Of a stretch of DNA of 57,818 bases, positions 1 to 57,818 are shown piece after piece. The stretch covers positions 1-57,818 of the forward strand of contig DXAJ01000034.1 in NCBI GenBank assembly GCA_019117085.1, in the 5' to 3' direction. Both the position numbers and the translations under genes were made by a program. Below the pieces are notes generated by a model. That model searched no databases. It had not been told where the DNA came from and saw nothing but the letters and a program-made list of their open reading frames with translations. Position 1 is the stretch's first letter; each line of letters opens with the position of its first letter. Origin of the DNA: Candidatus Gallimonas gallistercoris (GTDB lineage: Bacteria; Bacillota; Clostridia; Christensenellales; Borkfalkiaceae).

Positions 1-127
1 TCGAAGCTGCGAAGCAGAGATGCATCAGCAAGAAACAAGTAAAACCCGAAGCTCCGACGAGGGGACCCCTTCAGGGGTTTCGGCGGGGTCCTGTTGTCCC
101 CACCACGTCGCCGCAAGGCGCATTTTG

Positions 128-161
128 AAACAGCTTGAGTTTGCTCAAGCTGTTTTCTTTT
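128..161 (+). terminator. Intrinsic-terminator-like hairpin
   Basis: AAACAGCTTGAG-TTTG-CTCAAGCTGTTT forms a perfect 12-bp stem followed by TCTTTT. Confidence 0.55.
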
Positions 162-178
162 GCGCCTGCGTCTCCTTT

Positions 179-358
179 TCCCACAAAACTCGCTTCGCGA
201 TTTTTGCGGGAGCCCTGAAATTATCCCACAAAACTCGCTTCGCGATTTTTGCGGGAGCCCTAAAATTATCCCACAAAACTCGCTTCGCGATTTTTGCGGG
301 AACCCTAAAATTATCCCGCAAAACTCGCTTCGCGATTTTTGCGGGAGCCCTAAGAATG
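179..358. repeat. Tandem array of 4 x 45 bp; each unit is an imperfect hairpin CCC(A/G)CAAAA-N12-TTTTGCGGG
   Basis: Units start at 179, 224, 269 and 314 and are near-identical. A single-copy relative lies at 50604-50643. Confidence 0.9.
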
Positions 359-412
359 AGCGCCATGGTTGACGCTCTTTTTTTGTGCGGCAAGGACGCG
401 AAGCGCCGGCAT

Positions 413-480
413 TTACTCCCTCCGTCATGCCATCGACGCCTACGTCGAATGGCATGACACCTCTCCGAAGAGGGCGCCTA
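413..480 (+). repeat. Module-A hairpin repeat copy, abutting the glf stop codon
   Basis: TTACTCCCTCC + GTCATGCCATCGACG-ccta-CGTCGA(A)TGGCATGAC + ACCTCTCCGAAGAGGGCGCCTA. Same architecture as 6158, 8271 and 15896. Confidence 0.8.
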
Positions 481-1578
481 TCATATGGTCGAGGCGAGGT
501 CTAGGGCGGCTTTCACCGTCTTATCCATATCGAGATAGCGGTAGCTCCCGAGGCGGCCGCAGAAGAGGACGTTCCCCTCCCCTTCCGCTTTTTGCTTGTA
601 CTTCCGATAAAGCGCCTCGTTTTCCGCGTCGTTGACGGGATAGTAGCGCTCCTTGCCCTGTGACCACGGGTCGGGATATTCCCGCGTCACATAGGTGACG
701 GGGCTCACGGCATGCGTGAAGTGCTTGTGCTCGATGACGCGCGTATAAGGCACCTCGCGGGCGGTGTAGTTGACGACGGCGTTGCCCTGGAAGTTCTCCT
801 CTTCAAGCCGCTCCGTCTCGAAGCGCAGCGAGCGGTATTGGAGAGGCCCGAAGCAGCATTCGAAATACTCGTCGATGGCGCCCGTGTAGACGATCTTTTC
901 TGCAATGCCCGGGTGCTCGCGGCGGAAGGCTAAAAAATCGGTGGAAAGGCGCACTTCGACGCCCTCCAACAGCTTTTCCGCAAGGCGGGTGTAGCCCTCT
1001 TCGGGGATTCCCTGATAGCGGTCGTTGAAATAGTTGTTGTCGTAAGTGAAGCGGAGCGGCACGCGGCGGATGATGAAGGCGGGGAGCTCGGAGCAGGGCT
1101 TCCCCCACTGCTTTTCGGTATAGCCGCGGATGAGCTTTTCGAAGACGTCCCTTCCTGCAAGTTTGAGCCCCTGCTCTTCGAGGTTCTTAGGTTCATCGAT
1201 GTGGAGCTCTTCGATCTGACGGGCGATCTCGGCCTGCGCCTCCTTGGGCGTGACGACGCCCCACAGCTTGGAGAAGGTGTTCATGTTGAAGGGCAGATTG
1301 TAAAGCTCGTCCCGATAGCGGGCGATGGGCGAATTGATGAAGTTGTTGAAGCGGACAAAGCCGTTGACATAGTTCCAGACGCGCTCGTCGCTCGTATGGA
1401 AGATGTGCGCGCCGTAGCGGTGGATGTCGATGCCCTCGAGCCGCTCGGTGTAAGCGTTGCCGCCGATGTGCGCCCTTCGTTCGATGACGAGGCACTTCTT
1501 CCCCGCCTTAGTTGCTTCGTGGGCGAACACGCAGCCGAACAGCCCCGCCCCCACGATGAGATAGTCGTATTGCGCCAT
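481..1578 (-). CDS. glf: UDP-galactopyranose mutase
   Basis: 365 aa. N-terminal FAD fold YDYLIVGAGLFGCVFA...GGNAYTE, with the typical Glf length and motifs throughout. Confidence 0.9.
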   Translation of the reverse strand: MAQYDYLIVGAGLFGCVFAHEATKAGKKCLVIERRAHIGGNAYTERLEGIDIHRYGAHIFHTSDERVWNYVNGFVRFNNFINSPIARYRDELYNLPFNMNTFSKLWGVVTPKEAQAEIARQIEELHIDEPKNLEEQGLKLAGRDVFEKLIRGYTEKQWGKPCSELPAFIIRRVPLRFTYDNNYFNDRYQGIPEEGYTRLAEKLLEGVEVRLSTDFLAFRREHPGIAEKIVYTGAIDEYFECCFGPLQYRSLRFETERLEEENFQGNAVVNYTAREVPYTRVIEHKHFTHAVSPVTYVTREYPDPWSQGKERYYPVNDAENEALYRKYKQKAEGEGNVLFCGRLGSYRYLDMDKTVKAALDLASTI

Positions 1579-1898
1579 AGTTTGCTCCTTTGTGCGTTCT
1601 ACATGTTTTGCCCGAACGCGGGCAGCCGAGGGCGCGCGCCCTCTTTTATTTTATCAATTCTGCGGGCAAAATGCAAGCCCTCATTTGCAAAATTCCGCCG
1701 CATGTGCTTGGAGGCATGCGGCGGCGAGGGAAAAGAAATAGTAGAATGATCGTTGAAAGTCCGCGTTCCGTCAGCTGCACTTGATGCGTTCGCACGCCTC
1801 TTCTGATTTTACACGTTTATGACATTTTTATGAGGAAACCGATACATCCCCATATTATACTATATCATACTTAAAATAGGCATTTCAGGAGCATTCCA

Positions 1899-4166
1899 AT
1901 GATACGCGCCGAAAATATTTCGAAAAACTATGTGAAGAAAGGGCGGGCGATCGAGGCGTTGAAGCCGTGTTCGCTTTCTTTGCCCGAGACGGGGCTCGTC
2001 CTTATCACGGGAGAGACGGGGAGCGGGAAATCGACGCTCCTCTCTCTTCTCTCGGGGCTGGAAAAGCCGACGGCGGGGAAGGTCGTCTGCGATCAAAAGG
2101 ACTATGCGTCCTTCGTCTTCCAGAATGCGAGCCTGATGGAGAACATGACGCTGGGAGAAAATATTGCGCTCGTCAAGAGGCTGTATCCCGATGCAGGCGT
2201 GGACGGAGAGGCGCTGCTTTATCGGTTCGGGCTGGAAGAGAGGAGAGACAATTACCCGAACGAGCTTTCGGGCGGGGAAAAGCAGCGGGCCGCCATCCTG
2301 ATCGCCATCCTGGAAAACAAGCCCGTCCTGTTTGCCGACGAGCCGACGGGGAGCCTGGACCGTGCGCACACCGACGACGTTGCCCGCCTTCTGAAGGAGC
2401 TTTCCCGCGAGCGCCTCGTGGTCGTCGTCACGCACGATGTGGAAAACTTTGAGGCGCTTGCCGACCGCAGGATCGAGCTTTCCCGCGGCGCCGTCTGCCG
2501 CGACGAGGAGGCAAAATCGTTTTCGCCCGCCGCAAACAGCGCGCCCGCGCCCCGCCGCCCCACGTTCGGACTCAGGGAGACTTTTTCTGTCGCTTTGGGT
2601 TCGGTGCGGAGCGCCAAAGTGAGGTTGGGCATTTTGCTTGTTATGCTGCTTTTGTCCTTTCTCTGTATCATTTCCTCCGCCAACAACTTTTTTTCCACGC
2701 CTGTCCGTCAGCTCTATACGGCACTTGAAGCCGAACATGCCAATTCTGCCGATTTTTATAAACAGATCGAGCTCGACGGGTCTCCCTATCGGATGAAATT
2801 TTCCGATGAGGAAGAGCAATATTATCGGGAAACATACGGGGCGGATCTTTTTTACGATGACGCCGCGAGCATTTATTTTTCGAAGGGAGAGTATTCTGTG
2901 CGGCCGCAGGAGGAGCAGGTACGGTTGTATCTGAAAGATCATTGTGATTTTCCTCTCCTTGCGGGGAACGGCGAATTGAAAGAGGGCGAGTATGCCGTTT
3001 CGGACGCGATCGCCCTTCTCATTTTAGACGAGCTTTATGAGCAATACGAAATTGATTGGGAATATGCCGATCTCATCGGCGGCACATATTCGCTGGGGAA
3101 GATCGCCGCTGTCTATTCAACGGGGTACGATCCTTCTCTGCCCGTTCCCGATGAGACCGATGTAACGCTTATCAATGCCTATCGCCTGCATTATTTTACA
3201 GCCTGTACCACGGAGGAGAGCTATTTTAACGATGAGGCCAAAGCCGGAAGCACGCAGGTCTATTGGCGTTACGGGAACGGTTTAGCTGATTATTCGTTCA
3301 ACTATTTTGCCTATGCCGACTTCGCGCGGCCGTCCGGCCTTTCGCTGCTGTATGGTTCCGACGGTCCGCTCGAACAGGGGGAGATCTATCTTTCCGAAGA
3401 GATCGCTGACGGATATGCGGAGGATATGGAGCAGCTGATCGGTACAACGATCACGATCCCTGTCGTGGAGCTTTCGGGGCTCCCCGTCCGCACGGAACTT
3501 GTGACCGATGTCTGTGATACACCCTTTACCGTTGCGGGAATTTATGAGTCGCCGTTTTCTTACGATACGTTTGTGATCAGCGATGCCGATTTCCCGGATT
3601 TTTTTCGTCAGTACGCGATGCAATGGGTCTATCATGACTCCGGGATATCGTTATCCGAATACGATCTCGCGTCTGTGGCTTCACTCATCGAAGACGACGG
3701 TCTGATCGGGTGTTCTTATCTCGACGGGCTGGTCGTGATCAGCCGGAACTTGCTTGAAAACTACAATCCCGTTCTCACGATCGCCGCCGTCATGTTTTTG
3801 ATGACCGCGCTGTTCAGTTTTGCAGCGTTTCTCAACGACGCCGTGACCAAGGACCGCGGGGAACTCGGCGTCCTGCGCGCTTTGGGCGTCACGAGCGGAA
3901 AACTTGCGCTCGTCTATGTGCTGCAATGCGCCGCGTGTCTCGTGCTCGTCTTTGCCGCCGTCTGCCTGCTGCAATTCGGAATGACGGCGCTGTGGAATGC
4001 GCTCTTTGTCTCCCTCGCCGAAGGGGCGGTGCCCATCCTCTCTTACGGGTATGAGTGCGTACTTGTAACGGCGGGCGTTATGGCAGGTTTTCTGCTTGCC
4101 GCATATCTGCTTATCCTTTTGAAATTGCACAAAAAGAGCTCTGTCGATCTTGTGTATGGAAGATGA
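1899..4166 (+). CDS. MacB-like fused ABC transporter (N-terminal ATPase + large extracytoplasmic domain + FtsX-type permease)
   Basis: Walker A GETGSGKST, signature LSGGEKQR, Walker B LFADEPTGSLD. These are followed by one TM, a ~360-aa loop and 3 C-terminal TMs. AGGAG RBS 6 nt upstream. Confidence 0.85.
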   Translation: MIRAENISKNYVKKGRAIEALKPCSLSLPETGLVLITGETGSGKSTLLSLLSGLEKPTAGKVVCDQKDYASFVFQNASLMENMTLGENIALVKRLYPDAGVDGEALLYRFGLEERRDNYPNELSGGEKQRAAILIAILENKPVLFADEPTGSLDRAHTDDVARLLKELSRERLVVVVTHDVENFEALADRRIELSRGAVCRDEEAKSFSPAANSAPAPRRPTFGLRETFSVALGSVRSAKVRLGILLVMLLLSFLCIISSANNFFSTPVRQLYTALEAEHANSADFYKQIELDGSPYRMKFSDEEEQYYRETYGADLFYDDAASIYFSKGEYSVRPQEEQVRLYLKDHCDFPLLAGNGELKEGEYAVSDAIALLILDELYEQYEIDWEYADLIGGTYSLGKIAAVYSTGYDPSLPVPDETDVTLINAYRLHYFTACTTEESYFNDEAKAGSTQVYWRYGNGLADYSFNYFAYADFARPSGLSLLYGSDGPLEQGEIYLSEEIADGYAEDMEQLIGTTITIPVVELSGLPVRTELVTDVCDTPFTVAGIYESPFSYDTFVISDADFPDFFRQYAMQWVYHDSGISLSEYDLASVASLIEDDGLIGCSYLDGLVVISRNLLENYNPVLTIAAVMFLMTALFSFAAFLNDAVTKDRGELGVLRALGVTSGKLALVYVLQCAACLVLVFAAVCLLQFGMTALWNALFVSLAEGAVPILSYGYECVLVTAGVMAGFLLAAYLLILLKLHKKSSVDLVYGR

Positions 4167-4181
4167 ATTGAATATAGTGCG

Positions 4182-4212
4182 GCGCGGGCGCCCCGAAACG
4201 GGGCGCCCGCGC
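4182..4212. terminator. GC-rich 14-bp hairpin between convergent genes (no U-tract)
   Basis: GCGCGGGCGCCCCG-AAA-CGGGGCGCCCGCGC. It lies between the ABC gene (+) and the SufB-like gene (-), and its 3' flank CGCGCTCTCGT is shared with the repeat at 30046. Confidence 0.4.
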
Positions 4213-4215
4213 TCT

Positions 4216-4330
4216 CGTTGCAGCGGTGCAAATTTCGTAAGCCGCTGCGCTCCTCGCGGCTTTGCTCCGATGAAAGAGGGGCAGGCGAGGTTTGCCTTGC
4301 TCCGACGCGGAGCCTATATGCGGGAGCGAA
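4216..4330. repeat. Dispersed intergenic repeat module (related to 30046-30165)
   Basis: GCCGCTGCG(C/T)TCCTCGCGGCTT and GAGCC(C)TATAT(G)CGG words shared with 30076-30165; about 70% similarity by eye. Confidence 0.5.
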
Positions 4331-4332
4331 GA

Positions 4333-5253
4333 TCAGCTCAAAAAGCCTTTGATGATCTGCTCTTCGGCTTCCTGTTCGGTGAGGCCGAGGGTCATGAGCT
4401 TGACGATCTGCTCGCACGCGATCTTGCCGATGGCGGCCTCGTGGATGAGCTCGGCGTCGATGCAGTTCGCCGTGAGCTCGGGCACCGCCGTCACGCAGGC
4501 ACGGTCCATGATGATGGCGTCGCACTCCGAATGCCCGTGGCAAGCCGTGTTGCCGTTGATGCGCGAGCCGAACGTCTGGCGGGAATCGTCCGCCGCAACC
4601 GAACGGGACACGAGATCGACGCCCGCGCCCTCGCCGTTGAGGTCGACGATGAAGTTGGTGCGCGCGAACTGCTTGCCGTGCGTGAAGATCTTCTCGCGCA
4701 CGACGAGCTCTGCGCCCGCCTTCAACGTCGCCGTCGTCTCACGGTCGGTGGAGTCGATGCCCTTGATCTGCGTCGATTCCATCTCGAAGCGGGAGTCCTC
4801 TTCCTGATAGATGACGGTCGCGGGGTTCATGATGTTCTCGCCGTTGCCGTCGCCGCTGCCGTAGTGCTTTTCGACATAGCGCACCTTCGCGCCCCTGCCG
4901 ATGTGGAAGGTGTGCACGCCCGTGTGTTCGCTCGTCTCCACCCCGCAGTTGTGGATGCCGCAGCCCGCGATGATCAAGACATCCGCGTTCTCGCCGATAT
5001 AAAAATCGTTATACACGCGCTCGCGGTAGTCCGTCTTGGTGATGACGACAGGGATATGCACGCTCTCGTTTTTGGTGTTGGGGGCGATGAAGATGTCGAT
5101 GCCCGCATGGCCGTCCTTCCGATCCTCGATGCGGATGCGGTCGGTGCTGCGGCGGCCGTCCCCTTCGCCGTTCTTGCGGATATTATACGCGCCGTCCGGC
5201 ACGCGGTGCAGGTCCGCTACCTGCATCAACAGCATTTTTTCCAATTCGTCCAT
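4333..5253 (-). CDS. SufB/SufD-family Fe-S cluster scaffold protein (short, single copy)
   Basis: 306 aa with beta-helix-type SufBD C-terminal region (...HGHSECDAIIMD...ELIHEAAIGKI...). Immediately downstream of the SufC-like ATPase. Confidence 0.8.
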   Translation of the reverse strand: MDELEKMLLMQVADLHRVPDGAYNIRKNGEGDGRRSTDRIRIEDRKDGHAGIDIFIAPNTKNESVHIPVVITKTDYRERVYNDFYIGENADVLIIAGCGIHNCGVETSEHTGVHTFHIGRGAKVRYVEKHYGSGDGNGENIMNPATVIYQEEDSRFEMESTQIKGIDSTDRETTATLKAGAELVVREKIFTHGKQFARTNFIVDLNGEGAGVDLVSRSVAADDSRQTFGSRINGNTACHGHSECDAIIMDRACVTAVPELTANCIDAELIHEAAIGKIACEQIVKLMTLGLTEQEAEEQIIKGFLS

Positions 5254-5323
5254 GTTGATCTTCCTTATGATTGGGAGTCCGTTACGGGAAGCGCTCGCCT
5301 CCGAGACGAGGAGCTTTCCGCGC

Positions 5324-6046
5324 TTATTGCAACTTATCCGTCAAGGCGCGGCAGGCGCTCGTGCCGAGAAGAGAAGGCAAAATTTCTTCACGGGTGCCGA
5401 CGCGCTCGATCTTGCCCGCGGAGAGCACCACGATCTTATCGGCAATGTTCAAGATACGCTCCTGATGGGAGATGATGACGATGCTCCCCTGCGACTTTGC
5501 ATACATTTTTTCGAACACCGAGATGAGGTTTTGGAAGCTCCAAAGATCGATGCCCGCTTCAGGTTCATCGAAGACGGAAAGAGAAGTACCGCGGGCGAGG
5601 ACGGTCGCGATCTCGATGCGCTTTAATTCGCCCCCCGAAAGAGAAGCGTTGACTTCGCGGTCGATATAGTCGCGCGCGCAAAGACCCACTTCGGAGAGAT
5701 AGCCGCACGCCTCCCCCACCGTGATGTGCTTGCCCGCCGCGAGCGAGATGAGGTCTTTTACCGTGATGCCCTTGAAGCGCACGGGCTGCTGGAAGGCAAA
5801 CGAGATGCCCCGCCTTGCGCGCTCGGTGACGGAAAGAGGCGTGATGTCCTTCCCGTTGAAAAGAAGCTTGCCGCCCGTGGGCGTGAGGATGCCCGCAATG
5901 ATCTTGGCGAGCGTGCTCTTGCCGCTGCCGTTGGGGCCCGTGATCGCCACGAAGCGTTCGTCGATCGTGAGGGAGACGTCGTTTAAAATGCGCTTTCTTT
6001 GGCCGTTCTCCTCCACTTCGAAGGTGATATTTTGAAGTTCTAACAT
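5324..6046 (-). CDS. sufC: SufC-like Fe-S assembly ATPase
   Basis: Walker A GPNGSGKST, LSGGELKR, Walker B VFDEPEAGID. Start moved to MLELQNITF (ATG 6046, GAGAGGAA RBS); the track ORF extends to 6115. Confidence 0.85.
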   Translation of the reverse strand: MLELQNITFEVEENGQRKRILNDVSLTIDERFVAITGPNGSGKSTLAKIIAGILTPTGGKLLFNGKDITPLSVTERARRGISFAFQQPVRFKGITVKDLISLAAGKHITVGEACGYLSEVGLCARDYIDREVNASLSGGELKRIEIATVLARGTSLSVFDEPEAGIDLWSFQNLISVFEKMYAKSQGSIVIISHQERILNIADKIVVLSAGKIERVGTREEILPSLLGTSACRALTDKLQ

Positions 6047-6157
6047 AGAATTCCTCTCTTTTTTCCGAAGGAGCAGTATAGCATATCGGGAGGAAAATGT
6101 CAAGCCTTTCTGCATGGGCGCGGCGCGGGGCGAGGAGGTGACGGGCAGCCCCGGCGT

Positions 6158-6231
6158 TTACTCCCTCAGTCCTGTTGCCGACATTCGTCGGACAACAGGA
6201 CAGCTCCCTCGAGAGGGCGCCTAAAATATGG
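6158..6231 (+). repeat. Module-A hairpin repeat copy
   Basis: TTACTCCCTCA + GTCCTGTTGCCGAC-attc-GTCGG(A)CAACAGGAC + AGCTCCCTCGAGAGGGCGCCTAAAAT. A degenerate second module follows to about 6290. Confidence 0.85.
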
Positions 6232-6348
6232 AAACTCCTTCAGTCTCGCTGCGCTCGACAGCTCCGCTGCGACGAGGAGCCGAGAGGATGGCGGGAAGAT
6301 GTTTTGGTAAATGTCAATAGTAAATGCGAAAAAAGTCCAAAAAAATTT

Positions 6349-6859
6349 TTATGAAAGCTTTGCAAGCTGCTCGTTGAACCGTTCATCAGGCGTATCATAA
6401 TCCAAAACGCCCCGAGGATAGTTGTTAAGCCATGTTTCAACAACACAAAGTCCTTACACAAATACTGGTAGAAAAGGGCATCTGTTTTCGCTTAATCTCT
6501 CCCAATGCCGCCGATACCGTCCACCCTTCATCGACAATTTTATGCTCCAGATATTCAGCAAGGGCATGATCCTTCCCGATTTTCAAAGGAGCGCCTTTGG
6601 CCTGAAGAAATGCCCGATATTTCTGTTCGGCAATGTCGGGGCTATAAGTCTCTTTATAACGATAGTACTTCTCATATCCGTAATGATCCCACCGAGACTC
6701 TTTTTTCAAATAAACGCCACGCTTTATTTCACGATACACAGTACTTATATGCACCCCAATACTCTCTGCAATCTGTTTTACGGACATCTTCATTTTCAGC
6801 CCAGCTTCAATCTTCAAACGATCTGTAAAAGATAAATGCTTAAAGCGTTCTCTTGCCAT
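6349..6859 (-). pseudogene. IS30-family transposase remnant (HTH N-terminus joined to the extreme C-terminus; DDE core deleted)
   Basis: MARERFKHLSFTDRLKIEAGLKMKMSVKQIAESIGVHISTVYREIKRG... (140 aa, GGGAGG RBS) stops at 6437. A shifted frame then reads VETWLNNYPRGVLDYDTPDERFNEQLAKLS*, a typical IS30 C-terminal tail. The region is visibly AT-rich. Confidence 0.75.
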
Positions 6860-7105
6860 TGCTATACCTCCCATACAATAAAACCATTCCCATGCAAATA
6901 AAAAATGAGCGATGCAAAGCAACTGCCTTACATCGCACGTTCGCACGAATCTCAAATAGCAATTACAAAAATTAAATTTAATCAGATAATCCGTCTTTAA
7001 TTTTACAAGGAGAATAACAATGAAACTTACCAAGAAAAACATTGAACAGCTGCGCAAAGAGAGCAGCAACAAAGTTTTCAAGAAGGTATAAAAATATGGA
7101 GAACG

Positions 7106-8233
7106 ATGATGAAAAAACCCGGTATTGTATTGCTTACGATGGCGGCAGCCGCCCTCGGTCTGGCTGCGTTCGCTGCCTGCAAAGACGATGAGACGCCCCC
7201 CATGGAACATACCCATGCTTACAGTTCGTGGGTAGTCGTCGATGAGCCCACCTGCACGGAAGAAGGCTTGCGCGAACGCACCTACTCCTGCGGGGAGAAA
7301 GAGACGGAACAGATCGTGGCACTCAATCATACGCCGGGCGAAGCGGTCAGAGAGAACGAAAAGGCGCCCACTTGCACCGAGAAAGGCTCGTATGAAGAGG
7401 TCGTTTACTGCACCGTATGCGAAGAAGAAGTGAGCCGCAAGACGATCACGGTGGACGCCCTCGATCATACGCCGGGCGAAGCGGTCAGAGAGAACGAAGT
7501 CGCCGCGACCTGCACGACGGCGGGCTCCTATGAAGAAGTCGTTTACTGCACCGTTTGCGAAGAAGAAGAGCACACCTGCTCCCGCTGCCAAGAAACGGAG
7601 ACACAGACGATCGACGCGCTCGATCATGCGTGGAGCGCATACTCCTTCGACGAGACCAACCATTGGAGAGAATGCACCCGTGCAGGATGCTCTGCCAAAG
7701 AAGAAGCGAAGCATTCTTTCACCCGCAACACCTGTGAGACCTGCGGCTATGCCTTCTACTCCGAAGGGCTGTTATACGAAGTCAACAACGATACCGATAC
7801 TGTTACCATCACCGGAGAGGGAACTTGCAGCGACACGACGATCTATATCCCCGCCGTCATCGATGAAAAGCCGGTGACCGAGATCGGTAATTATGCGTTT
7901 TTAAGATGTACCTCGCTTAAAGAGGCCGTCATCCCCCAAAGCGTCACCTCGATCGGCAGCTCTGCATTTAATTATTGTACCTCGCTTAAAGAGATCGTCA
8001 TTCCCGAGGGCGTCATCTCGATCAGTAACTCTGCACTTAATTATTGTACCTCGCTTAAAGAGGTCGTCATCCCCCAAAGCGTCACCTCGATCGGTGATAG
8101 TGCGTTCGACGGGTGCGACGAGCTTACGACCGTCTATTACCGCGGCAGCAAGGAGCAGTGGGACAGTATCATCGGTTCGAACAAAGACGCGCTCACAGGG
8201 GTTCAAATCATATGTGACTATAAGGGTGAATAA
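7106..8233 (+). CDS. Surface lipoprotein with Cys-rich (CxxC) repeats and C-terminal BspA-type leucine-rich repeats
   Basis: Signal peptide plus lipobox (LGLAAFAAC). Duplicated HTPGEAVRENE..TC....GSYEEVVYCTVCEEE modules, then 3-4 LRR units IP..V.SIG..AF..C.SLKE..IP. Confidence 0.8.
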   Translation: MMKKPGIVLLTMAAAALGLAAFAACKDDETPPMEHTHAYSSWVVVDEPTCTEEGLRERTYSCGEKETEQIVALNHTPGEAVRENEKAPTCTEKGSYEEVVYCTVCEEEVSRKTITVDALDHTPGEAVRENEVAATCTTAGSYEEVVYCTVCEEEEHTCSRCQETETQTIDALDHAWSAYSFDETNHWRECTRAGCSAKEEAKHSFTRNTCETCGYAFYSEGLLYEVNNDTDTVTITGEGTCSDTTIYIPAVIDEKPVTEIGNYAFLRCTSLKEAVIPQSVTSIGSSAFNYCTSLKEIVIPEGVISISNSALNYCTSLKEVVIPQSVTSIGDSAFDGCDELTTVYYRGSKEQWDSIIGSNKDALTGVQIICDYKGE

Positions 8234-8270
8234 ACCGTGAACGGCGGGCGGGATGGGAAGCACCGGCGGG

Positions 8271-8343
8271 GACTCCCTCAGTCTCATCAGCGGCGTTCGC
8301 CGCGTGATGAGACAGCTCCCTCGAGAGGGCGCCTATAATGAGG
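8271..8343 (+). repeat. Module-A hairpin repeat copy
   Basis: GACTCCCTCA + GTCTCATCAGCGGCG-tt-CGCCGC(G)TGATGAGAC + AGCTCCCTCGAGAGGGCGCCTATAAT. A second bulged hairpin module lies at 8344-8389. Confidence 0.85.
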
Positions 8344-8414
8344 TGACTCCTTCCGCCGCGCGCCCGCTCTTGCGGGCGGCGCAGAGCCCTTTTGATAAAT
8401 TTATATGGGAGATA

Positions 8415-8443
8415 TTGACTTAGCGGGCAAAGTATGATAGACT
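8415..8443 (+). promoter_or_regulatory. Sigma-70-like promoter for the second LRR lipoprotein gene
   Basis: TTGACT, 17-nt spacer, TGaTAGACT (extended -10), about 45 nt upstream of ATG 8489. Confidence 0.5.
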
Positions 8444-8488
8444 GAAACTACGATGTGAACTGCATAGTGAATAAAAATATGGAGAACG

Positions 8489-9862
8489 ATGATGAAAAAA
8501 CACGGTATTGTATTGCTTGCGATGGCGGCCGCGGCCCTCGGTCTGGCTGCGTTCGCTGCCTGCGGGCTTGCCGCCTGCAACGATACGGGCGATACGCCCG
8601 GCGGGGATACGCCCGGCGGGAATGTACCCGGCGGGAATGCGGGGAACGAATACCTCGTCTTTGAAACGCTTGCCGACGGGAGCTTGCAGGTCTCTGCCGA
8701 CAGCGGCAAGGAGATGCCCGAAGAGATCGTCATCCCGAGCGAATACGAAGGAAAGCCCGTGACCGCCGTCAAAGCGCAGGGGTTTGCCCTGAACCGCGCA
8801 GAGGGTTTGGAGCGCGTCGTCATTCCCGAGGGCGTGAAGAGCATCGGCGAGAACGCCTTTTATAACCTCATTACACTCGAAAGCGCCGTGCTGCCCGATT
8901 CTCTCATAGAAATGGGCATGTATGCCTTTGCCGGCTGTACCGCCCTTCAAGACATCGAATTCGGGAGCGGACTCAGCATCATTCCCGTGGGCGCGTTCGG
9001 CGGCTGCGCGATCGCTTCCCTCACACTGCCCGAAACGGTGACGGACATCTACTTTGACGCCTTCCGCGGCTGCCGCGAGCTTACCGGCGTGACGCTGCCC
9101 GACAGCGTGACCTATCTCGGGAGCTCCGTCTTTGCAGAGTGCGAGGCGCTTACCGAGGTGACGCTGCCCAAAGGACTCACTTCCATCGAAAACGCGACGT
9201 TCAAAGACTGCGGATCGCTTACTAAAATCGAGATCCCCGCGGGCGTGAAGAGCATCGGCAGTTCTGCCTTCGAAGGGTGCGCGCTCAAAGAGGTCGTGCT
9301 GCCCGACGGGGTCGAACGCATCGGCGACCGGGCATTCTACTATTGCGATGAACTTGCTTCCGTCGTCTTCCCCGACTCGATCTCTGAAATGGGCATGGAC
9401 GTGCTTTTCAGCACCGCCTATTACGACAATGAGGCGAATTGGAAGGACGGCGTGCTGTTTGCGGGCTGCCATCTTCTGGACGCAGACCGCGTGACGGGCG
9501 AGGGCTATACCGTGCCCAAAGGCACGCGCACCATTGCGGGCGGCGCGTTTGACCTTTCGGGAAGCCTGAAAAAGGGCATCGTGCTCAACGAAGAACTTGT
9601 GTATCTCGGGCGCGAGGCGTTCAAAGGCTGCGCCTTTGAGGAGATCGCGATCCCTGAGAGCGTGACGACGATCGAAGCGGACGCCTTCTTCGGGTGCGAC
9701 GAGCTCGAACGGGTCGTATTCGAAGACCCCGAAAATTGGACGCGGTATATGACGCCCGAGGACGTGCGTGAGCCCGTCCCCGCTGCCGAGCTCGCCGACC
9801 CGACGGGAGCCGCCGTGCTTTTGAAGGATAGCTATCGCCTCTTTACGCTGGAAAAACAATGA
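8489..9862 (+). CDS. BspA-type leucine-rich-repeat surface lipoprotein
   Basis: Lipoprotein signal (LGLAAFAACGLAAC), a GDTPGG low-complexity linker, then about 12 LRR units (IP..V..IG..AF..C..L..V.LP). Confidence 0.85.
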   Translation: MMKKHGIVLLAMAAAALGLAAFAACGLAACNDTGDTPGGDTPGGNVPGGNAGNEYLVFETLADGSLQVSADSGKEMPEEIVIPSEYEGKPVTAVKAQGFALNRAEGLERVVIPEGVKSIGENAFYNLITLESAVLPDSLIEMGMYAFAGCTALQDIEFGSGLSIIPVGAFGGCAIASLTLPETVTDIYFDAFRGCRELTGVTLPDSVTYLGSSVFAECEALTEVTLPKGLTSIENATFKDCGSLTKIEIPAGVKSIGSSAFEGCALKEVVLPDGVERIGDRAFYYCDELASVVFPDSISEMGMDVLFSTAYYDNEANWKDGVLFAGCHLLDADRVTGEGYTVPKGTRTIAGGAFDLSGSLKKGIVLNEELVYLGREAFKGCAFEEIAIPESVTTIEADAFFGCDELERVVFEDPENWTRYMTPEDVREPVPAAELADPTGAAVLLKDSYRLFTLEKQ

Positions 9863-9882
9863 CTGCTTTGGGATAGAAATGC

Positions 9883-9918
9883 GCGGCGGCGACCCTCGGG
9901 TCGCCGCCGCTTCTTTAT
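9883..9918 (+). terminator. Intrinsic terminator of the LRR gene
   Basis: GCGGCGGCGACCC / GGGTCGCCGCCGC stem followed by TTCTTTAT. Confidence 0.7.
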
Positions 9919-9929
9919 GGATCAGATGA

Positions 9930-10262
9930 CGCCTCACATTTGTTCTCTGCCCTCCCTGTGTAAGGGAGGGTGCCGAGCGAAGTGAGGCGGGAGGGTTGTA
10001 AAGGTCTGTTTTATGCTTGCACAACAACCCCTTCGTCAGGCTCGTCCCTCGCCTGCCACCGTCTCGCGCTGTAGAGACCGCGCTCGGTCAGGAAACGGCG
10101 CGCACAATGCGCCGTTTCCAAGTTCGCGGGCGGTCAAAGCCACACCGTGGCTTTGACAAGAAAGCGCCTGCCGCCTCCCCAACCCCACCCCAAAAAATAC
10201 TGCGTCTTTTTTTGGGGACCCCGTGGAGGCTAAAATAAGGAAAAGCCTCTCCGGAGGGAGAG
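9930..10262. repeat. Mosaic of dispersed hairpin modules, including the conserved ~145-bp multi-hairpin block at 10096-10240
   Basis: Contains CCCTCCCTGTGTAAGGGAGGG (the reverse orientation of the CCTCCCCTTACACAGGGGAGG module), CGTCTCGCGCTGTAGAGACCGCGC, and a block about 88% identical to 30163-30309. Confidence 0.85.
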
Positions 10263-10271
10263 GCCGTAAAG

Positions 10272-11759
10272 CTATTTCGTTTTGTTTTCTCTGCCGTTGG
10301 GGAGCGGGAAGTCCACCCAGAAGCAGCTGCCCTTCCCCACTTCCGACTTGACGCCGAAGCGGATGCCGTACTTTACGAGGATGCTCTTGACGATGGAGAG
10401 CCCCAGACCCGTGCCGCGCTTCAAACGCTTGTGCGCCTCGGTGGAGCGATAGTAGCGATCCCAAATGGTGTCGAGCTCCTCTTTGGGGATGCCCTTGCCC
10501 GTATCGATGACTTCGAAGTGCGAGCAGTCTTTGCCTGCCTTTAAGCGCACCAAAATGCTCTTATCCGCGCCCGTGTAGCTGATGGCGTTGCCGATGAGGT
10601 TATAGAGGACCTGCTCCACCCTGCCGCGCGCCGCGAAGGTGTAAAGATCGTCGTCGATGTCGGTATGGATGGTATAGCCTTCCGTTTCGACGTAGAAATC
10701 GAAGCGGTTCGTGACGGCGTAGACGTCCTCCGAGAGGTTGAAGACGGAAAATTCTTCCTTCTCGATGCCCGCCTGCAATTTGGAAAGATCGAGCACGTCC
10801 CCCACGAGGGCGGCGAGACGGTCGGCTTCGTCGATGATGACCTGCGCGTGCTTATCGCGCTTTGTCTTGTCGTCGCCCGAAATTTCGCGGATCATGGAGG
10901 CGTATGCCTTGATCATGGTGAGCGGTGTCTTGAAATCGTGCGAGACGTTGGCGATGAGCTCCTTCTGCATCTTGTCCGCTTTGGAAATTTCCGCGCTCGC
11001 ATGGCTCAGCGATTCGGAGAGCTCCTTGACTTCGAGGCAGGCGTATGTTTCGCTTTCGAAGTTGACTTCGTAGTTGCCGCGGGCGAGCTCCTTCGCCTTT
11101 TCGGCGACCTCGCTGATGGGCTTGGTGATGACCATGGAGACGAGCCCGCTGACGACGAACGCAAGCGCCACCGCAAAGAGGCCCGTGATGAGGGAGAGCC
11201 AGCCCATCTCGTTCATCACGCGCGTGACGTGCTCGGTGGAGCTGCTCAGATACAGGTACCACTCCCCGCCCGCAAGCGAGATACGCCTTGCATGGGCATA
11301 ACTGCCGTCGCCCGTATCGTAAGGAGACACAAGATCGCCCTCGCCGAGACGGGAGCGCACTTCTTCGTAGATGGCGGCGTATTCCTCCTGCTCTTCCACG
11401 GGGTACTCGGGGAAAACGAACCTGCCGTCCGCCGTAAAGAGATAGACGCTCACGTTGTAGCGGTTGGCAATGGCAAGCAGCCGCCGCGAAAGATCGGTAT
11501 CGGGATCGAAGAAGCCGGGATCGAGAGCGCCGAAATCGATAGCGTAGCGCACGATCTCATCGCCCGCATCGCGCAAAGAGCGCTCCGTCTGATCGCGGTA
11601 CTGATACTTGATCTGCACGTTCTGCACGACGGCGAAAAAGGCGATGACGACGATGGTGAACACGGAAAAACTCACCCAAAGGATGAGATTGAGGTTGAAG
11701 CTCCTGGGCTGAAATTTTTTATGCGGCTTTCGCGTTTTTTGCACCGAAAAAGCGGGCAT
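10272..11759 (-). CDS. Sensor histidine kinase (2 TM, extracytoplasmic domain, HAMP, HisKA, HATPase)
   Basis: H-box ELIANVSHDFKTPLT, N-box LYNLIGNAISYT, G-box IDTGKGIP...GTGLGLSIVK. Confidence 0.9.
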   Translation of the reverse strand: MPAFSVQKTRKPHKKFQPRSFNLNLILWVSFSVFTIVVIAFFAVVQNVQIKYQYRDQTERSLRDAGDEIVRYAIDFGALDPGFFDPDTDLSRRLLAIANRYNVSVYLFTADGRFVFPEYPVEEQEEYAAIYEEVRSRLGEGDLVSPYDTGDGSYAHARRISLAGGEWYLYLSSSTEHVTRVMNEMGWLSLITGLFAVALAFVVSGLVSMVITKPISEVAEKAKELARGNYEVNFESETYACLEVKELSESLSHASAEISKADKMQKELIANVSHDFKTPLTMIKAYASMIREISGDDKTKRDKHAQVIIDEADRLAALVGDVLDLSKLQAGIEKEEFSVFNLSEDVYAVTNRFDFYVETEGYTIHTDIDDDLYTFAARGRVEQVLYNLIGNAISYTGADKSILVRLKAGKDCSHFEVIDTGKGIPKEELDTIWDRYYRSTEAHKRLKRGTGLGLSIVKSILVKYGIRFGVKSEVGKGSCFWVDFPLPNGRENKTK

Positions 11760-11761
11760 GG

Positions 11762-12430
11762 TTACGCCTCGAATTTATATCCCAATCCCCGCAGGGTGAC
11801 GATGAATTTGCGGTATTCTTTGAGGTTGCCGCGCAACATCTTGACGTGGGTGTCGACCGTGCGGTCGTCGCCGTAAAAATCGTACCCCCACACCTGGTTC
11901 AAAAGCCGCTCGCGCGTGAGCGCCACGCCGCGGTTTTCCACGAAGTAAAAGAGAAGTTCATATTCTTTGGGCGTGAGTTCGGCGCGCTCGCCGTCCACAT
12001 AGACGTTGCGCCCCACCATGTCTATTTTGAGCCCTTCGAATTCATAAACGTCGCGCTTGGGTGCGGCGGCGCCCTGCGAACGGTTGATGACCGCGTGGAT
12101 GCGCGCCATCACTTCCTTGGGGGAGAAGGGCTTCGTCACATAGTCGTCGGAGCCGATCTCAAAGCCGAAGAGCTTATCGTACTCCTCGCCGCGCGCCGAG
12201 AGCATGATGACGGGGGTATTCTTGAACTTTCTGATCTCCTTGACGGCAGAAAAACCGTCGAGCTTGGGCATCATGACGTCCATCAGAATGATGTCGTAAT
12301 CGTTTTCGCGCGCTTTTTTGACCGCTTCCATGCCGTCCTGCGCTTCGTCCGCTTCGCCGCCTTCGAATTCGATGTACTCCCGAAGCACTGCGCGGATCAT
12401 CTCCTCGTCGTCTACGATCAAAACTTTCAT
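11762..12430 (-). CDS. OmpR-family response regulator
   Basis: Receiver domain (DD...D..MPKLDG...K) plus winged-helix C-terminus (LTPKEYELL...RTVDTHV..LR.K). Its stop lies 2 nt before the kinase start. Confidence 0.92.
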   Translation of the reverse strand: MKVLIVDDEEMIRAVLREYIEFEGGEADEAQDGMEAVKKARENDYDIILMDVMMPKLDGFSAVKEIRKFKNTPVIMLSARGEEYDKLFGFEIGSDDYVTKPFSPKEVMARIHAVINRSQGAAAPKRDVYEFEGLKIDMVGRNVYVDGERAELTPKEYELLFYFVENRGVALTRERLLNQVWGYDFYGDDRTVDTHVKMLRGNLKEYRKFIVTLRGLGYKFEA

Positions 12431-12604
12431 CTTCTGCCTCCTCTCGCTGCGTTTCCCTTATTTTATACCCGCGTGATAAAGAGAACTTCATCGCAGGGTG
12501 AATTTTTCGTGAAATGTTCACATATTGGACGTTGTTTTTTGTTATTATAGCATATCCTGCGACGATTGGCAAGGGTCGAGAACAAAATTTTATCGAACAT
12601 TTGT

Positions 12605-12633
12605 TTGACAATAGGCAGGCGACGTGCTATAAT
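12605..12633 (+). promoter_or_regulatory. Perfect consensus sigma-70 promoter: TTGACA, 17-nt spacer, TATAAT
   Basis: TTGACA at 12605-12610 and TATAAT at 12628-12633. The radical-SAM ATG (12640) lies 7 nt after the -10, at the expected transcription start. Confidence 0.6.
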
Positions 12634-12639
12634 GAAGGC

Positions 12640-13989
12640 ATGATCTCGGAGGAAAAGCTGAAAATTCTGACGGAGAGCGCAAAGTACGACGTTTCGTGCT
12701 CCTCTTCGGGAAGCGGCAGAAAGAACGGCGGCGGCATGGGAAACGCGGCGCCCGCGGGGTGCTGCCATTCCTTCACGCCCGACGGGAGATGCATCTCGCT
12801 GTTGAAAATTTTGCTCTCCAACCGCTGCATCTATTCCTGCCGCTACTGCCCCAACCGCGCGGACGTCGACGTGCCGCGCGCTTCGGCGACGCCCGAAGAG
12901 ATCGCCGAACTGACCCTCGACTTTTACAAGCGCAACTATATCGAAGGGCTGTTCCTCTCCTCCGCCGTGGAAAAGACGCCCGACTTTACGATGGAGCGGC
13001 TGCTTGCCACCGTAAAGCTGCTGCGCACGAAATACCGCTTTCACGGATATATCCACTTGAAAGGCATCCCGCGGGCGGATGCGGGGCTCGTTTCGGAGGC
13101 CGCGAAATACGCCGACCGCATGAGCTATAATCTGGAGCTCCCCACCGAGGCGAGTTTGAAACTTTTGGCGCCGCAGAAATCGACGGAGAGTTTGCTCTCC
13201 CCCATGCGGCAGCTCGTGAAGGAGAAGGCGGAGTTCAAAGAAGAACACAAGAAGGGGCATTTTTTGCCCGCGGGGCAGACGACGCAGCTTATCGTGGGCG
13301 CGAGCCCCGAGCCCGACAGCCGCATCGTGCGGCTTTCCGAGGCGCTCTATCAAAAGATGGGGCTCAAACGCGTGTACTATTCTTCCTATGTGCCCGTCGT
13401 GCAGGACAGTCTGCTGCCGACGCTCCCCGTGGGACAGCTGCGGGAGCACCGCCTCTATCAGGCGGACTGGCTGCTCCGCTTTTACGGCTTTACGGCGGAG
13501 GAGATCGCGCCCGAGGGGGAAAACCTGCCCCTCGAATACGACCCGAAGTGCGCGTGGGCGCTGAGGAACCCGCAGTGTTTCCCCGTGGAAGTGAATACCG
13601 CGCCCCTCGAGATGCTGCTGCGTGTGCCGGGCATCGGCGGCAGAGGGGCGTATAAGATCACCGAGGCAAGGCGGTATGCGGCGCTCGATTTTAGCGACCT
13701 GAAGCGGATGCGCATCGTTTTAAAACGGGCGAAGCACTTCATCACCTGCAAAGGAAAGTATTTGGGCGCCAAGGATGAGCGCGCCGTGAAGGGACTGCTC
13801 GCGCTGGGCGCAAGGCAGGACGAGGCGCGGCAGCTGAGTTTGTTCGACGAGCCCGAACGCTGGGGCTCGGGCGGCGCGGGCGCGGCGGGCATGTTGAGCG
13901 GCGCGGGCGAAGGGCGGACGCTCTCCCCTGCCGTGCAGCTTTTGGGCACGCGGGAGACGGCGCTTGCCGCGCTGACGGGAGAACTGTGA
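12640..13989 (+). CDS. Putative DNA modification/repair radical SAM protein (TIGR03916-like)
   Basis: N-terminus KLKILTESAKYDVSCSSSG, radical-SAM cluster motif CIYSCRYCPNR, RNYIEGLFLSS, and a C-terminal HhH-like region. Start moved to MISEEKL. Confidence 0.8.
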   Translation: MISEEKLKILTESAKYDVSCSSSGSGRKNGGGMGNAAPAGCCHSFTPDGRCISLLKILLSNRCIYSCRYCPNRADVDVPRASATPEEIAELTLDFYKRNYIEGLFLSSAVEKTPDFTMERLLATVKLLRTKYRFHGYIHLKGIPRADAGLVSEAAKYADRMSYNLELPTEASLKLLAPQKSTESLLSPMRQLVKEKAEFKEEHKKGHFLPAGQTTQLIVGASPEPDSRIVRLSEALYQKMGLKRVYYSSYVPVVQDSLLPTLPVGQLREHRLYQADWLLRFYGFTAEEIAPEGENLPLEYDPKCAWALRNPQCFPVEVNTAPLEMLLRVPGIGGRGAYKITEARRYAALDFSDLKRMRIVLKRAKHFITCKGKYLGAKDERAVKGLLALGARQDEARQLSLFDEPERWGSGGAGAAGMLSGAGEGRTLSPAVQLLGTRETALAALTGEL

Positions 13990-13993
13990 GGCT

Positions 13994-14707
13994 ATGATCT
14001 ATCTGACAGAGGAAACGAGGGACGGGGTTTTGACGGCGCTGCTTGCCGCGTGGGGCGACGAAGAAGCCCTGCTCCTGCCCAAAGACGAGCGCCCGTTGGG
14101 GCCGTGCGTGGAAGTTGTGCCCGACCCGCAAAAGGCGAGAAGAGCACTCTGCCGCTTTCAAGAGCTCGACGGCGGGTGCGTGCGCGAGATAGACCGCCTT
14201 CTGCGCTGCGGGGGCGAGGGGCACATGCAGACCGCCTTCCGCTATCTGCTGCTCATTGCAAAGCGGGGCGGGCCTGTGCGCGGGATGCTCTCTCACCCCG
14301 ATGTACTCAAAGCGGAACAGGCGCTAAGGCGCGTTGCTCACGAGATCGACCGCATGAAGGGGTTCGTGCGCTTTCGGGAAAGTGCGAGCGGCGCGCTGTA
14401 CGCTCCCCTTTCGCCCGACAACGACATCGTGGACATTTTGGCACGGCACTTTTCAAAGCGGCTGCCCGAATATCCCTTCGTTCTTCACGACGTCAAGCGA
14501 CAAAAAGCAGCCGTGTGGGACGGGGCGCACCTCTTCCTTGCGCCCTTGAAACAAGCCGAAGTGATGCTCTCCGCCGACGAGGAGGGTTGGCAGAAGCTGT
14601 GGAAGACGTATTTTTCCGCCGTCAACATCCCTTCGCGCGAGCGCATCAAACAGCAGAACGGATATCTTCCCAAGCGGTACCGAAAATTCATGACGGAATT
14701 CGAATGA
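13994..14707 (+). CDS. DUF4130 / TIGR03915-like 'probable DNA metabolism protein' (partner of the radical SAM protein; no fused UDG domain)
   Basis: 237 aa, starting 4 nt after the radical SAM gene. Characteristic KGFVRF...Y.P....DI..IL..HF..R....PF.L.D, ending LPKRYRKFMTEF. Confidence 0.7.
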   Translation: MIYLTEETRDGVLTALLAAWGDEEALLLPKDERPLGPCVEVVPDPQKARRALCRFQELDGGCVREIDRLLRCGGEGHMQTAFRYLLLIAKRGGPVRGMLSHPDVLKAEQALRRVAHEIDRMKGFVRFRESASGALYAPLSPDNDIVDILARHFSKRLPEYPFVLHDVKRQKAAVWDGAHLFLAPLKQAEVMLSADEEGWQKLWKTYFSAVNIPSRERIKQQNGYLPKRYRKFMTEFE

Positions 14708-14735
14708 ACGCTCCTTCTCGGGGCGTTTATTTTTT
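14707..14735 (+). terminator. Intrinsic terminator
   Basis: AACGCTCC-ttct-cGGGGCGTT stem followed by TATTTTTT. Confidence 0.55.
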
Positions 14736-14824
14736 ATGCAAGTAAAACAATGGGCGGCGGCGTGTTTTGCTTGCCACGGAGCGCAAAGTGTGCTATCCTC
14801 ATACAAAAATCTTTACAAGGTGAT

Positions 14825-15856
14825 ATGATGACCGACGAAAGCACGTTCAAGCGCTTGCTTGCCAACAAGGAGCGCATCCCCGACCCCATGCGTTACAAGA
14901 AGACGATGCACTACCGCCGCGCGGGAAAGAGCGGGCTCAAACTTCCCGAACTTTCCTTGGGGCTTTGGCACAATTTCGGTTCCTTCGACAACTTCGAAAA
15001 CATGCGCGATATGATCTTTACCGCCTTCGACAACGGGATCACGCACTTCGACCTTGCCAACAACTACGGCCCGAGGAACGGCTCTGCCGAGGAAAACTTC
15101 GGCAAGATCCTGCACGAACAGCTCTCTTCCTACCGTGATGAGATGGTCGTTTCGACCAAGGCGGGCTTCCCCATGTGGAAGGGCCCCTACGGCGACGGCG
15201 GCAGCAAGAAGTACCTGACGGCGGCGCTCGATCAGAGTTTAAAACGCCTCGGGCTTGCGTATGTGGATATCTTCTACCACCACCGCCCCGCGCCCGAGAC
15301 GCCCGTTGAGGAGACGTGCTATGCCCTCCACCGCCTGGTGGAACAGGGCAAGGCGCTGTATATCGGCATCTCCAACTACGACCGCGTGCAGACGGAGGAA
15401 GCGCTCAAGATCTTCCGCGAGCTCAAGACCCCCTTCATCCTCAACCAGTCGTGCTATAACCTTCTCGATCGGCGCGTCGAAGAGAACGGGCTTTTAGACT
15501 GTGCGAAGGAGAACGGCTTCGGGCTCATCGTCTATTCGCCGCTCGCACAGGGGCTCCTCACCGACCGCTACCGCTACGGCATCCCCGCAGACAGCCGCAT
15601 CAAGAAGAGCTTTACCTTGAAAGAAGAGCGCCTCACCCCCACCTTGCAGCGCCAGCTCGACGGGCTGCGCGACATTGCCGAAGAGCGCGGCGAAACGCTG
15701 CCCGAGCTCGCCCTTTCGTGGGTGCTCAAAGATGAGACGGTCTCTTCCGTCATCATCGGCGCAAGCTCTTCGGCGCAGATCATGGACAATCTGAAGATAA
15801 ACCCTGCCTTCACGCAGGAAGAGCTCGACGCGATCGAACGCGTGCTGCATTCGTGA
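14825..15856 (+). CDS. Aldo/keto reductase, YghZ/Gpr-like (L-glyceraldehyde-3-phosphate reductase family)
   Basis: YRRAGKSGLKLPELSLGLWHNFG...GITHFDLANNYGP..GSAEENFG...DEMVVSTKAG...GGSKKYL...SLKRLGL.YVDIFYHHR is colinear with E. coli YghZ. Start moved to MMTDE (14825). Confidence 0.9.
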   Translation: MMTDESTFKRLLANKERIPDPMRYKKTMHYRRAGKSGLKLPELSLGLWHNFGSFDNFENMRDMIFTAFDNGITHFDLANNYGPRNGSAEENFGKILHEQLSSYRDEMVVSTKAGFPMWKGPYGDGGSKKYLTAALDQSLKRLGLAYVDIFYHHRPAPETPVEETCYALHRLVEQGKALYIGISNYDRVQTEEALKIFRELKTPFILNQSCYNLLDRRVEENGLLDCAKENGFGLIVYSPLAQGLLTDRYRYGIPADSRIKKSFTLKEERLTPTLQRQLDGLRDIAEERGETLPELALSWVLKDETVSSVIIGASSSAQIMDNLKINPAFTQEELDAIERVLHS

Positions 15857-15895
15857 GGCTTGGGGCTTGCCGAAGTCGATTTCATGGGAGACTTT

Positions 15896-15971
15896 TTACT
15901 CCCTCAGTCATGCCACCGCAGTAAACTGCGGATGACATGACAGCTCCCTCAAGAAGGCGCTTATAATAAGG
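15896..15971 (+). repeat. Module-A hairpin repeat copy
   Basis: TTACTCCCTCA + GTCATGCCACCGCAG-taaa-CTGCGG(A)TGACATGAC + AGCTCCCTCAAGAAGGCGCTTATAAT. Confidence 0.8.
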
Positions 15972-15979
15972 TAATGAAA

Positions 15980-16017
15980 ACGTCCGTCCCTCGGAACGAG
16001 GGGCGGACGCTTTTTTT
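15980..16017 (+). terminator. Intrinsic terminator (probably serving the aldo/keto reductase transcript)
   Basis: CGTCCGTCCCTCG-gaa-CGAGGGGCGGACG 13-bp stem followed by CTTTTTTT. Confidence 0.75.
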
Positions 16018-16027
16018 CGTCGGTAAT

Positions 16028-16180
16028 TCAGTTTTCCGATTCGTAGTGGCAGTTCGAATACTGCGTGGGCGGCATCGTCTCGCCTTCGCCGACGTAGACG
16101 GTGTTCACCACCCTGCCTTCTTCGTTGACTACCTTGTAGGACCCCGTCTTAGGACAGGTATCGCCGCAATTCAATCTCAT
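16028..16180 (-). CDS. Small (50 aa) YjzC-like protein; absent from the ORF track because it is under 60 aa
   Basis: ATG 16180 preceded by GGAGGT at 6-nt spacing. MRLNCGDTCPKTGSYKVVNEEGRVVNTVYVGEGETMPPTQYSNCHYESEN shows the pattern G..P.TG.Y......G......V.V..GE..PPT. Confidence 0.45.
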   Translation of the reverse strand: MRLNCGDTCPKTGSYKVVNEEGRVVNTVYVGEGETMPPTQYSNCHYESEN

Positions 16181-16243
16181 TTGGTTACCTCCGATACTGC
16201 TATCTTGTGCAGACGGAAGAAAATGATACGCGGGAAGAAAATT

Positions 16244-17065
16244 TTAAACGATGACGCCCGCCGCATACAGCGAAAGGCAGGTGACGGCAAGGAGCGCCAG
16301 ATACAGGCTGAACCACTTGTAATTCGCCTTTTCGATGACGCGGAGCATGAATTTGACGGCGAAGAAGCCGCTCACCGCCGCGAAGACGACCCCGACGGCG
16401 ATGCCCAAAAACCCGCTCCCGCCGATGGAAGTGACGATCTCGGGCTGCTTTACGACGTCGATGCCGCTCACGAGCGCGCTGCCTAAAATGACGGGGATGC
16501 TCATGAGGAAGGAAAAGTGCGCGACGCTCTTGCGTTCCGCACCCGAAAGGACGCCCGCCGCGATCGTGGACCCGCTCCTCGAAATACCCGGAAAGAGCGC
16601 GACCGCCTGCACAAGCCCCATACAGACGCCGTGCTTCCAGCCGAAGGGCTGCGTTTCCTGACGCTTCTTACTAACGTGCTCTGCAACGAGCAGCAGCACC
16701 GCCGTCACGGCAAAACAGCACGAGAGGATGACAACGCCGTAGGGCCCGTTCGTGACATCCTCGATCCAGCCGTTGAAGAGAAGCCCGACGACGCCCGCGG
16801 GGATGGTGGCGACGATGAGGATGAGGAGCGTCTTGAAAGGCTTTTTGAAGAGGTCCAAAATATCCCGCCAGAGGACGGCGACGACCGCAATGAGCGTGCC
16901 GACGTGCAGCATGATGTCGAAAAACAGCGTGTTGCCGCCGAAGTCAGCGCCCAAAATGCGGTGCAAAAGCGCCAAATGTCCGCTTGAAGAAACGGGTAAG
17001 AACTCTGTGAGTCCTTGCACCGTTCCCAAAATGATCGATTGCCAGATGGCTGTCAAATATTCCAT
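16244..17065 (-). CDS. uppP: Undecaprenyl-diphosphate phosphatase
   Basis: QGLTEFLPVSSSGHL motif near the N-terminus, SRSGSTI motif, 8-TM profile, 273 aa. Confidence 0.92.
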   Translation of the reverse strand: MEYLTAIWQSIILGTVQGLTEFLPVSSSGHLALLHRILGADFGGNTLFFDIMLHVGTLIAVVAVLWRDILDLFKKPFKTLLILIVATIPAGVVGLLFNGWIEDVTNGPYGVVILSCCFAVTAVLLLVAEHVSKKRQETQPFGWKHGVCMGLVQAVALFPGISRSGSTIAAGVLSGAERKSVAHFSFLMSIPVILGSALVSGIDVVKQPEIVTSIGGSGFLGIAVGVVFAAVSGFFAVKFMLRVIEKANYKWFSLYLALLAVTCLSLYAAGVIV

Positions 17066-17077
17066 GAATAACCTCGC

Positions 17078-19180
17078 TTAGGAGTGGTCGTGACCGGCGT
17101 GAGGATCGTTCTCCGATCCGTCGAGGATGAGATCCTGATAGCGCTTCTCGTACACGGTGACGCAGGTGTCGTTGTCGTAGGAGTTGATGATCCCCGTCTG
17201 GCGGTCGGTCGCGTACGTCGTGAGGTTGGAAGATTTGAGCGCTTCGTAGTAGAGGTTGGAGAAGGTCCCCTCCTCTTCGATCTCGTTCCAATCGAAGGTG
17301 TAAGGCGTGTTCCCCGCGAAGGTGAACGTGCAGTAGATGATGTGCCAGCCGTAATCGGTGGGAACGACGACGATCGTGCCCGCGCCGCCGCGCACCGCTT
17401 CCTGCGCCGCATACTCGAATTCCTTCATGTAGTCGGTCGAGTTGGGGGAGATGGCATAGCCAAGGTAGCTGTTGAGCCCTGCCGTATCGGTGTTGTAGGC
17501 GAAGGAGAGCTCGTTCATCATGGACATGACGTTGTTCTCGTCCGAACCCGCGACGAACACGTTGTTGGCGTTGAAATCGGAAAGTTCGTTGACCTTCGCT
17601 TCGTAGTAGACGAAGGAGGAATAGTCCACCGTGCCGTCTTCGTTGTAGTATTCGGAGAGAGCCTTATCGTAATAGCTTTCGGATGCGGAGACCGTCTTTT
17701 CAAGCGTGTAGCCGTTGGCGGAGAGATAGCCTTCCATCTCGGAAAGGAACCCGTCGATCGTGATCTTCTCGGGCGTGATGGTAAACTCCGTCTTGCCGTG
17801 CTCGCCCTCCGTCTTATCGACGCTGCCGTTGTAGGTGTATTTGCCGTAGTAGTTGGGGATGGGCTCGTACTGCGCATTCTCGCCCGAGGACTTCTTCATG
17901 TTGTTTTCGAAGAAGAGGTACTCTCTTTCGGCATTGCCGCCCGTGTAAGCGTTATCCGCTTCTTCCGCGACGAAGGAATAGTCGTTATGCCCCGTGAACC
18001 AGGTGCGGCGCTGATCGGTGGCGCGGACGCTTTCGAGGAGGGAAGCGCGCGTCATGAACTTGTTGCCGTTCTTATCCCCTCTGTCGGCAGGCGCTTCATC
18101 GAGAGCGGCGGACTGCGTCGAGCTGAAAGGAAGCAGGATGTTGAGGACGAAGCCGTAGTTTTCGTCGGGCGCGTAGAGAACGAAGGAGGTATCCGAAACG
18201 CTGTCGAGCGCCGATTCGAAAGACGTCGTATCGGAAGAGAAGGTCTCCTGCTGTGATGCAAGCGTTTCTTCGTACTTCGACTTCACCCATTCTTCGGTGA
18301 TGACGCCCTCGGCTTCCGCTTCGAACGCTTCGCCGAGCTTTTCGATCACGGCGTCTTCATAGGTGCTCTTGCGCTGGGTATGGAAGTAGGAAAGCGAGGT
18401 AACGTCGCTCGTGTTTTCGCCCTTTTCGATGAGGCCGTAGCTGTTGAGGTTGGAAAGAAGGCGCTTGTAAGCGCGGGTACGCGTCGAGGGAGTGGAGCGC
18501 TCCACCGTCTCGTAAGAGCCGCAGTCGGACGCGGAATTGGAACCCGTATATACCTTGTAGGCGGGATCGATGAAATCTTCGTCGACGGTATCCACGCCCG
18601 TGGGGGTCGTGCGCGCATCCTCGTGATCGTGCTCGTCTTCAAAGTCGATGATGGCAGTTTCGAGCGAGTCGATCGCCGAGTTGAAGGCGACCTTAGCTTC
18701 GTACTCCGCCATCGCCTGCTCCTCTTCGTCGAGGAAGTAGGCAAGGCCCGCGATGTCCTTCTCCCCTTCTTCGGCTGCGTTCACCGCCGTTTCGTAGCCT
18801 TCGACGGTGTATTCGCCGCTCTTGAAGAAATATGCCTTGGCATACTGCAAATAGATGGCGCGGTTGACGAGGCTGTTTTTGATGAGTTCGTAAGTGTCGG
18901 CATAGCTGTAGCCGTAGGACTCGACATAGAGATAGCCGATGCTCATGAAGTTGGAAACGAGGTCGCGCTTGACGATCTCGAAAGGCTCGATGGCGTCTGC
19001 ATAAGCAGCATATTCGCCGCCCTCCGCGAACGCTTCGCTCTTCGTGATGTCGACTTCCGCAACGACTTGCGCGTAGTCCTTTTGAAGATCGGTGGAAACG
19101 AGGTCGCAGCCCGTGAGCGCGCCGAGCGCCATGACTGCCGCGATGCCCACTGCCGCCGTTTTTTTCCTGTTGAATGCCAT
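17078..19180 (-). CDS. Large lipoprotein, PrsA/SurA-like foldase with a parvulin-type domain apparently split by a large insertion
   Basis: Lipobox ALGALTGC. NYGFVLNILLPF...(long insert)...GLNSYLGYAISP...EFEYAA...GTIVVVPTDYGWHIIYC resembles a PpiC domain. Its position directly after mfd matches the mfd-prsA synteny of Clostridia. Confidence 0.55.
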   Translation of the reverse strand: MAFNRKKTAAVGIAAVMALGALTGCDLVSTDLQKDYAQVVAEVDITKSEAFAEGGEYAAYADAIEPFEIVKRDLVSNFMSIGYLYVESYGYSYADTYELIKNSLVNRAIYLQYAKAYFFKSGEYTVEGYETAVNAAEEGEKDIAGLAYFLDEEEQAMAEYEAKVAFNSAIDSLETAIIDFEDEHDHEDARTTPTGVDTVDEDFIDPAYKVYTGSNSASDCGSYETVERSTPSTRTRAYKRLLSNLNSYGLIEKGENTSDVTSLSYFHTQRKSTYEDAVIEKLGEAFEAEAEGVITEEWVKSKYEETLASQQETFSSDTTSFESALDSVSDTSFVLYAPDENYGFVLNILLPFSSTQSAALDEAPADRGDKNGNKFMTRASLLESVRATDQRRTWFTGHNDYSFVAEEADNAYTGGNAEREYLFFENNMKKSSGENAQYEPIPNYYGKYTYNGSVDKTEGEHGKTEFTITPEKITIDGFLSEMEGYLSANGYTLEKTVSASESYYDKALSEYYNEDGTVDYSSFVYYEAKVNELSDFNANNVFVAGSDENNVMSMMNELSFAYNTDTAGLNSYLGYAISPNSTDYMKEFEYAAQEAVRGGAGTIVVVPTDYGWHIIYCTFTFAGNTPYTFDWNEIEEEGTFSNLYYEALKSSNLTTYATDRQTGIINSYDNDTCVTVYEKRYQDLILDGSENDPHAGHDHS

Positions 19181-19246
19181 AAAATTCTCTGCTCCGAACG
19201 GTTACTCTTTTTTTTCGGGCGCATATATTGCGCCTCATACCTGCCT

Positions 19247-19275
19247 ATTATACCTTATTTTCGCTTGAAGTGCAA
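19247..19275 (-). promoter_or_regulatory. Sigma-70-like promoter for the PrsA-like/uppP transcript
   Basis: On the minus strand: TTGCAC, 17-nt spacer, TATAAT. Confidence 0.5.
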
Positions 19276-19292
19276 ATAATTCTCGGTGAAAA

Positions 19293-22200
19293 TCAAACAA
19301 AAGTTGCCGCAAACTTCAAGAATTTTGTCATGAGCACCATCGTCTTGCCGCCGTCGCCCAAAGATGCAAAGCGTACGACGGGTGCGCTCGTCATGTCGAG
19401 CGTGAGATACGAGCGGTATTTCTCCATCGCGGCGGAAAGTTTTTCGCCCGCCAGCGCTTCAAGGGAAGCGAATTCGAGGGCTCCCCCCTTCCCGCTCACC
19501 GAAATTTTTCTGACCGCGAACTTTGACGCATAGCTCTTCAAAACGGAGATGATGAGAAGGTTCTGCGTCTCGGGCGGGAGCGGACCGTACGTCTCCTCCA
19601 TGGAGACGCAGACGCGCTTGTAGTCGGACGTCGAACGGATCTCGGCGATCTGCTTGTAGCAGTCCATCCTGCCCGCCGCCGACTCGACGTAGCTTTCGGG
19701 GATGAACGCCGTCGTGCGGATGTCGAGATCGACGCTCTCGTGCTTGACGCCCGTGATCTCCTCCTGCAAAATTTTGGAGTAGAGCTCGTAGCCCACTTTG
19801 TCCATATGCCCGTGCTGTTCGGCGCCCAGGACGTTGCCCGCGCCGCGGATCTCGAGATCGCGCATGGCGATGCGGAAGCCCGAGCCGAGCTCGGTGAACT
19901 GCATGAGGGCTTTCAACCGTTCCGCCGCCTGCTGCGTCATGACGCGCTCGGGCTTGTAAGTAAAGTAGGCGTGCGCGAGGCGTTTGCCCCGCCCCACTCT
20001 GCCCCTGAGCTGATAGAGCTGGGAGATGCCGAGGCGGTCGGAATCGATGACGATGATGGTGTTGGCATTGGGAAGGTCGATGCCGTTTTCGATGATGGTA
20101 GTAGTGACGAGGATGTCGTACTCGCCGCGATAAAAACCGAAGACGTTCTTTTCGAGGACGAGCTTTTCCATCCTGCCGTGGGCGAGCGTGATGCGCGCTT
20201 CGGGGATGAGCTCCCCCATGCGCTTCGTGAAAGCGTGGATGCTCTCCACATGGTTATAGAGGATGAAGACCTGCCCGCCGCGGGCGATCTCGCGGACGCA
20301 GGCGTCGCGGATGAGCGGTTCGGACTCTTCGGCGACGTACGTCTGCACGGGAAGGCGGGCATGCGGCGGCGTCTGGATGGTGGAGATGTCGCGGATGCCC
20401 GAAAGAGAGAGGTGCAGCGTGCGCGGGATGGGCGTCGCCGTCATCGTGAGGCAGTCGACGTTGCGCTTGATGTCCTTTAATTTTTCCTTGTGTTCGACGC
20501 CGAAGCGCTGCTCCTCGTCGAGGATGAGAAGCCCGAGGTCGCGGAACTTCACGTCTTTGGAAAGAAGGCGGTGGGTGCCGATGAGAAGGTCCACTTCCCC
20601 CTTTTCAAGGGCAGCCAAAATTCTCGTCTGTTCCCGCTCGCTGCGGAAGCGGTTCAAACACGCGATGCGCACGCCGAAGTCCTTCATCCTCGCTTCGGCG
20701 GTGCGGAAGTGCTGTTCGCTCAAAACGGTGCTGGGGCACATGAGGGCTGCCTGCCGCCCGTCGAGGACGCAGAGATAGGCTGCCCTGAGCGCCACTTCCG
20801 TCTTGCCGAAGCCGACGTCGCCGCAGAGGAGGCGGTCCATCACCTTATCCGAACACATGTCCGCCTTGATCTCGGCGATGGATGAGAGCTGATCGGGCGT
20901 CTCTTCATAGGGGAACGCCGATTCGAACTCTTCCATCTCCTCTTCGTAAGCGGGGAAGACATAGCCCTTGCGCTCCTGCCGTTCGGCATAGAGCTGCTTT
21001 AAGTCGAGCGCCATCTTTTTGAGAGACGCCCTGACGCGCGCCTTGACGCGCTCAAATTCGCCGCCGCCGATCTTGGAGAGCCCGGGGCTGTCCTCCCCCA
21101 TGTATTTGGAGAGGATATCCATCTGCTCGACGGGAACATAGAGGGTGTCGCCGTCGCGGTATTCGAGGGCGACGTACTCCTTGATGCCGTCCGTCGTTTC
21201 GATCTTCTTGGTGCCCGTGATCTTGCCGACGCCGTACGTCTCGTGCACGGCGTAGTCCCCCACCTCGGGCGCGAGGAAAAGATCCCCCCGCTTCTTCTTG
21301 ATGCGGCGGGCGGAGGCCGTCTTGCGGAAGAGATCGCCCGTGCCGATGACGGCGAGCTTGCTCTCGTGCACCAAAAAGCCCTGTTCGAGGGTATTTTCGA
21401 GGACGCTCACGCCCTTGAGATCGTAGAGTTTTTTAGGCAGCGGGACGCAAGGAAAGCCGTTGTCGAAGAGCTGTTCTCTGGTCTTTTCGGCGCGCTCCGC
21501 AGTGCCGCACCACAGCATGACGCGATACCCCGTCCTCTTCCAAATAGAGAGGTCGGAAAGGAGGTCTTCAAAGGAATTTAAGTACCTGCGGACGGGCGCG
21601 GAGGTAAAGTTGTGGACGGAGAGCGGGCGGAAGAGGCGGACGTCGGAAAGAAAGGCGGAGAGCGCGAGCTTGGGAAGAAGAGCGATCTCGTCTTCCATGT
21701 CTTCGAGCGCCACATATTGCCGAAGGGAGAAGTTCATCGCCTCGCCCCCTTCGAGGAGCTGCGCGCAGCGCTCCATATGTTCCTTCCAAAGGCCGTCCAA
21801 TTTATCGGAGATGAGTTTGCATTCGTCGAAGATGACGAGCGTTTCGCCGTCCAATACGGAGAAGAAGGGCACGGCGGAAGAGAGGAGCGGGAGAGTAAAA
21901 TCGCTCGCCTGCTCTTCGGTTTCGATGGCGGAGATGATGTCTGCCATCCTGCCCGCCGCCTGCGAACTCTTGGCGCGGCGGGCTTCCTTCTTCATGGCGG
22001 CAAGGACGCGCTCCTTTTCGCCCTCTTCGTAAAAAGCGTCCGTCGCCGAACAGATGTCGACGCGGTCGAGGACGGGATAGCGCTCCGCCGTCACTTCGTC
22101 GTAGGGTTTGATCGCTTCCACCTCGTCGCCGAAAAAGTCGATGCGGACGGGGTGTTCGAGGTTGACGGGCCAGATGTCGAGGATGTCGCCGCGGAGGGCG

Positions 22201-22688
22201 AAGCTCCCCTTGGCTTCCACGTTGTACTCGCGGCTGTACCCCAACGAGACGAGCGATCGAAGGAGAACGGAAAGGTCGGTCTCTCCCCCCGCCGCGAGCG
22301 TGACGACGGGAAGGCGGGCGGGCACGAGCTGTAAGACCGCTTCGATATCGCAGACGAGCACTTCCGCGCCCGTCTGCCATTCGTAAAGGGCGTTCAGGCG
22401 GGCAAAGAGCGCATCTTTGGAGAGAGCGCGGCGGTAAGTGAGCACTTCGTCCTTTGCGGCAAGGAGCGCGCAGCGTTTGCCCGAGAGCGCGGCGATGCTC
22501 TCTTTCGCGCGCTTTGCGGTGAGGGCGTCCGCCGTCACATAGACGACGCGGCGGGAAGGGAGCGCGCCGATGAGATACTTCTGCGCGTCCGAAAGGCCGT
22601 AGCAAGCCGTGGGCACGCCGTGTTCGACGTCCCTGCCCAAAAGCGCGTACTCGCCGCTCAGTTGTTCAAACGAGAAAAATCCCTTCAT
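19293..22688 (-). CDS. mfd: Transcription-repair coupling factor
   Basis: 1131 aa. CarD-like domain, helicase motifs GDVGFGKTEVA, DEEQRFGV, TATPIPRT, and C-terminal TRCF domain. Confidence 0.95.
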   Translation of the reverse strand: MKGFFSFEQLSGEYALLGRDVEHGVPTACYGLSDAQKYLIGALPSRRVVYVTADALTAKRAKESIAALSGKRCALLAAKDEVLTYRRALSKDALFARLNALYEWQTGAEVLVCDIEAVLQLVPARLPVVTLAAGGETDLSVLLRSLVSLGYSREYNVEAKGSFALRGDILDIWPVNLEHPVRIDFFGDEVEAIKPYDEVTAERYPVLDRVDICSATDAFYEEGEKERVLAAMKKEARRAKSSQAAGRMADIISAIETEEQASDFTLPLLSSAVPFFSVLDGETLVIFDECKLISDKLDGLWKEHMERCAQLLEGGEAMNFSLRQYVALEDMEDEIALLPKLALSAFLSDVRLFRPLSVHNFTSAPVRRYLNSFEDLLSDLSIWKRTGYRVMLWCGTAERAEKTREQLFDNGFPCVPLPKKLYDLKGVSVLENTLEQGFLVHESKLAVIGTGDLFRKTASARRIKKKRGDLFLAPEVGDYAVHETYGVGKITGTKKIETTDGIKEYVALEYRDGDTLYVPVEQMDILSKYMGEDSPGLSKIGGGEFERVKARVRASLKKMALDLKQLYAERQERKGYVFPAYEEEMEEFESAFPYEETPDQLSSIAEIKADMCSDKVMDRLLCGDVGFGKTEVALRAAYLCVLDGRQAALMCPSTVLSEQHFRTAEARMKDFGVRIACLNRFRSEREQTRILAALEKGEVDLLIGTHRLLSKDVKFRDLGLLILDEEQRFGVEHKEKLKDIKRNVDCLTMTATPIPRTLHLSLSGIRDISTIQTPPHARLPVQTYVAEESEPLIRDACVREIARGGQVFILYNHVESIHAFTKRMGELIPEARITLAHGRMEKLVLEKNVFGFYRGEYDILVTTTIIENGIDLPNANTIIVIDSDRLGISQLYQLRGRVGRGKRLAHAYFTYKPERVMTQQAAERLKALMQFTELGSGFRIAMRDLEIRGAGNVLGAEQHGHMDKVGYELYSKILQEEITGVKHESVDLDIRTTAFIPESYVESAAGRMDCYKQIAEIRSTSDYKRVCVSMEETYGPLPPETQNLLIISVLKSYASKFAVRKISVSGKGGALEFASLEALAGEKLSAAMEKYRSYLTLDMTSAPVVRFASLGDGGKTMVLMTKFLKFAATFV

Positions 22689-23248
22689 CCGTTATATTTG
22701 GTCATGACGCGCTCCACCTCTTCGCCCGAAGCGAGGGCAAGCGCCGCTTCCGCCGCCTTATGGCACGCCGCGGAAAACAGTTCGTAGTCGTCCTTGCGCA
22801 CGTCTTGCAGCACATAATCGATGATGGGGACGTTGATCTCCGGGTCGCGGATGCCGATGCGGATGCGGGCGAAATCGGAGGTGCCGATCTCCGCGATGAC
22901 GGAACGCATGCCGTTGTGCGTGCCCGCGCTGCCCGAGGGGCGGATACGGACGTGGCCCTTGGGGAGATCGTAATCGTCGTATAAAACGACCATCTCGTGC
23001 GGGGAGATTTTATACTTTGCCATGAGCTGCTTGACGGCGCGGCCCGAGGCGTTCATGTACGTCATGGGGCGGGCGATAACGACCTTTTCGCCGCGCACGA
23101 AGGCTTCGGCGACGGAGGCTTCGCACTCCTTCTTTTTAAATTTGGTGTTGAGCGCTTCGGCGGCGTCCCCCGCTGCCAGAAAGCCCATGTTGTGGAAGGT
23201 CTTTTCGTACTTTTTTTCGGGGTTGCCGAGCCCCACGATGAGATACAT
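22685..23248 (-). CDS. pth: Peptidyl-tRNA hydrolase
   Basis: MYLIVGLGNPEKKYEKTFHNMGF...GTHNGMRS. Start moved to ATG 23248; there is a 4-nt ATGA overlap with mfd. Confidence 0.93.
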   Translation of the reverse strand: MYLIVGLGNPEKKYEKTFHNMGFLAAGDAAEALNTKFKKKECEASVAEAFVRGEKVVIARPMTYMNASGRAVKQLMAKYKISPHEMVVLYDDYDLPKGHVRIRPSGSAGTHNGMRSVIAEIGTSDFARIRIGIRDPEINVPIIDYVLQDVRKDDYELFSAACHKAAEAALALASGEEVERVMTKYNG

Positions 23249-23314
23249 ATGCTGTTCCTGCCTGAAAAAATGCCCGCCGCCTTGCGGCGGCGGTTCTGAA
23301 TGTGCCAATAGCGC

Positions 23315-24262
23315 TTAGTCGTAAATTTTGGACATGGGTTTATCGAGATAGACGTTCTCGATGGCGGCGGCGAAAATATCTGCCGTCGAAAGGATCTTGA
23401 TCTTGGGAAGATGCTTTTCTTCGGGGAGTTGGATGGTATCGAGCATCACGAGCTCGGTGATGGGCGAGGAAGCGAGGCGTTCCACGGCGGGGCCCGAAAG
23501 GACGGCGTGCGTGCAGGACGCGTAAATTTCCGTTGCGCCCTGATCGACGAGCGCCTTGGCGCCCTGGACGATGGTGCCCGCGGTATCGATCATGTCGTCG
23601 ACGAGGAGGCACTTCTTGCCTTCGACGTTGCCGATGATGTTCATGACTTCCATGACGTTCGCCTTGGGACGGCGCTTATCGATGATCGCCATCGGGCAGT
23701 TAAGGCGCTCTGCGACCTTGCGCGCACGGTTGACGGAGCCGATATCGGGCGAGACGACGATGAAGTTTTCGTCCATCTTGTGTTCGAAGTAGCTGTAAAG
23801 GAGAGGGCCCCCCAAAAGGTTATCGACGGGGATATCGAAGAAGCCCTGGATCTGCGCGGCGTGAAGGTCCATCGTGAGGACGCGGTCGGCGCCGGCGGAA
23901 GTTAAAAGGTCTGCAACGAGCTTTGCCGTGATGGGATCGCGCGAGCGGGCCTTTCTGTCCTGACGGGCATAGCCGAAGTACGGGATGACCGCCGTCACGC
24001 GGCCTGCGGAGGCGCGCTTTGCAGCGTCGATCATAATGAGCAGTTCCATCAGGTTATCGTTGACGGGCGCGCAGGTGGACTGAATGATGAAGAGGTCTCT
24101 GCCTCGCACCGTTTCGCCGATGTGGACGCTCGTCTCCCCGTCCGAGAACTTGCCGACTTCGATGTCGCCCAGCGTCGTGTTGAGCTTCTTGGCGATCGCC
24201 TCGGCAAGGGGGCGGTTGGAATTGCCGGAAAAGAGCTTGATTTCGTTACCGTGTGTGATCAT
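23315..24262 (-). CDS. prs: Ribose-phosphate pyrophosphokinase
   Basis: [33 protein letters not shown], and PRPP loop [12 protein letters not shown]. Start moved to MITHGN (24262). Confidence 0.95.
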
Positions 24263-24346
24263 TTCGTCATCCTCTGTATTATTTCGGGCGGCACCGCCCG
24301 CTTTTCGGCATTTCAAGCGGAGCCCGAAGTTCGGACCCGCTTGTCT

Positions 24347-24375
24347 ATTCTACCCTCTTTCTGAGGGAAAGTCAA
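24347..24375 (-). promoter_or_regulatory. Sigma-70-like promoter upstream of prs
   Basis: On the minus strand: TTGACT, 17-nt spacer, TAGAAT, followed by an ~85-nt leader with two GC hairpins. Confidence 0.5.
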
Positions 24376-24380
24376 CCGTT

Positions 24381-24911
24381 TTATTCGTGTTTTTCCGTTT
24401 TGGGAAGACGCCCTTTGCGCGCCGCTTTCTTTTGCGCCTTTGCCTTCTTTTTCTCCTTTTCCGCCTTCTCCCGCGCGCGCATTTCGATGAAGAAGGAGGA
24501 AAGCACGCGCGAACACTCCTCTTCGAGCACGCCGCCTATAACTTCCACCTTATGGTTGAGGAGGTTGGCGTTTGCAAGCGCCTCGGTGAGGCTCCTGCCC
24601 TTTTGCTCGTATGCGCCGAAATAGACGCGCTTTATCCGCGCGTTCAGGATGGCGCCCATGCACATGGGGCAGGGTTCGAGCGTGACGTAGAGCTCGGCTT
24701 CGGGCAGCCGCCAGGACTGTTCTTTTTTGCAGGCGCGGTCGATGGCGCGCATTTCGGCGTGCGCCGTCGCCATCTGCAATTTCGTGCGGAGGTTATAGCC
24801 CCTGCCGACGATCTTCCCGTTCAGAACGACGACGGCGCCGATAGGGACTTCCCCCCTCTTTTTGGCGCGTTCGGCGAGCTTGATGGCTTCTCGCATGAAT
24901 TTTTCTTCCAT
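24381..24911 (-). CDS. tadA: tRNA adenosine(34) deaminase with a Lys-rich C-terminal tail
   Basis: HAEMRAI...LEPCPMCMGAI zinc motif. AAGGAG RBS 7 nt upstream of ATG 24911. Confidence 0.9.
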   Translation of the reverse strand: MEEKFMREAIKLAERAKKRGEVPIGAVVVLNGKIVGRGYNLRTKLQMATAHAEMRAIDRACKKEQSWRLPEAELYVTLEPCPMCMGAILNARIKRVYFGAYEQKGRSLTEALANANLLNHKVEVIGGVLEEECSRVLSSFFIEMRAREKAEKEKKKAKAQKKAARKGRLPKTEKHE

Positions 24912-25729
24912 AGGTACTCCTTTGCGGCACGCGACGCCGCGCGGACGATCTCCCCCGCCCGCTCCGAAATGGCGGGGAGCGACTCCTCCCCCAACGGATG
25001 GGCGAGCCGCTCCTCCCCCGCTTCAACGGTAAGCGCGGGGATACGGAGCGCTTCGATGCACCAATCTTTATATCCGCCCGAAGAGCGCTTCGCCTCTTTC
25101 AGGGGATAGCCCGATGCAGCCGCGACGGCACGGGCGAAACAAAGATCGCGCGCAAGGCGGAGGGGCGGCTGATGAAAATGCCAATAAATTTCTTCGCCCT
25201 TGGTGTGGAAGGAGAGCGTATAGTCGGGCTTCTCTTGGAGGGTGAAGGCGGCAAGGGCGCGACTTTCGGGGGCGCTCAACGGGCATTCGCCCACAAAATT
25301 GGCGGGAGCGGGCGAAAAGACGTTTTTTGCGCCCTTCCCCCAGCGCGCGGGAAAGTTGACGTTGAGGTCGGTGCCTTCGGCGTTCGCCTTCCAAAGGGAA
25401 AAATCATCGCCGCCGTTGAGGGAGAGCAGCGCTTCGCGGCGGGGCGGGCGGACGCTTTCGATCCCCCTTTGCACGAGAAGGGCGCCGTCGGGGTCGACAA
25501 GCGGAACAAACCACACGCTGCCGAAGGGGACGGAGCGCTTCATGTGTTCGAGCGCGAGGAGCGCCGTCACCCACTCGCGCGCGTGGATCGCATAGACGGC
25601 GATGCCGAGAGGCCTTCCCTCCCCCATGCGGAAGGCGAAGAGGGCGCGGCGTTCTACGCTTCTGCCGATGACGCGTTTTTCTCCCGTATATGCGCCGTAG
25701 GCGGCGCGGATGCGGCGATAGATGTCCAT
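24821..25729 (-). CDS. M14-family zinc carboxypeptidase (gamma-D-glutamyl-meso-DAP peptidase-like)
   Basis: IHAREWVT (HxxE zinc motif) and the YTLSFHTKGEEIYW region. Start moved to MDIYRR (25729). The 3' end overlaps tadA by 91 nt. Confidence 0.75.
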   Translation of the reverse strand: MDIYRRIRAAYGAYTGEKRVIGRSVERRALFAFRMGEGRPLGIAVYAIHAREWVTALLALEHMKRSVPFGSVWFVPLVDPDGALLVQRGIESVRPPRREALLSLNGGDDFSLWKANAEGTDLNVNFPARWGKGAKNVFSPAPANFVGECPLSAPESRALAAFTLQEKPDYTLSFHTKGEEIYWHFHQPPLRLARDLCFARAVAAASGYPLKEAKRSSGGYKDWCIEALRIPALTVEAGEERLAHPLGEESLPAISERAGEIVRAASRAAKEYLWKKNSCEKPSSSPNAPKRGGKSLSAPSSF

Positions 25730-25734
25730 TCTGC

Positions 25735-25962
25735 ATTGTATGCGGGAAGGACGGGGCGGGGTGAAAGGCAAAACTCCTTCCGTCTGCTGCGCAGACACCT
25801 CCCTCGGAGAGGGAGGCAAGGAAGAGTTGAAAAACGGGGCGGGGTGAAAGGAATGAGCCTTGAAAAAACGCGTTCGGCGGAAAGATGGGGCGGAATCAAC
25901 AACCCCTCCGGCTTGCCTTTGGCAAGCCACCTCCCCTTACACAGGGGAGGCAAAAATGAGGA
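25735..25962. repeat. Mosaic of dispersed hairpin modules inside a co-directional gene string (between rlmH and the M14 peptidase gene)
   Basis: GTCTGC-tgc-GCAGAC, CCTCCCTC-gga-GAGGGAGG, GGCTTGCC-ttt-GGCAAGCC, CCTCCCC-ttacaca-GGGGAGG, plus an internal direct repeat ACGGGGCGGGGTGAAAGG x2. The modules are shared with 29780-29960. Confidence 0.85.
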
Positions 25963-25963
25963 A

Positions 25964-26401
25964 TTATTTGTGGTATTCCGAATTACTCAATATCATAAAC
26001 GCACGGTAGAGCTGTTCCAAGAGGATGACGCGCATCATCTGATGCGGGAACGTCATGGCGGAAAAGGAAAGAAGCTCTTTGGAAGCCGCCTTCACCTCGG
26101 GCGCGAGGCCGCAAGAAGAGCCGATAAGAAGGGTCAGCTCCTCCCCCTTATCGCGCACGGCGGCGATTTCTTGCGCAAACGCTTCGGAAGAACAGCCCTT
26201 CCCCTCCACCGCGAGCGCGACGATGTGCCCCTTTGCGGCGCGCAGAATGTCGGAAGCTTCCTCTGAAAGAGTGGCGCGTTCGGGAAGTTCGCGGATGTCG
26301 AGCGCGCAGAAGCGGGAAAGGCGCTTGCTGTATTCTGCGACCGCCTCCCGCCAATAGCTTTCTTTGAGTTTTCCGACGCAGATAACATGCACTTTAAACA
26401 T
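25964..26401 (-). CDS. rlmH: 23S rRNA (pseudouridine1915-N3)-methyltransferase
   Basis: MFKVHVICVGKLKE.YW..A..EY.KRL, ending ...TFPHQMMRVILLEQLYRAF. Start moved to ATG 26401. Confidence 0.9.
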   Translation of the reverse strand: MFKVHVICVGKLKESYWREAVAEYSKRLSRFCALDIRELPERATLSEEASDILRAAKGHIVALAVEGKGCSSEAFAQEIAAVRDKGEELTLLIGSSCGLAPEVKAASKELLSFSAMTFPHQMMRVILLEQLYRAFMILSNSEYHK

Positions 26402-27317
26402 TGGCAAACCCCAAAAGCAGCATGCTCGCCCACTGCACGGCGCAGATGACGAGCCCCACCGCCGCCGCGAGGAAGAAGACGCCCGCGCGCGGCGCTCCGC
26501 CCTTGCGGTCTGTCTTTTTATCGAAGAAGATGAGGAAGACGAGCGAGCCCGCAAGGAAGACGGCGCCGACGGCGATGAGGACGATGCCGACCGTGCCCGA
26601 GAACGACTCGAACCCCAGCGCCGACAGAACGAGGATGAGCGCGTTGTTCAGAAAGTGCGAAAGGACGGTGGGCAGGACGCTCCCCGAGCGCACGGCGATG
26701 AGCGCGAAACAGCAGCCGCAGAGAAATTGATAGACGGTCTGTTCGGGCCGCCCGTGGAAGAGGGAGAACATCGCGCCCGAGACAAGGATGGTAACCCAGG
26801 TGCCCCAGCCCGCCCCGTGCATGTTGCGCGCGAGGATGCCGCGGAAGAGCGTCTCTTCGAAAATGGCGGGAAGCAGGGCGACGACAAAGAGCGAGAGCGC
26901 AAGCCAGCCCCCTTCGAGGGGCGGGAGCGGGGACTCGGAAGAGGTGTAGCCCAATTTTTCCAGCCAACCGATGAAGAGCGTGTTGAGCTCTCCCAACGAA
27001 AAGAGGAGCCCGAGCTGCATGAAAAGGGCGATGAGATAGTAATGCCATTTCGCGCCGCGATACATCTCGGGAAAGGGATGGCGGGCGCGGCGGAAGTAGA
27101 CCGCCGCCGAGAGCGCAAAGCACAGCTGCGGCAGAAAATAGGCAAGATAGCGGTACCAGACGGCATTCTGCGCGCCCTCCCCCATCGCCGTGACGAGGAC
27201 GGAGAGGACGAGGGAGACAAGGACAGGCAGGAGCGCCGCCAAAGAAAATGCAATGCCCGATTCTTTCAGCCTGTCGGCAGGCGGAAGGACGGCAACGGTT
27301 TCAGAAACTTCGTTCAT
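26394..27317 (-). CDS. CPBP-family intramembrane metalloprotease
   Basis: EETLFRG motif 1, FSLFHG motif 2, SHFLNN motif 3, multi-TM. There is an 8-nt overlap (ATGTTTAA) with rlmH. Confidence 0.8.
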   Translation of the reverse strand: MNEVSETVAVLPPADRLKESGIAFSLAALLPVLVSLVLSVLVTAMGEGAQNAVWYRYLAYFLPQLCFALSAAVYFRRARHPFPEMYRGAKWHYYLIALFMQLGLLFSLGELNTLFIGWLEKLGYTSSESPLPPLEGGWLALSLFVVALLPAIFEETLFRGILARNMHGAGWGTWVTILVSGAMFSLFHGRPEQTVYQFLCGCCFALIAVRSGSVLPTVLSHFLNNALILVLSALGFESFSGTVGIVLIAVGAVFLAGSLVFLIFFDKKTDRKGGAPRAGVFFLAAAVGLVICAVQWASMLLLGFANV

Positions 27318-27371
27318 AGCGCTATCTTAACATTTTTTTCGGAAAAAGCCAAGCCGATACGGGGAAAAACA

Positions 27372-27399
27372 TTGCTTTTTCACAAAAAGACGATATAAT
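27372..27399 (+). promoter_or_regulatory. Sigma-70-like promoter for the fumarase genes
   Basis: TTGCTT, 16-nt spacer, TATAAT. Confidence 0.45.
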
Positions 27400-27431
27400 G
27401 AGGGAAAGACTACATTTTACGGGAATATTTC

Positions 27432-28268
27432 ATGAGGATCATCGACACCAAAGAGATCGAAGAACGCGTCTATAAAATGGCGCGGCGGGCGGGGCTTACC
27501 CTGACGGACAGCTGCCGCGCGGCATTAAATAGCGCCAAAGAGCGCGAGACGGTGGCGGCGGAGTTTGCCCTCTCCGCGCTCTTGGAAAACGAAAAGACTG
27601 CCAAGCGGGAACAGATGCCCGTCTGCCAGGATACGGGCATGGCGGTCGTCCTTATATCGCTCGGCCAAGAGGTGCAGCTTGTGGGCGCACCCTTGAAAGA
27701 CGCCGTCAACGAGGGCGTGCGGCGCGCCTATGAGGACGGGAAGTTCCGAAAGAGCATCTGCGACCCTTTAACGCGCGTCAACACGGGCGACAATACCCCC
27801 GCGCACCTGCATGTGGAGATCGAAGAAGGAGACAAGGCAGAGATCACCTATCTTCCCAAGGGATTCGGAAGCGAAAATATGAGCAGGCTCTATATGCTCA
27901 CCCCCGCCGAAGGGCGCGAGGGCATTGTAAACGCCATCGTGGAGACGGTGCGAAAAGCGGGTTCCCGCCCCTGCCCGCCCGTATATGTGGGCGTGGGCAT
28001 CGGCGGGTGCTTCGATTCGTGCGCCTTCCTTGCAAAAAAGGCGCTCACCCGCGACGTGGGGAGCCGCAATCCCCGCGAAGACGTTGCCTCCATCGAGGAA
28101 GAGGCGCTTCAACGCATCAACGAGCTCGATATCGGACCGCAGGGCTTCGGCGGGAAGACGACCGCCATCGGCGTGAGCTGCGAACTTGCCCCGACGCACA
28201 TTGCGGGGCTCCCCGTTGCCGTCAACATCCAGTGCCACTGCGTGCGCTGTGAAAAGGAGGTGCTGTGA
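27432..28268 (+). CDS. Class I (Fe-S) fumarate hydratase, alpha subunit
   Basis: 278 aa; PVCQDTGMAVV, GFGSENMS, PPVYVGVGIGG motifs. Confidence 0.85.
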   Translation: MRIIDTKEIEERVYKMARRAGLTLTDSCRAALNSAKERETVAAEFALSALLENEKTAKREQMPVCQDTGMAVVLISLGQEVQLVGAPLKDAVNEGVRRAYEDGKFRKSICDPLTRVNTGDNTPAHLHVEIEEGDKAEITYLPKGFGSENMSRLYMLTPAEGREGIVNAIVETVRKAGSRPCPPVYVGVGIGGCFDSCAFLAKKALTRDVGSRNPREDVASIEEEALQRINELDIGPQGFGGKTTAIGVSCELAPTHIAGLPVAVNIQCHCVRCEKEVL

Positions 28269-28792
28269 TGAAGCGCATCACCCTGCCCATGACCAAAGAG
28301 CAAAGAGAGAGCTTGCGCGCGGGAGACAGCGTGCTTCTTTCGGGCACCATCTACACGGCGCGGGACTGCGCGCACAAACGCATCTTTGCGCTCCTCGACG
28401 AGGGGAAAGAGCTCCCCTTCCCTCTTCAAGGCGCTTTCATCTACTATGCGGGCCCCTGCCCCGCGCCCGAAGGAAAGGTGTGCGGCAGCTGCGGGCCGAC
28501 GACTTCCGCCCGCATGAATTCGTTTGCACCGCGCCTTCTCGATCTCGGGCTTCAAGGCATGATCGGCAAAGGCGAGATGAGCGAGGAAGTGCGCGCGGCA
28601 TTGAAGCGCAATAAGGCGGTGTACTTTGCCGCCATCGGCGGGGCGGGCGCGACATACGGGAACGCCGTCAAACGCGCGGAGTGCGTCGCTTTCCCCGATC
28701 TTCTGAGCGAAGCGGTGCACAAGATGGAAGTGGAAGAATTTCCCCTCGTCGTCGCCATCGACAGCGAGGGCGGGAGCATCTATGACCGCTGA
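28265..28792 (+). CDS. Class I fumarate hydratase, beta subunit
   Basis: 175 aa; GD.VLLSG.IYTARD.AHKR, GP.TSARM, GKG motifs. 4-nt overlap with the alpha subunit gene. Confidence 0.85.
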   Translation: MMKRITLPMTKEQRESLRAGDSVLLSGTIYTARDCAHKRIFALLDEGKELPFPLQGAFIYYAGPCPAPEGKVCGSCGPTTSARMNSFAPRLLDLGLQGMIGKGEMSEEVRAALKRNKAVYFAAIGGAGATYGNAVKRAECVAFPDLLSEAVHKMEVEEFPLVVAIDSEGGSIYDR

Positions 28793-29684
28793 GCGCCTTG
28801 ACAGCCTTTCGAGGCGGCAACGCGCCCTCGTCAAACGGAAAACGCGGGGCGGGGCGTTCGCGCTTGCCTTTTTTGCGGTGTTTCTTTGCGTGCTCCTTTC
28901 CGTCGTCATCGGGATGGGGCTTGCGATGGCGGTCGTGGAAAATTCGGCGCGGTTCGTGCCCTCGTATGAAAAGCTCGACCTTACCCCCTATCTGGAAAAA
29001 GAGACGCTTTCCGAGGAAGATTACGAGCTTCTTTATCATCAGACGGGGCTGACGCGGCTCGGGGTTGACGCGCTCGAAGACAGGAGCGAACTTTTGGACT
29101 ATCAGGAGAATTTCTTCTTTGAGGGCGTGAAGACGCACGAGATGGCAGCCGAAACGACGCCCCGCTGCGTGCTCCAAACGGAGGAGGGAACGGGCTTTTA
29201 TGCGAAGGTCGTTCCTTTGCAGGAGGGCGACATCCTTGTGACTTCCACCTGTCATACCTTCGGCTGGCGCAACGGGCATGCCGCCATCGTCGTGGACGCA
29301 GAGAGCCGCCGCGTGCTCGAAGCCACCGGTCCCGGGAGCAAGAGTTCGCTCGGCACGGTGAATTGGTTCGCGCACGGGGCGAACTTCTTGGTGCTGCGCT
29401 TAAAAGACGCGAGCCGGGAAGAGCGGAAAGAGATCGCTTCCTGGGCAGGGAACAACCTGCGCGGCATCGAATATTCGCTGTTCACAGGGTTTTTCAACGC
29501 CAAAGATCAGAGCAGCGCCCCCGAGACGACGCATTGCAGCCACCTTGTATGGCAGGCGTTCAAGCGCTTCGGCTACGACATCGATTCGGACGGCGGACCG
29601 CTCGTCACCTGCAACGACATTGCGCGGAGCGAGCTTCTGGAAGTCGTGCAGGTGTACGGCTTCGACCCCGACGCGCTGTGGTGA
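28782..29684 (+). CDS. Membrane-anchored protein with a possible permuted papain-like (YiiX/C92, NlpC/P60 superfamily) domain
   Basis: One N-terminal TM. GDILVT...GHAAIVV (His) precedes THCSHLVWQAF (Cys), the order expected for permuted NlpC/P60 amidases. Assignment made by eye only. Confidence 0.4.
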   Translation: MTAERLDSLSRRQRALVKRKTRGGAFALAFFAVFLCVLLSVVIGMGLAMAVVENSARFVPSYEKLDLTPYLEKETLSEEDYELLYHQTGLTRLGVDALEDRSELLDYQENFFFEGVKTHEMAAETTPRCVLQTEEGTGFYAKVVPLQEGDILVTSTCHTFGWRNGHAAIVVDAESRRVLEATGPGSKSSLGTVNWFAHGANFLVLRLKDASREERKEIASWAGNNLRGIEYSLFTGFFNAKDQSSAPETTHCSHLVWQAFKRFGYDIDSDGGPLVTCNDIARSELLEVVQVYGFDPDALW

Positions 29685-29744
29685 GGAAAATGGATATCGA
29701 TGAGGCGATAAAAGACGATAAAAGGCGATAAGAGAAAGCACCCG

Positions 29745-30312
29745 CGCAAGTTTGCGCGGGGCGCCGTGTATTTGAGGATGAAACAACCCTTCCGTCTTGC
29801 CTTCGGCAAGACACCTCCCATTACACAGGGGAGGCTAAATTAAGAAATTTCATCAAATTCAAGAAAGCATTTGCTCGCCCTTACACAGGGGAGGCTATCG
29901 TGAGGATGACTCCTTCCGCCCCTACGGGGCACCTCCCTCAGAGAGGGAGGCAAGGGGAATTACGAAACTCCGGCAATTACTCCCTCAGTCTTGCCGCCTC
30001 GGTAAACCTTCGGACGGCAAGCCAGCGTCTCGCGCGGTAGAGCCCGCGCTCTCGTCGCCGCAAAGCCAGCGTGTCCGCCGCTGCGTTCCTCGCGGCTTGA
30101 CCGCTCGGCTTGCGTCTCCTCTTCCCACGCATCTGCTTCGCATCTGCACGGGAGCCCTATATCGGCGCGCACAATGCGCCATTTCCAAGTTCGCAGGCGG
30201 TCAAAGCCACACCGTGGCTTTGCCAAGAAAGCACTTGCTCACCCCTCAACCTCACCCCAAAAAATACTACGTCTTTTTTGGGGACCCCGGGGAGGCGCCT
30301 AAAATAATGTGG
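29745..30312. repeat. Largest mosaic of dispersed hairpin modules; the 3' part (30163-30309) is the conserved ~145-bp block
   Basis: CTTGCC-ttcg-GCAAG, two CCTCCC(A/C)TTACACAGGGGAGG-type hairpins, CCTCCCTC-aga-GAGGGAGG, a degenerate module A at 29977, GCGCGG-tagag-CCGCGC, GTCAAAGCCAC-acc-GTGGCTTTG, and CCCCAAAAAA...TTTTTTGGGG. Confidence 0.9.
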
Positions 30313-31422
30313 TCAGCGGATGTAGTCGGAGAGGATCTGGTTCTGGACGTAGAGATATTCGTCTTTGATGCGGGTGATGTCCCCTTCCTCCGCGAAATAC
30401 TGTTTGGTCTTGCGGTAGGCTTCCGAAAAATCATCCTTCCAATCGCTGCCGAAGGCGTCTTTGTATTCTTTGGACGAGATGCCGCGCGACGTGCGGAGCG
30501 CGAGCATGACGAATTCGAACTTCGCCTCCTCCCCCTTCACCTCTTCGTCGGTGAGGATGGGGAAGAAACCCGAGAGGATGCACTTCATATATTCGTCAAG
30601 ATCGAAGGTGTTGGTGAAGCGGTGGCCGTTCAAAAAGGAGCTTGCGGAGACGCCCATGCCGATGTATTCCCCCCGCTTCCAATAGTTGAGGTTGTGGCGG
30701 CTCTCGAAGCCCGGTTTTGCGAAGTTGCTCACCTCGTAGCGCAGATACCCGTGCTTTTTCAAGAGAGTGACGCCGAAATCATACATTTCGCGCACTTCGT
30801 CGCCGTCGGGAAGCTCGCCGTTGAGATAATCGGTATAGATGGGGGTGCCGTCCTCGGGCGTGAGGGCGTACATGGAGACGTGCTTTGCGCCGCTCGCCGC
30901 GACGAGCTCGATGGTCTTGCGGATGTCCTCCTTCGTCTGCCCCTTGAGCCCGAGCATGACGTCGGCGGAAAAGTTGCGCCCCTTCAAAAGCGAGGTGCAG
31001 TATAAATAGTCGCGCACGTTGTGGATGCGGCCGATCTCTTGAAGTTGCTCGTCGATGGCGGTCTGCAGCCCGATCGAGAAGCGGTCGATGCCCGCGCGGA
31101 GGTACGTTTCGATCTTTTTTTCGCTGACCGTGCCGGGGTTCATTTCGATGGTGACTTCGGGGTCCTTTGCAAGATGAAAGCACTTCGTGACCTGGTTCAT
31201 CGCGCCGTAGATGTAATTCGGGTCGATGAAGGAGGGCGTGCCGCCGCCGAAATAGACGGTATCGAACGTTTTCTCTTTGAGTTTTTCGCCCCACATCTCG
31301 ATCTCCTTGATGAGGCACGCCATGTACGCTTCGGCGTATTCGGAGCGGCCCGCGAAGGAAGTGAAATCGCAGTAGGTGCACTTGTGTTTGCAGAATGGGA
31401 TATGCAGATAGATGCCTGCCAT
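30313..31422 (-). CDS. hemW: Radical SAM heme chaperone HemW (HemN-like, oxygen-independent coproporphyrinogen oxidase family)
   Basis: LHIPFCKHKCTYCDF cluster motif, GGGTPS, 369 aa with the HemN C-terminal domain. Confidence 0.88.
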   Translation of the reverse strand: MAGIYLHIPFCKHKCTYCDFTSFAGRSEYAEAYMACLIKEIEMWGEKLKEKTFDTVYFGGGTPSFIDPNYIYGAMNQVTKCFHLAKDPEVTIEMNPGTVSEKKIETYLRAGIDRFSIGLQTAIDEQLQEIGRIHNVRDYLYCTSLLKGRNFSADVMLGLKGQTKEDIRKTIELVAASGAKHVSMYALTPEDGTPIYTDYLNGELPDGDEVREMYDFGVTLLKKHGYLRYEVSNFAKPGFESRHNLNYWKRGEYIGMGVSASSFLNGHRFTNTFDLDEYMKCILSGFFPILTDEEVKGEEAKFEFVMLALRTSRGISSKEYKDAFGSDWKDDFSEAYRKTKQYFAEEGDITRIKDEYLYVQNQILSDYIR

Positions 31423-31737
31423 TTAAGGCCTCCAAAGAAATTGGTCGAGATCGACGTATAAGAGCCCGTCCCGCTCGAAAGAGGGAACGCCTTCCGAAAG
31501 AAGAAGGTCTGCCTGCACCCGCTGGCCGCCGAATGCGAAGGCGGGCGCGAGCCGCCCTTCCCGATTGACGACGCGGTGGCAGGGAATTTCGCCCGGACGC
31601 GGGTTGCGGTGAAGGGCGCTCCCCACCTGCCTTGCGGCGCGGGGATGGCCGATCGCAAGGGCGATCATCCCGTAGGTGACGACGCACCCCTTCGGCACGG
31701 TGAGAAGATAGGAATAGACGGCTTCGTCGAAGGTCAT
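31423..31737 (-). CDS. MGMT-family single-domain protein (O6-alkylguanine-DNA alkyltransferase DNA-binding/active-site domain)
   Basis: VP.G.V.TYG.IA...G.P.AARQVG.AL..NP....IPCHRVV, with the PCHR active-site cysteine present. Start moved to MTFDE (31737, GGAGGA RBS). Confidence 0.75.
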   Translation of the reverse strand: MTFDEAVYSYLLTVPKGCVVTYGMIALAIGHPRAARQVGSALHRNPRPGEIPCHRVVNREGRLAPAFAFGGQRVQADLLLSEGVPSFERDGLLYVDLDQFLWRP

Positions 31738-32288
31738 AATTCCTCCCAAATGTGCGCGGGAAGCGCCGAGAGCGGACGCGGGAACGAGGCAGCGCATGCG
31801 GGGGCGTTCACCTCTTTTCCCAGCCAGATCAAAGACATCCAGCGGCCCTGCTTAAAGAGCGCTTCGGGAAACTCCGCGGCGATATGATAGCCCGCCCGCT
31901 TGTGGAAGGCGACGCTCGCCCCGTTCTCCCCCGTGACGAGGGCATAGATGCGGCGGTAACCGAGCTCCTTTGCGATGCGGGCACATGCCCCTTCGAGCTT
32001 GCTGCCGATGCCGCCGCCGCGTGCGTCCCTGCGGACATAGACGGAGAGATCGCAGTCCCACGAAAAGGCGCGGCGCTCAAAGGCGGGCGCAAGATAAGCG
32101 TACCCCAAGACTTCCCCTTCTTTCTCATAGACGAGGACGGGGAATCTACTTCCGATGGCCTCCATGCGTGCCGCGAACGTTGCGGGCGAGGGCGCAAAGT
32201 ATTCGGCGGAGACCGTCGTGTGCTCCACATAGGGAGCATAAATTTGCAGCATGGCGGGATAATCCCGAAAAGTTGCTCGGCGTAACAT
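31734..32288 (-). CDS. GNAT-family N-acetyltransferase (phosphinothricin-acetyltransferase-like)
   Basis: R.DARGGGIGSKL...A.ELGYRRIYALV...N..SVAFH...GY acetyl-CoA fold. Start moved to MLRRATF (32288). ATGA overlap with the MGMT-like gene. Confidence 0.8.
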   Translation of the reverse strand: MLRRATFRDYPAMLQIYAPYVEHTTVSAEYFAPSPATFAARMEAIGSRFPVLVYEKEGEVLGYAYLAPAFERRAFSWDCDLSVYVRRDARGGGIGSKLEGACARIAKELGYRRIYALVTGENGASVAFHKRAGYHIAAEFPEALFKQGRWMSLIWLGKEVNAPACAASFPRPLSALPAHIWEEL

Positions 32289-32299
32289 AGGCGTGATGA

Positions 32300-32705
32300 A
32301 TTGCAGTCGGGGGCGAGAAGTTACTCCCCCGCTTTTTTGTTTACTCTTTTTTACTCCCTCAGCGAGGGCGACAAGGAGAAAGACGGGCGAAATCAACAAC
32401 CCTTCCGTCACGGCACCGAAGCAAGCTTCGGATGCCGCGCCACCGTCTCGCGCGGTAGAGCCCGCGCGAGAAAAGCAGGCGTAAAAAGCGCAGCGGTTGC
32501 CGTCAGGCGATCGCTCGCATATGCGCCTTGCGGCGACGCAGGAGGCAAGGGGGATGCGGTTGCGGCGACGAGGAGGCTAAGGAGAAAAAGCGGAAAGGAG
32601 ATGCGAGCAAGACGAGGAGCGCGAGGAAAACCTGAAGGAGCTTACTATGCGTAAGTGACTGAAGGTTGCCGCAGCGCGACAAAGTATTGCGACGCAGATG
32701 CTTTG
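32300..32705. repeat. Mosaic of dispersed repeat modules between lepA and the GNAT gene
   Basis: AACAACCCTTCCGTC + CACGGCACCGAAGC-aagc-TTCGGATGCCGCG + CACCGTCTCGCGCGGTAGAGCCCGCGC. The 32640-32700 segment is about 75% similar to 50826-50900. Confidence 0.8.
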
Positions 32706-32710
32706 CGCGT

Positions 32711-34522
32711 TTATTTATCTTTGTTTGTTTTGAGGATCTCCATGAACACTTCGGAGGGGACTTCCACGGTGCCGATCTTGCGCATGCGCTTCTTGCCCTC
32801 TTTCTGCTTTTCGAGGAGCTTCTTCTTGCGCGTGATGTCGCCGCCGTAACACTTGGCGAGGACGTCCTTTCTGACCGCCTTCACCGTCTCGCGGGCGATG
32901 ATCTTGCCCCCCACCGCCGCCTGTACGGGAATTTCAAAGAGCTGGCGCGGGATGGCGTCCTTCAAGTTTTCGCACAGCGTTCTGCCGCGCGTATATGCCC
33001 TGTCTTCATGCACGATGATGGAGAGCGCATCACAAATTTCGCCGTTCAAGAGGATGTCGAGGCGGACGAGCTTGCTCTTTTCGTACCCCACGATCTCGTA
33101 ATCGAAGCTCGCGTACCCTTTGGTGCGGGACTTTAATTCGTCGAAGAAGTCGTAGACGATCTCGTTGAGGGGCAGGCGGTATTCGAGCTTGACGCGGCGG
33201 GGATCGAGATAGGTCATATCCTTGAAGACGCCGCGCTTATCCTGGCACAAGTCCATGATGGCGCCCAAGTAATCGGGCGGGGAATACACTTCCGCCTTGA
33301 CGATGGGCTCTTCCATGAACTCGATCTCGGAGACGGGCGGAAGGTGCGAAGGGTTATCGACGAAGAATTCGGTGCCGTCCGTCTTGTGGACGCGGTAGGA
33401 GACGGAGGGCGCCGTCGTGATGATGTCGAGGTTGAACTCGCGTTCGATACGCTCCTGGATGATCTCCATGTGCAGAAGCCCCAAAAAGCCGCAGCGGAAG
33501 CCGAAGCCAAGCGCCACCGAATTATCGGGCTCGAAGGTGAGCGAAGCGTCGTTGAGCTTGAGCTTTAAGATCGCCTCTTTGAGGTCCAAAAATTTGCTGC
33601 CGTCGAGGGGATAGATGCCGCAAAAGACGACGGGCTGCACCTTTTTGTAGCCGGGGAGCGGTTGGGGCGCGGGACGGTCGGCAAACGTCACCGTATCGCC
33701 GACGGCAACGTCCTCGATGGACTTGATGGAAGCGGCGATATAGCCGACCTCCCCCGCCGCAAGCCGTTCTTTGGGCTGTAAGTGCGGCGCGAACGCCCCC
33801 ACTTCGGTGACGTCGTACACCTTATCCGAATTGAAAGACTTGATCTTATCCCCCACCTTGCAGGTGCCGTCTTTGAGGCGGACGAAGAGGATGACGCCCT
33901 TGTAGTTATCGTAATAGCTGTCGAAGACGAGCGCCTTCAAAGGGGCTTCGGTATCGCCAGAGGGGGGCGGCACTTGTTTGACAACAGCTTCCAAAATGTC
34001 GCGGATGTTGGTGCCTTCCTTCGCGGAGACGCAGGGGCAGTTTTCGGCGTCTAGCCCGATGACGTCCTCGATCTCCTTCCTGCACTCGTCGATACGGGCG
34101 GATTGCAAGTCGATCTTGTTGATGACGGGAACGATCTCGAGATCGTTTTCGAGCGCCAAATAGACGTTTGCGAGCGTCTGCGCCTCCACGCCCTGCGTCG
34201 CGTCGACGACGAGGATCGCCCCCTCGCACGCGGCGAGCGAGCGGCTGACTTCGTAAGTAAAGTCGACGTGGCCGGGGGTATCGATAAGATTGAGCTCGTA
34301 CTCCTCGCCGTCGAGGGCGGTATAGTACATCCTCACGGGCGTGAGCTTGATGGTGATGCCGCGCTCGCGCTCGATGTCCATGCTGTCGAGGAGCTGTTCT
34401 TCCATGTCGCGCTTGCTCACCTGCCCGGTGAGCTCCATGATGCGGTCGGCAATGGTCGATTTGCCGTGGTCGATGTGGGCGATGATGCAGAAATTGCGTA
34501 AATTGCGGTTGGGTGATGCCAT
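32711..34522 (-). CDS. lepA: Translation elongation factor 4
   Basis: [26 protein letters not shown], and a LepA-specific C-terminal domain; 603 aa. Confidence 0.97.
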
Positions 34523-34648
34523 AGGTGTTCCTTCTGTTTCTTCCCTGTTATTATAACGATTTTACTGCGGTTTTGCAAGTGCAATCGGCGGGAATGCGGG
34601 AAAAATTGCGAAGGAGGGGCGGCGGCTCCCCCATTTTGTTGACTTTCC

Positions 34649-34678
34649 CGCAAAAAGAACGTATAATAATACCGTTCG
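34649..34678 (+). promoter_or_regulatory. Sigma-70-like promoter for ilvA-ridA
   Basis: TTGACT, 18-nt spacer, TATAAT. The leader contains the perfect 12-bp palindrome TTATGCGCATAA (34697-34708). Confidence 0.5.
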
Positions 34679-34753
34679 ACACGAATTTACGCAGTTTTAT
34701 GCGCATAAGCGCGCAAGTCCCGACCGTGCGGCGGGCGGCGCAAGGGCAACGGT

Positions 34754-35950
34754 ATGCTTACACTCGATAAAGTTAAAGACGCACAGCGCGTCCTCCATGA
34801 GGCGGCACTTACTACCGCCGTCATCCGCGCGAGCATCCCCTCGGAGGCAAAGATCTACCTCAAGACGGAGAACTTGCAGCGGACGGGTTCCTTCAAGCTG
34901 AGGGGCGCGTACTATAAAATTTCGCAGCTCTCCGACGAGGCGAAGTCGCACGGCGTCATCGCCTGCTCGGCGGGCAACCACGCGCAGGGCGTGGCGCTTG
35001 CGGCGCAGAAGAACCGTATCCCCGCCGTCATCTGCCTGCCCGAGGGCGCGCCCATCTCCAAAGTGGAGGCGACGCGCTCGTACGGGGCGGAGATCTGCCT
35101 CGTGCCCGGCGTCTATGACGACGCTTACAACCGCGCGCTCGAACTTCAAAAGGAGCACAACTACACCTTCATCCACCCCTTCGACGACGAGGACGTCATC
35201 GCGGGCCAGGGGACCATCGGCCTTGAAATTTTGCAGCAGCTGCCCGACGTGGACGCCATCGTGGTGCCCATCGGCGGAGGCGGGCTCATCGCGGGCGTGG
35301 CATTTGCCGTCAAGAGCATCAACCCGCGCGTGAAAATTTACGGCGTTCAGGCGGCGGGCGCGCCCTCTATGGCAAATTCGCTGCACGACGGCGCCATCGA
35401 GACGCTCCCCTCCGTCTCGACCATTGCAGACGGCATCGCGGTGAAACAGCCCGGGCACCTCACCTTTGAGCTGTGCAGGGAATATGTGGACGACGTCATC
35501 ACCGTGACGGACGACGAGATCGCCGCCGCCATTCTGACGCTCATCGAAAAGCAGAAGATGATCGCGGAGGGCGCGGGCGCGACGCCCCTTGCCGCCGTGA
35601 TGGCGGGGAAGCTCCCCCACCTTGCGGGCAAGAAGGTGTGCTGCCTCATTTCGGGCGGCAACATCGACGTCACCATTTTGAGCCGCGTCATCCAGAGAGG
35701 CCTGCTGATGACGGGCAGGATGTGCACGCTCAACATCGAACTTCTGGATAAACCGGGGCAGCTCGTCGCCGTTTCCGAGATCATCGCAAGATGCGGGGCG
35801 AACGTCGTCGGCGTCCACCACGAGCACGCGCACGCGGGCAGCGACGTCATCGGCTGTTCCCTTCGCATCGACATGGAGACCAAGGACTTCGAGCACATCG
35901 CGCTTATCCGCAAGGAGCTCGAGGACGCGGGGTTCAAGATCATCGAATAA
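34754..35950 (+). CDS. ilvA: Threonine ammonia-lyase (PLP-dependent, with C-terminal ACT-like domain)
   Basis: PLP-lysine motif NLQRTGSFKLRGA, SAGNHAQG, GGGGLI.G, 398 aa. Confidence 0.92.
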   Translation: MLTLDKVKDAQRVLHEAALTTAVIRASIPSEAKIYLKTENLQRTGSFKLRGAYYKISQLSDEAKSHGVIACSAGNHAQGVALAAQKNRIPAVICLPEGAPISKVEATRSYGAEICLVPGVYDDAYNRALELQKEHNYTFIHPFDDEDVIAGQGTIGLEILQQLPDVDAIVVPIGGGGLIAGVAFAVKSINPRVKIYGVQAAGAPSMANSLHDGAIETLPSVSTIADGIAVKQPGHLTFELCREYVDDVITVTDDEIAAAILTLIEKQKMIAEGAGATPLAAVMAGKLPHLAGKKVCCLISGGNIDVTILSRVIQRGLLMTGRMCTLNIELLDKPGQLVAVSEIIARCGANVVGVHHEHAHAGSDVIGCSLRIDMETKDFEHIALIRKELEDAGFKIIE

Positions 35951-36055
35951 AGAGGCGCGCTTGAAAAAAAAACGCCCCGGACAAAGGGGCGGCGCTGCAC
36001 GAAAAAGCTGCCCGAAACGGGGGCGGCGTCGAAGGAAATAAGTTGGAGGTCAAAT

Positions 36056-36439
36056 ATGCAGAAAATTTATACAGCGGATGCGCCCGAAGCCATCGGGCCC
36101 TATTCGCAGGCAGTGAGGACGGGAAATTTGCTCTTTTCGTCGGGGCAGATCGCCATCGACCCGAAGACGGGCGAAGTCATGGAAGGCGGCATTGCCGAAC
36201 AGACGCAGCGCATCTGCGAGAATTTGAAAGCGGTGCTGGAAGCGGCGGGCTCCTCTTTGGAGCGCGTGATAAAGACGACCTGCTTCCTTGCCGATATGGG
36301 CGACTTTGCGGCGTTCAACGCGGTGTACGGCGAGTACTTTACGGGAAGGCCCGCGCGCTCGTGCGTGGCGGTGAAGGCGCTCCCCAAGGGCGTTCTCGCC
36401 GAAGTTGAGGTCATCGCCGAAGTCGAGCCGCAGGAATAA
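36056..36439 (+). CDS. ridA: RidA-family reactive enamine/imine deaminase
   Basis: AP.AIGPYSQA......LF.SGQI..DP.TGE......EQT.Q...NL.AVLEAAG..L..V.K...FL.DM.DF; 127 aa. Confidence 0.92.
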   Translation: MQKIYTADAPEAIGPYSQAVRTGNLLFSSGQIAIDPKTGEVMEGGIAEQTQRICENLKAVLEAAGSSLERVIKTTCFLADMGDFAAFNAVYGEYFTGRPARSCVAVKALPKGVLAEVEVIAEVEPQE

Positions 36440-36455
36440 GGTTTATTTTGAATAG

Positions 36456-36488
36456 AAAGGGCGCTCCCATGATGGGAGCGCTTTTTTA
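36456..36488 (+). terminator. Intrinsic terminator after ridA (twin of 37105-37145)
   Basis: AAAGG-GCGCTCCCA-tga-TGGGAGCGC-TTTTTT. Confidence 0.85.
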
Positions 36489-36566
36489 TGATTTTTTGTT
36501 TCGGGTATTGACAACGGCGCGCGGCGGTGGTATCATTGAAACGTAAATCATAAGGGAGGGAATTTT

Positions 36567-37094
36567 ATGGAACTTTCGGCTGCAAGCAAAAACGGGACCG
36601 CCATTTTGTACCAGGAAAACTTTTGGACGGGCAAAAAGGCGCTCATCATCAACGGAACGCCCGCTACGAAGATCGGCAAAAAGCAATTCAGCTTTACGGC
36701 GGCGGACGGGAAGGCGACCTTCTACACCGTGCAGGGCAGTTTTATCAGCGGTGTGAAGGTGGAGATCTCCGACCCCAAGGAGACCGTTGTCCTCGCCCAA
36801 AACATGTGGTATGATTGGGTGATCCTCGTCCTCTCCCTTGTCGGCATCCTGCCAGGCGTCATCTTCTGCGGGGCGGTCGGCGGATTTTTCAGCGTGCTGT
36901 GCTGCTTCCTCGCCGCCGTCTTCAATATGACGATCGCCCGCTCCAAGATGAACTTTGCGCTGCGCCTGCTGCTGCAGATCGTCATCATCGCGCTCGCCAA
37001 TGCCGTTTGGGTCGGGCTGTGGTTCGTCATCGTCGTGCTGCTGCTCAACGCCACGCAGGGCACGGCGGCTGCGGCGATCGCTGCGGTGCTGTAA
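36567..37094 (+). CDS. Hypothetical membrane protein (about 85-aa soluble N-domain + 3 TM)
   Basis: GGGAGGG RBS 7 nt upstream. Clear hydrophobic helices, and coding-like composition on this strand only. No recognisable family. Confidence 0.6.
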   Translation: MELSAASKNGTAILYQENFWTGKKALIINGTPATKIGKKQFSFTAADGKATFYTVQGSFISGVKVEISDPKETVVLAQNMWYDWVILVLSLVGILPGVIFCGAVGGFFSVLCCFLAAVFNMTIARSKMNFALRLLLQIVIIALANAVWVGLWFVIVVLLLNATQGTAAAAIAAVL

Positions 37095-37104
37095 CATCCA
37101 TTTG

Positions 37105-37145
37105 AAAAAAGAAAGGGCGCTCCCGCGATGGGAGCGCTCTTTGCT
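37105..37145. terminator. Bidirectional terminator (best U-tract on the minus strand, for glgP); twin of 36456-36488
   Basis: GAAAAAAGAAAGG-GCGCTCCC-gcga-TGGGAGCGC-TCTTTGC. On the minus strand the stem is followed by CCTTTCTTTTTTC. Confidence 0.8.
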
Positions 37146-37155
37146 TACGATCTTT

Positions 37156-39462
37156 TTACTTTAAATTCCAGATGAGGTTTGCATAGTCGGTGACCGAACG
37201 ATCGGCGGAGAACTTGCCCGCCGCCGCCATGTTGTGAAGACACTTCCTGTCGAAGTCCTCCGTGCCATAGTCATGCAAAAGCTCGAGCTTGGCGCGCACA
37301 TAGTCTGCAAAGTCGAAGAGGACGAGATAGCGGTCGGCACCGTAATCGGTGACGATGCTCTCGTAAAGCTTTTTGAGCATCCCCTTCTCGTCGGGGAAGG
37401 TGCCGTCGCGCAGCGTTTCGACCACGCGGCGCAGCTTGGGATCGTTGCCGAGCATCTCCGTCGGGCAATAGTACTGCTTGACTGCCGCCACTTCTTCGAC
37501 GGTCGCGCCGAAGATATAGTTGTTCTCCCTGCCCGCCTCTTCGCAGATCTCGACGTTGGCGCCGTCCATCGTGCCGAGCGTCACCGTGCCGTTGAGCATG
37601 AACTTCATGTTGCTCGTGCCCGAAGCTTCCATGCCCGCCATGCTGATCTGCTCGCTCACGTCCGCCGCGCAGACGATCTTTTCCGCATAGGAGACGTTGT
37701 AGTTCTGCACGAACACCACCTTCATCACCTTGTTGACGTCGGGGTCGTTGTTGACGAGCTTTGCGATCTCGTTGATATACTTGATGATCGCCTTCGCGTT
37801 GTAGTAACCGGGAGCCGCCTTCGCGCCGAAGATGAACGCCGTGGGCGGGAAGTCGGCGATCTCGCCGTCCTTGATCGCGTAATAGAAATAGAGGATGGCG
37901 AACGCGTTCAAAAGCTGGCGCTTGTATTCGTGAAGGCGCTTGACCTGTACGTCGAAGATGAAGTCGGGCGAAAGCTCGATGCCCTCGTGCTTTGCGATGT
38001 AGGCGGCGAGCTTTTCCTTGTTGGCGCGCTTGATCGAGCGGAAGGCGGGCAGCATCTTTTCGATGTGCGGCTCCATCTTCCTCAGCTGCGCAAGGTCGGT
38101 GTGCCAGCCCGTGCCGATGTATTTATCGATCTCCTTCGCCATGTCGGGATTGTTGAGGAGCATCCAGCGGCGGGGCGTGATGCCGTTCGTGACGTTGACG
38201 AACTTTTCGGGGAAGCGCTCGTACCAATTCTTGAAGGTATCCGTCTTCAAGATGTTGGTGTGGATCTCCGCGACGCCGTTGACGTGCGAGGAGACGTAGA
38301 TGGCAAGGTGCGCCATGTGGATGACGTTATCGCGGATGATATAGAACTTGCTGCCGTCGAGGCCGTCCGCTTCGAGGCGGCGCTGGCAGTTGACGATCTC
38401 CTGATAGACGTCGGGAAGAAGGTCGGAAAGGGCGAGGACGTCCCACTTTTCGAGCGCCTCCGCCATGATGGTGTGGTTGGTGAAGTTGAAGGTCTCCGCA
38501 CAGACTTTGAACGCCTCGTCGAAGGAGAAGCCCTCGTTCTTCAAAAGGCGCAAAAGTTCGGGGATGGCGATGACGGGGTGGGTGTCGTTGAGCTGGAAGC
38601 AGTAGTAGCGGGAAAGCTCGTGAAGATCGTGCCCCGCCTCCTTCTGCTTTCTCACGATGTCTTGAAGAGAGGCGCTGACGAGGAAGTACTGCTGGCGCAG
38701 GCGCAGAATTTTGCCCACCATCGTGTTGTCGTTGGGATAGAGGACGTCGGTGATCTTCGTCGCGTTGAAATTCTCCGTCGCCGTGTGCTCGCCCTTCATG
38801 TCGTTGAAGGTCGCAAAGTCGAACGCCTGCACGGGCTCTGCCTGCCACAGGCGCAGCGTGTTGACGACGCCGTTCTTGTAGCCGAAGATGGGCATATCGT
38901 AAGGGACGGCGCGCACGTTCTGATCGGCAAAATGCACGGTGACGGCGTCGCGCTCGACGCGCACGCTCCACGGGTCCCCCCATTTGAGCCAATCGTCGCC
39001 CTCTTCATGCTGATAGCCGTCGACAAAGGTCTGGGCAAACAGGCCGTAGCGGTAGCGGATGCCGTAGCCGTCGAGGGGGATGTCCATCGTCGCCGCGCTT
39101 TCAAGATAGCAGGCGGCAAGACGGCCGAGGCCGCCGTTGCCGAGCGCCGCGTCCTCCACCTCTTCGAACTTATTAAGGTCTTCGCCGATGCTCTTCAAGG
39201 CTTCGTCGGCGTCTTCGAGGATGCCGAGGTTGAGAAGGTTGGAGAAAATGGCGCGGCCCATCAGAAATTCTGCCGAAAAATAGCCGCAGCGGCGTTTATC
39301 TGCCGACTTTTCCGCCTTCCAATCGGCATAGACGCCGCCCATCACCGCGCGGGAGAGCGCGTTATACAGTTCCTTCTTGTTCGCCGAGGCAAGGTCGGTG
39401 CCATAGTCCGCATGCAGGATGCCGTCGACTTCCGATAAAAACTTCTTCTTGTCTAATTTCAT
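37156..39462 (-). CDS. glgP: Glycogen/maltodextrin phosphorylase
   Basis: 768 aa. LGNGGLGRLAAC, EASGTSNMKF (PLP lysine), and colinear GT35 motifs. Confidence 0.95.
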   Translation of the reverse strand: MKLDKKKFLSEVDGILHADYGTDLASANKKELYNALSRAVMGGVYADWKAEKSADKRRCGYFSAEFLMGRAIFSNLLNLGILEDADEALKSIGEDLNKFEEVEDAALGNGGLGRLAACYLESAATMDIPLDGYGIRYRYGLFAQTFVDGYQHEEGDDWLKWGDPWSVRVERDAVTVHFADQNVRAVPYDMPIFGYKNGVVNTLRLWQAEPVQAFDFATFNDMKGEHTATENFNATKITDVLYPNDNTMVGKILRLRQQYFLVSASLQDIVRKQKEAGHDLHELSRYYCFQLNDTHPVIAIPELLRLLKNEGFSFDEAFKVCAETFNFTNHTIMAEALEKWDVLALSDLLPDVYQEIVNCQRRLEADGLDGSKFYIIRDNVIHMAHLAIYVSSHVNGVAEIHTNILKTDTFKNWYERFPEKFVNVTNGITPRRWMLLNNPDMAKEIDKYIGTGWHTDLAQLRKMEPHIEKMLPAFRSIKRANKEKLAAYIAKHEGIELSPDFIFDVQVKRLHEYKRQLLNAFAILYFYYAIKDGEIADFPPTAFIFGAKAAPGYYNAKAIIKYINEIAKLVNNDPDVNKVMKVVFVQNYNVSYAEKIVCAADVSEQISMAGMEASGTSNMKFMLNGTVTLGTMDGANVEICEEAGRENNYIFGATVEEVAAVKQYYCPTEMLGNDPKLRRVVETLRDGTFPDEKGMLKKLYESIVTDYGADRYLVLFDFADYVRAKLELLHDYGTEDFDRKCLHNMAAAGKFSADRSVTDYANLIWNLK

Positions 39463-39680
39463 GTTGTCCTCTCATGCCGTACGAAAAACGCACGCAATTG
39501 GTAGAAATATATTTTGACTGACTTTTTTATTTTACACAAGCTCATTGAAAAAGTCAACGCAAAATTTCCGCGGAACGCGATTTTTTTCTCTGCTTTTTTG
39601 CGCAAAAGAGTGCTCTCTTTTGCTTTGCCCGCCCCTTTCGTATTTTCCTTATTTTTTCAGCGGGAACTTCCTCAAAGCCC

Positions 39681-39709
39681 TTGAAATATCCTTTCCCTTG
39701 TGCTATAAT
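39681..39709 (+). promoter_or_regulatory. Sigma-70 promoter for the hydrogenase operon
   Basis: TTGAAA, 17-nt spacer, TGcTATAAT (extended -10), about 70 nt upstream of ATG 39782. Confidence 0.6.
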
Positions 39710-39781
39710 GTATGTAATTATGCGCTATTTTGCCCCTTTTGCGAAAAAGGCGTCGAAAGAAGCGCTCTCAGGAGGTAACGG

Positions 39782-40279
39782 ATGGAAAATTGTGAAGCGT
39801 GCGGAACGCCCGAACAGGCCGAAAAGTTAAAGGCCGTCATCGAGGAGTCCAAGAGCACGCCGGGCTGCCTCATGCACATCTTGCAGGAGGCACAGGGCAT
39901 TTACGGATTTTTGCCCATGAGCGTTCAGAAGACGATCGCGGAAGGCCTCGGGATCTCCCTTTCCGAGGTGTACGGCGTGGTCACGTTCTACTCGCAGTTC
40001 TCGCTCAAGCCCAAGGGCAAGCACCGCATCAGCGTGTGCCTGGGGACTGCATGCTATGTGAAGGGATCGGATAAGATCCTTTCCGAGATCGAAAAAGAGC
40101 TCGGCATCTCGTGCGGCGAATGCACCCAAGACGGGCTGTTCTCGATCGACAGCTGCCGCTGCGTCGGCGCGTGCGGCCTTGCGCCCGTCATGATGATCGG
40201 CGACGAAGTCTATGGCAAGCTCACGCCCGAATCGGTCAAGGGCATCCTCGACAAATACCGCAAGGAGGAAAACGCATGA
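39782..40279 (+). CDS. hydC: NuoE-like [2Fe-2S] subunit of a bifurcating-type hydrogenase (HydC/HndA)
   Basis: 165 aa. Thioredoxin-like [2Fe-2S] cysteines (C..TAC......C....C.GAC..AP). Confidence 0.85.
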   Translation: MENCEACGTPEQAEKLKAVIEESKSTPGCLMHILQEAQGIYGFLPMSVQKTIAEGLGISLSEVYGVVTFYSQFSLKPKGKHRISVCLGTACYVKGSDKILSEIEKELGISCGECTQDGLFSIDSCRCVGACGLAPVMMIGDEVYGKLTPESVKGILDKYRKEENA

Positions 40280-42186
40280 GCAAGCACGAGCATATCACCA
40301 CCGCGCAGCTGGACGAGATCCGCGCGCGCAAGCACGACCTCATCGCCATCCGCCGCGCCGTGCACGAACAGGCGGAAAAGATCGCAGAGCATACGAAGTA
40401 CCGCAAGCAGGTGCTCGTCTGCGGCGGTACGGGCTGCACCTCCTCGCATTCGATGAAGGTCATCGAACAGCTCGAAACTTCCCTCAAAGAGAACCACATC
40501 GACGACGTCATCGTCGTCAAGACGGGCTGCTTCGGCCTCTGCGCCCTCGGCCCCATCATGATCGTCTACCCCGAAGGCGCCTTCTATGCGCAGATGACGC
40601 CCGAACACGCCAAGACCGTCGTCGAACAGCACCTTGTCAAGGGCGGGCACATCGTCAAGGAGCTCCTCTATCAGGGCACCGTGCATGAAGACGGGAGCAT
40701 CATCCCCTTCGGCGAGACTCCCTTCTATAAGAAGCAGATGCGCATCGCGCTCAGAAACTGCGGCCTCATCGCGGCGGAGGACATCGAAGAAGCCATCGCA
40801 GCGGGCGACTATGCGGCGCTCGAAAAGGTGTTGACTTCCATGACGCCCGACGACGTCATCAACGAGATGCTTGCCTCCGGCCTTCGCGGCAGGGGCGGCG
40901 CGGGCTTCCCCACGGGCAGAAAGTGGGCGTTTGCCAAGGCTTCGCAGGGCGACATCAAGTACGTCTGCTGCAACGCCGACGAAGGCGACCCCGGCGCGTT
41001 CATGGACCGTTCCGTTTTGGAAGGCGATCCTCACTGCGTGCTCGAAGCGATGACCATCGCGGGCTATGCCATCGGCGCGCACCAGGGCTACATCTATGTG
41101 CGTGCGGAATATCCCGTCGCCGTCCAGCGCCTTCGCATCGCCATCGACCAAGCGCACGAATACGGGCTGCTCGGCAAGGACATCTTAGGCCTCGGCTTTG
41201 ACTTCGATATTGAGATCAGGCTCGGCGCGGGCGCGTTCGTCTGCGGCGAAGAGACGGCGCTCATGACGAGCATCGAAGGTCACCGCGGCGAACCCCGGCC
41301 CCGCCCTCCCTTCCCCGCCGTCAAGGGCCTCTTCGGCAAGCCCACCATCCTCAATAACGTCGAAACGTGGGCGAACGTCAACCCCATCATTCTGAAGGGC
41401 GCCAAGTGGTTCTCCTCCATCGGCACGGAGACTTCGCCCGGCACCAAGGTGTTCGCGCTCGGCGGCAAGATCACCAACGTCGGCCTTGTGGAAGTGCCCA
41501 TGGGCACGACGCTCCGCGAGATCGTCGAAGAGATCGGCGGCGGCATCCCCGGCGGCAAGAAGTTCAAGGCAGCCCAGACGGGCGGCCCTTCGGGCGGCTG
41601 CATCCCCGCAGAGTGCATCGACACCCCCATCGACTACGATTCCCTGCTCGCCATCGGCTCCATGATGGGCAGCGGCGGTATGATCATCCTCGATGAGGAC
41701 ACCTGCATGGTGGATATCGCGAAGTTCTACCTCGAATTCACCGCGGACGAGAGCTGCGGCAAGTGCACCCCCTGCCGTATCGGCACCAAGCGCCTTTTGC
41801 AGCTCCTCACCAAGATCACAGAGGGCAAGGGCGAACCCGAAGACCTCGACAAGATCGAAGAACTTGCCGCGCACATGAAGCAGTCTTCCCTCTGCGCCCT
41901 CGGCCAGAGCGCGCCCAACCCCGTCCTTTCGACGCTGCGCTACTTCCGCAAGGAGTACGAGGAGCACATCCTCGAAAAGCGGTGCGCGGCGGGCGTGTGC
42001 AAGGCGCTCATGACCTACTACGTCATCCCCGAAAAGTGCAAGGGCTGCACGCTGTGCGCGCGCAACTGCCCCGTCAAGGCAATCTCGGGCTCCGTCAAGC
42101 AGCCGCACGTCATCGATACGAGCAAGTGCGTCAAGTGCGGGCTGTGCATGGCCAACTGTAAGTTCGGCGCCATCGTGAGAAAGTGA
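40276..42186 (+). CDS. hydB: NuoF-like flavoprotein subunit (HydB/HndC) with N-terminal [2Fe-2S] domain and C-terminal 2x[4Fe-4S] ferredoxin
   Basis: GLRGRGGAGFPTG.KW (FMN/NAD site), ESCGKCTPCR, and two C..C..C...CP motifs at the C-terminus. ATGA overlap with hydC. Confidence 0.9.
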   Translation: MSKHEHITTAQLDEIRARKHDLIAIRRAVHEQAEKIAEHTKYRKQVLVCGGTGCTSSHSMKVIEQLETSLKENHIDDVIVVKTGCFGLCALGPIMIVYPEGAFYAQMTPEHAKTVVEQHLVKGGHIVKELLYQGTVHEDGSIIPFGETPFYKKQMRIALRNCGLIAAEDIEEAIAAGDYAALEKVLTSMTPDDVINEMLASGLRGRGGAGFPTGRKWAFAKASQGDIKYVCCNADEGDPGAFMDRSVLEGDPHCVLEAMTIAGYAIGAHQGYIYVRAEYPVAVQRLRIAIDQAHEYGLLGKDILGLGFDFDIEIRLGAGAFVCGEETALMTSIEGHRGEPRPRPPFPAVKGLFGKPTILNNVETWANVNPIILKGAKWFSSIGTETSPGTKVFALGGKITNVGLVEVPMGTTLREIVEEIGGGIPGGKKFKAAQTGGPSGGCIPAECIDTPIDYDSLLAIGSMMGSGGMIILDEDTCMVDIAKFYLEFTADESCGKCTPCRIGTKRLLQLLTKITEGKGEPEDLDKIEELAAHMKQSSLCALGQSAPNPVLSTLRYFRKEYEEHILEKRCAAGVCKALMTYYVIPEKCKGCTLCARNCPVKAISGSVKQPHVIDTSKCVKCGLCMANCKFGAIVRK

Positions 42187-42194
42187 GGTGCAAG

Positions 42195-43922
42195 ATGCAA
42201 GCGAAAATGGTAAACTTAAAGATCAATAACATCTCCGTCAGTGTGCCCGAGGGGACGACTATCCTCGAAGCGGCGCGCAAGGCGCACATCGAGATCCCCA
42301 CCCTCTGCTACCTCAAAGACGTGAGCTGCGTGGGCTCCTGCCGTATGTGCCTCGTCGAGGCAACGGGCGCGAGAGGGCTCGTCGCCGCATGCGTCTATCC
42401 CGTCTCCGAAGGCATGGAGGTGCGCACCAACACCGAAAAGTGCCGCCAGAGCCGCAAGATGACGCTCGAGCTCATTTTGAGCAAACACAAGAAGAAATGC
42501 CTCTCCTGCGAGCGCAACCACAACTGCGAATTGCAGAAGCTCTCTTTGGGTTACAGCGTCGACGAAGACCGCTTCAAGGGCGAGGACTTCGTGCTCCCCA
42601 TCGACACCTCCACCCCTTACGTCGTCAGAGACAACGACAAGTGCATCAATTGCATGCGCTGCGTCGCCGCCTGCCGCAAGCAGAACGTCAACGCCATCGG
42701 CCCCATCGGCAGAGGCTTCCACGTCCACATCGGTTCGGCGTTCGATATGCCCCTTTCCGAGTCCGTCTGCGTGGGCTGCGGCCAGTGCATCGTCGCCTGC
42801 CCCGTCGGCGCCCTCTCCGAGAATTCCACCATCGAGAACGTGTGGAAGGCGCTCTCCGACCCCACCAAGCAGGTCGTGTTCTTCACGGCGCCCTCCGTCC
42901 GCGCGACGTTGGGCGAAGCGTTCGATATGCCCGTCGGCACCAACGTCGAGGGCAAGATGGTGGCAGCCATCCGCCGCCTCGGCCCCGACCATGTGTTCAA
43001 CATGGATGTGACCGCCGACCTCACCATCATGGAGGAAGCGAGCGAGCTCATCAACCGCATCAAAACGGGCAAACCCATGCCCATGTTCACCTCGTGCTGC
43101 CCCGCGTGGATCAAGTTCGTCGAGCAGCGCCATCCCGAGATGATCCCCCACCTTTCCTCCTGCAAGTCGCCTCAGCAGATGTTCGGCGCACTCTTGAAGA
43201 GCTATTGGTGCGAAAAGAACGGCGTCGATCCCAAGAATCTGTACGTCGTCAGCGTCATCCCCTGCACCGCCAAGAAGTACGAATGCACGCGCGAGGAAAT
43301 GAAGGACGACGTGGACGCAGCCATCACGACGCGCGAACTTGCGCGCATGATCAAGACGGCGGGCATCAAGTTCACTGAGCTGCCCGACGAGGAATTCGAC
43401 AATCCCTTCGCGACGGCAACGGGCGGCGGCGCCATCTTCGGCGCAACGGGCGGCGTCATGGAAGCGGCTCTGCGCACGGCGGCGCACATGATGGACGGCA
43501 GCTTCGAAGTGCTCGACTTCTTCGCGGTGCGCGGCACCAACCCCATCAAGGAAGCGACTTACCTTGTGGCGGGCAACACCATCCGCGTGGCGGTCGCGAG
43601 CGGCCTTGCAAACGCCGAGACCATCATTCGGCAGATCGAATCGGGCGAGAAGAAGTACGACTTCATCGAGATCATGGCATGCCCCGGCGGCTGCGTCAAC
43701 GGCGGCGGCCAGCCCACCCTTTCGGACAGCGTCCGCAACAACACGGAGCTCAAAGAGTCGCGCGCCAAGGCGCTCTATACCTCGGACACCAAGAACGAAC
43801 TGCGCAGAAGTTCGGATTCGCCCGTGATGGACGTCATCTACAACGACTACTTCGGCTTCCCCAACAGCCACAAGGCGCACGAGATCCTGCATACCACCTA
43901 CCATGCAGACAAGCGCATTTGA
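42195..43922 (+). CDS. hydA: [FeFe] hydrogenase catalytic subunit (group A3-like domain order)
   Basis: N-terminal [2Fe-2S] fold, FeS cysteine clusters, and H-cluster motifs FTSCCPAW, VIPCTAKK, EIMACPGGC. Start chosen at ATG 42195 (GAGGTG RBS). Confidence 0.92.
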   Translation: MQAKMVNLKINNISVSVPEGTTILEAARKAHIEIPTLCYLKDVSCVGSCRMCLVEATGARGLVAACVYPVSEGMEVRTNTEKCRQSRKMTLELILSKHKKKCLSCERNHNCELQKLSLGYSVDEDRFKGEDFVLPIDTSTPYVVRDNDKCINCMRCVAACRKQNVNAIGPIGRGFHVHIGSAFDMPLSESVCVGCGQCIVACPVGALSENSTIENVWKALSDPTKQVVFFTAPSVRATLGEAFDMPVGTNVEGKMVAAIRRLGPDHVFNMDVTADLTIMEEASELINRIKTGKPMPMFTSCCPAWIKFVEQRHPEMIPHLSSCKSPQQMFGALLKSYWCEKNGVDPKNLYVVSVIPCTAKKYECTREEMKDDVDAAITTRELARMIKTAGIKFTELPDEEFDNPFATATGGGAIFGATGGVMEAALRTAAHMMDGSFEVLDFFAVRGTNPIKEATYLVAGNTIRVAVASGLANAETIIRQIESGEKKYDFIEIMACPGGCVNGGGQPTLSDSVRNNTELKESRAKALYTSDTKNELRRSSDSPVMDVIYNDYFGFPNSHKAHEILHTTYHADKRI

Positions 43923-43940
43923 GGACTGAAAACCCGAACG

Positions 43941-43974
43941 AAAAAAGAGCACGGAACTTCCGTGCTCTTTTTTT
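43941..43974. terminator. Strong bidirectional terminator shared by hydA (+) and the fibre-like gene (-)
   Basis: AAAAAA-GAGCACGG-aactt-CCGTGCTC-TTTTTTT. Confidence 0.8.
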
Positions 43975-44029
43975 GCCCGCCGCGGCGCGGCTTTTTCCCG
44001 GGGCCGCGCCTCGCGAGCCGAAGGATGGT

Positions 44030-45682
44030 TCAGATGACCGTCTTCCACGCGCACCAGCTTCCGCCCGAATAGTTGCGGATGCGGATGGCGCAGTCGCTCA
44101 TGAGCGAAAAGGCGACCTGCGTGATGTTGTTTCCCTCGTCCGCATGTGACATCGTGAGCAGGAACCAACGGCAGCTCGAAGCGCTGTTCTTATTGGAAGT
44201 CGGCGCGTTGTAACAGGGAAGGTCGCTCGACCCTTCCACATAATAACAGCCCGTGTCGTCGAGCGTGTTGAAGTTGCCGCCGTACCAGACGACGCTGCTG
44301 ATGGGGAGCTGCCGCTCGTTGTCGAGCAGCCCGAGCCCCAGATCGTTCTTGGAGATGGTGACGTCGCCCGTCTGTCCGTTGACGGAAGTCACCGCGCCCC
44401 CGCCGCCCGTAAAGGTTGGTTTGTCGGCGAGGTCGTTATAAGAACCCGTGAGCGCCACCTGCGCAAGGCCGAGATCGAACTTGCTGATGGTGACGTCGCC
44501 TGTCTGTCCGTTGACGGAGGTCACCGCGCTCTCGTCGTCCCCGCCCGTCAAGACAGGCTTATCGAGAAGGTCGTTATATGAGCCCGTAAGGGCGACGACC
44601 GCAAGCCCCAGATCGTTCTTGGAGATGGTGACGTCTCCCGTCTGCCCGTTGACGGAGGTCACCGCCGTACCCGCAAACGTGGGTTTATCGGCAAGGTCGT
44701 TATAAGAGCCCGTGAGCGCCACCTGCGCAAGGCCGAGATCGAACTTGCTGATGGTGACGTCTCCCGTCTGCCCGTTGACGGAAGTCACCGCGCTCTCGTC
44801 GTCTTCGCCCGTCGAGACGGGCTTATCGAGAAGATCGTTATATGAGCCCGTGAGGGCGACGACCGCAAGCCCCAGATCGTTCTTGGAGATGGTGACATCC
44901 CCCGTCTGCCCGTTGACGGAAGTCACCGCGCCCTCTTCGGGCGTGTCTTGAAGATCGTTATATGAACCCGTGAGCGCAACGACCGCAAGCCCCAGATCGT
45001 TCTTCGAGATGGTGACGTCGCCCGTCTGTCCGTTGACGGAGGTCACCGTGCCCTCGCCGCCCCCGCCGCCCGACGTGACGGGGGTGAGGACGCCGTCCGC
45101 GTAGTAACAGAGCGTATCGCCGCCCGCCGTCCGCTTGATGAAGATGCCGCCGTCCGCAAGCGAAGCGCTCGGCGTCGTCTGCCCTTCTTCGCCCACCTCG
45201 ACGATCTGCTTCCCGCCCGTGACGAACCCGTAGGCGTTGACGTCCACGGCGGAATAAGTGCCCGAGGTCACCTTCTGTTCGAACGCGGAAAGATCGTATT
45301 TGTTGAGAAACTCCAAAATTTGTTCGTGCAGCGAGGCAGGGGGCGATTCCTCCCCTTCGCAATAAGCCCCCGCAAGGCAGCGAAGGCGCACAAAAGAGCT
45401 TGCGATGCGCCCTCCCGCGCCGTCCGCGCTGTAAACGCCGACGAGCGCCGTGTCGCAGTCGGGCGACAAAACGGCGGGCATATCGCAGGAAGTACCCGTA
45501 AAGAGCTGCTCGCGGCAGCCGCCCGCCCAAAGGACGACGGCGACGCGCTGAGAATAGTCCGCCCACTCGCCGTCGAAATCAAATTGCAGCCGATAGCTGT
45601 TTTCGTTGAAGGATACGAGCTCGGAAAAATCGGTCTCCGCGCGCTTGCCCCGCACCCTGATGAGAATGGTCTGCTGTGCCAT
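44030..45682 (-). CDS. Phage tail-fibre / receptor-binding-protein-like protein with six tandem repeats and a knob-like C-terminal domain
   Basis: Repeats (A/T)VTSVNGQTGDVTISK(N/F)DLGLA.VALTGSYNDL.DKP match the VNG.TG.V.L...LGL...SGSYNDL..KP motif typical of Firmicute phage fibres. No signal peptide. Start moved to MAQQTIL (45682, GGGAGG RBS). Confidence 0.7.
   Translation of the reverse strand: MAQQTILIRVRGKRAETDFSELVSFNENSYRLQFDFDGEWADYSQRVAVVLWAGGCREQLFTGTSCDMPAVLSPDCDTALVGVYSADGAGGRIASSFVRLRCLAGAYCEGEESPPASLHEQILEFLNKYDLSAFEQKVTSGTYSAVDVNAYGFVTGGKQIVEVGEEGQTTPSASLADGGIFIKRTAGGDTLCYYADGVLTPVTSGGGGGEGTVTSVNGQTGDVTISKNDLGLAVVALTGSYNDLQDTPEEGAVTSVNGQTGDVTISKNDLGLAVVALTGSYNDLLDKPVSTGEDDESAVTSVNGQTGDVTISKFDLGLAQVALTGSYNDLADKPTFAGTAVTSVNGQTGDVTISKNDLGLAVVALTGSYNDLLDKPVLTGGDDESAVTSVNGQTGDVTISKFDLGLAQVALTGSYNDLADKPTFTGGGGAVTSVNGQTGDVTISKNDLGLGLLDNERQLPISSVVWYGGNFNTLDDTGCYYVEGSSDLPCYNAPTSNKNSASSCRWFLLTMSHADEGNNITQVAFSLMSDCAIRIRNYSGGSWCAWKTVI
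44324..45049. repeat. In-frame tandem DNA repeats inside the fibre-like gene (units of 120-138 nt; a ~264-nt two-unit block occurs twice)
   Basis: Repeat starts at codons 226, 266, 312, 354, 400 and 444 of the track ORF. The near-identical antisense ORFs 44448..44705 and 44712..44951 reflect the higher-order duplication. Confidence 0.9.
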
Positions 45683-45748
45683 AACATTCCTCCCGTTGTC
45701 TTTGCCCTCATGATAGCACAAAAGGCAGAAAACAGGCGTTCACATGAC

Positions 45749-45775
45749 AAAAACCGCGGAAATTTCCGCGGTTTT
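45749..45775. terminator. Bidirectional terminator after purB
   Basis: AAAAA-CCGCGGAAATTTCCGCGG-TTTT, a perfect palindrome. On the minus strand it is followed by TTTTT. Confidence 0.7.
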
Positions 45776-45838
45776 CGGACTTTTAGAATGTGAAACAAGG
45801 CGGGAGCGCTCATTGCCCCCTGCGGGATGAAACGCAGC

Positions 45839-47275
45839 TCAAACGCGCACTTCGCCCGTAGCGCCGAGGACGGCGCGGTGCTTTGCGAGGATGGGGTCGA
45901 TCTCGTTTTCGATGAATTCCACCGTCTGATGCGGGGCGCGGCCGACGAAATTCTTGGGCTCCAAGATCGCTTCGAGCTTATCGTGCGCGGCGGCGAACAT
46001 GGGATCTTTGCGGATGCGATCGAGAAGGTCGTTCTCTCCGCCGTTGACTTTGACGTTGGCGCCCGCTTCCTGCGAAAGTTCGCGAATGCGCTCGTGCAGC
46101 TCCTGCCTGTCTCCGCCCGCCTTGACGCACTCCATCATGATGTTTTCCGTCGCCATGAAGGGAAGCTCCTGCGCGATGTGCTTTGCGATGACCTTCTCAT
46201 AGACGACGAGATTTTCCGCAACGTTCATGTAGATGGTGAGGATGGCGTCCGCCGTGAGGAACGCCTGCGCGTTGACGATGCGGCGGTTTGCAGAGTCGTC
46301 GAGGGTGCGCTCGAACCACTGCGTGGAAGCCGTCACCGCCGAATTCACGGGAAGGGACACAAGATAGCGGCAGAGCGAGCCCATGCGCTCCGAGCGCATC
46401 GGGTTGCGCTTGTACGCCATCGCCGAAGAGCCGACCTGCGACTTTTCGAAGGGCTCCTCCACCTCCTTCATGTGCTGCAAAAGGCGGATGTCGTTGGAAA
46501 ATTTGTAGGCGCTCTGTGCGATCTGAGAGAGCACGCAAAGCACGTTGTAATCGAACTTGCGGGGATACGTCTGCCCTGTCACGCCGTATACCTTTTCATA
46601 GCCCAACTTAGAAACGACGCGCTTTTCAAGCTCTTTGACCTTCTCTTCGTCGCCGTCAAAAAGTTCCAAAAAGCTAGCCTGGGTGCCCGTCGTGCCCTTG
46701 ACGCCGCGGAGCTTGAAGTGCTCCTTCAAATTTTGCAGGCTCTCATAGTCGAGCATGAGGTCTTGGAGCCAAAGCGTTGCGCGCTTGCCCACCGTCGTGA
46801 GCTGGGCGGGCTGCAAGTGCGTAAAGCCGAGCGTCGGAAGATCCTTATATTTGAGCGCGAAGGAGCGGAGCTTATCCATGACGTTGACGAGCTTTTGTTC
46901 GATGATGTCGAGCGCGTCGTGCATGATGATGAGCTCCGAGTTGCAATCGACGAAGCAGCTCGTCGCGCCCAGGTGGATGATGCCCTTTGCGGAGGGAGCG
47001 ACGTCGCCGAATGCCGCGACGTGCGCCATGACGTCGTGCCGCTTTTGCCGCTCGTACTCTTCGGCGCGCTCGTAGTCGATGTCATCGATGTGCGATCTGA
47101 GCTCTTCCACCTGCTCCCGCGTGATGGGAAGCCCGAGCTCCATCTCGCTCTCCGCAAGCGCGACCCAAAGCTGCCTCCACAGGCGGAAGCGCTTTTCGTC
47201 GCCGAAGTTGATGAGCATCTCGCGGCTCGCATAGCGGGTCGTCAAGGGGTTTTCATACAATAGTTTGTCTGACAT
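45839..47275 (-). CDS. purB: Adenylosuccinate lyase
   Basis: 478 aa. SSAMAYKRNP signature loop and the fumarate-lyase family fold. Confidence 0.95.
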   Translation of the reverse strand: MSDKLLYENPLTTRYASREMLINFGDEKRFRLWRQLWVALAESEMELGLPITREQVEELRSHIDDIDYERAEEYERQKRHDVMAHVAAFGDVAPSAKGIIHLGATSCFVDCNSELIIMHDALDIIEQKLVNVMDKLRSFALKYKDLPTLGFTHLQPAQLTTVGKRATLWLQDLMLDYESLQNLKEHFKLRGVKGTTGTQASFLELFDGDEEKVKELEKRVVSKLGYEKVYGVTGQTYPRKFDYNVLCVLSQIAQSAYKFSNDIRLLQHMKEVEEPFEKSQVGSSAMAYKRNPMRSERMGSLCRYLVSLPVNSAVTASTQWFERTLDDSANRRIVNAQAFLTADAILTIYMNVAENLVVYEKVIAKHIAQELPFMATENIMMECVKAGGDRQELHERIRELSQEAGANVKVNGGENDLLDRIRKDPMFAAAHDKLEAILEPKNFVGRAPHQTVEFIENEIDPILAKHRAVLGATGEVRV

Positions 47276-47349
47276 AATACTCTCCTAACAGTCCAAAAAC
47301 AAAAGTTTTACCATGATTATGTCACGCATAATCAAGATATCGTGCTATT

Positions 47350-47868
47350 TCAGACGATTTTTTCGGGTTCGGGATAGCTTTCGCCGAAGGTCTCCGCCGT
47401 GACCTTCTTCATCTTCTGCTCTTTTAAAGGCTTATCGCGGAAGTCTGTCGGCGTTGTGGCGATGGCGTCTACCGCCTCCATCCCCTCGATGACTTTGCCG
47501 AAGGCGGCGTACTGCCCGTCGAGATAGGGCGCCGCCGCGTGCATCACGAAGAACTGAGAGCCTGCGGAATCGGGGTGCTGCGCACGCGCCATGGAAAGGA
47601 CGCCGCGCTCGTGCTTCACGGGGTTTTCAACGCCGTTGCTTTTGAACTCCCCTTTGATGTGGTAGCCGGGGCCGCCCGTGCCGACGCCCTTGGGGTCCCC
47701 TCCCTGGATCATGAAGCCTTCGATGACGCGGTGGAAGATGATGCCGTCGTAAAAGCCCTTTTGAACGAGGGACAAAAAGTTGTTGACGGTGTTGGGCGCG
47801 AGCTCGGGATAAAGTTCGGCGCGGAAGACGGAGCCGTCTTCCATTTCAAAGGTGACGATGGGATGCAT
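47350..47868 (-). CDS. Cyclophilin-type peptidyl-prolyl isomerase
   Basis: FYDGIIFHRVIEGFMIQGGDP...GSQFF; 172 aa. Confidence 0.93.
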   Translation of the reverse strand: MHPIVTFEMEDGSVFRAELYPELAPNTVNNFLSLVQKGFYDGIIFHRVIEGFMIQGGDPKGVGTGGPGYHIKGEFKSNGVENPVKHERGVLSMARAQHPDSAGSQFFVMHAAAPYLDGQYAAFGKVIEGMEAVDAIATTPTDFRDKPLKEQKMKKVTAETFGESYPEPEKIV

Positions 47869-47869
47869 G

Positions 47870-48334
47870 TTATTTCTCCTTGCGATCTAAAAGATCGGAA
47901 TATTTTTCGATGACGGTCCCCGCTTCGCGGAAGAGCCGCATGGAGAACTCGTCGGGATAGCCTTCGTCGTAGACGACGCGCTTGATCCCTGCGTTGATGA
48001 TCATCTTTGCGCAGATGACGCAGGGCTGGTGGGTGCAGTAGAGGGTCGCCCCCGTGATATTGATGCCGTATTTCGCCGCCTGGATGATGGCGTTCTGCTC
48101 GGCGTGGACACCGTAGCACAGCTCCGCGCGCGTTCCGCTCGCGATGTTGAGCTTTTCACGCAGGCACTCGCCCTTCTCCATACAGGAAGGAATGCCCGAC
48201 GGCGCGCCGTTATAGCCCGTCGTCATGACGCGTTTATCGCGCACGATGACCGCCCCCACCTTGCGGCGGAAACAGCTCGCCCAGCCGCCGACGTGGCGCG
48301 TCAGTTCCATGAAACGTTCATCCCATTTATCCAC
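47870..48334 (-). CDS. dCMP deaminase (ComEB-like)
   Basis: HAEQNAI...CTHQPCVICAKMI zinc motifs; 154 aa. Confidence 0.88.
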   Translation of the reverse strand: MDKWDERFMELTRHVGGWASCFRRKVGAVIVRDKRVMTTGYNGAPSGIPSCMEKGECLREKLNIASGTRAELCYGVHAEQNAIIQAAKYGINITGATLYCTHQPCVICAKMIINAGIKRVVYDEGYPDEFSMRLFREAGTVIEKYSDLLDRKEK

Positions 48335-48578
48335 GGAATACCCCCTCGGGGCAAAGAAAAGCCCCTCTTATAGTTTGATTATAACAATTTTTCAAGGAGA
48401 AGTCAACTCGGCTCATGCCTGCGCGGCGGGCGCGCGCAAAAAAACAGGAAAATTTCGCCAAAAAAATGACACTTTCCCGTTTGAGCGCACTTTTCGGGCG
48501 TTTATAATAGAAGGGAAAAAGGCATCGAGCCAAAATACGGCGCCCTTTGGCGTCCGTTCAACGTTTAAGGAGGTCAGT

Positions 48579-48866
48579 ATGAACATCAAACCATTGTTCG
48601 ACAAGGTCGTCGTCGAAGCGGCGAACGTCGAAGAGAAGACGAAGAGCGGGTTCATCCTCCCCGCATCCGCACAGGAGAAACCGCAGACGTGCGTCGTCGT
48701 TGCAGTCGGCCCCGGCGGGGTCATCGACGGCAAGGAAGTCACCATGCAGGTGAAGGTCGGCGACAAGGTGCTCTGCTCCAAGTATGCAGGCACGGACTTT
48801 AAGGTGGACGGCAAGGAGTTCACCATCATCAAGCAGAGCGATATCCTCGCCGTGGTCGAGGACTGA
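48579..48866 (+). CDS. groES: Co-chaperonin GroES
   Basis: MNIKPLFDKVVV...KTKSGFILP...; 95 aa; AAGGAGG RBS. Start inside track ORF 48225..48866. Confidence 0.95.
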   Translation: MNIKPLFDKVVVEAANVEEKTKSGFILPASAQEKPQTCVVVAVGPGGVIDGKEVTMQVKVGDKVLCSKYAGTDFKVDGKEFTIIKQSDILAVVED

Positions 48867-48875
48867 TCTTTCTAA

Positions 48876-50531
<1,656 letters not shown>

Positions 50532-50562
50532 GCCGAATAAATATTGATTCTCTGAATATGAA

Positions 50563-50603
50563 ATGCAGGGGCTTGCCGGAACGGCAAGCCCCTGCATTTT
50601 TTT
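50563..50603 (+). terminator. Intrinsic terminator of groESL
   Basis: ATGCAGGGGCTTGCCG-gaa-CGGCAAGCCCCTGCAT 16-bp stem followed by T6. Confidence 0.85.
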
Positions 50604-51135
50604 ATCCCGCAAAACTCGCCAACGCGACTTTTGCGGGAGCCCTTTCGCCTGCGTAAGCGACGAAGGGAGCCCAACACCCTTCCCCCTTCCAAAAAAGATT
50701 TGCTTAGGCAAAGATTTTTTGGAAAGAGGAGGAATTGGCGTTGTAAGCGCGGTGTCTGCCCCTCGGGCAAACACCCGCCAGATGCGCCACATTCCGACGA
50801 AGGAGCGCGCGGATTTGCCGCAGGGAGTTTACTATGACGTAAATGACCAAGGCAAAACGCAAGCGCGACACCGTATTGCGCCGCAGATACTTCGCGCTTG
50901 ACGATCAGTTCATCGTTTGGGCAAGAGTCGCGGCTGAGACGAGGAGCCTGCGCAAGCGACGAAGGGAGACCAACACCATTCCAAAAAAGATTTGCTTTGG
51001 CAAAGATTTTTTGGAAAGAGGAGGAATTGGCGTTGTAAGCGCGGTGTTTGCCCGAGGGGCAGACACCCGCCAAATGCGCCACATTCCGACGAAGGAGCGC
51101 GCAAAGGCGACAAAGTATTCAGCCGATGAATATTG
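50604..51135. repeat. Composite repeat region: one copy of the 45-bp hairpin unit plus two ~160-bp direct repeats (50647-50810, 50946-51102)
   Basis: The two long copies are about 90% identical and about 299 bp apart. 50826-50900 resembles 32640-32700. The region is bounded by a 21-22-bp imperfect direct repeat (50525-50546 / 51115-51135). Confidence 0.85.
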
Positions 51136-51142
51136 CCCAAAC

Positions 51143-52300
51143 TCACTTGCCGAACATGATGCGCTCGCTGCCCAGCATCTTTGCCACCAACAGGACAAAG
51201 AGCGCCGTGAAGACAAGGTTGATGCCGATGGCGATGAGCCCGATAAGAAGCGCGGCTCCGCCTTCCAGCACCCTCTGGATGGCGACCACCGTACCGAGGA
51301 CGGGGATGACGGCGACCCAATCGCCGATGCCCGAGAGGAACGCCGAGACGAGCGAGAGCACCATGACGACGATCATGATGACGCCCGTGTAGGAGGACGC
51401 CTCCTTCACCGACTTGGCGTACGTCGAGATGGCAGTCATTGCCGAGACGATGAGCGGCACGATGGAGACGATGAGCGCAAGCAGCAGGATGTAATCGCCG
51501 AAGGCGTACTCCACGAACATGCCGCCGAGCTCGAGCCCCATGAGTTTTGGCATACTGAGGGCAATACCCAAAAAGCTCGAGAGCGCGCCGAGCGCCGCGA
51601 TGCACGAGAGCGGCAGCACCTTGCCGAGGGCGATATCCGTGCGCCTGACGGACGTGACGAGGATGGTCGCGAGCGTCCCCCGCTCCTTCTCCCCCGCCAC
51701 CGATTCGAGCGTGATGCTCATGCAGCTCGAGAAGATGAGGGTGACGACGAGGAAGGGAAGCAGCCCCCCTAAGATGCTCATCACGACCTCGGACGTCGAC
51801 GAGAAGTCGTACTGCTCGCCGCCGAGGTTGACGTCGAAGGCGTTGGAGATCTCCCCCTCGTACGCGGAAAGGAGCGACGTCGCCGCCGTGTAGAACGCGG
51901 CGCTCGCATCGTCCGCCGAGCGGTAGAAGATCTCAATCTCGGGCGCCTTCTCCCCGCTCAAGGGGTCGTACTCAGAGACGGCGTTGTCGAAGTCTTCGGA
52001 AAAGATGATAAGCGCCGTTGCGCTGCCCGCCTTGACTTGCGCCTTCGCATTCTCCTTATCCTCGGTGCGGGTGAGGGTGAGGCTTTCCCCGAAGGAACCT
52101 TCGAAGAGCGCCTCGACTTTCGGCGAAGAGCCGTAGACGAGGACGTCGTAGGAATAGTTCTTCTCGCCGCCCCAGATGCCGCTGCCGAGGAGCGAATAGA
52201 TGAAGTAGATGAGGACGCCCGGGAGAATGAGCGTTGCAATGAGTTTGGGATCGCGGAAGAACCGCTGAAATTCCTTTTGGATGAGCGCTTTGAGTTTCAT
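51143..52300 (-). CDS. ABC-2 type transporter permease (NatB-like)
   Basis: 385 aa. One N-terminal TM, a ~150-aa extracytoplasmic loop and 5 C-terminal TMs. 4-nt overlap with the upstream ATPase gene. Confidence 0.7.
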   Translation of the reverse strand: MKLKALIQKEFQRFFRDPKLIATLILPGVLIYFIYSLLGSGIWGGEKNYSYDVLVYGSSPKVEALFEGSFGESLTLTRTEDKENAKAQVKAGSATALIIFSEDFDNAVSEYDPLSGEKAPEIEIFYRSADDASAAFYTAATSLLSAYEGEISNAFDVNLGGEQYDFSSTSEVVMSILGGLLPFLVVTLIFSSCMSITLESVAGEKERGTLATILVTSVRRTDIALGKVLPLSCIAALGALSSFLGIALSMPKLMGLELGGMFVEYAFGDYILLLALIVSIVPLIVSAMTAISTYAKSVKEASSYTGVIMIVVMVLSLVSAFLSGIGDWVAVIPVLGTVVAIQRVLEGGAALLIGLIAIGINLVFTALFVLLVAKMLGSERIMFGK

Positions 52301-53079
52301 ACGATTTCCCCCTTGATGCTGCGGTAAATTTCAAAGAACTTATCTTCGAGGCTGCATCCGCCGCAAAGTTTTTCGAGCGTTCCTTCGGCAGCCATCCTGC
52401 CGTCGATGATGACGCCCACCCTGTCGCACAGTTTTTCGACGAGGGAGAAGATGTGCGTGGAGAGAAGGATGCTCTTCCCCATGTTTTTGAGCTCGATCAA
52501 AAAGTCGGTGACGACCTTTGCCGTGAGCACGTCGAGGCCGTTCGTCGGCTCGTCGAAGATGACGACTTCGGGATCGTGGACGATGGCGACGACGAGCGAG
52601 ACCTTTTGCAGCATGCCCGTCGAAAGATCGCTCACTTTGACTTCGGCGAAGCGGTCGATGCCGAAGCGCGAGAAAAGTTCCTGCTTCCTGGCGGCGAGCG
52701 CATCTTTTCCGACGCCGTGCATCGCGCCGAAAAAGTCAAAGAGATAGCTCGGGGTAAAGAAGCCCTCGAGCTTTAATTCGCTGGTCATGAAGCCGATCTT
52801 ATCGCGCACCTTCTCCCCTTCGCGAAGGACGGAGCAGCCGCCCACGAAGGCGTCGCCTTCATCGGGGCGGATGAGCGTGGAGAGGATGCGGAGCGTCGTC
52901 GTCTTGCCCGCGCCGTTGGGACCAAGAAGCCCGTAGATCTCGCCGCGGTAGGCGGAGAAGGAGAGCCCGTCGACGGCGACTTTGCGCTTTTCGGCGGTCT
53001 TTTCGAGCTTCTGCTGTTTCTGCGAGAGCGTGAAGGTCTTTCTGAGCCCTTCCGCCCGCACGATGGCATTTTCTTCCAT
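52297..53079 (-). CDS. ABC transporter ATP-binding protein (NatA-like)
   Basis: GPNGAGKTT, LSTGMLQK, VIFDEPTNGLD. Confidence 0.8.
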   Translation of the reverse strand: MEENAIVRAEGLRKTFTLSQKQQKLEKTAEKRKVAVDGLSFSAYRGEIYGLLGPNGAGKTTTLRILSTLIRPDEGDAFVGGCSVLREGEKVRDKIGFMTSELKLEGFFTPSYLFDFFGAMHGVGKDALAARKQELFSRFGIDRFAEVKVSDLSTGMLQKVSLVVAIVHDPEVVIFDEPTNGLDVLTAKVVTDFLIELKNMGKSILLSTHIFSLVEKLCDRVGVIIDGRMAAEGTLEKLCGGCSLEDKFFEIYRSIKGEIV

Positions 53080-53088
53080 ATTGACTCC

Positions 53089-53778
53089 TTACTTAGTTTC
53101 TTGTGTATTGTCCGCATCTTCGGGCATGCGCTTTGCGATACGATACGCATGGATGAGCGAGATGACGGTGACGATGAGGATGAGCGCGGCCGTCACGATG
53201 AGCGCGACAAAGTCGAGCCCGAGGACGGAAAAGAGGATGGAGGCGACGGCGCTCAGCGCCCCTGCCGCGAACAGGAGCACGCCCGAAAAGCGGTTGGCTT
53301 TCTCCCAGACATAGTCGCTTGCAAGCGTCTCCTTCGTGCGGAGGCCAAACCACTTGTTGCGCCCCGCAACGGGCATATAGTTGCCCATCACCATGATGAG
53401 GATGGCAAGGGGCAGCAGGATGGCGGCGGCAAAGGGAAAGTTCAGCTTTTCGCCGAGCTGCGTTCCCTGCGCCCCGAGCGCGAAGAGCACCCAGCCGAGG
53501 ACGGTCAAGACCGCTCCCACCACAACGAGGCAGATATTGAGGATGCGGGCGTTTTTATTCTCCTTCAAAGCGGCGGCAAACAACCCGCCCGAAACGAGCG
53601 CTGCGGCGGCGGGAAGCGAGATATACACCCACGGGGAGCCCATGCGGTCGCACACGCCCTCGTAGTTGAAGTGGACGGCGACCTCTTCGGGAAGAAAGAG
53701 GATCCCGACCGTAAACGCCAAGAGGCTCAAAAGAGAGAGTACGGTATAGAGGATGGCGGTCTTGAAATGCTGCATCAA
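53089..53778 (-). CDS. SdpI/YhfL-family membrane protein (DUF1648 + SdpI-like)
   Basis: 229 aa, 6 TM. NKWFGLRTKETL..D.VW..ANR motif typical of the SdpI family. Located downstream of an ArsR/SdpR-type regulator. Confidence 0.65.
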   Translation of the reverse strand: MMQHFKTAILYTVLSLLSLLAFTVGILFLPEEVAVHFNYEGVCDRMGSPWVYISLPAAAALVSGGLFAAALKENKNARILNICLVVVGAVLTVLGWVLFALGAQGTQLGEKLNFPFAAAILLPLAILIMVMGNYMPVAGRNKWFGLRTKETLASDYVWEKANRFSGVLLFAAGALSAVASILFSVLGLDFVALIVTAALILIVTVISLIHAYRIAKRMPEDADNTQETK

Positions 53779-53856
53779 GTTCCTCCTTGTTCTTTTTCGT
53801 TTTTGTTCCGCGCGGGGCGGGACGGAAATATGAAAACCCGCTAAGGCGTGGAGCGA

Positions 53857-54114
53857 TCAGTCCAGGAGCCCCGTAAGGGCGCGCATCATCTCCTGCACGA
53901 CCGTCGTGTTGAGATGATAGACGATGGTCTGGGCGCGGCGCTCGCCCGTGATGAGCCCGCTCTCTTTGAGGACGGAGATGTGATGCGAGACGGTCGCAGG
54001 CGAGAGCGAGAACTGGTCGCAGATCTCTCCCGCCGTGTGCGGACGCGATCTCAAAAGTTTTAAGATCTCCCGCCGCGTGCTGTCCGATAACGCCTCCCAT
54101 ACGCTCTTCTTCAT
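53857..54114 (-). CDS. ArsR/SmtB-family (SdpR-like) transcriptional repressor
   Basis: 85 aa. ALSD.TRREILKLL....HTAGEI...F.LS.ATVSHH...LKE.GLI winged HTH. Confidence 0.85.
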   Translation of the reverse strand: MKKSVWEALSDSTRREILKLLRSRPHTAGEICDQFSLSPATVSHHISVLKESGLITGERRAQTIVYHLNTTVVQEMMRALTGLLD

Positions 54115-54139
54115 CTACCCCCCCCTTTTTTTGTACTTC

Positions 54140-54226
54140 TTTCGATATTTTTCGAAACAAGGATAGCACACATTTCGAATTTTGTCAACCCCTCGGCGGC
54201 ATTTTATTTCGACAAATTTCGAAACA
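54140..54226. promoter_or_regulatory. Candidate operator sites: two 20-nt repeats TTTCGA-N4-TTTCGAAACA (54140-54159, 54207-54226) plus a half-site (54173-54179)
   Basis: The repeats match at 17/20 positions and bracket or overlap the predicted minus-strand promoter of the ArsR-like gene. Confidence 0.5.
54160..54188 (-). promoter_or_regulatory. Promoter of the SdpR-SdpI-ABC operon
   Basis: On the minus strand: TTGACA, 17-nt spacer, TGcTATCCT. Confidence 0.45.
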
Positions 54227-54311
54227 GGGCGTTTGGGGCGGGCTGTTTTGGGCAAAACGGCGTTTTGCGGCAGAGTTTTGGGCGGAAAACGGGCGCATCT
54301 CCCCTCCCCCA

Positions 54312-54340
54312 TTGACATTTTGCCGCAAATACGTTAAACT
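54312..54340 (+). promoter_or_regulatory. Promoter of the Dsr-like / ABC importer operon
   Basis: TTGACA, 17-nt spacer, TAAACT, about 33 nt upstream of ATG 54374 (AGGAGG RBS). Confidence 0.5.
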
Positions 54341-54373
54341 ATATATAAGACCGAAGAGAATAGGAGGAATTTT

Positions 54374-55312
54374 ATGAACTACGACCCCGCGAAGTACCCC
54401 AAGTGCACCGTGCCCCAAGCGGAAGTGACCCGCCTCAAAGGGCTCGGTTTTTTGCGCGACAAGACGACGGCGGACTGCTTCAACGTCCGCGTCATCACGG
54501 CGAACGGGAAGATCACCTCGGAGGAGATGAACGCCATTTCGGAGGCGGCACAAAAATTCGGCGACGGAGAGATCGCCATGACCGTGCGCCTCACCTGCGA
54601 GATCCAGCGCGTCCCCTATGCGAATGCGGAAGCGCTCATCGCCTTTTTGAAAGAGCGCGGGCATGAGACGGGCGGCACGGGCGCAAAGGTGAGACCCGTC
54701 GTCTCGTGCAAGGGCACGACCTGCCAATACGGGCTCATCGATACCTTCGCCCTTTCGAAAAAGCTGCACACCCTCTTTTATGAAGGGTACCGCAGCGTTG
54801 CCCTCCCCCACAAGTTCAAGATCGCGGTGGGCGGCTGCCCCAACAACTGCGTGAAGCCCGACCTCAACGACATCGGCATCGTCGGACAAAGAATGCCCGT
54901 GCCCATGCCCGAGCTGTGCCGCGGATGCAATGCGTGCGTCAAGGAATGCCCCATCCATTCGGCGAGCCTTACGGATAAGAAGTTCGTCCGCGACGACAAG
55001 ACGTGCAATAACTGCGGCCGCTGCGTGAAAGTGTGCCCCTTCCATGCCATCGACTGCGTGGACGGCTACAAAATTTACATCGGCGGCAGATGGGGCAAGC
55101 GCGTGGCGCAGGGGAAATCTTTAAGCGTGCTCCTGCATTCGGAAGAGGAAGTTGTAAAGACGGTGGAAAAAGCCATCCTCTTCTTCAAGGCATACGGCAA
55201 TAAGGGCGAACGCTTTGCGGACGTCATTGCCCGCGTCGGGTTTGAAAAGACGGAAAGAATGCTGCTTTCGGACGAACTGCTTGCCAAAAAGGAGGAGATC
55301 CTTGCTCTTTAA
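54374..55312 (+). CDS. Small sulfite/nitrite-reductase-family protein (siroheme-[4Fe-4S] motif) with an inserted 2x[4Fe-4S] ferredoxin domain (AsrC/Dsr-like)
   Basis: CKGTTC (Cx5C) ... GGCPNNC (Cx3C) coupled-cluster motif, and ferredoxin motifs CRGCNACVKECP and CNNCGRCVKVCP; 312 aa. Confidence 0.65.
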   Translation: MNYDPAKYPKCTVPQAEVTRLKGLGFLRDKTTADCFNVRVITANGKITSEEMNAISEAAQKFGDGEIAMTVRLTCEIQRVPYANAEALIAFLKERGHETGGTGAKVRPVVSCKGTTCQYGLIDTFALSKKLHTLFYEGYRSVALPHKFKIAVGGCPNNCVKPDLNDIGIVGQRMPVPMPELCRGCNACVKECPIHSASLTDKKFVRDDKTCNNCGRCVKVCPFHAIDCVDGYKIYIGGRWGKRVAQGKSLSVLLHSEEEVVKTVEKAILFFKAYGNKGERFADVIARVGFEKTERMLLSDELLAKKEEILAL

Positions 55313-56282
55313 GCGGCGCATTGCCCTTGCCTTGGGGGCGGCGGCGCTGATGTTCCCCGCCCTCCTTTCGGGCTGTACGAAAAATTGGAACGACCCCATC
55401 TACGTGCTGCCCGATCCGCCCGCCGCTTATGCCTCCTTTAAGGACAGCGCGGGGGAGACCATCGTCCTTCAAGAAAAGCCCGAGCGCGTCGCCGTGCTCT
55501 TTTCGTCGTTTGCAGAGCTTTGGCAGCTTGCGGGGGGCACGGTCGCCGTGACGGTGGGCGAGAGCGTAGAGCGCGGGTTCGTCCCCGAAGGCACCCCTCT
55601 CGTCGACGACGGCGCGGGGAAAAAGATCGACCTCGAACGGCTGCTTATCGAAGAGCCCGACTTTGTGATCTGCTCGGGCGATATCGCGGCGCAGGCGGAG
55701 ACGGCGGAAACGCTCACGGAGCTCAATATCCCCGCGGCGCAGTTCATCGTCGAGAGTTTTTCCGACTTTTTGGACGTTCTGAAGATTTGCACCGATATCA
55801 CGGGCGATGAGACGGCGTTTGAACAGTACGGCGCGGCGCAAAAGCAGAAAATCGATACCATCCTTGCCGAAAACAGCTTTGAAGACGTCGATATCCTCTT
55901 TGTCCGCGCGGGCTCTTCGGCACGCTCGGTGAAGGCGAAGACCTCGGAAGATCACTTCGCCGCCGAAATGCTGAAAGAACTCGGAACGCATAACATCGCC
56001 GACGATTCACTGCTTGCGGGCGCCGTTCTTTCGGATACGCTGAGCATCGAATATATCCTGCAAGAAGACCCCGACTATATCTTCTTCACGGCGATGGGCG
56101 ACGAGGAAGCTTCGCAGAGCTTTGTGAAGGAAATGCTGAAAGAGAGCGCGTGGCAGCAGCTTTCTGCCGTCAGACAAGGAAATTACGCCTTTCTTGAAAA
56201 GGAGCTCTTCCACTTCAAGCCCAACGGGAGGTGGGCGGAGGCGTACGAGACGCTCGCCCGTCTGTTACACACCATCGGATGA
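55302..56282 (+). CDS. ABC importer substrate-binding lipoprotein (Fe-siderophore/cobalamin, BtuF/FhuD-like class)
   Basis: TTG start at 55302 (AGGAGGAG RBS 4 nt upstream) is the only start that gives a full lipoprotein signal, (M)LLFKRRIALALGAAALMFPALLSGC. It overlaps the upstream stop by 11 nt. Confidence 0.75.
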   Translation: MLFKRRIALALGAAALMFPALLSGCTKNWNDPIYVLPDPPAAYASFKDSAGETIVLQEKPERVAVLFSSFAELWQLAGGTVAVTVGESVERGFVPEGTPLVDDGAGKKIDLERLLIEEPDFVICSGDIAAQAETAETLTELNIPAAQFIVESFSDFLDVLKICTDITGDETAFEQYGAAQKQKIDTILAENSFEDVDILFVRAGSSARSVKAKTSEDHFAAEMLKELGTHNIADDSLLAGAVLSDTLSIEYILQEDPDYIFFTAMGDEEASQSFVKEMLKESAWQQLSAVRQGNYAFLEKELFHFKPNGRWAEAYETLARLLHTIG

Positions 56283-57271
56283 ACGCAAAAACGCGCAACT
56301 TCATCGTCTTTTTTGCAGCGGGGGCGCTGCTGCTTGCCTCCGCTTTTTTGGCGCTGCGGCTGGGGAGCGTTCCCCTCTCTTCCGCCGAATTTTGGGGCGG
56401 GATGCTGCAAAAAGAAGGCTATGAGACATACACCGCCATCTTCTATTCTTCCCGCCTGCCGCGCGTTCTGGGAGCCATCCTCGCGGGCGTCGCCTTTTCG
56501 CAGGCGGGGACGCTTTTACAGCGGGTGACGGACAACCCCCTCGCTTCGCCGAACATTCTGGGCATCAACGCGGGGGCGGGGTTTGCGGTCCTTCTGCTGC
56601 TTGTATGCTTTCCCCTTGCCTATGCCTTTCTCCCTTTGGCGGCGTTTTTGGGAGCGCTCCTTGCGACCTTCTTGATTTTGGGCGTGGCGCGCTCGGCGGG
56701 GATGAGCCGCGCCGTCATCGTGCTTGCGGGCGTCGCGCTTTCCGCCCTCTTTCAGGCGGGCATCTCCTTCCTTTCCGTCGTCGACCCCGACGCGCTCTCC
56801 TCTTACATCGATTTTTCGGTGGGCGGGCTGCACGGCGTGAAGACGGAAGACCTTCTCTTCCCCGCCGTCCTCATCCTTGCCTGCCTTGTTGCAAGCCAGC
56901 TGCTTTCGAAAAAACTCGCGCTCTTCTGCCTCGGGGATACGCTCGCGGGCTCTTTGGGCGTTCCCGTCAAGCGGGTGCGGCTCATGAGCCTTATCGCGGC
57001 GGCGGCTTCGGCGGCAGCCGCCGTCTCCTTTACGGGGCTCATCGGGTTCGTCGGGCTCATCGTGCCGCACACGGCGCGCGCCCTCGTGAAGGGAAATATG
57101 CGGGGAGAGCTCTGCCTTTCCCCCATGCTGGGCGCGGCGCTTTTGCTGCTTGCGGACCTTCTCGCCCGCACCCTCTTTGCCCCGACCGAGATCCCCGTGG
57201 GCGTGTTTACGGCGCTTCTCGGCGTCCCCTTCTTCTTAGCGCTCGTGTTGAGGAGGAAACGCCATGTTTGA
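56279..57271 (+). CDS. FecCD/BtuC-family ABC permease
   Basis: About 330 aa, 9-10 TM, with the conserved NPLASP..LGINAGAG and GLIGFVGLIVPH motifs. ATGA overlap with the binding-protein gene. Confidence 0.88.
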   Translation: MNAKTRNFIVFFAAGALLLASAFLALRLGSVPLSSAEFWGGMLQKEGYETYTAIFYSSRLPRVLGAILAGVAFSQAGTLLQRVTDNPLASPNILGINAGAGFAVLLLLVCFPLAYAFLPLAAFLGALLATFLILGVARSAGMSRAVIVLAGVALSALFQAGISFLSVVDPDALSSYIDFSVGGLHGVKTEDLLFPAVLILACLVASQLLSKKLALFCLGDTLAGSLGVPVKRVRLMSLIAAAASAAAAVSFTGLIGFVGLIVPHTARALVKGNMRGELCLSPMLGAALLLLADLLARTLFAPTEIPVGVFTALLGVPFFLALVLRRKRHV

Positions 57272-57818
57272 AGCGCGCCTCTCCGCCTCTTACGGCAAAA
57301 AACAGGTGCTCCGCGATATTCGTTTTTGCCTTCCCGAGGGCGTGACTGCGCTTTTGGGGCGCAACGGTTCGGGGAAATCTACCCTCCTGCACTGCATCGC
57401 GGGGGCGCTCCCCTTCGAAGGCAGCGTGAAATTGGACGGAAAGGAACTCAAGGTGCTCCCTGCGCGCGAGAAGGCGAAACTTTTAAGCATTTTGCCGCAG
57501 ATGCTGCCTTCGCCCGACCTTCCCGCAGAGGAAGTCGTCGGGTTCGGAAGGAGCCCCTACTCGGCGCGGCTGAGCGCCGAGGAACGCGAAGAAGTGCATG
57601 CCGCCATGCAAAAGCTCGGCATCGGGGAGCTTGCAACGCGGCGCGTTTCTACCCTTTCGGGCGGAGAAAAGCAGAAAGTGTTTCTCGCCATGCTGCTCGT
57701 GCAGGATACGCCGCTCGTCCTTCTCGACGAGCCGACAACATACATGGACCTCCCCTTCAAAAGCGTGTTCTTTTCTGTCTTGCAGGAGCTGAAAGAGAAG
57801 AAAAAGACGGTGCTCTTT
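57264..57818 (+). CDS. ABC importer ATP-binding protein (FecE/BtuD-like), 3'-truncated by the window edge
   Basis: MFEARLSASYGKKQVLRDI..., Walker A GRNGSGKST, LSGGEKQK, Walker B LLDEPTTYMD. The frame is open to the last base, and there is an 8-nt overlap with the permease gene. Confidence 0.85.
   Translation, partial: MFEARLSASYGKKQVLRDIRFCLPEGVTALLGRNGSGKSTLLHCIAGALPFEGSVKLDGKELKVLPAREKAKLLSILPQMLPSPDLPAEEVVGFGRSPYSARLSAEEREEVHAAMQKLGIGELATRRVSTLSGGEKQKVFLAMLLVQDTPLVLLDEPTTYMDLPFKSVFFSVLQELKEKKKTVLF

What the first reader, a model, noticed from the sequence alone, without database searches (positions are those of the whole stretch)
44030..45682. Orphan, terminator-bracketed phage-tail-fibre-like gene with recombinogenic tandem repeats in a core-metabolism neighbourhood
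The protein has three parts. (i) A ~210-aa N-terminal domain with no signal peptide or TM. (ii) Six tandem 40-46-aa repeats, (A/T)VTSVNGQTGDVTISK(N/F)DLGLA(V/Q)VALTGSYNDL(L/A)DKP..., arranged A-[A-B]-[A-B]-A'; the ~264-nt two-unit block recurs almost base for base. (iii) A ~95-aa Cys/Trp-containing C-terminal globular domain. I recognise the VNG.TG.V.L...LGL...(S/T)GSYNDL..KP unit from tail fibres and receptor-binding proteins of Firmicute phages and tailocins, and the C-terminus resembles their distal knob. No terminase, capsid, tape-measure, baseplate, lysis or integrase gene is present anywhere in the 57.8 kb. The neighbours are hydABC and purB-ppiase-dCMP deaminase. The gene sits alone between two strong bidirectional terminators (43941-43974, 45749-45775), and its composition looks like the flanks. 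This pattern fits a domesticated receptor-binding module for a particle encoded elsewhere, since GTAs such as RcGTA and some tailocins keep fibre genes at separate loci. It also fits a phage-derived adhesin. The DNA-level repeat identity predicts length variation through unequal recombination.
Basis: partly seen in the sequence, partly recalled or inferred. Interest (0 to 1): 0.7.

Follow-up and report, generated by a model that had tools for sequence, protein, structure and literature searches.

The report
Domesticated stand-alone phage-fibre gene
A gut Clostridia bacterium (Candidatus Gallimonas group) keeps a single phage-tail-fibre-like gene, with no other phage genes nearby, at the same chromosomal spot next to purB across many related species; the gene evolves fast and changes length by gaining and losing repeats, so it looks like a viral receptor-binding protein the host has kept for its own use, though that use is still unknown.

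Summary
A 550-aa gene on the minus strand (44030-45682) has its own conserved promoter and Shine-Dalgarno site. It lies between two strong bidirectional terminators, flanked by hydCBA and purB-cyclophilin-dCMP deaminase. No phage structural gene was found among about 40 ORFs scanned across the 57.8 kb.

All parts look phage-like:
- The repeats hit tail-fibre PHROGs and proteobacterial phage tail fibres.
- The N-terminal beta-sandwich belongs to a large phage virion-protein family.
- The C-terminal domain folds like the knob of R-pyocin and staphylococcal-phage receptor-binding proteins.

The gene is not a recent prophage remnant. Orthologues sit directly downstream of purB in 15 GTDB species (chicken and rabbit MAGs). 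GC3 is native and dN/dS is 0.2-0.5. Promoter elements are conserved.

The gene evolves far faster than its flanks: 61-79% against 93-100% amino-acid identity. Distant orthologues keep the N-domain but carry other tips, such as Gp10_C plus a small extra ORF. Conspecific alleles carry 1-8 repeats.

The function is not shown. My best guess is a trimeric fibre supplied in trans to a phage-derived particle encoded elsewhere. The rivals are a free surface or spore fibre, or an anti-phage decoy. I rate it a new variant of a known kind, of moderate to high interest.

The parts
45749..45775 (.). Bidirectional intrinsic terminator (AAAACCGCGG-AAATTT-CCGCGGTTTTT). It ends purB and insulates the fibre gene from it.
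   Evidence: Folds at -20.7 kcal/mol (minus strand) and -17.4 kcal/mol (plus strand), z -6.2/-4.7. The hairpin is conserved, with compensatory stem changes, in orthologous loci.
45741..45750 (-). Conserved upstream element TTGTCATGTG (family consensus TTTTTG(T/G)CA(T/C)(G/A)TA), 29-30 nt upstream of the -10. Its role is unknown.
   Evidence: Present in all orthologous loci aligned, including L023, which lacks the purB terminator. The spacing is too long for a sigma-A -35 (inference).
45710..45718 (-). Extended -10 promoter element TGcTATCAT (sigma-A type).
   Evidence: TA..AT is invariant and TGn is frequent across 16 aligned loci. It lies about 28 nt upstream of the start codon. The promoter assignment is an inference from the consensus.
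45689..45694 (-). Shine-Dalgarno sequence GGGAGG, 6 nt before the ATG.
   Evidence: Read from the sequence; GGAGG is conserved in all loci.
44030..45682 (-). Fibre-like CDS of 550 aa (stop codon 44030-44032).
   Evidence: There are 678 homologues. dN/dS is 0.2-0.5 and GC3 is 0.79.
45368..45682 (-). N-terminal beta-sandwich 'anchor' domain (aa 1-105). A predicted helix follows at aa 118-127.
   Evidence: AF2 pLDDT is 70-91. In 686 library proteins of 125-1071 aa the match lies at or near the N-terminus. Distant members hit phrog_19695 and phrog_25979 and carry collagen, beta-helix or tail-fibre distal parts. There is a weak hit to the Butyrivibrio phage Ceridwen protein that lies downstream of TMP-Dit-Tal. 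Foldseek gives 71 viral hits with E<1e-3, plus the TP901-1 and phi812 baseplates.
45068..45280 (-). Conserved beta module (aa 135-205; GTYSAVDVNAYGFVTGGKQIVEVGEEGQTTPSASLADGG...), followed by a Gly5 linker.
   Evidence: It is 55-69% identical to the extreme C-terminus of many phage-like proteins (sequences) and 58.8% identical to the C-end of an Anaeroplasmataceae phage protein. Those proteins hit tail-fibre PHROGs.
44312..45046 (-). Six tandem stalk repeats (aa 213-457). Units are 40/46/42/46/44 aa plus a truncated sixth, each starting VTSVNGQTGDVTISK.
   Evidence: TRF and unit table. PHROG hits include minor tail and tail fibre families at E 1e-15 to 1e-9. The units are 40-42% identical to Xanthomonas and Burkholderia phage tail fibres. 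There is a weak match to the monocin FtbO stalk. Copy number ranges from 1 to 8 in conspecific alleles.
44033..44311 (-). C-terminal knob (aa 458-550), a Cys/Trp-rich beta-sandwich and the presumed receptor-binding tip.
   Evidence: The AF2 model has pLDDT 85.6, rising to 84-97 over the knob. Foldseek PDB top hits are all phage or tailocin RBPs: phi812 baseplate, R1/R2 pyocin fibre, phage K gp144, 80alpha, P68 and phi11 RBPs (probability 0.96-1.0, E 1e-3 to 0.2). P, W, Q, S, D, R, W, W are invariant across 19 sequences.
43941..43974 (.). Bidirectional intrinsic terminator shared with the convergent hydA gene.
   Evidence: Folds at -24.6/-24.8 kcal/mol, z -5.8/-7.1, with A- and T-runs on both sides.

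Best explanation
The gene is a long-domesticated, vertically inherited phage fibre (receptor-binding-protein-type) gene that the Gallimonas-like Clostridia lineage keeps as an independent, functional transcription unit.

**Shown**
- The gene is monocistronic, with its own conserved sigma-A-type extended -10 element, Shine-Dalgarno site and flanking terminators.
- Its product has five parts: a phage virion-anchor-type N-terminal beta-sandwich; a conserved beta module; a Gly linker; a variable number of 40-46-aa stalk repeats of the VNGxTG/SYNDLxDKP type found in phage tail fibres; and a C-terminal knob with the fold of R-pyocin and staphylococcal-phage receptor-binding tips.
- It is under purifying selection but evolves several times faster than its flanks.
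- Its distal part has been replaced in some lineages.
- Repeat number differs among conspecific strains.

**Inferred**
- The protein forms a trimeric fibre. It lacks any export signal, so it is probably made in the cytoplasm.
- There it would be attached through its N-domain to a phage-derived particle encoded elsewhere. That particle could be a tailocin or GTA-like particle, or a resident prophage virion, and the attachment point could be head or tail.
- The fibre would be released by lysis, and the knob would then bind a surface ligand on target cells.
- Unequal recombination between repeats would tune fibre length, and recombination with phage genes would swap tips.
For: **Phage affinity of each part**
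- Repeats: PHROG tail families at E 1e-15 to 1e-9 and annotated tail fibres of Xanthomonas and Burkholderia phages.
- N-domain: 686 relatives, in most of which the match is N-terminal, with diverse fibre-type distal parts; 71 BFVD structure hits with E<1e-3; and phage contexts in Ceridwen, L031 and L032.
- Knob: every Foldseek hit with probability above 0.8 is a phage or tailocin RBP or fibre.

**Long residence and function**
- The gene lies directly downstream of purB in 15 GTDB species, down to about 80% PurB identity.
- GC3 is 0.79, like its neighbours.
- dN/dS is 0.20-0.28 for the N-domain and 0.1-0.5 for the C-domain.
- Promoter, SD and terminator are conserved.
- No relative was found in IMG/VR or INPHARED for the family-specific N- or C-domain patterns.

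**Fast, host-range-like evolution**
- N-domain identity is 68-79% and C-domain identity 61-75%, while the flanking proteins are 93-100% identical.
- dS exceeds that of the flanks.
- Tips are swapped at the same locus: Gp10_C tips with an extra small ORF in L023 and L029.

**Length variation**
- Alleles carry 1, 3, 4, 5, 6, 7 or 8 repeats while the N- and C-domains are 98-100% identical. Flanks are 98-99% identical in nucleotides, placing the alleles in one species.

**No export signal**.

**Precedent**
- RcGTA keeps its attachment genes (rcc00171, rcc01079/1080) at loci separate from the structural cluster, and those genes evolve faster than the cluster (PMC5026251).
Against: - No particle genes were seen. 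The 57.8-kb window and all ±10-kb flanks are free of capsid and tail genes. Whole genomes could not be scanned, so the partner is hypothetical.
- All known tailocins keep their fibres inside the cluster (general knowledge).
- A housekeeping-type promoter is unexpected for a component that is only useful at lysis.
- Structure matches have modest E-values (1e-3 to 1e-2 against PDB).
- There is no sequence-level hit to any solved structure or to any Pfam or NCBIfam family.
- Trimerisation was not modelled.
- All repeat-number alleles come from short-read metagenome assemblies, so some may be collapsed.
Confidence: 0.45

Rival explanations
1. The protein is a free-standing host fibre that needs no viral particle. 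It would be a cell-surface or spore-surface appendage analogous to the BclA exosporium filament: an N-terminal anchor, a length-polymorphic repeat stalk and a trimeric C-terminal knob. It would be made without a signal peptide, for example in the mother cell, and deposited on the surface to mediate adhesion.
For: - The architecture is parallel to BclA (PMC10470788, listed).
- There is no signal peptide.
- The gene is monocistronic, with its own conserved promoter and an unexplained conserved upstream element.
- Vertical inheritance at a housekeeping locus fits a host function.
- In one related genome the gene sits immediately upstream of spoIIIAA-AH, so at least part of the clade sporulates.
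- No particle genes were found anywhere that was searched.
Against: - The conserved -10 is sigma-A-like, and no clean sigE or sigK promoter could be read.
- There are no collagen repeats and no TNF/C1q-like tip; the best structural matches are phage RBP knobs.
- The N-domain family is otherwise found in phage structural modules.
- Tip swapping with phage-type modules plus putative chaperones implies continued exchange with the phage gene pool.
- No spoVT-sized gene follows mfd in the window, which is a weak hint against sporulation.
- Without a signal peptide, a route to the vegetative cell surface is missing.
Confidence: 0.2
2. The protein is a host defence or host-range modifier. Because its N-domain mimics the anchor of fibres of phages infecting this lineage, it would be incorporated into the virions of infecting or induced phages. 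It would then either poison assembly and adsorption, or retarget the particles.
For: - The N-domain is homologous (27-35% identity) to a widespread phage anchor module, phrog_19695.
- A constitutive-type promoter fits a standing defence.
- Both the N- and C-domains diverge rapidly, with excess dS, as expected in an arms race.
Against: - A decoy has no need for a conserved stalk and knob, yet the knob keeps eight invariant residues and has dN/dS below 0.5.
- No PADLOC or defence context was tested or seen.
- There is no precedent known to me.
- E-values jump from about 1e-25 for orthologues to about 1e-11 for the nearest phage N-domains. This argues against close mimicry of any current phage.
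Confidence: 0.1
3. The gene is a non-functional leftover of an ancient prophage that happens to persist, and the repeat-number differences are short-read assembly artefacts.
For: - The gene is isolated from any other phage gene.
- All alleles come from metagenome assemblies.
- Several contigs end inside the gene (L009, L012, L020), which shows that the repeats do trouble assemblers.
Against: - The ORF is intact in more than 100 clusters and 15 species. dN/dS is 0.2-0.5, and the promoter, SD and terminators are conserved.
- GC3 is native.
- The same allele lengths recur in independent assemblies: at least seven 90%-identity clusters of 590 aa and eight of 550 aa.
- The longest exact repeat is 53 nt, shorter than the k-mer of at least one assembly that yielded a 4-repeat allele (contig name k87_).
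Confidence: 0.04

Closest known systems
Receptor-binding 'knob' tips of R-type pyocin fibres (PDB 6CL5, 6CL6, 6CT8) and of staphylococcal phage RBPs (phi812 9EUF, phage K gp144 5M9F, 80alpha 6V8I, P68 6IAB, phi11 5EFV)
   Same: The C-terminal 93 aa are predicted with high confidence to adopt the same small beta-sandwich knob. All top Foldseek hits belong to this group. As in those proteins, the knob is the last domain of a fibre.
   Different: There is no detectable sequence similarity, and E-values are only 1e-3 to 0.2. The knob here carries five Cys residues. The gene is not inside a tailocin or phage cluster.
Stalk repeats of phage tail fibres and of the monocin side-fibre protein FtbO (PDB 9J1L; PMC11830787)
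   Same: The (V/I)xSVNGxxGxVxL... unit is repeated head to tail. In FtbO two such units form the trimeric O-stalk 1 and O-stalk 2. The same unit occurs in annotated tail fibres.
   Different: The match to FtbO is weak (E 0.24). The His-x-His iron-binding pairs of FtbO are absent, since the repeats contain no His. Here there are 1-8 nearly identical copies with a SYNDLxDKP tail.
RcGTA attachment genes encoded away from the structural cluster (rcc00171 tail fibre; rcc01079/rcc01080 head spikes; PMC5026251)
   Same: Both are fibre or attachment genes sitting alone among host genes, vertically inherited, evolving much faster than the core genes, and showing signs of exchange with phages.
   Different: There is no homology (no DUF2793 hit). 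The phylum is different. No GTA, or any particle cluster, is known or was found for this lineage. Co-regulation was not tested.
Lactococcal phage TP901-1 baseplate protein BppU (PDB 4V96) and phi812 baseplate proteins
   Same: An N-terminal beta-sandwich followed by a helix, serving as the attachment end of a modular fibre or RBP. Foldseek probability is 1.0 over about 150 columns.
   Different: The E-value is only about 3e-3. There is no Pfam BppU_N hit and no PDB hit with a family profile. The fold is a generic Ig/FN3-like sandwich. In one phage the homologous cassette follows the capsid gene rather than the tail genes.
BclA exosporium filament of Bacillus and Clostridioides (PMC10470788, PMC13188886)
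   Same: Both have a three-part architecture of anchor, length-polymorphic repeats and C-terminal globular trimer-type tip. Both lack a signal peptide and are stand-alone chromosomal genes.
   Different: The repeats are not collagen GXX triplets. The tip does not match TNF/C1q folds. No sporulation-type promoter was recognised.

Membership tests
Phage tail fibre / receptor-binding protein (structural class) | Sequence homology to proteins of phage virion fibre families | tested here: met
   The repeats hit phrog_23595, 2952, 26941, 35419 and 13892 (tail) at E 1e-15 to 4e-9. They are 40-42% identical to annotated tail fibres of Xanthomonas and Burkholderia phages.
Phage tail fibre / receptor-binding protein (structural class) | Distal receptor-binding domain with a known RBP fold | tested here: inconclusive
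   The top Foldseek PDB hits are all RBP knobs with probability 0.96-1.0, but E is 1.2e-3 to 0.2 and TM 0.4-0.55.
Phage tail fibre / receptor-binding protein (structural class) | Encoded within a virion structural gene module | tested here: not met
   No structural genes were found in 57.8 kb or in the ±10-kb flanks of more than 20 orthologous loci.
Phage tail fibre / receptor-binding protein (structural class) | Homotrimeric fibre physically attached to a virion or particle | not testable with these tools
   Only monomer prediction was available, and there are no particle data.
BppU-type baseplate upper protein | BppU_N (Pfam) N-terminal domain | tested here: not met
   No Pfam hit for the protein or for distant N-domain relatives. 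A family profile finds nothing in PDB sequences. The only link is fold-level similarity to 4V96 chains.
Pyocin-knob-type fibre tip | Knob beta-sandwich at the fibre C-terminus | tested here: inconclusive
   6CL6, 6CL5 and 6CT8 give probability 1.0 with E 8e-3 to 7e-2. The CDD knob model was not available to test at sequence level.
GTA accessory attachment gene (RcGTA rcc00171 / ghsAB type) | Located away from the particle's structural cluster and evolving faster than core genes | tested here: met
   The gene is an orphan. Its N- and C-domains are 61-79% identical while its flanks are 93-100% identical.
GTA accessory attachment gene (RcGTA rcc00171 / ghsAB type) | A GTA or particle structural cluster exists in the same genome and is co-regulated with the gene | not testable with these tools
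GTA accessory attachment gene (RcGTA rcc00171 / ghsAB type) | Homology to rcc00171 (DUF2793) or GhsA/B | tested here: not met
   No such Pfam hit.
BclA-like exosporium fibre | Collagen-like GXX repeat region | tested here: not met
   The repeats are 40-46-aa VNGxTG units, and there is no Collagen Pfam hit.
BclA-like exosporium fibre | Mother-cell (sigE/sigK) promoter | tested here: inconclusive
   The conserved -10 is sigma-A-like (TGnTATCAT). The upstream conserved TTGTCATRTA element is unassigned.
Monocin FtbO-type stalk | His-x-His iron-coordinating hairpin tips | tested here: not met
   The only His residues are at positions 119 and 513, so none lie in the repeats. Sequence similarity to FtbO is E 0.24.

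The most novel reading that the evidence does not exclude
A whole clade of gut Clostridia (Candidatus Gallimonas and relatives in chickens and rabbits) has turned a phage fibre into a bona fide host gene that no longer belongs to any prophage. The gene keeps a fixed chromosomal address and its own conserved regulatory elements. Its tips are interchangeable and its length is adjustable. It would serve either as the targeting subunit of a so far undescribed GTA or tailocin of Clostridia with a multilocus 'genome', or as a non-viral surface or spore fibre.
Probability: 0.35. Interest if true: 0.8.

Novelty: new variant of a known kind. Interest (0 to 1): 0.6.

Why it matters
Phage receptor-binding proteins are normally studied as parts of phages or tailocins. 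This one has lived alone at a housekeeping locus across genus- to family-level divergence. It is kept intact by selection, yet it still diversifies like a host-range determinant.

If it arms a particle encoded elsewhere, it points to an unrecognised GTA or tailocin system in abundant, uncultured gut Clostridia. It would also extend the 'multilocus GTA genome' idea beyond Alphaproteobacteria. If it acts alone, it is a clear case of a viral adhesin being exapted as a bacterial surface or spore fibre.

Either way, the N-terminal anchor domain and the whole family are unannotated. Neither Pfam nor NCBIfam covers them, although hundreds of gut phage and prophage proteins contain the domain. The repeat array is also a natural strain-typing marker.

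Tried and rejected
- **Pfam, NCBIfam and PDB sequence searches.** The full protein and relatives gave nothing meaningful. The precomputed 'PF26227/PF20404/PF11576' tags on homologues are faint or bias hits within or next to the repeat region.
- **Profile of the N-domain family against PDB sequences.** No hit.
- **Word-index search with the C-domain alone.** Only three fragments were returned, so this search was wasted.
- **tblastn of the C-domain against INPHARED phages.** No match.
- **IMG/VR scans.** Patterns from the family N-domain, the window C-domain and a C-domain sub-alignment gave no confirmed relative. Alignment A2 was too diverse to derive patterns from.
- **First genome-contig scan with a single protein.** It found nothing. 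The alignment-based scan then succeeded.
- **Alternative promoter readings.**
  - Sigma-54: rejected because the GG of TGGCAC is not conserved in the Gallimonas group.
  - SigE or SigK, reading TCATRTA as a -35 or -10 box: rejected because no partner box lies at the right spacing.
  - A sigma-A -35 at TTGTCA: rejected because the 29-30-nt spacer is too long.
- **The small ORFs downstream of distant orthologues.** PHROG scans gave no functional annotation for the putative chaperones.
- **Prophage-remnant reading.** Rejected on synteny, selection and composition.
Full report
**1. What is there**

The finding corresponds to a real minus-strand gene.
- The ATG is at 45682 and the stop codon at 44030-44032, giving 550 aa.
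- A GGGAGG Shine-Dalgarno site lies 6 nt upstream of the ATG.

Tandem Repeats Finder reports a period-264 array (2.8 copies, score 1028) and a period-138 array (5.5 copies) at 44334-45067.

At protein level there are five complete units of 40, 46, 42, 46 and 44 aa. All begin VTSVNGQTGDVTISK. A sixth, truncated unit leads into the C-terminal domain (aa 213-457).

The A-[A-B]-[A-B]-A' arrangement is correct, but the DNA copies are not 'almost base for base'.
- The two-unit blocks are 243/270 identical.
- Unit cores share 60-77 of 81 nt.
- The longest exact internal repeat is 53 nt.
- Most differences are synonymous, so the protein repeat sequence itself is under constraint.

The protein has no signal peptide or membrane segment.

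Both flanking hairpins are strong terminators on either strand, at -17 to -25 kcal/mol with z -4.7 to -7.1.

The neighbours are glycogen phosphorylase and HydC/HydB/HydA on one side, and PurB, cyclophilin, dCMP deaminase and GroEL on the other.

I scanned about 40 GC3-supported ORFs across the whole window against Pfam. They were only housekeeping, transporter, regulator and LRR proteins, with no phage structural, lysis or integration genes.

GC3 of the gene is 0.79, indistinguishable from its neighbours.

**2. Is it phage-like?**

Yes, in every part, but with different strength of evidence.

*Repeats.* This is the clearest case at sequence level.
- They hit several PHROG tail families ('minor tail protein', 'tail fiber protein') at E 1e-15 to 4e-9.
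- By tblastn they are 40-42% identical to annotated tail fibres of Xanthomonas and Burkholderia phages. The unit is therefore widespread and not Firmicute-specific.
- The only solved structure with a weak match (E 0.24) is FtbO, the side-fibre protein of the Listeria F-type tailocin monocin. In FtbO, two such units form the trimeric stalks (PMC11830787).
- FtbO's iron-binding His pairs are absent here.

*N-terminal region.* A full HMMER scan of 1.8 billion representative proteins gave 686 relatives.
- Residues 1-130 match at or near the N-terminus of proteins of 125-1071 aa. Their distal parts are collagen repeats, right-handed beta-helices, Gp10_C domains or tail-fibre PHROG modules. This is the classic modular pattern of phage fibres.
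- Residues 131-184 (GTYSAVDVNAYGFVTGG...) are 55-69% identical to the extreme C-terminus of many other phage-like proteins.
- In Butyrivibrio phage Ceridwen, the homologous 708-aa protein lies after the tape measure, Dit-like and Tal-like genes and before the lysis genes.

*Structure models.* An AlphaFold2 model of the natural one-repeat allele matched 71 viral proteins in BFVD at E<1e-3, with a best E of 3e-10. In the PDB it matched T4 gp34, R-pyocin fibres, the TP901-1 baseplate (BppU-sized chains) and the phi812 baseplate, at E 6e-4 to 1e-2.

*C-terminal 120 aa.* A separate model has pLDDT 85.6. Its top eight matches are only receptor-binding proteins and fibres:
- phi812 baseplate
- R1 and R2 pyocin fibres
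- phage K gp144
- Pa193 tail fibre
- 80alpha

P68 and phi11 fibre and RBP chains follow at lower rank. Probabilities for the top matches are 0.85-1.0, but E-values are modest at 1e-3 to 0.2.

*Limits of this evidence.*
- Neither terminal domain has any Pfam, NCBIfam or PDB sequence-level match.
- The short (186-201 aa) phage homologues of the N-domain (phrog_19695) form a two-gene cassette with a phrog_13589/38337 protein.
- That cassette sits among tail genes in one phage contig but directly after the major capsid gene in another.
- Whether the anchor docks on a tail or on a head is therefore open.

**3. Is it a prophage remnant?**

No.

*Synteny.* An alignment-based scan of one genome per GTDB species found the gene in 15 species. 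All are uncultured Clostridia from chicken and rabbit guts, including Candidatus Gallimonas intestinavium.
- Wherever the upstream flank is available, except L021, the gene lies directly downstream of dCMP deaminase-cyclophilin-purB. In the Gallimonas-like genomes it sits between purB and hydA exactly as in the window.
- The synteny extends to genomes whose PurB is only about 80% identical.

*Regulatory region.* It is conserved across the family, in this order:
- the purB terminator, with compensatory stem changes
- a TTTTTG(T/G)CA(T/C)(G/A)TA element
- a 29-30-nt spacer
- an extended -10 (TGnTA..AT)
- GGAGG

*Selection.* Pairwise Nei-Gojobori estimates are:

| Region | dN/dS |
|---|---|
| Fibre N-domain | 0.20-0.28 |
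| Fibre C-domain | 0.1-0.5 |
| purB | 0.03-0.12 |
| hydA | 0.01-0.07 |

The gene is therefore under purifying selection but is much less constrained than its neighbours.

*No free-phage counterpart.* The family-specific N- and C-domain signatures were not found in IMG/VR or INPHARED. In the protein-library scan, E-values drop from about 1e-25 for orthologues to about 1e-11 for the nearest other relatives. This indicates long separate evolution from phage genes.

**4. How it evolves**

*Rate relative to flanks.* Between species the flanking proteins are 93-100% identical. The fibre's N-domain is 68-79% identical and its C-domain 61-75%.

*Excess synonymous divergence.* The fibre's dS is 0.65-0.9 for the N-domain and 0.6 to above 2 for the C-domain, against 0.13-0.55 for the flanks. 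This suggests allele replacement or ancient allelic lineages rather than just relaxed constraint.

*Tip swapping.* More distant orthologues keep the N-domain (46-53% identity) and the chromosomal address, but carry entirely different distal parts. One example is a T4 Gp10_C-type tip followed by a 148-169-aa ORF. The rabbit-MAG orthologues with the knob carry a conserved 81-82-aa ORF instead. Swapping the tip at a fixed locus is what phage host-range genes do.

*Repeat-number variation within the window's own species.* Flanks are 98-99% identical in nucleotides, and the N- and C-domain DNA is 99-100% identical.
- Alleles have 8, 6, 6 (a different unit set) and 4 repeats in four long contigs.
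- Across 26 protein clusters with at least 95% N-domain identity, the counts are 1, 3, 4, 5, 6, 7 and 8.
- Caveat: all data are short-read assemblies, and some contigs break inside the array.
- Two points argue that the variation is mostly real. The same lengths recur in independent assemblies. The longest exact repeat (53 nt) is below the k-mer of at least one assembly.

**5. Mechanism**

Shown:
- an independently transcribed, selected gene
- a product with a three- to five-part fibre architecture of phage ancestry
- fast tip evolution
- variable stalk length
- no export signal

Inferred: the product is a trimeric fibre whose knob binds a cell-surface ligand and whose N-domain docks on a partner.

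*Preferred reading (about 0.45).* The partner is a phage-derived particle encoded elsewhere, such as a tailocin, a GTA-like particle or a resident prophage. The fibre would be assembled in the cytoplasm and released by lysis. The precedent is RcGTA. Its attachment genes lie at separate loci, evolve faster than the structural cluster, and show phage-mediated exchange (PMC5026251).

*Weaknesses.* No particle genes have been seen, and the promoter looks constitutive.

*Rivals.*
- A free surface or spore fibre analogous to BclA (about 0.2). One related genome has the gene next to spoIIIA, but no sporulation-type promoter is evident.
- A decoy or retargeting subunit for infecting phages (about 0.1).
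- A functionless remnant (below 0.05; contradicted by section 3).

**6. Comparison and novelty**

The protein works like a phage or tailocin receptor-binding fibre. Its closest structural relatives are the R-pyocin and staphylococcal-phage knobs, the FtbO-type stalk repeats, and BppU-like or other Ig-like anchors.

It fails the contextual criterion of membership, because it is not part of a virion gene module. It also has no sequence-level membership in any curated family.

Exact-phrase literature searches for an orphan, stand-alone or domesticated tail-fibre gene found nothing, and neither search that touched this lineage described such a gene.

I rate it a new variant of a known kind: a domesticated, stand-alone, length-variable phage fibre gene conserved across a clade of gut Clostridia. 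Interest is 0.6. It would be higher if a multilocus particle system or a non-viral role is demonstrated.

Noticed in passing
window 45741-45750 (minus strand) and the equivalent position in L001-L029: A conserved element TTTTTG(T/G)CA(T/C)(G/A)TA lies 29-30 nt upstream of the fibre gene's -10 in every orthologous locus, even where the purB terminator is absent (L023). The spacing is too long for a -35 box, and it gives no clean match to sigma-54, sigE or sigK. It may be an operator.
   Followed up: partly
window 45131-45292 (aa 131-184 of the fibre protein): This segment is 55-69% identical to the extreme C-terminus of many otherwise unrelated phage-like proteins (e.g. P0153, P0157, and an Anaeroplasmataceae phage protein). 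That is far closer than any other part of the protein is to phage sequences. It may be a recently exchanged or highly constrained junction module.
   Followed up: partly
window 44030-45682 versus L026, L027, L028 and L001-L013: Within the species, the N- and C-domain DNA is 99-100% identical while the flanks are 98.0-98.9% identical. Between species, the gene's dS (0.65 and above) exceeds that of flanking purB and hydA (0.13-0.55). The pattern suggests allele replacement between lineages plus a recent within-species sweep.
   Followed up: partly
L005 12836-13084; L025 12152-12400; L030 2381-2626: A conserved 81-82-aa ORF (KVFVEVTAKF..REGG..PL...DGR...) immediately follows the knob-type fibre gene in rabbit-gut MAG lineages but is absent from the window. 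It has no PHROG annotation. It may be a tip-specific accessory protein or chaperone.
   Followed up: partly
L023 10001-13992; L029 10001-11550: Orthologues that keep the N-domain and the chromosomal address carry a T4 Gp10_C-type tip instead of the repeats and knob. A 148-169-aa ORF (MRIF(D/N)..KT...) follows them. In L029 the pair sits directly upstream of the spoIIIAA-AH sporulation operon.
   Followed up: partly
L031 10001-11771; L032 8194-9693: In phage contigs, short (193-201 aa) homologues of the N-domain (phrog_19695) are always followed by a phrog_13589/38337 protein. The cassette lies after the tape-measure and tail genes in one phage, but directly after the major capsid gene in another. 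The anchor may therefore be head- or tail-associated.
   Followed up: partly
window 6001-9862: A low-GC stretch (0.45-0.53, against about 0.58 elsewhere) overlaps the first of two BspA-type leucine-rich-repeat (LRR_5) genes (7106-8233 and 8489-9862, + strand). It may be an acquired surface-protein islet. An LRR_5 protein also lies just downstream of the fibre homologue in L023 and L024.
   Followed up: no
window 17078-19180 (-), 28782-29684 (+), 36567-37094 (+): Three well-supported ORFs (GC3 0.75-0.82) of 700, 300 and 175 aa have no Pfam match. The 700-aa ORF sits directly downstream of mfd, where spore-formers often have spoVT.
   Followed up: no
window 12514-14707 (+): An adjacent pair of genes encodes a radical-SAM protein and a DUF4130 protein, next to a two-component system.
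   Followed up: no
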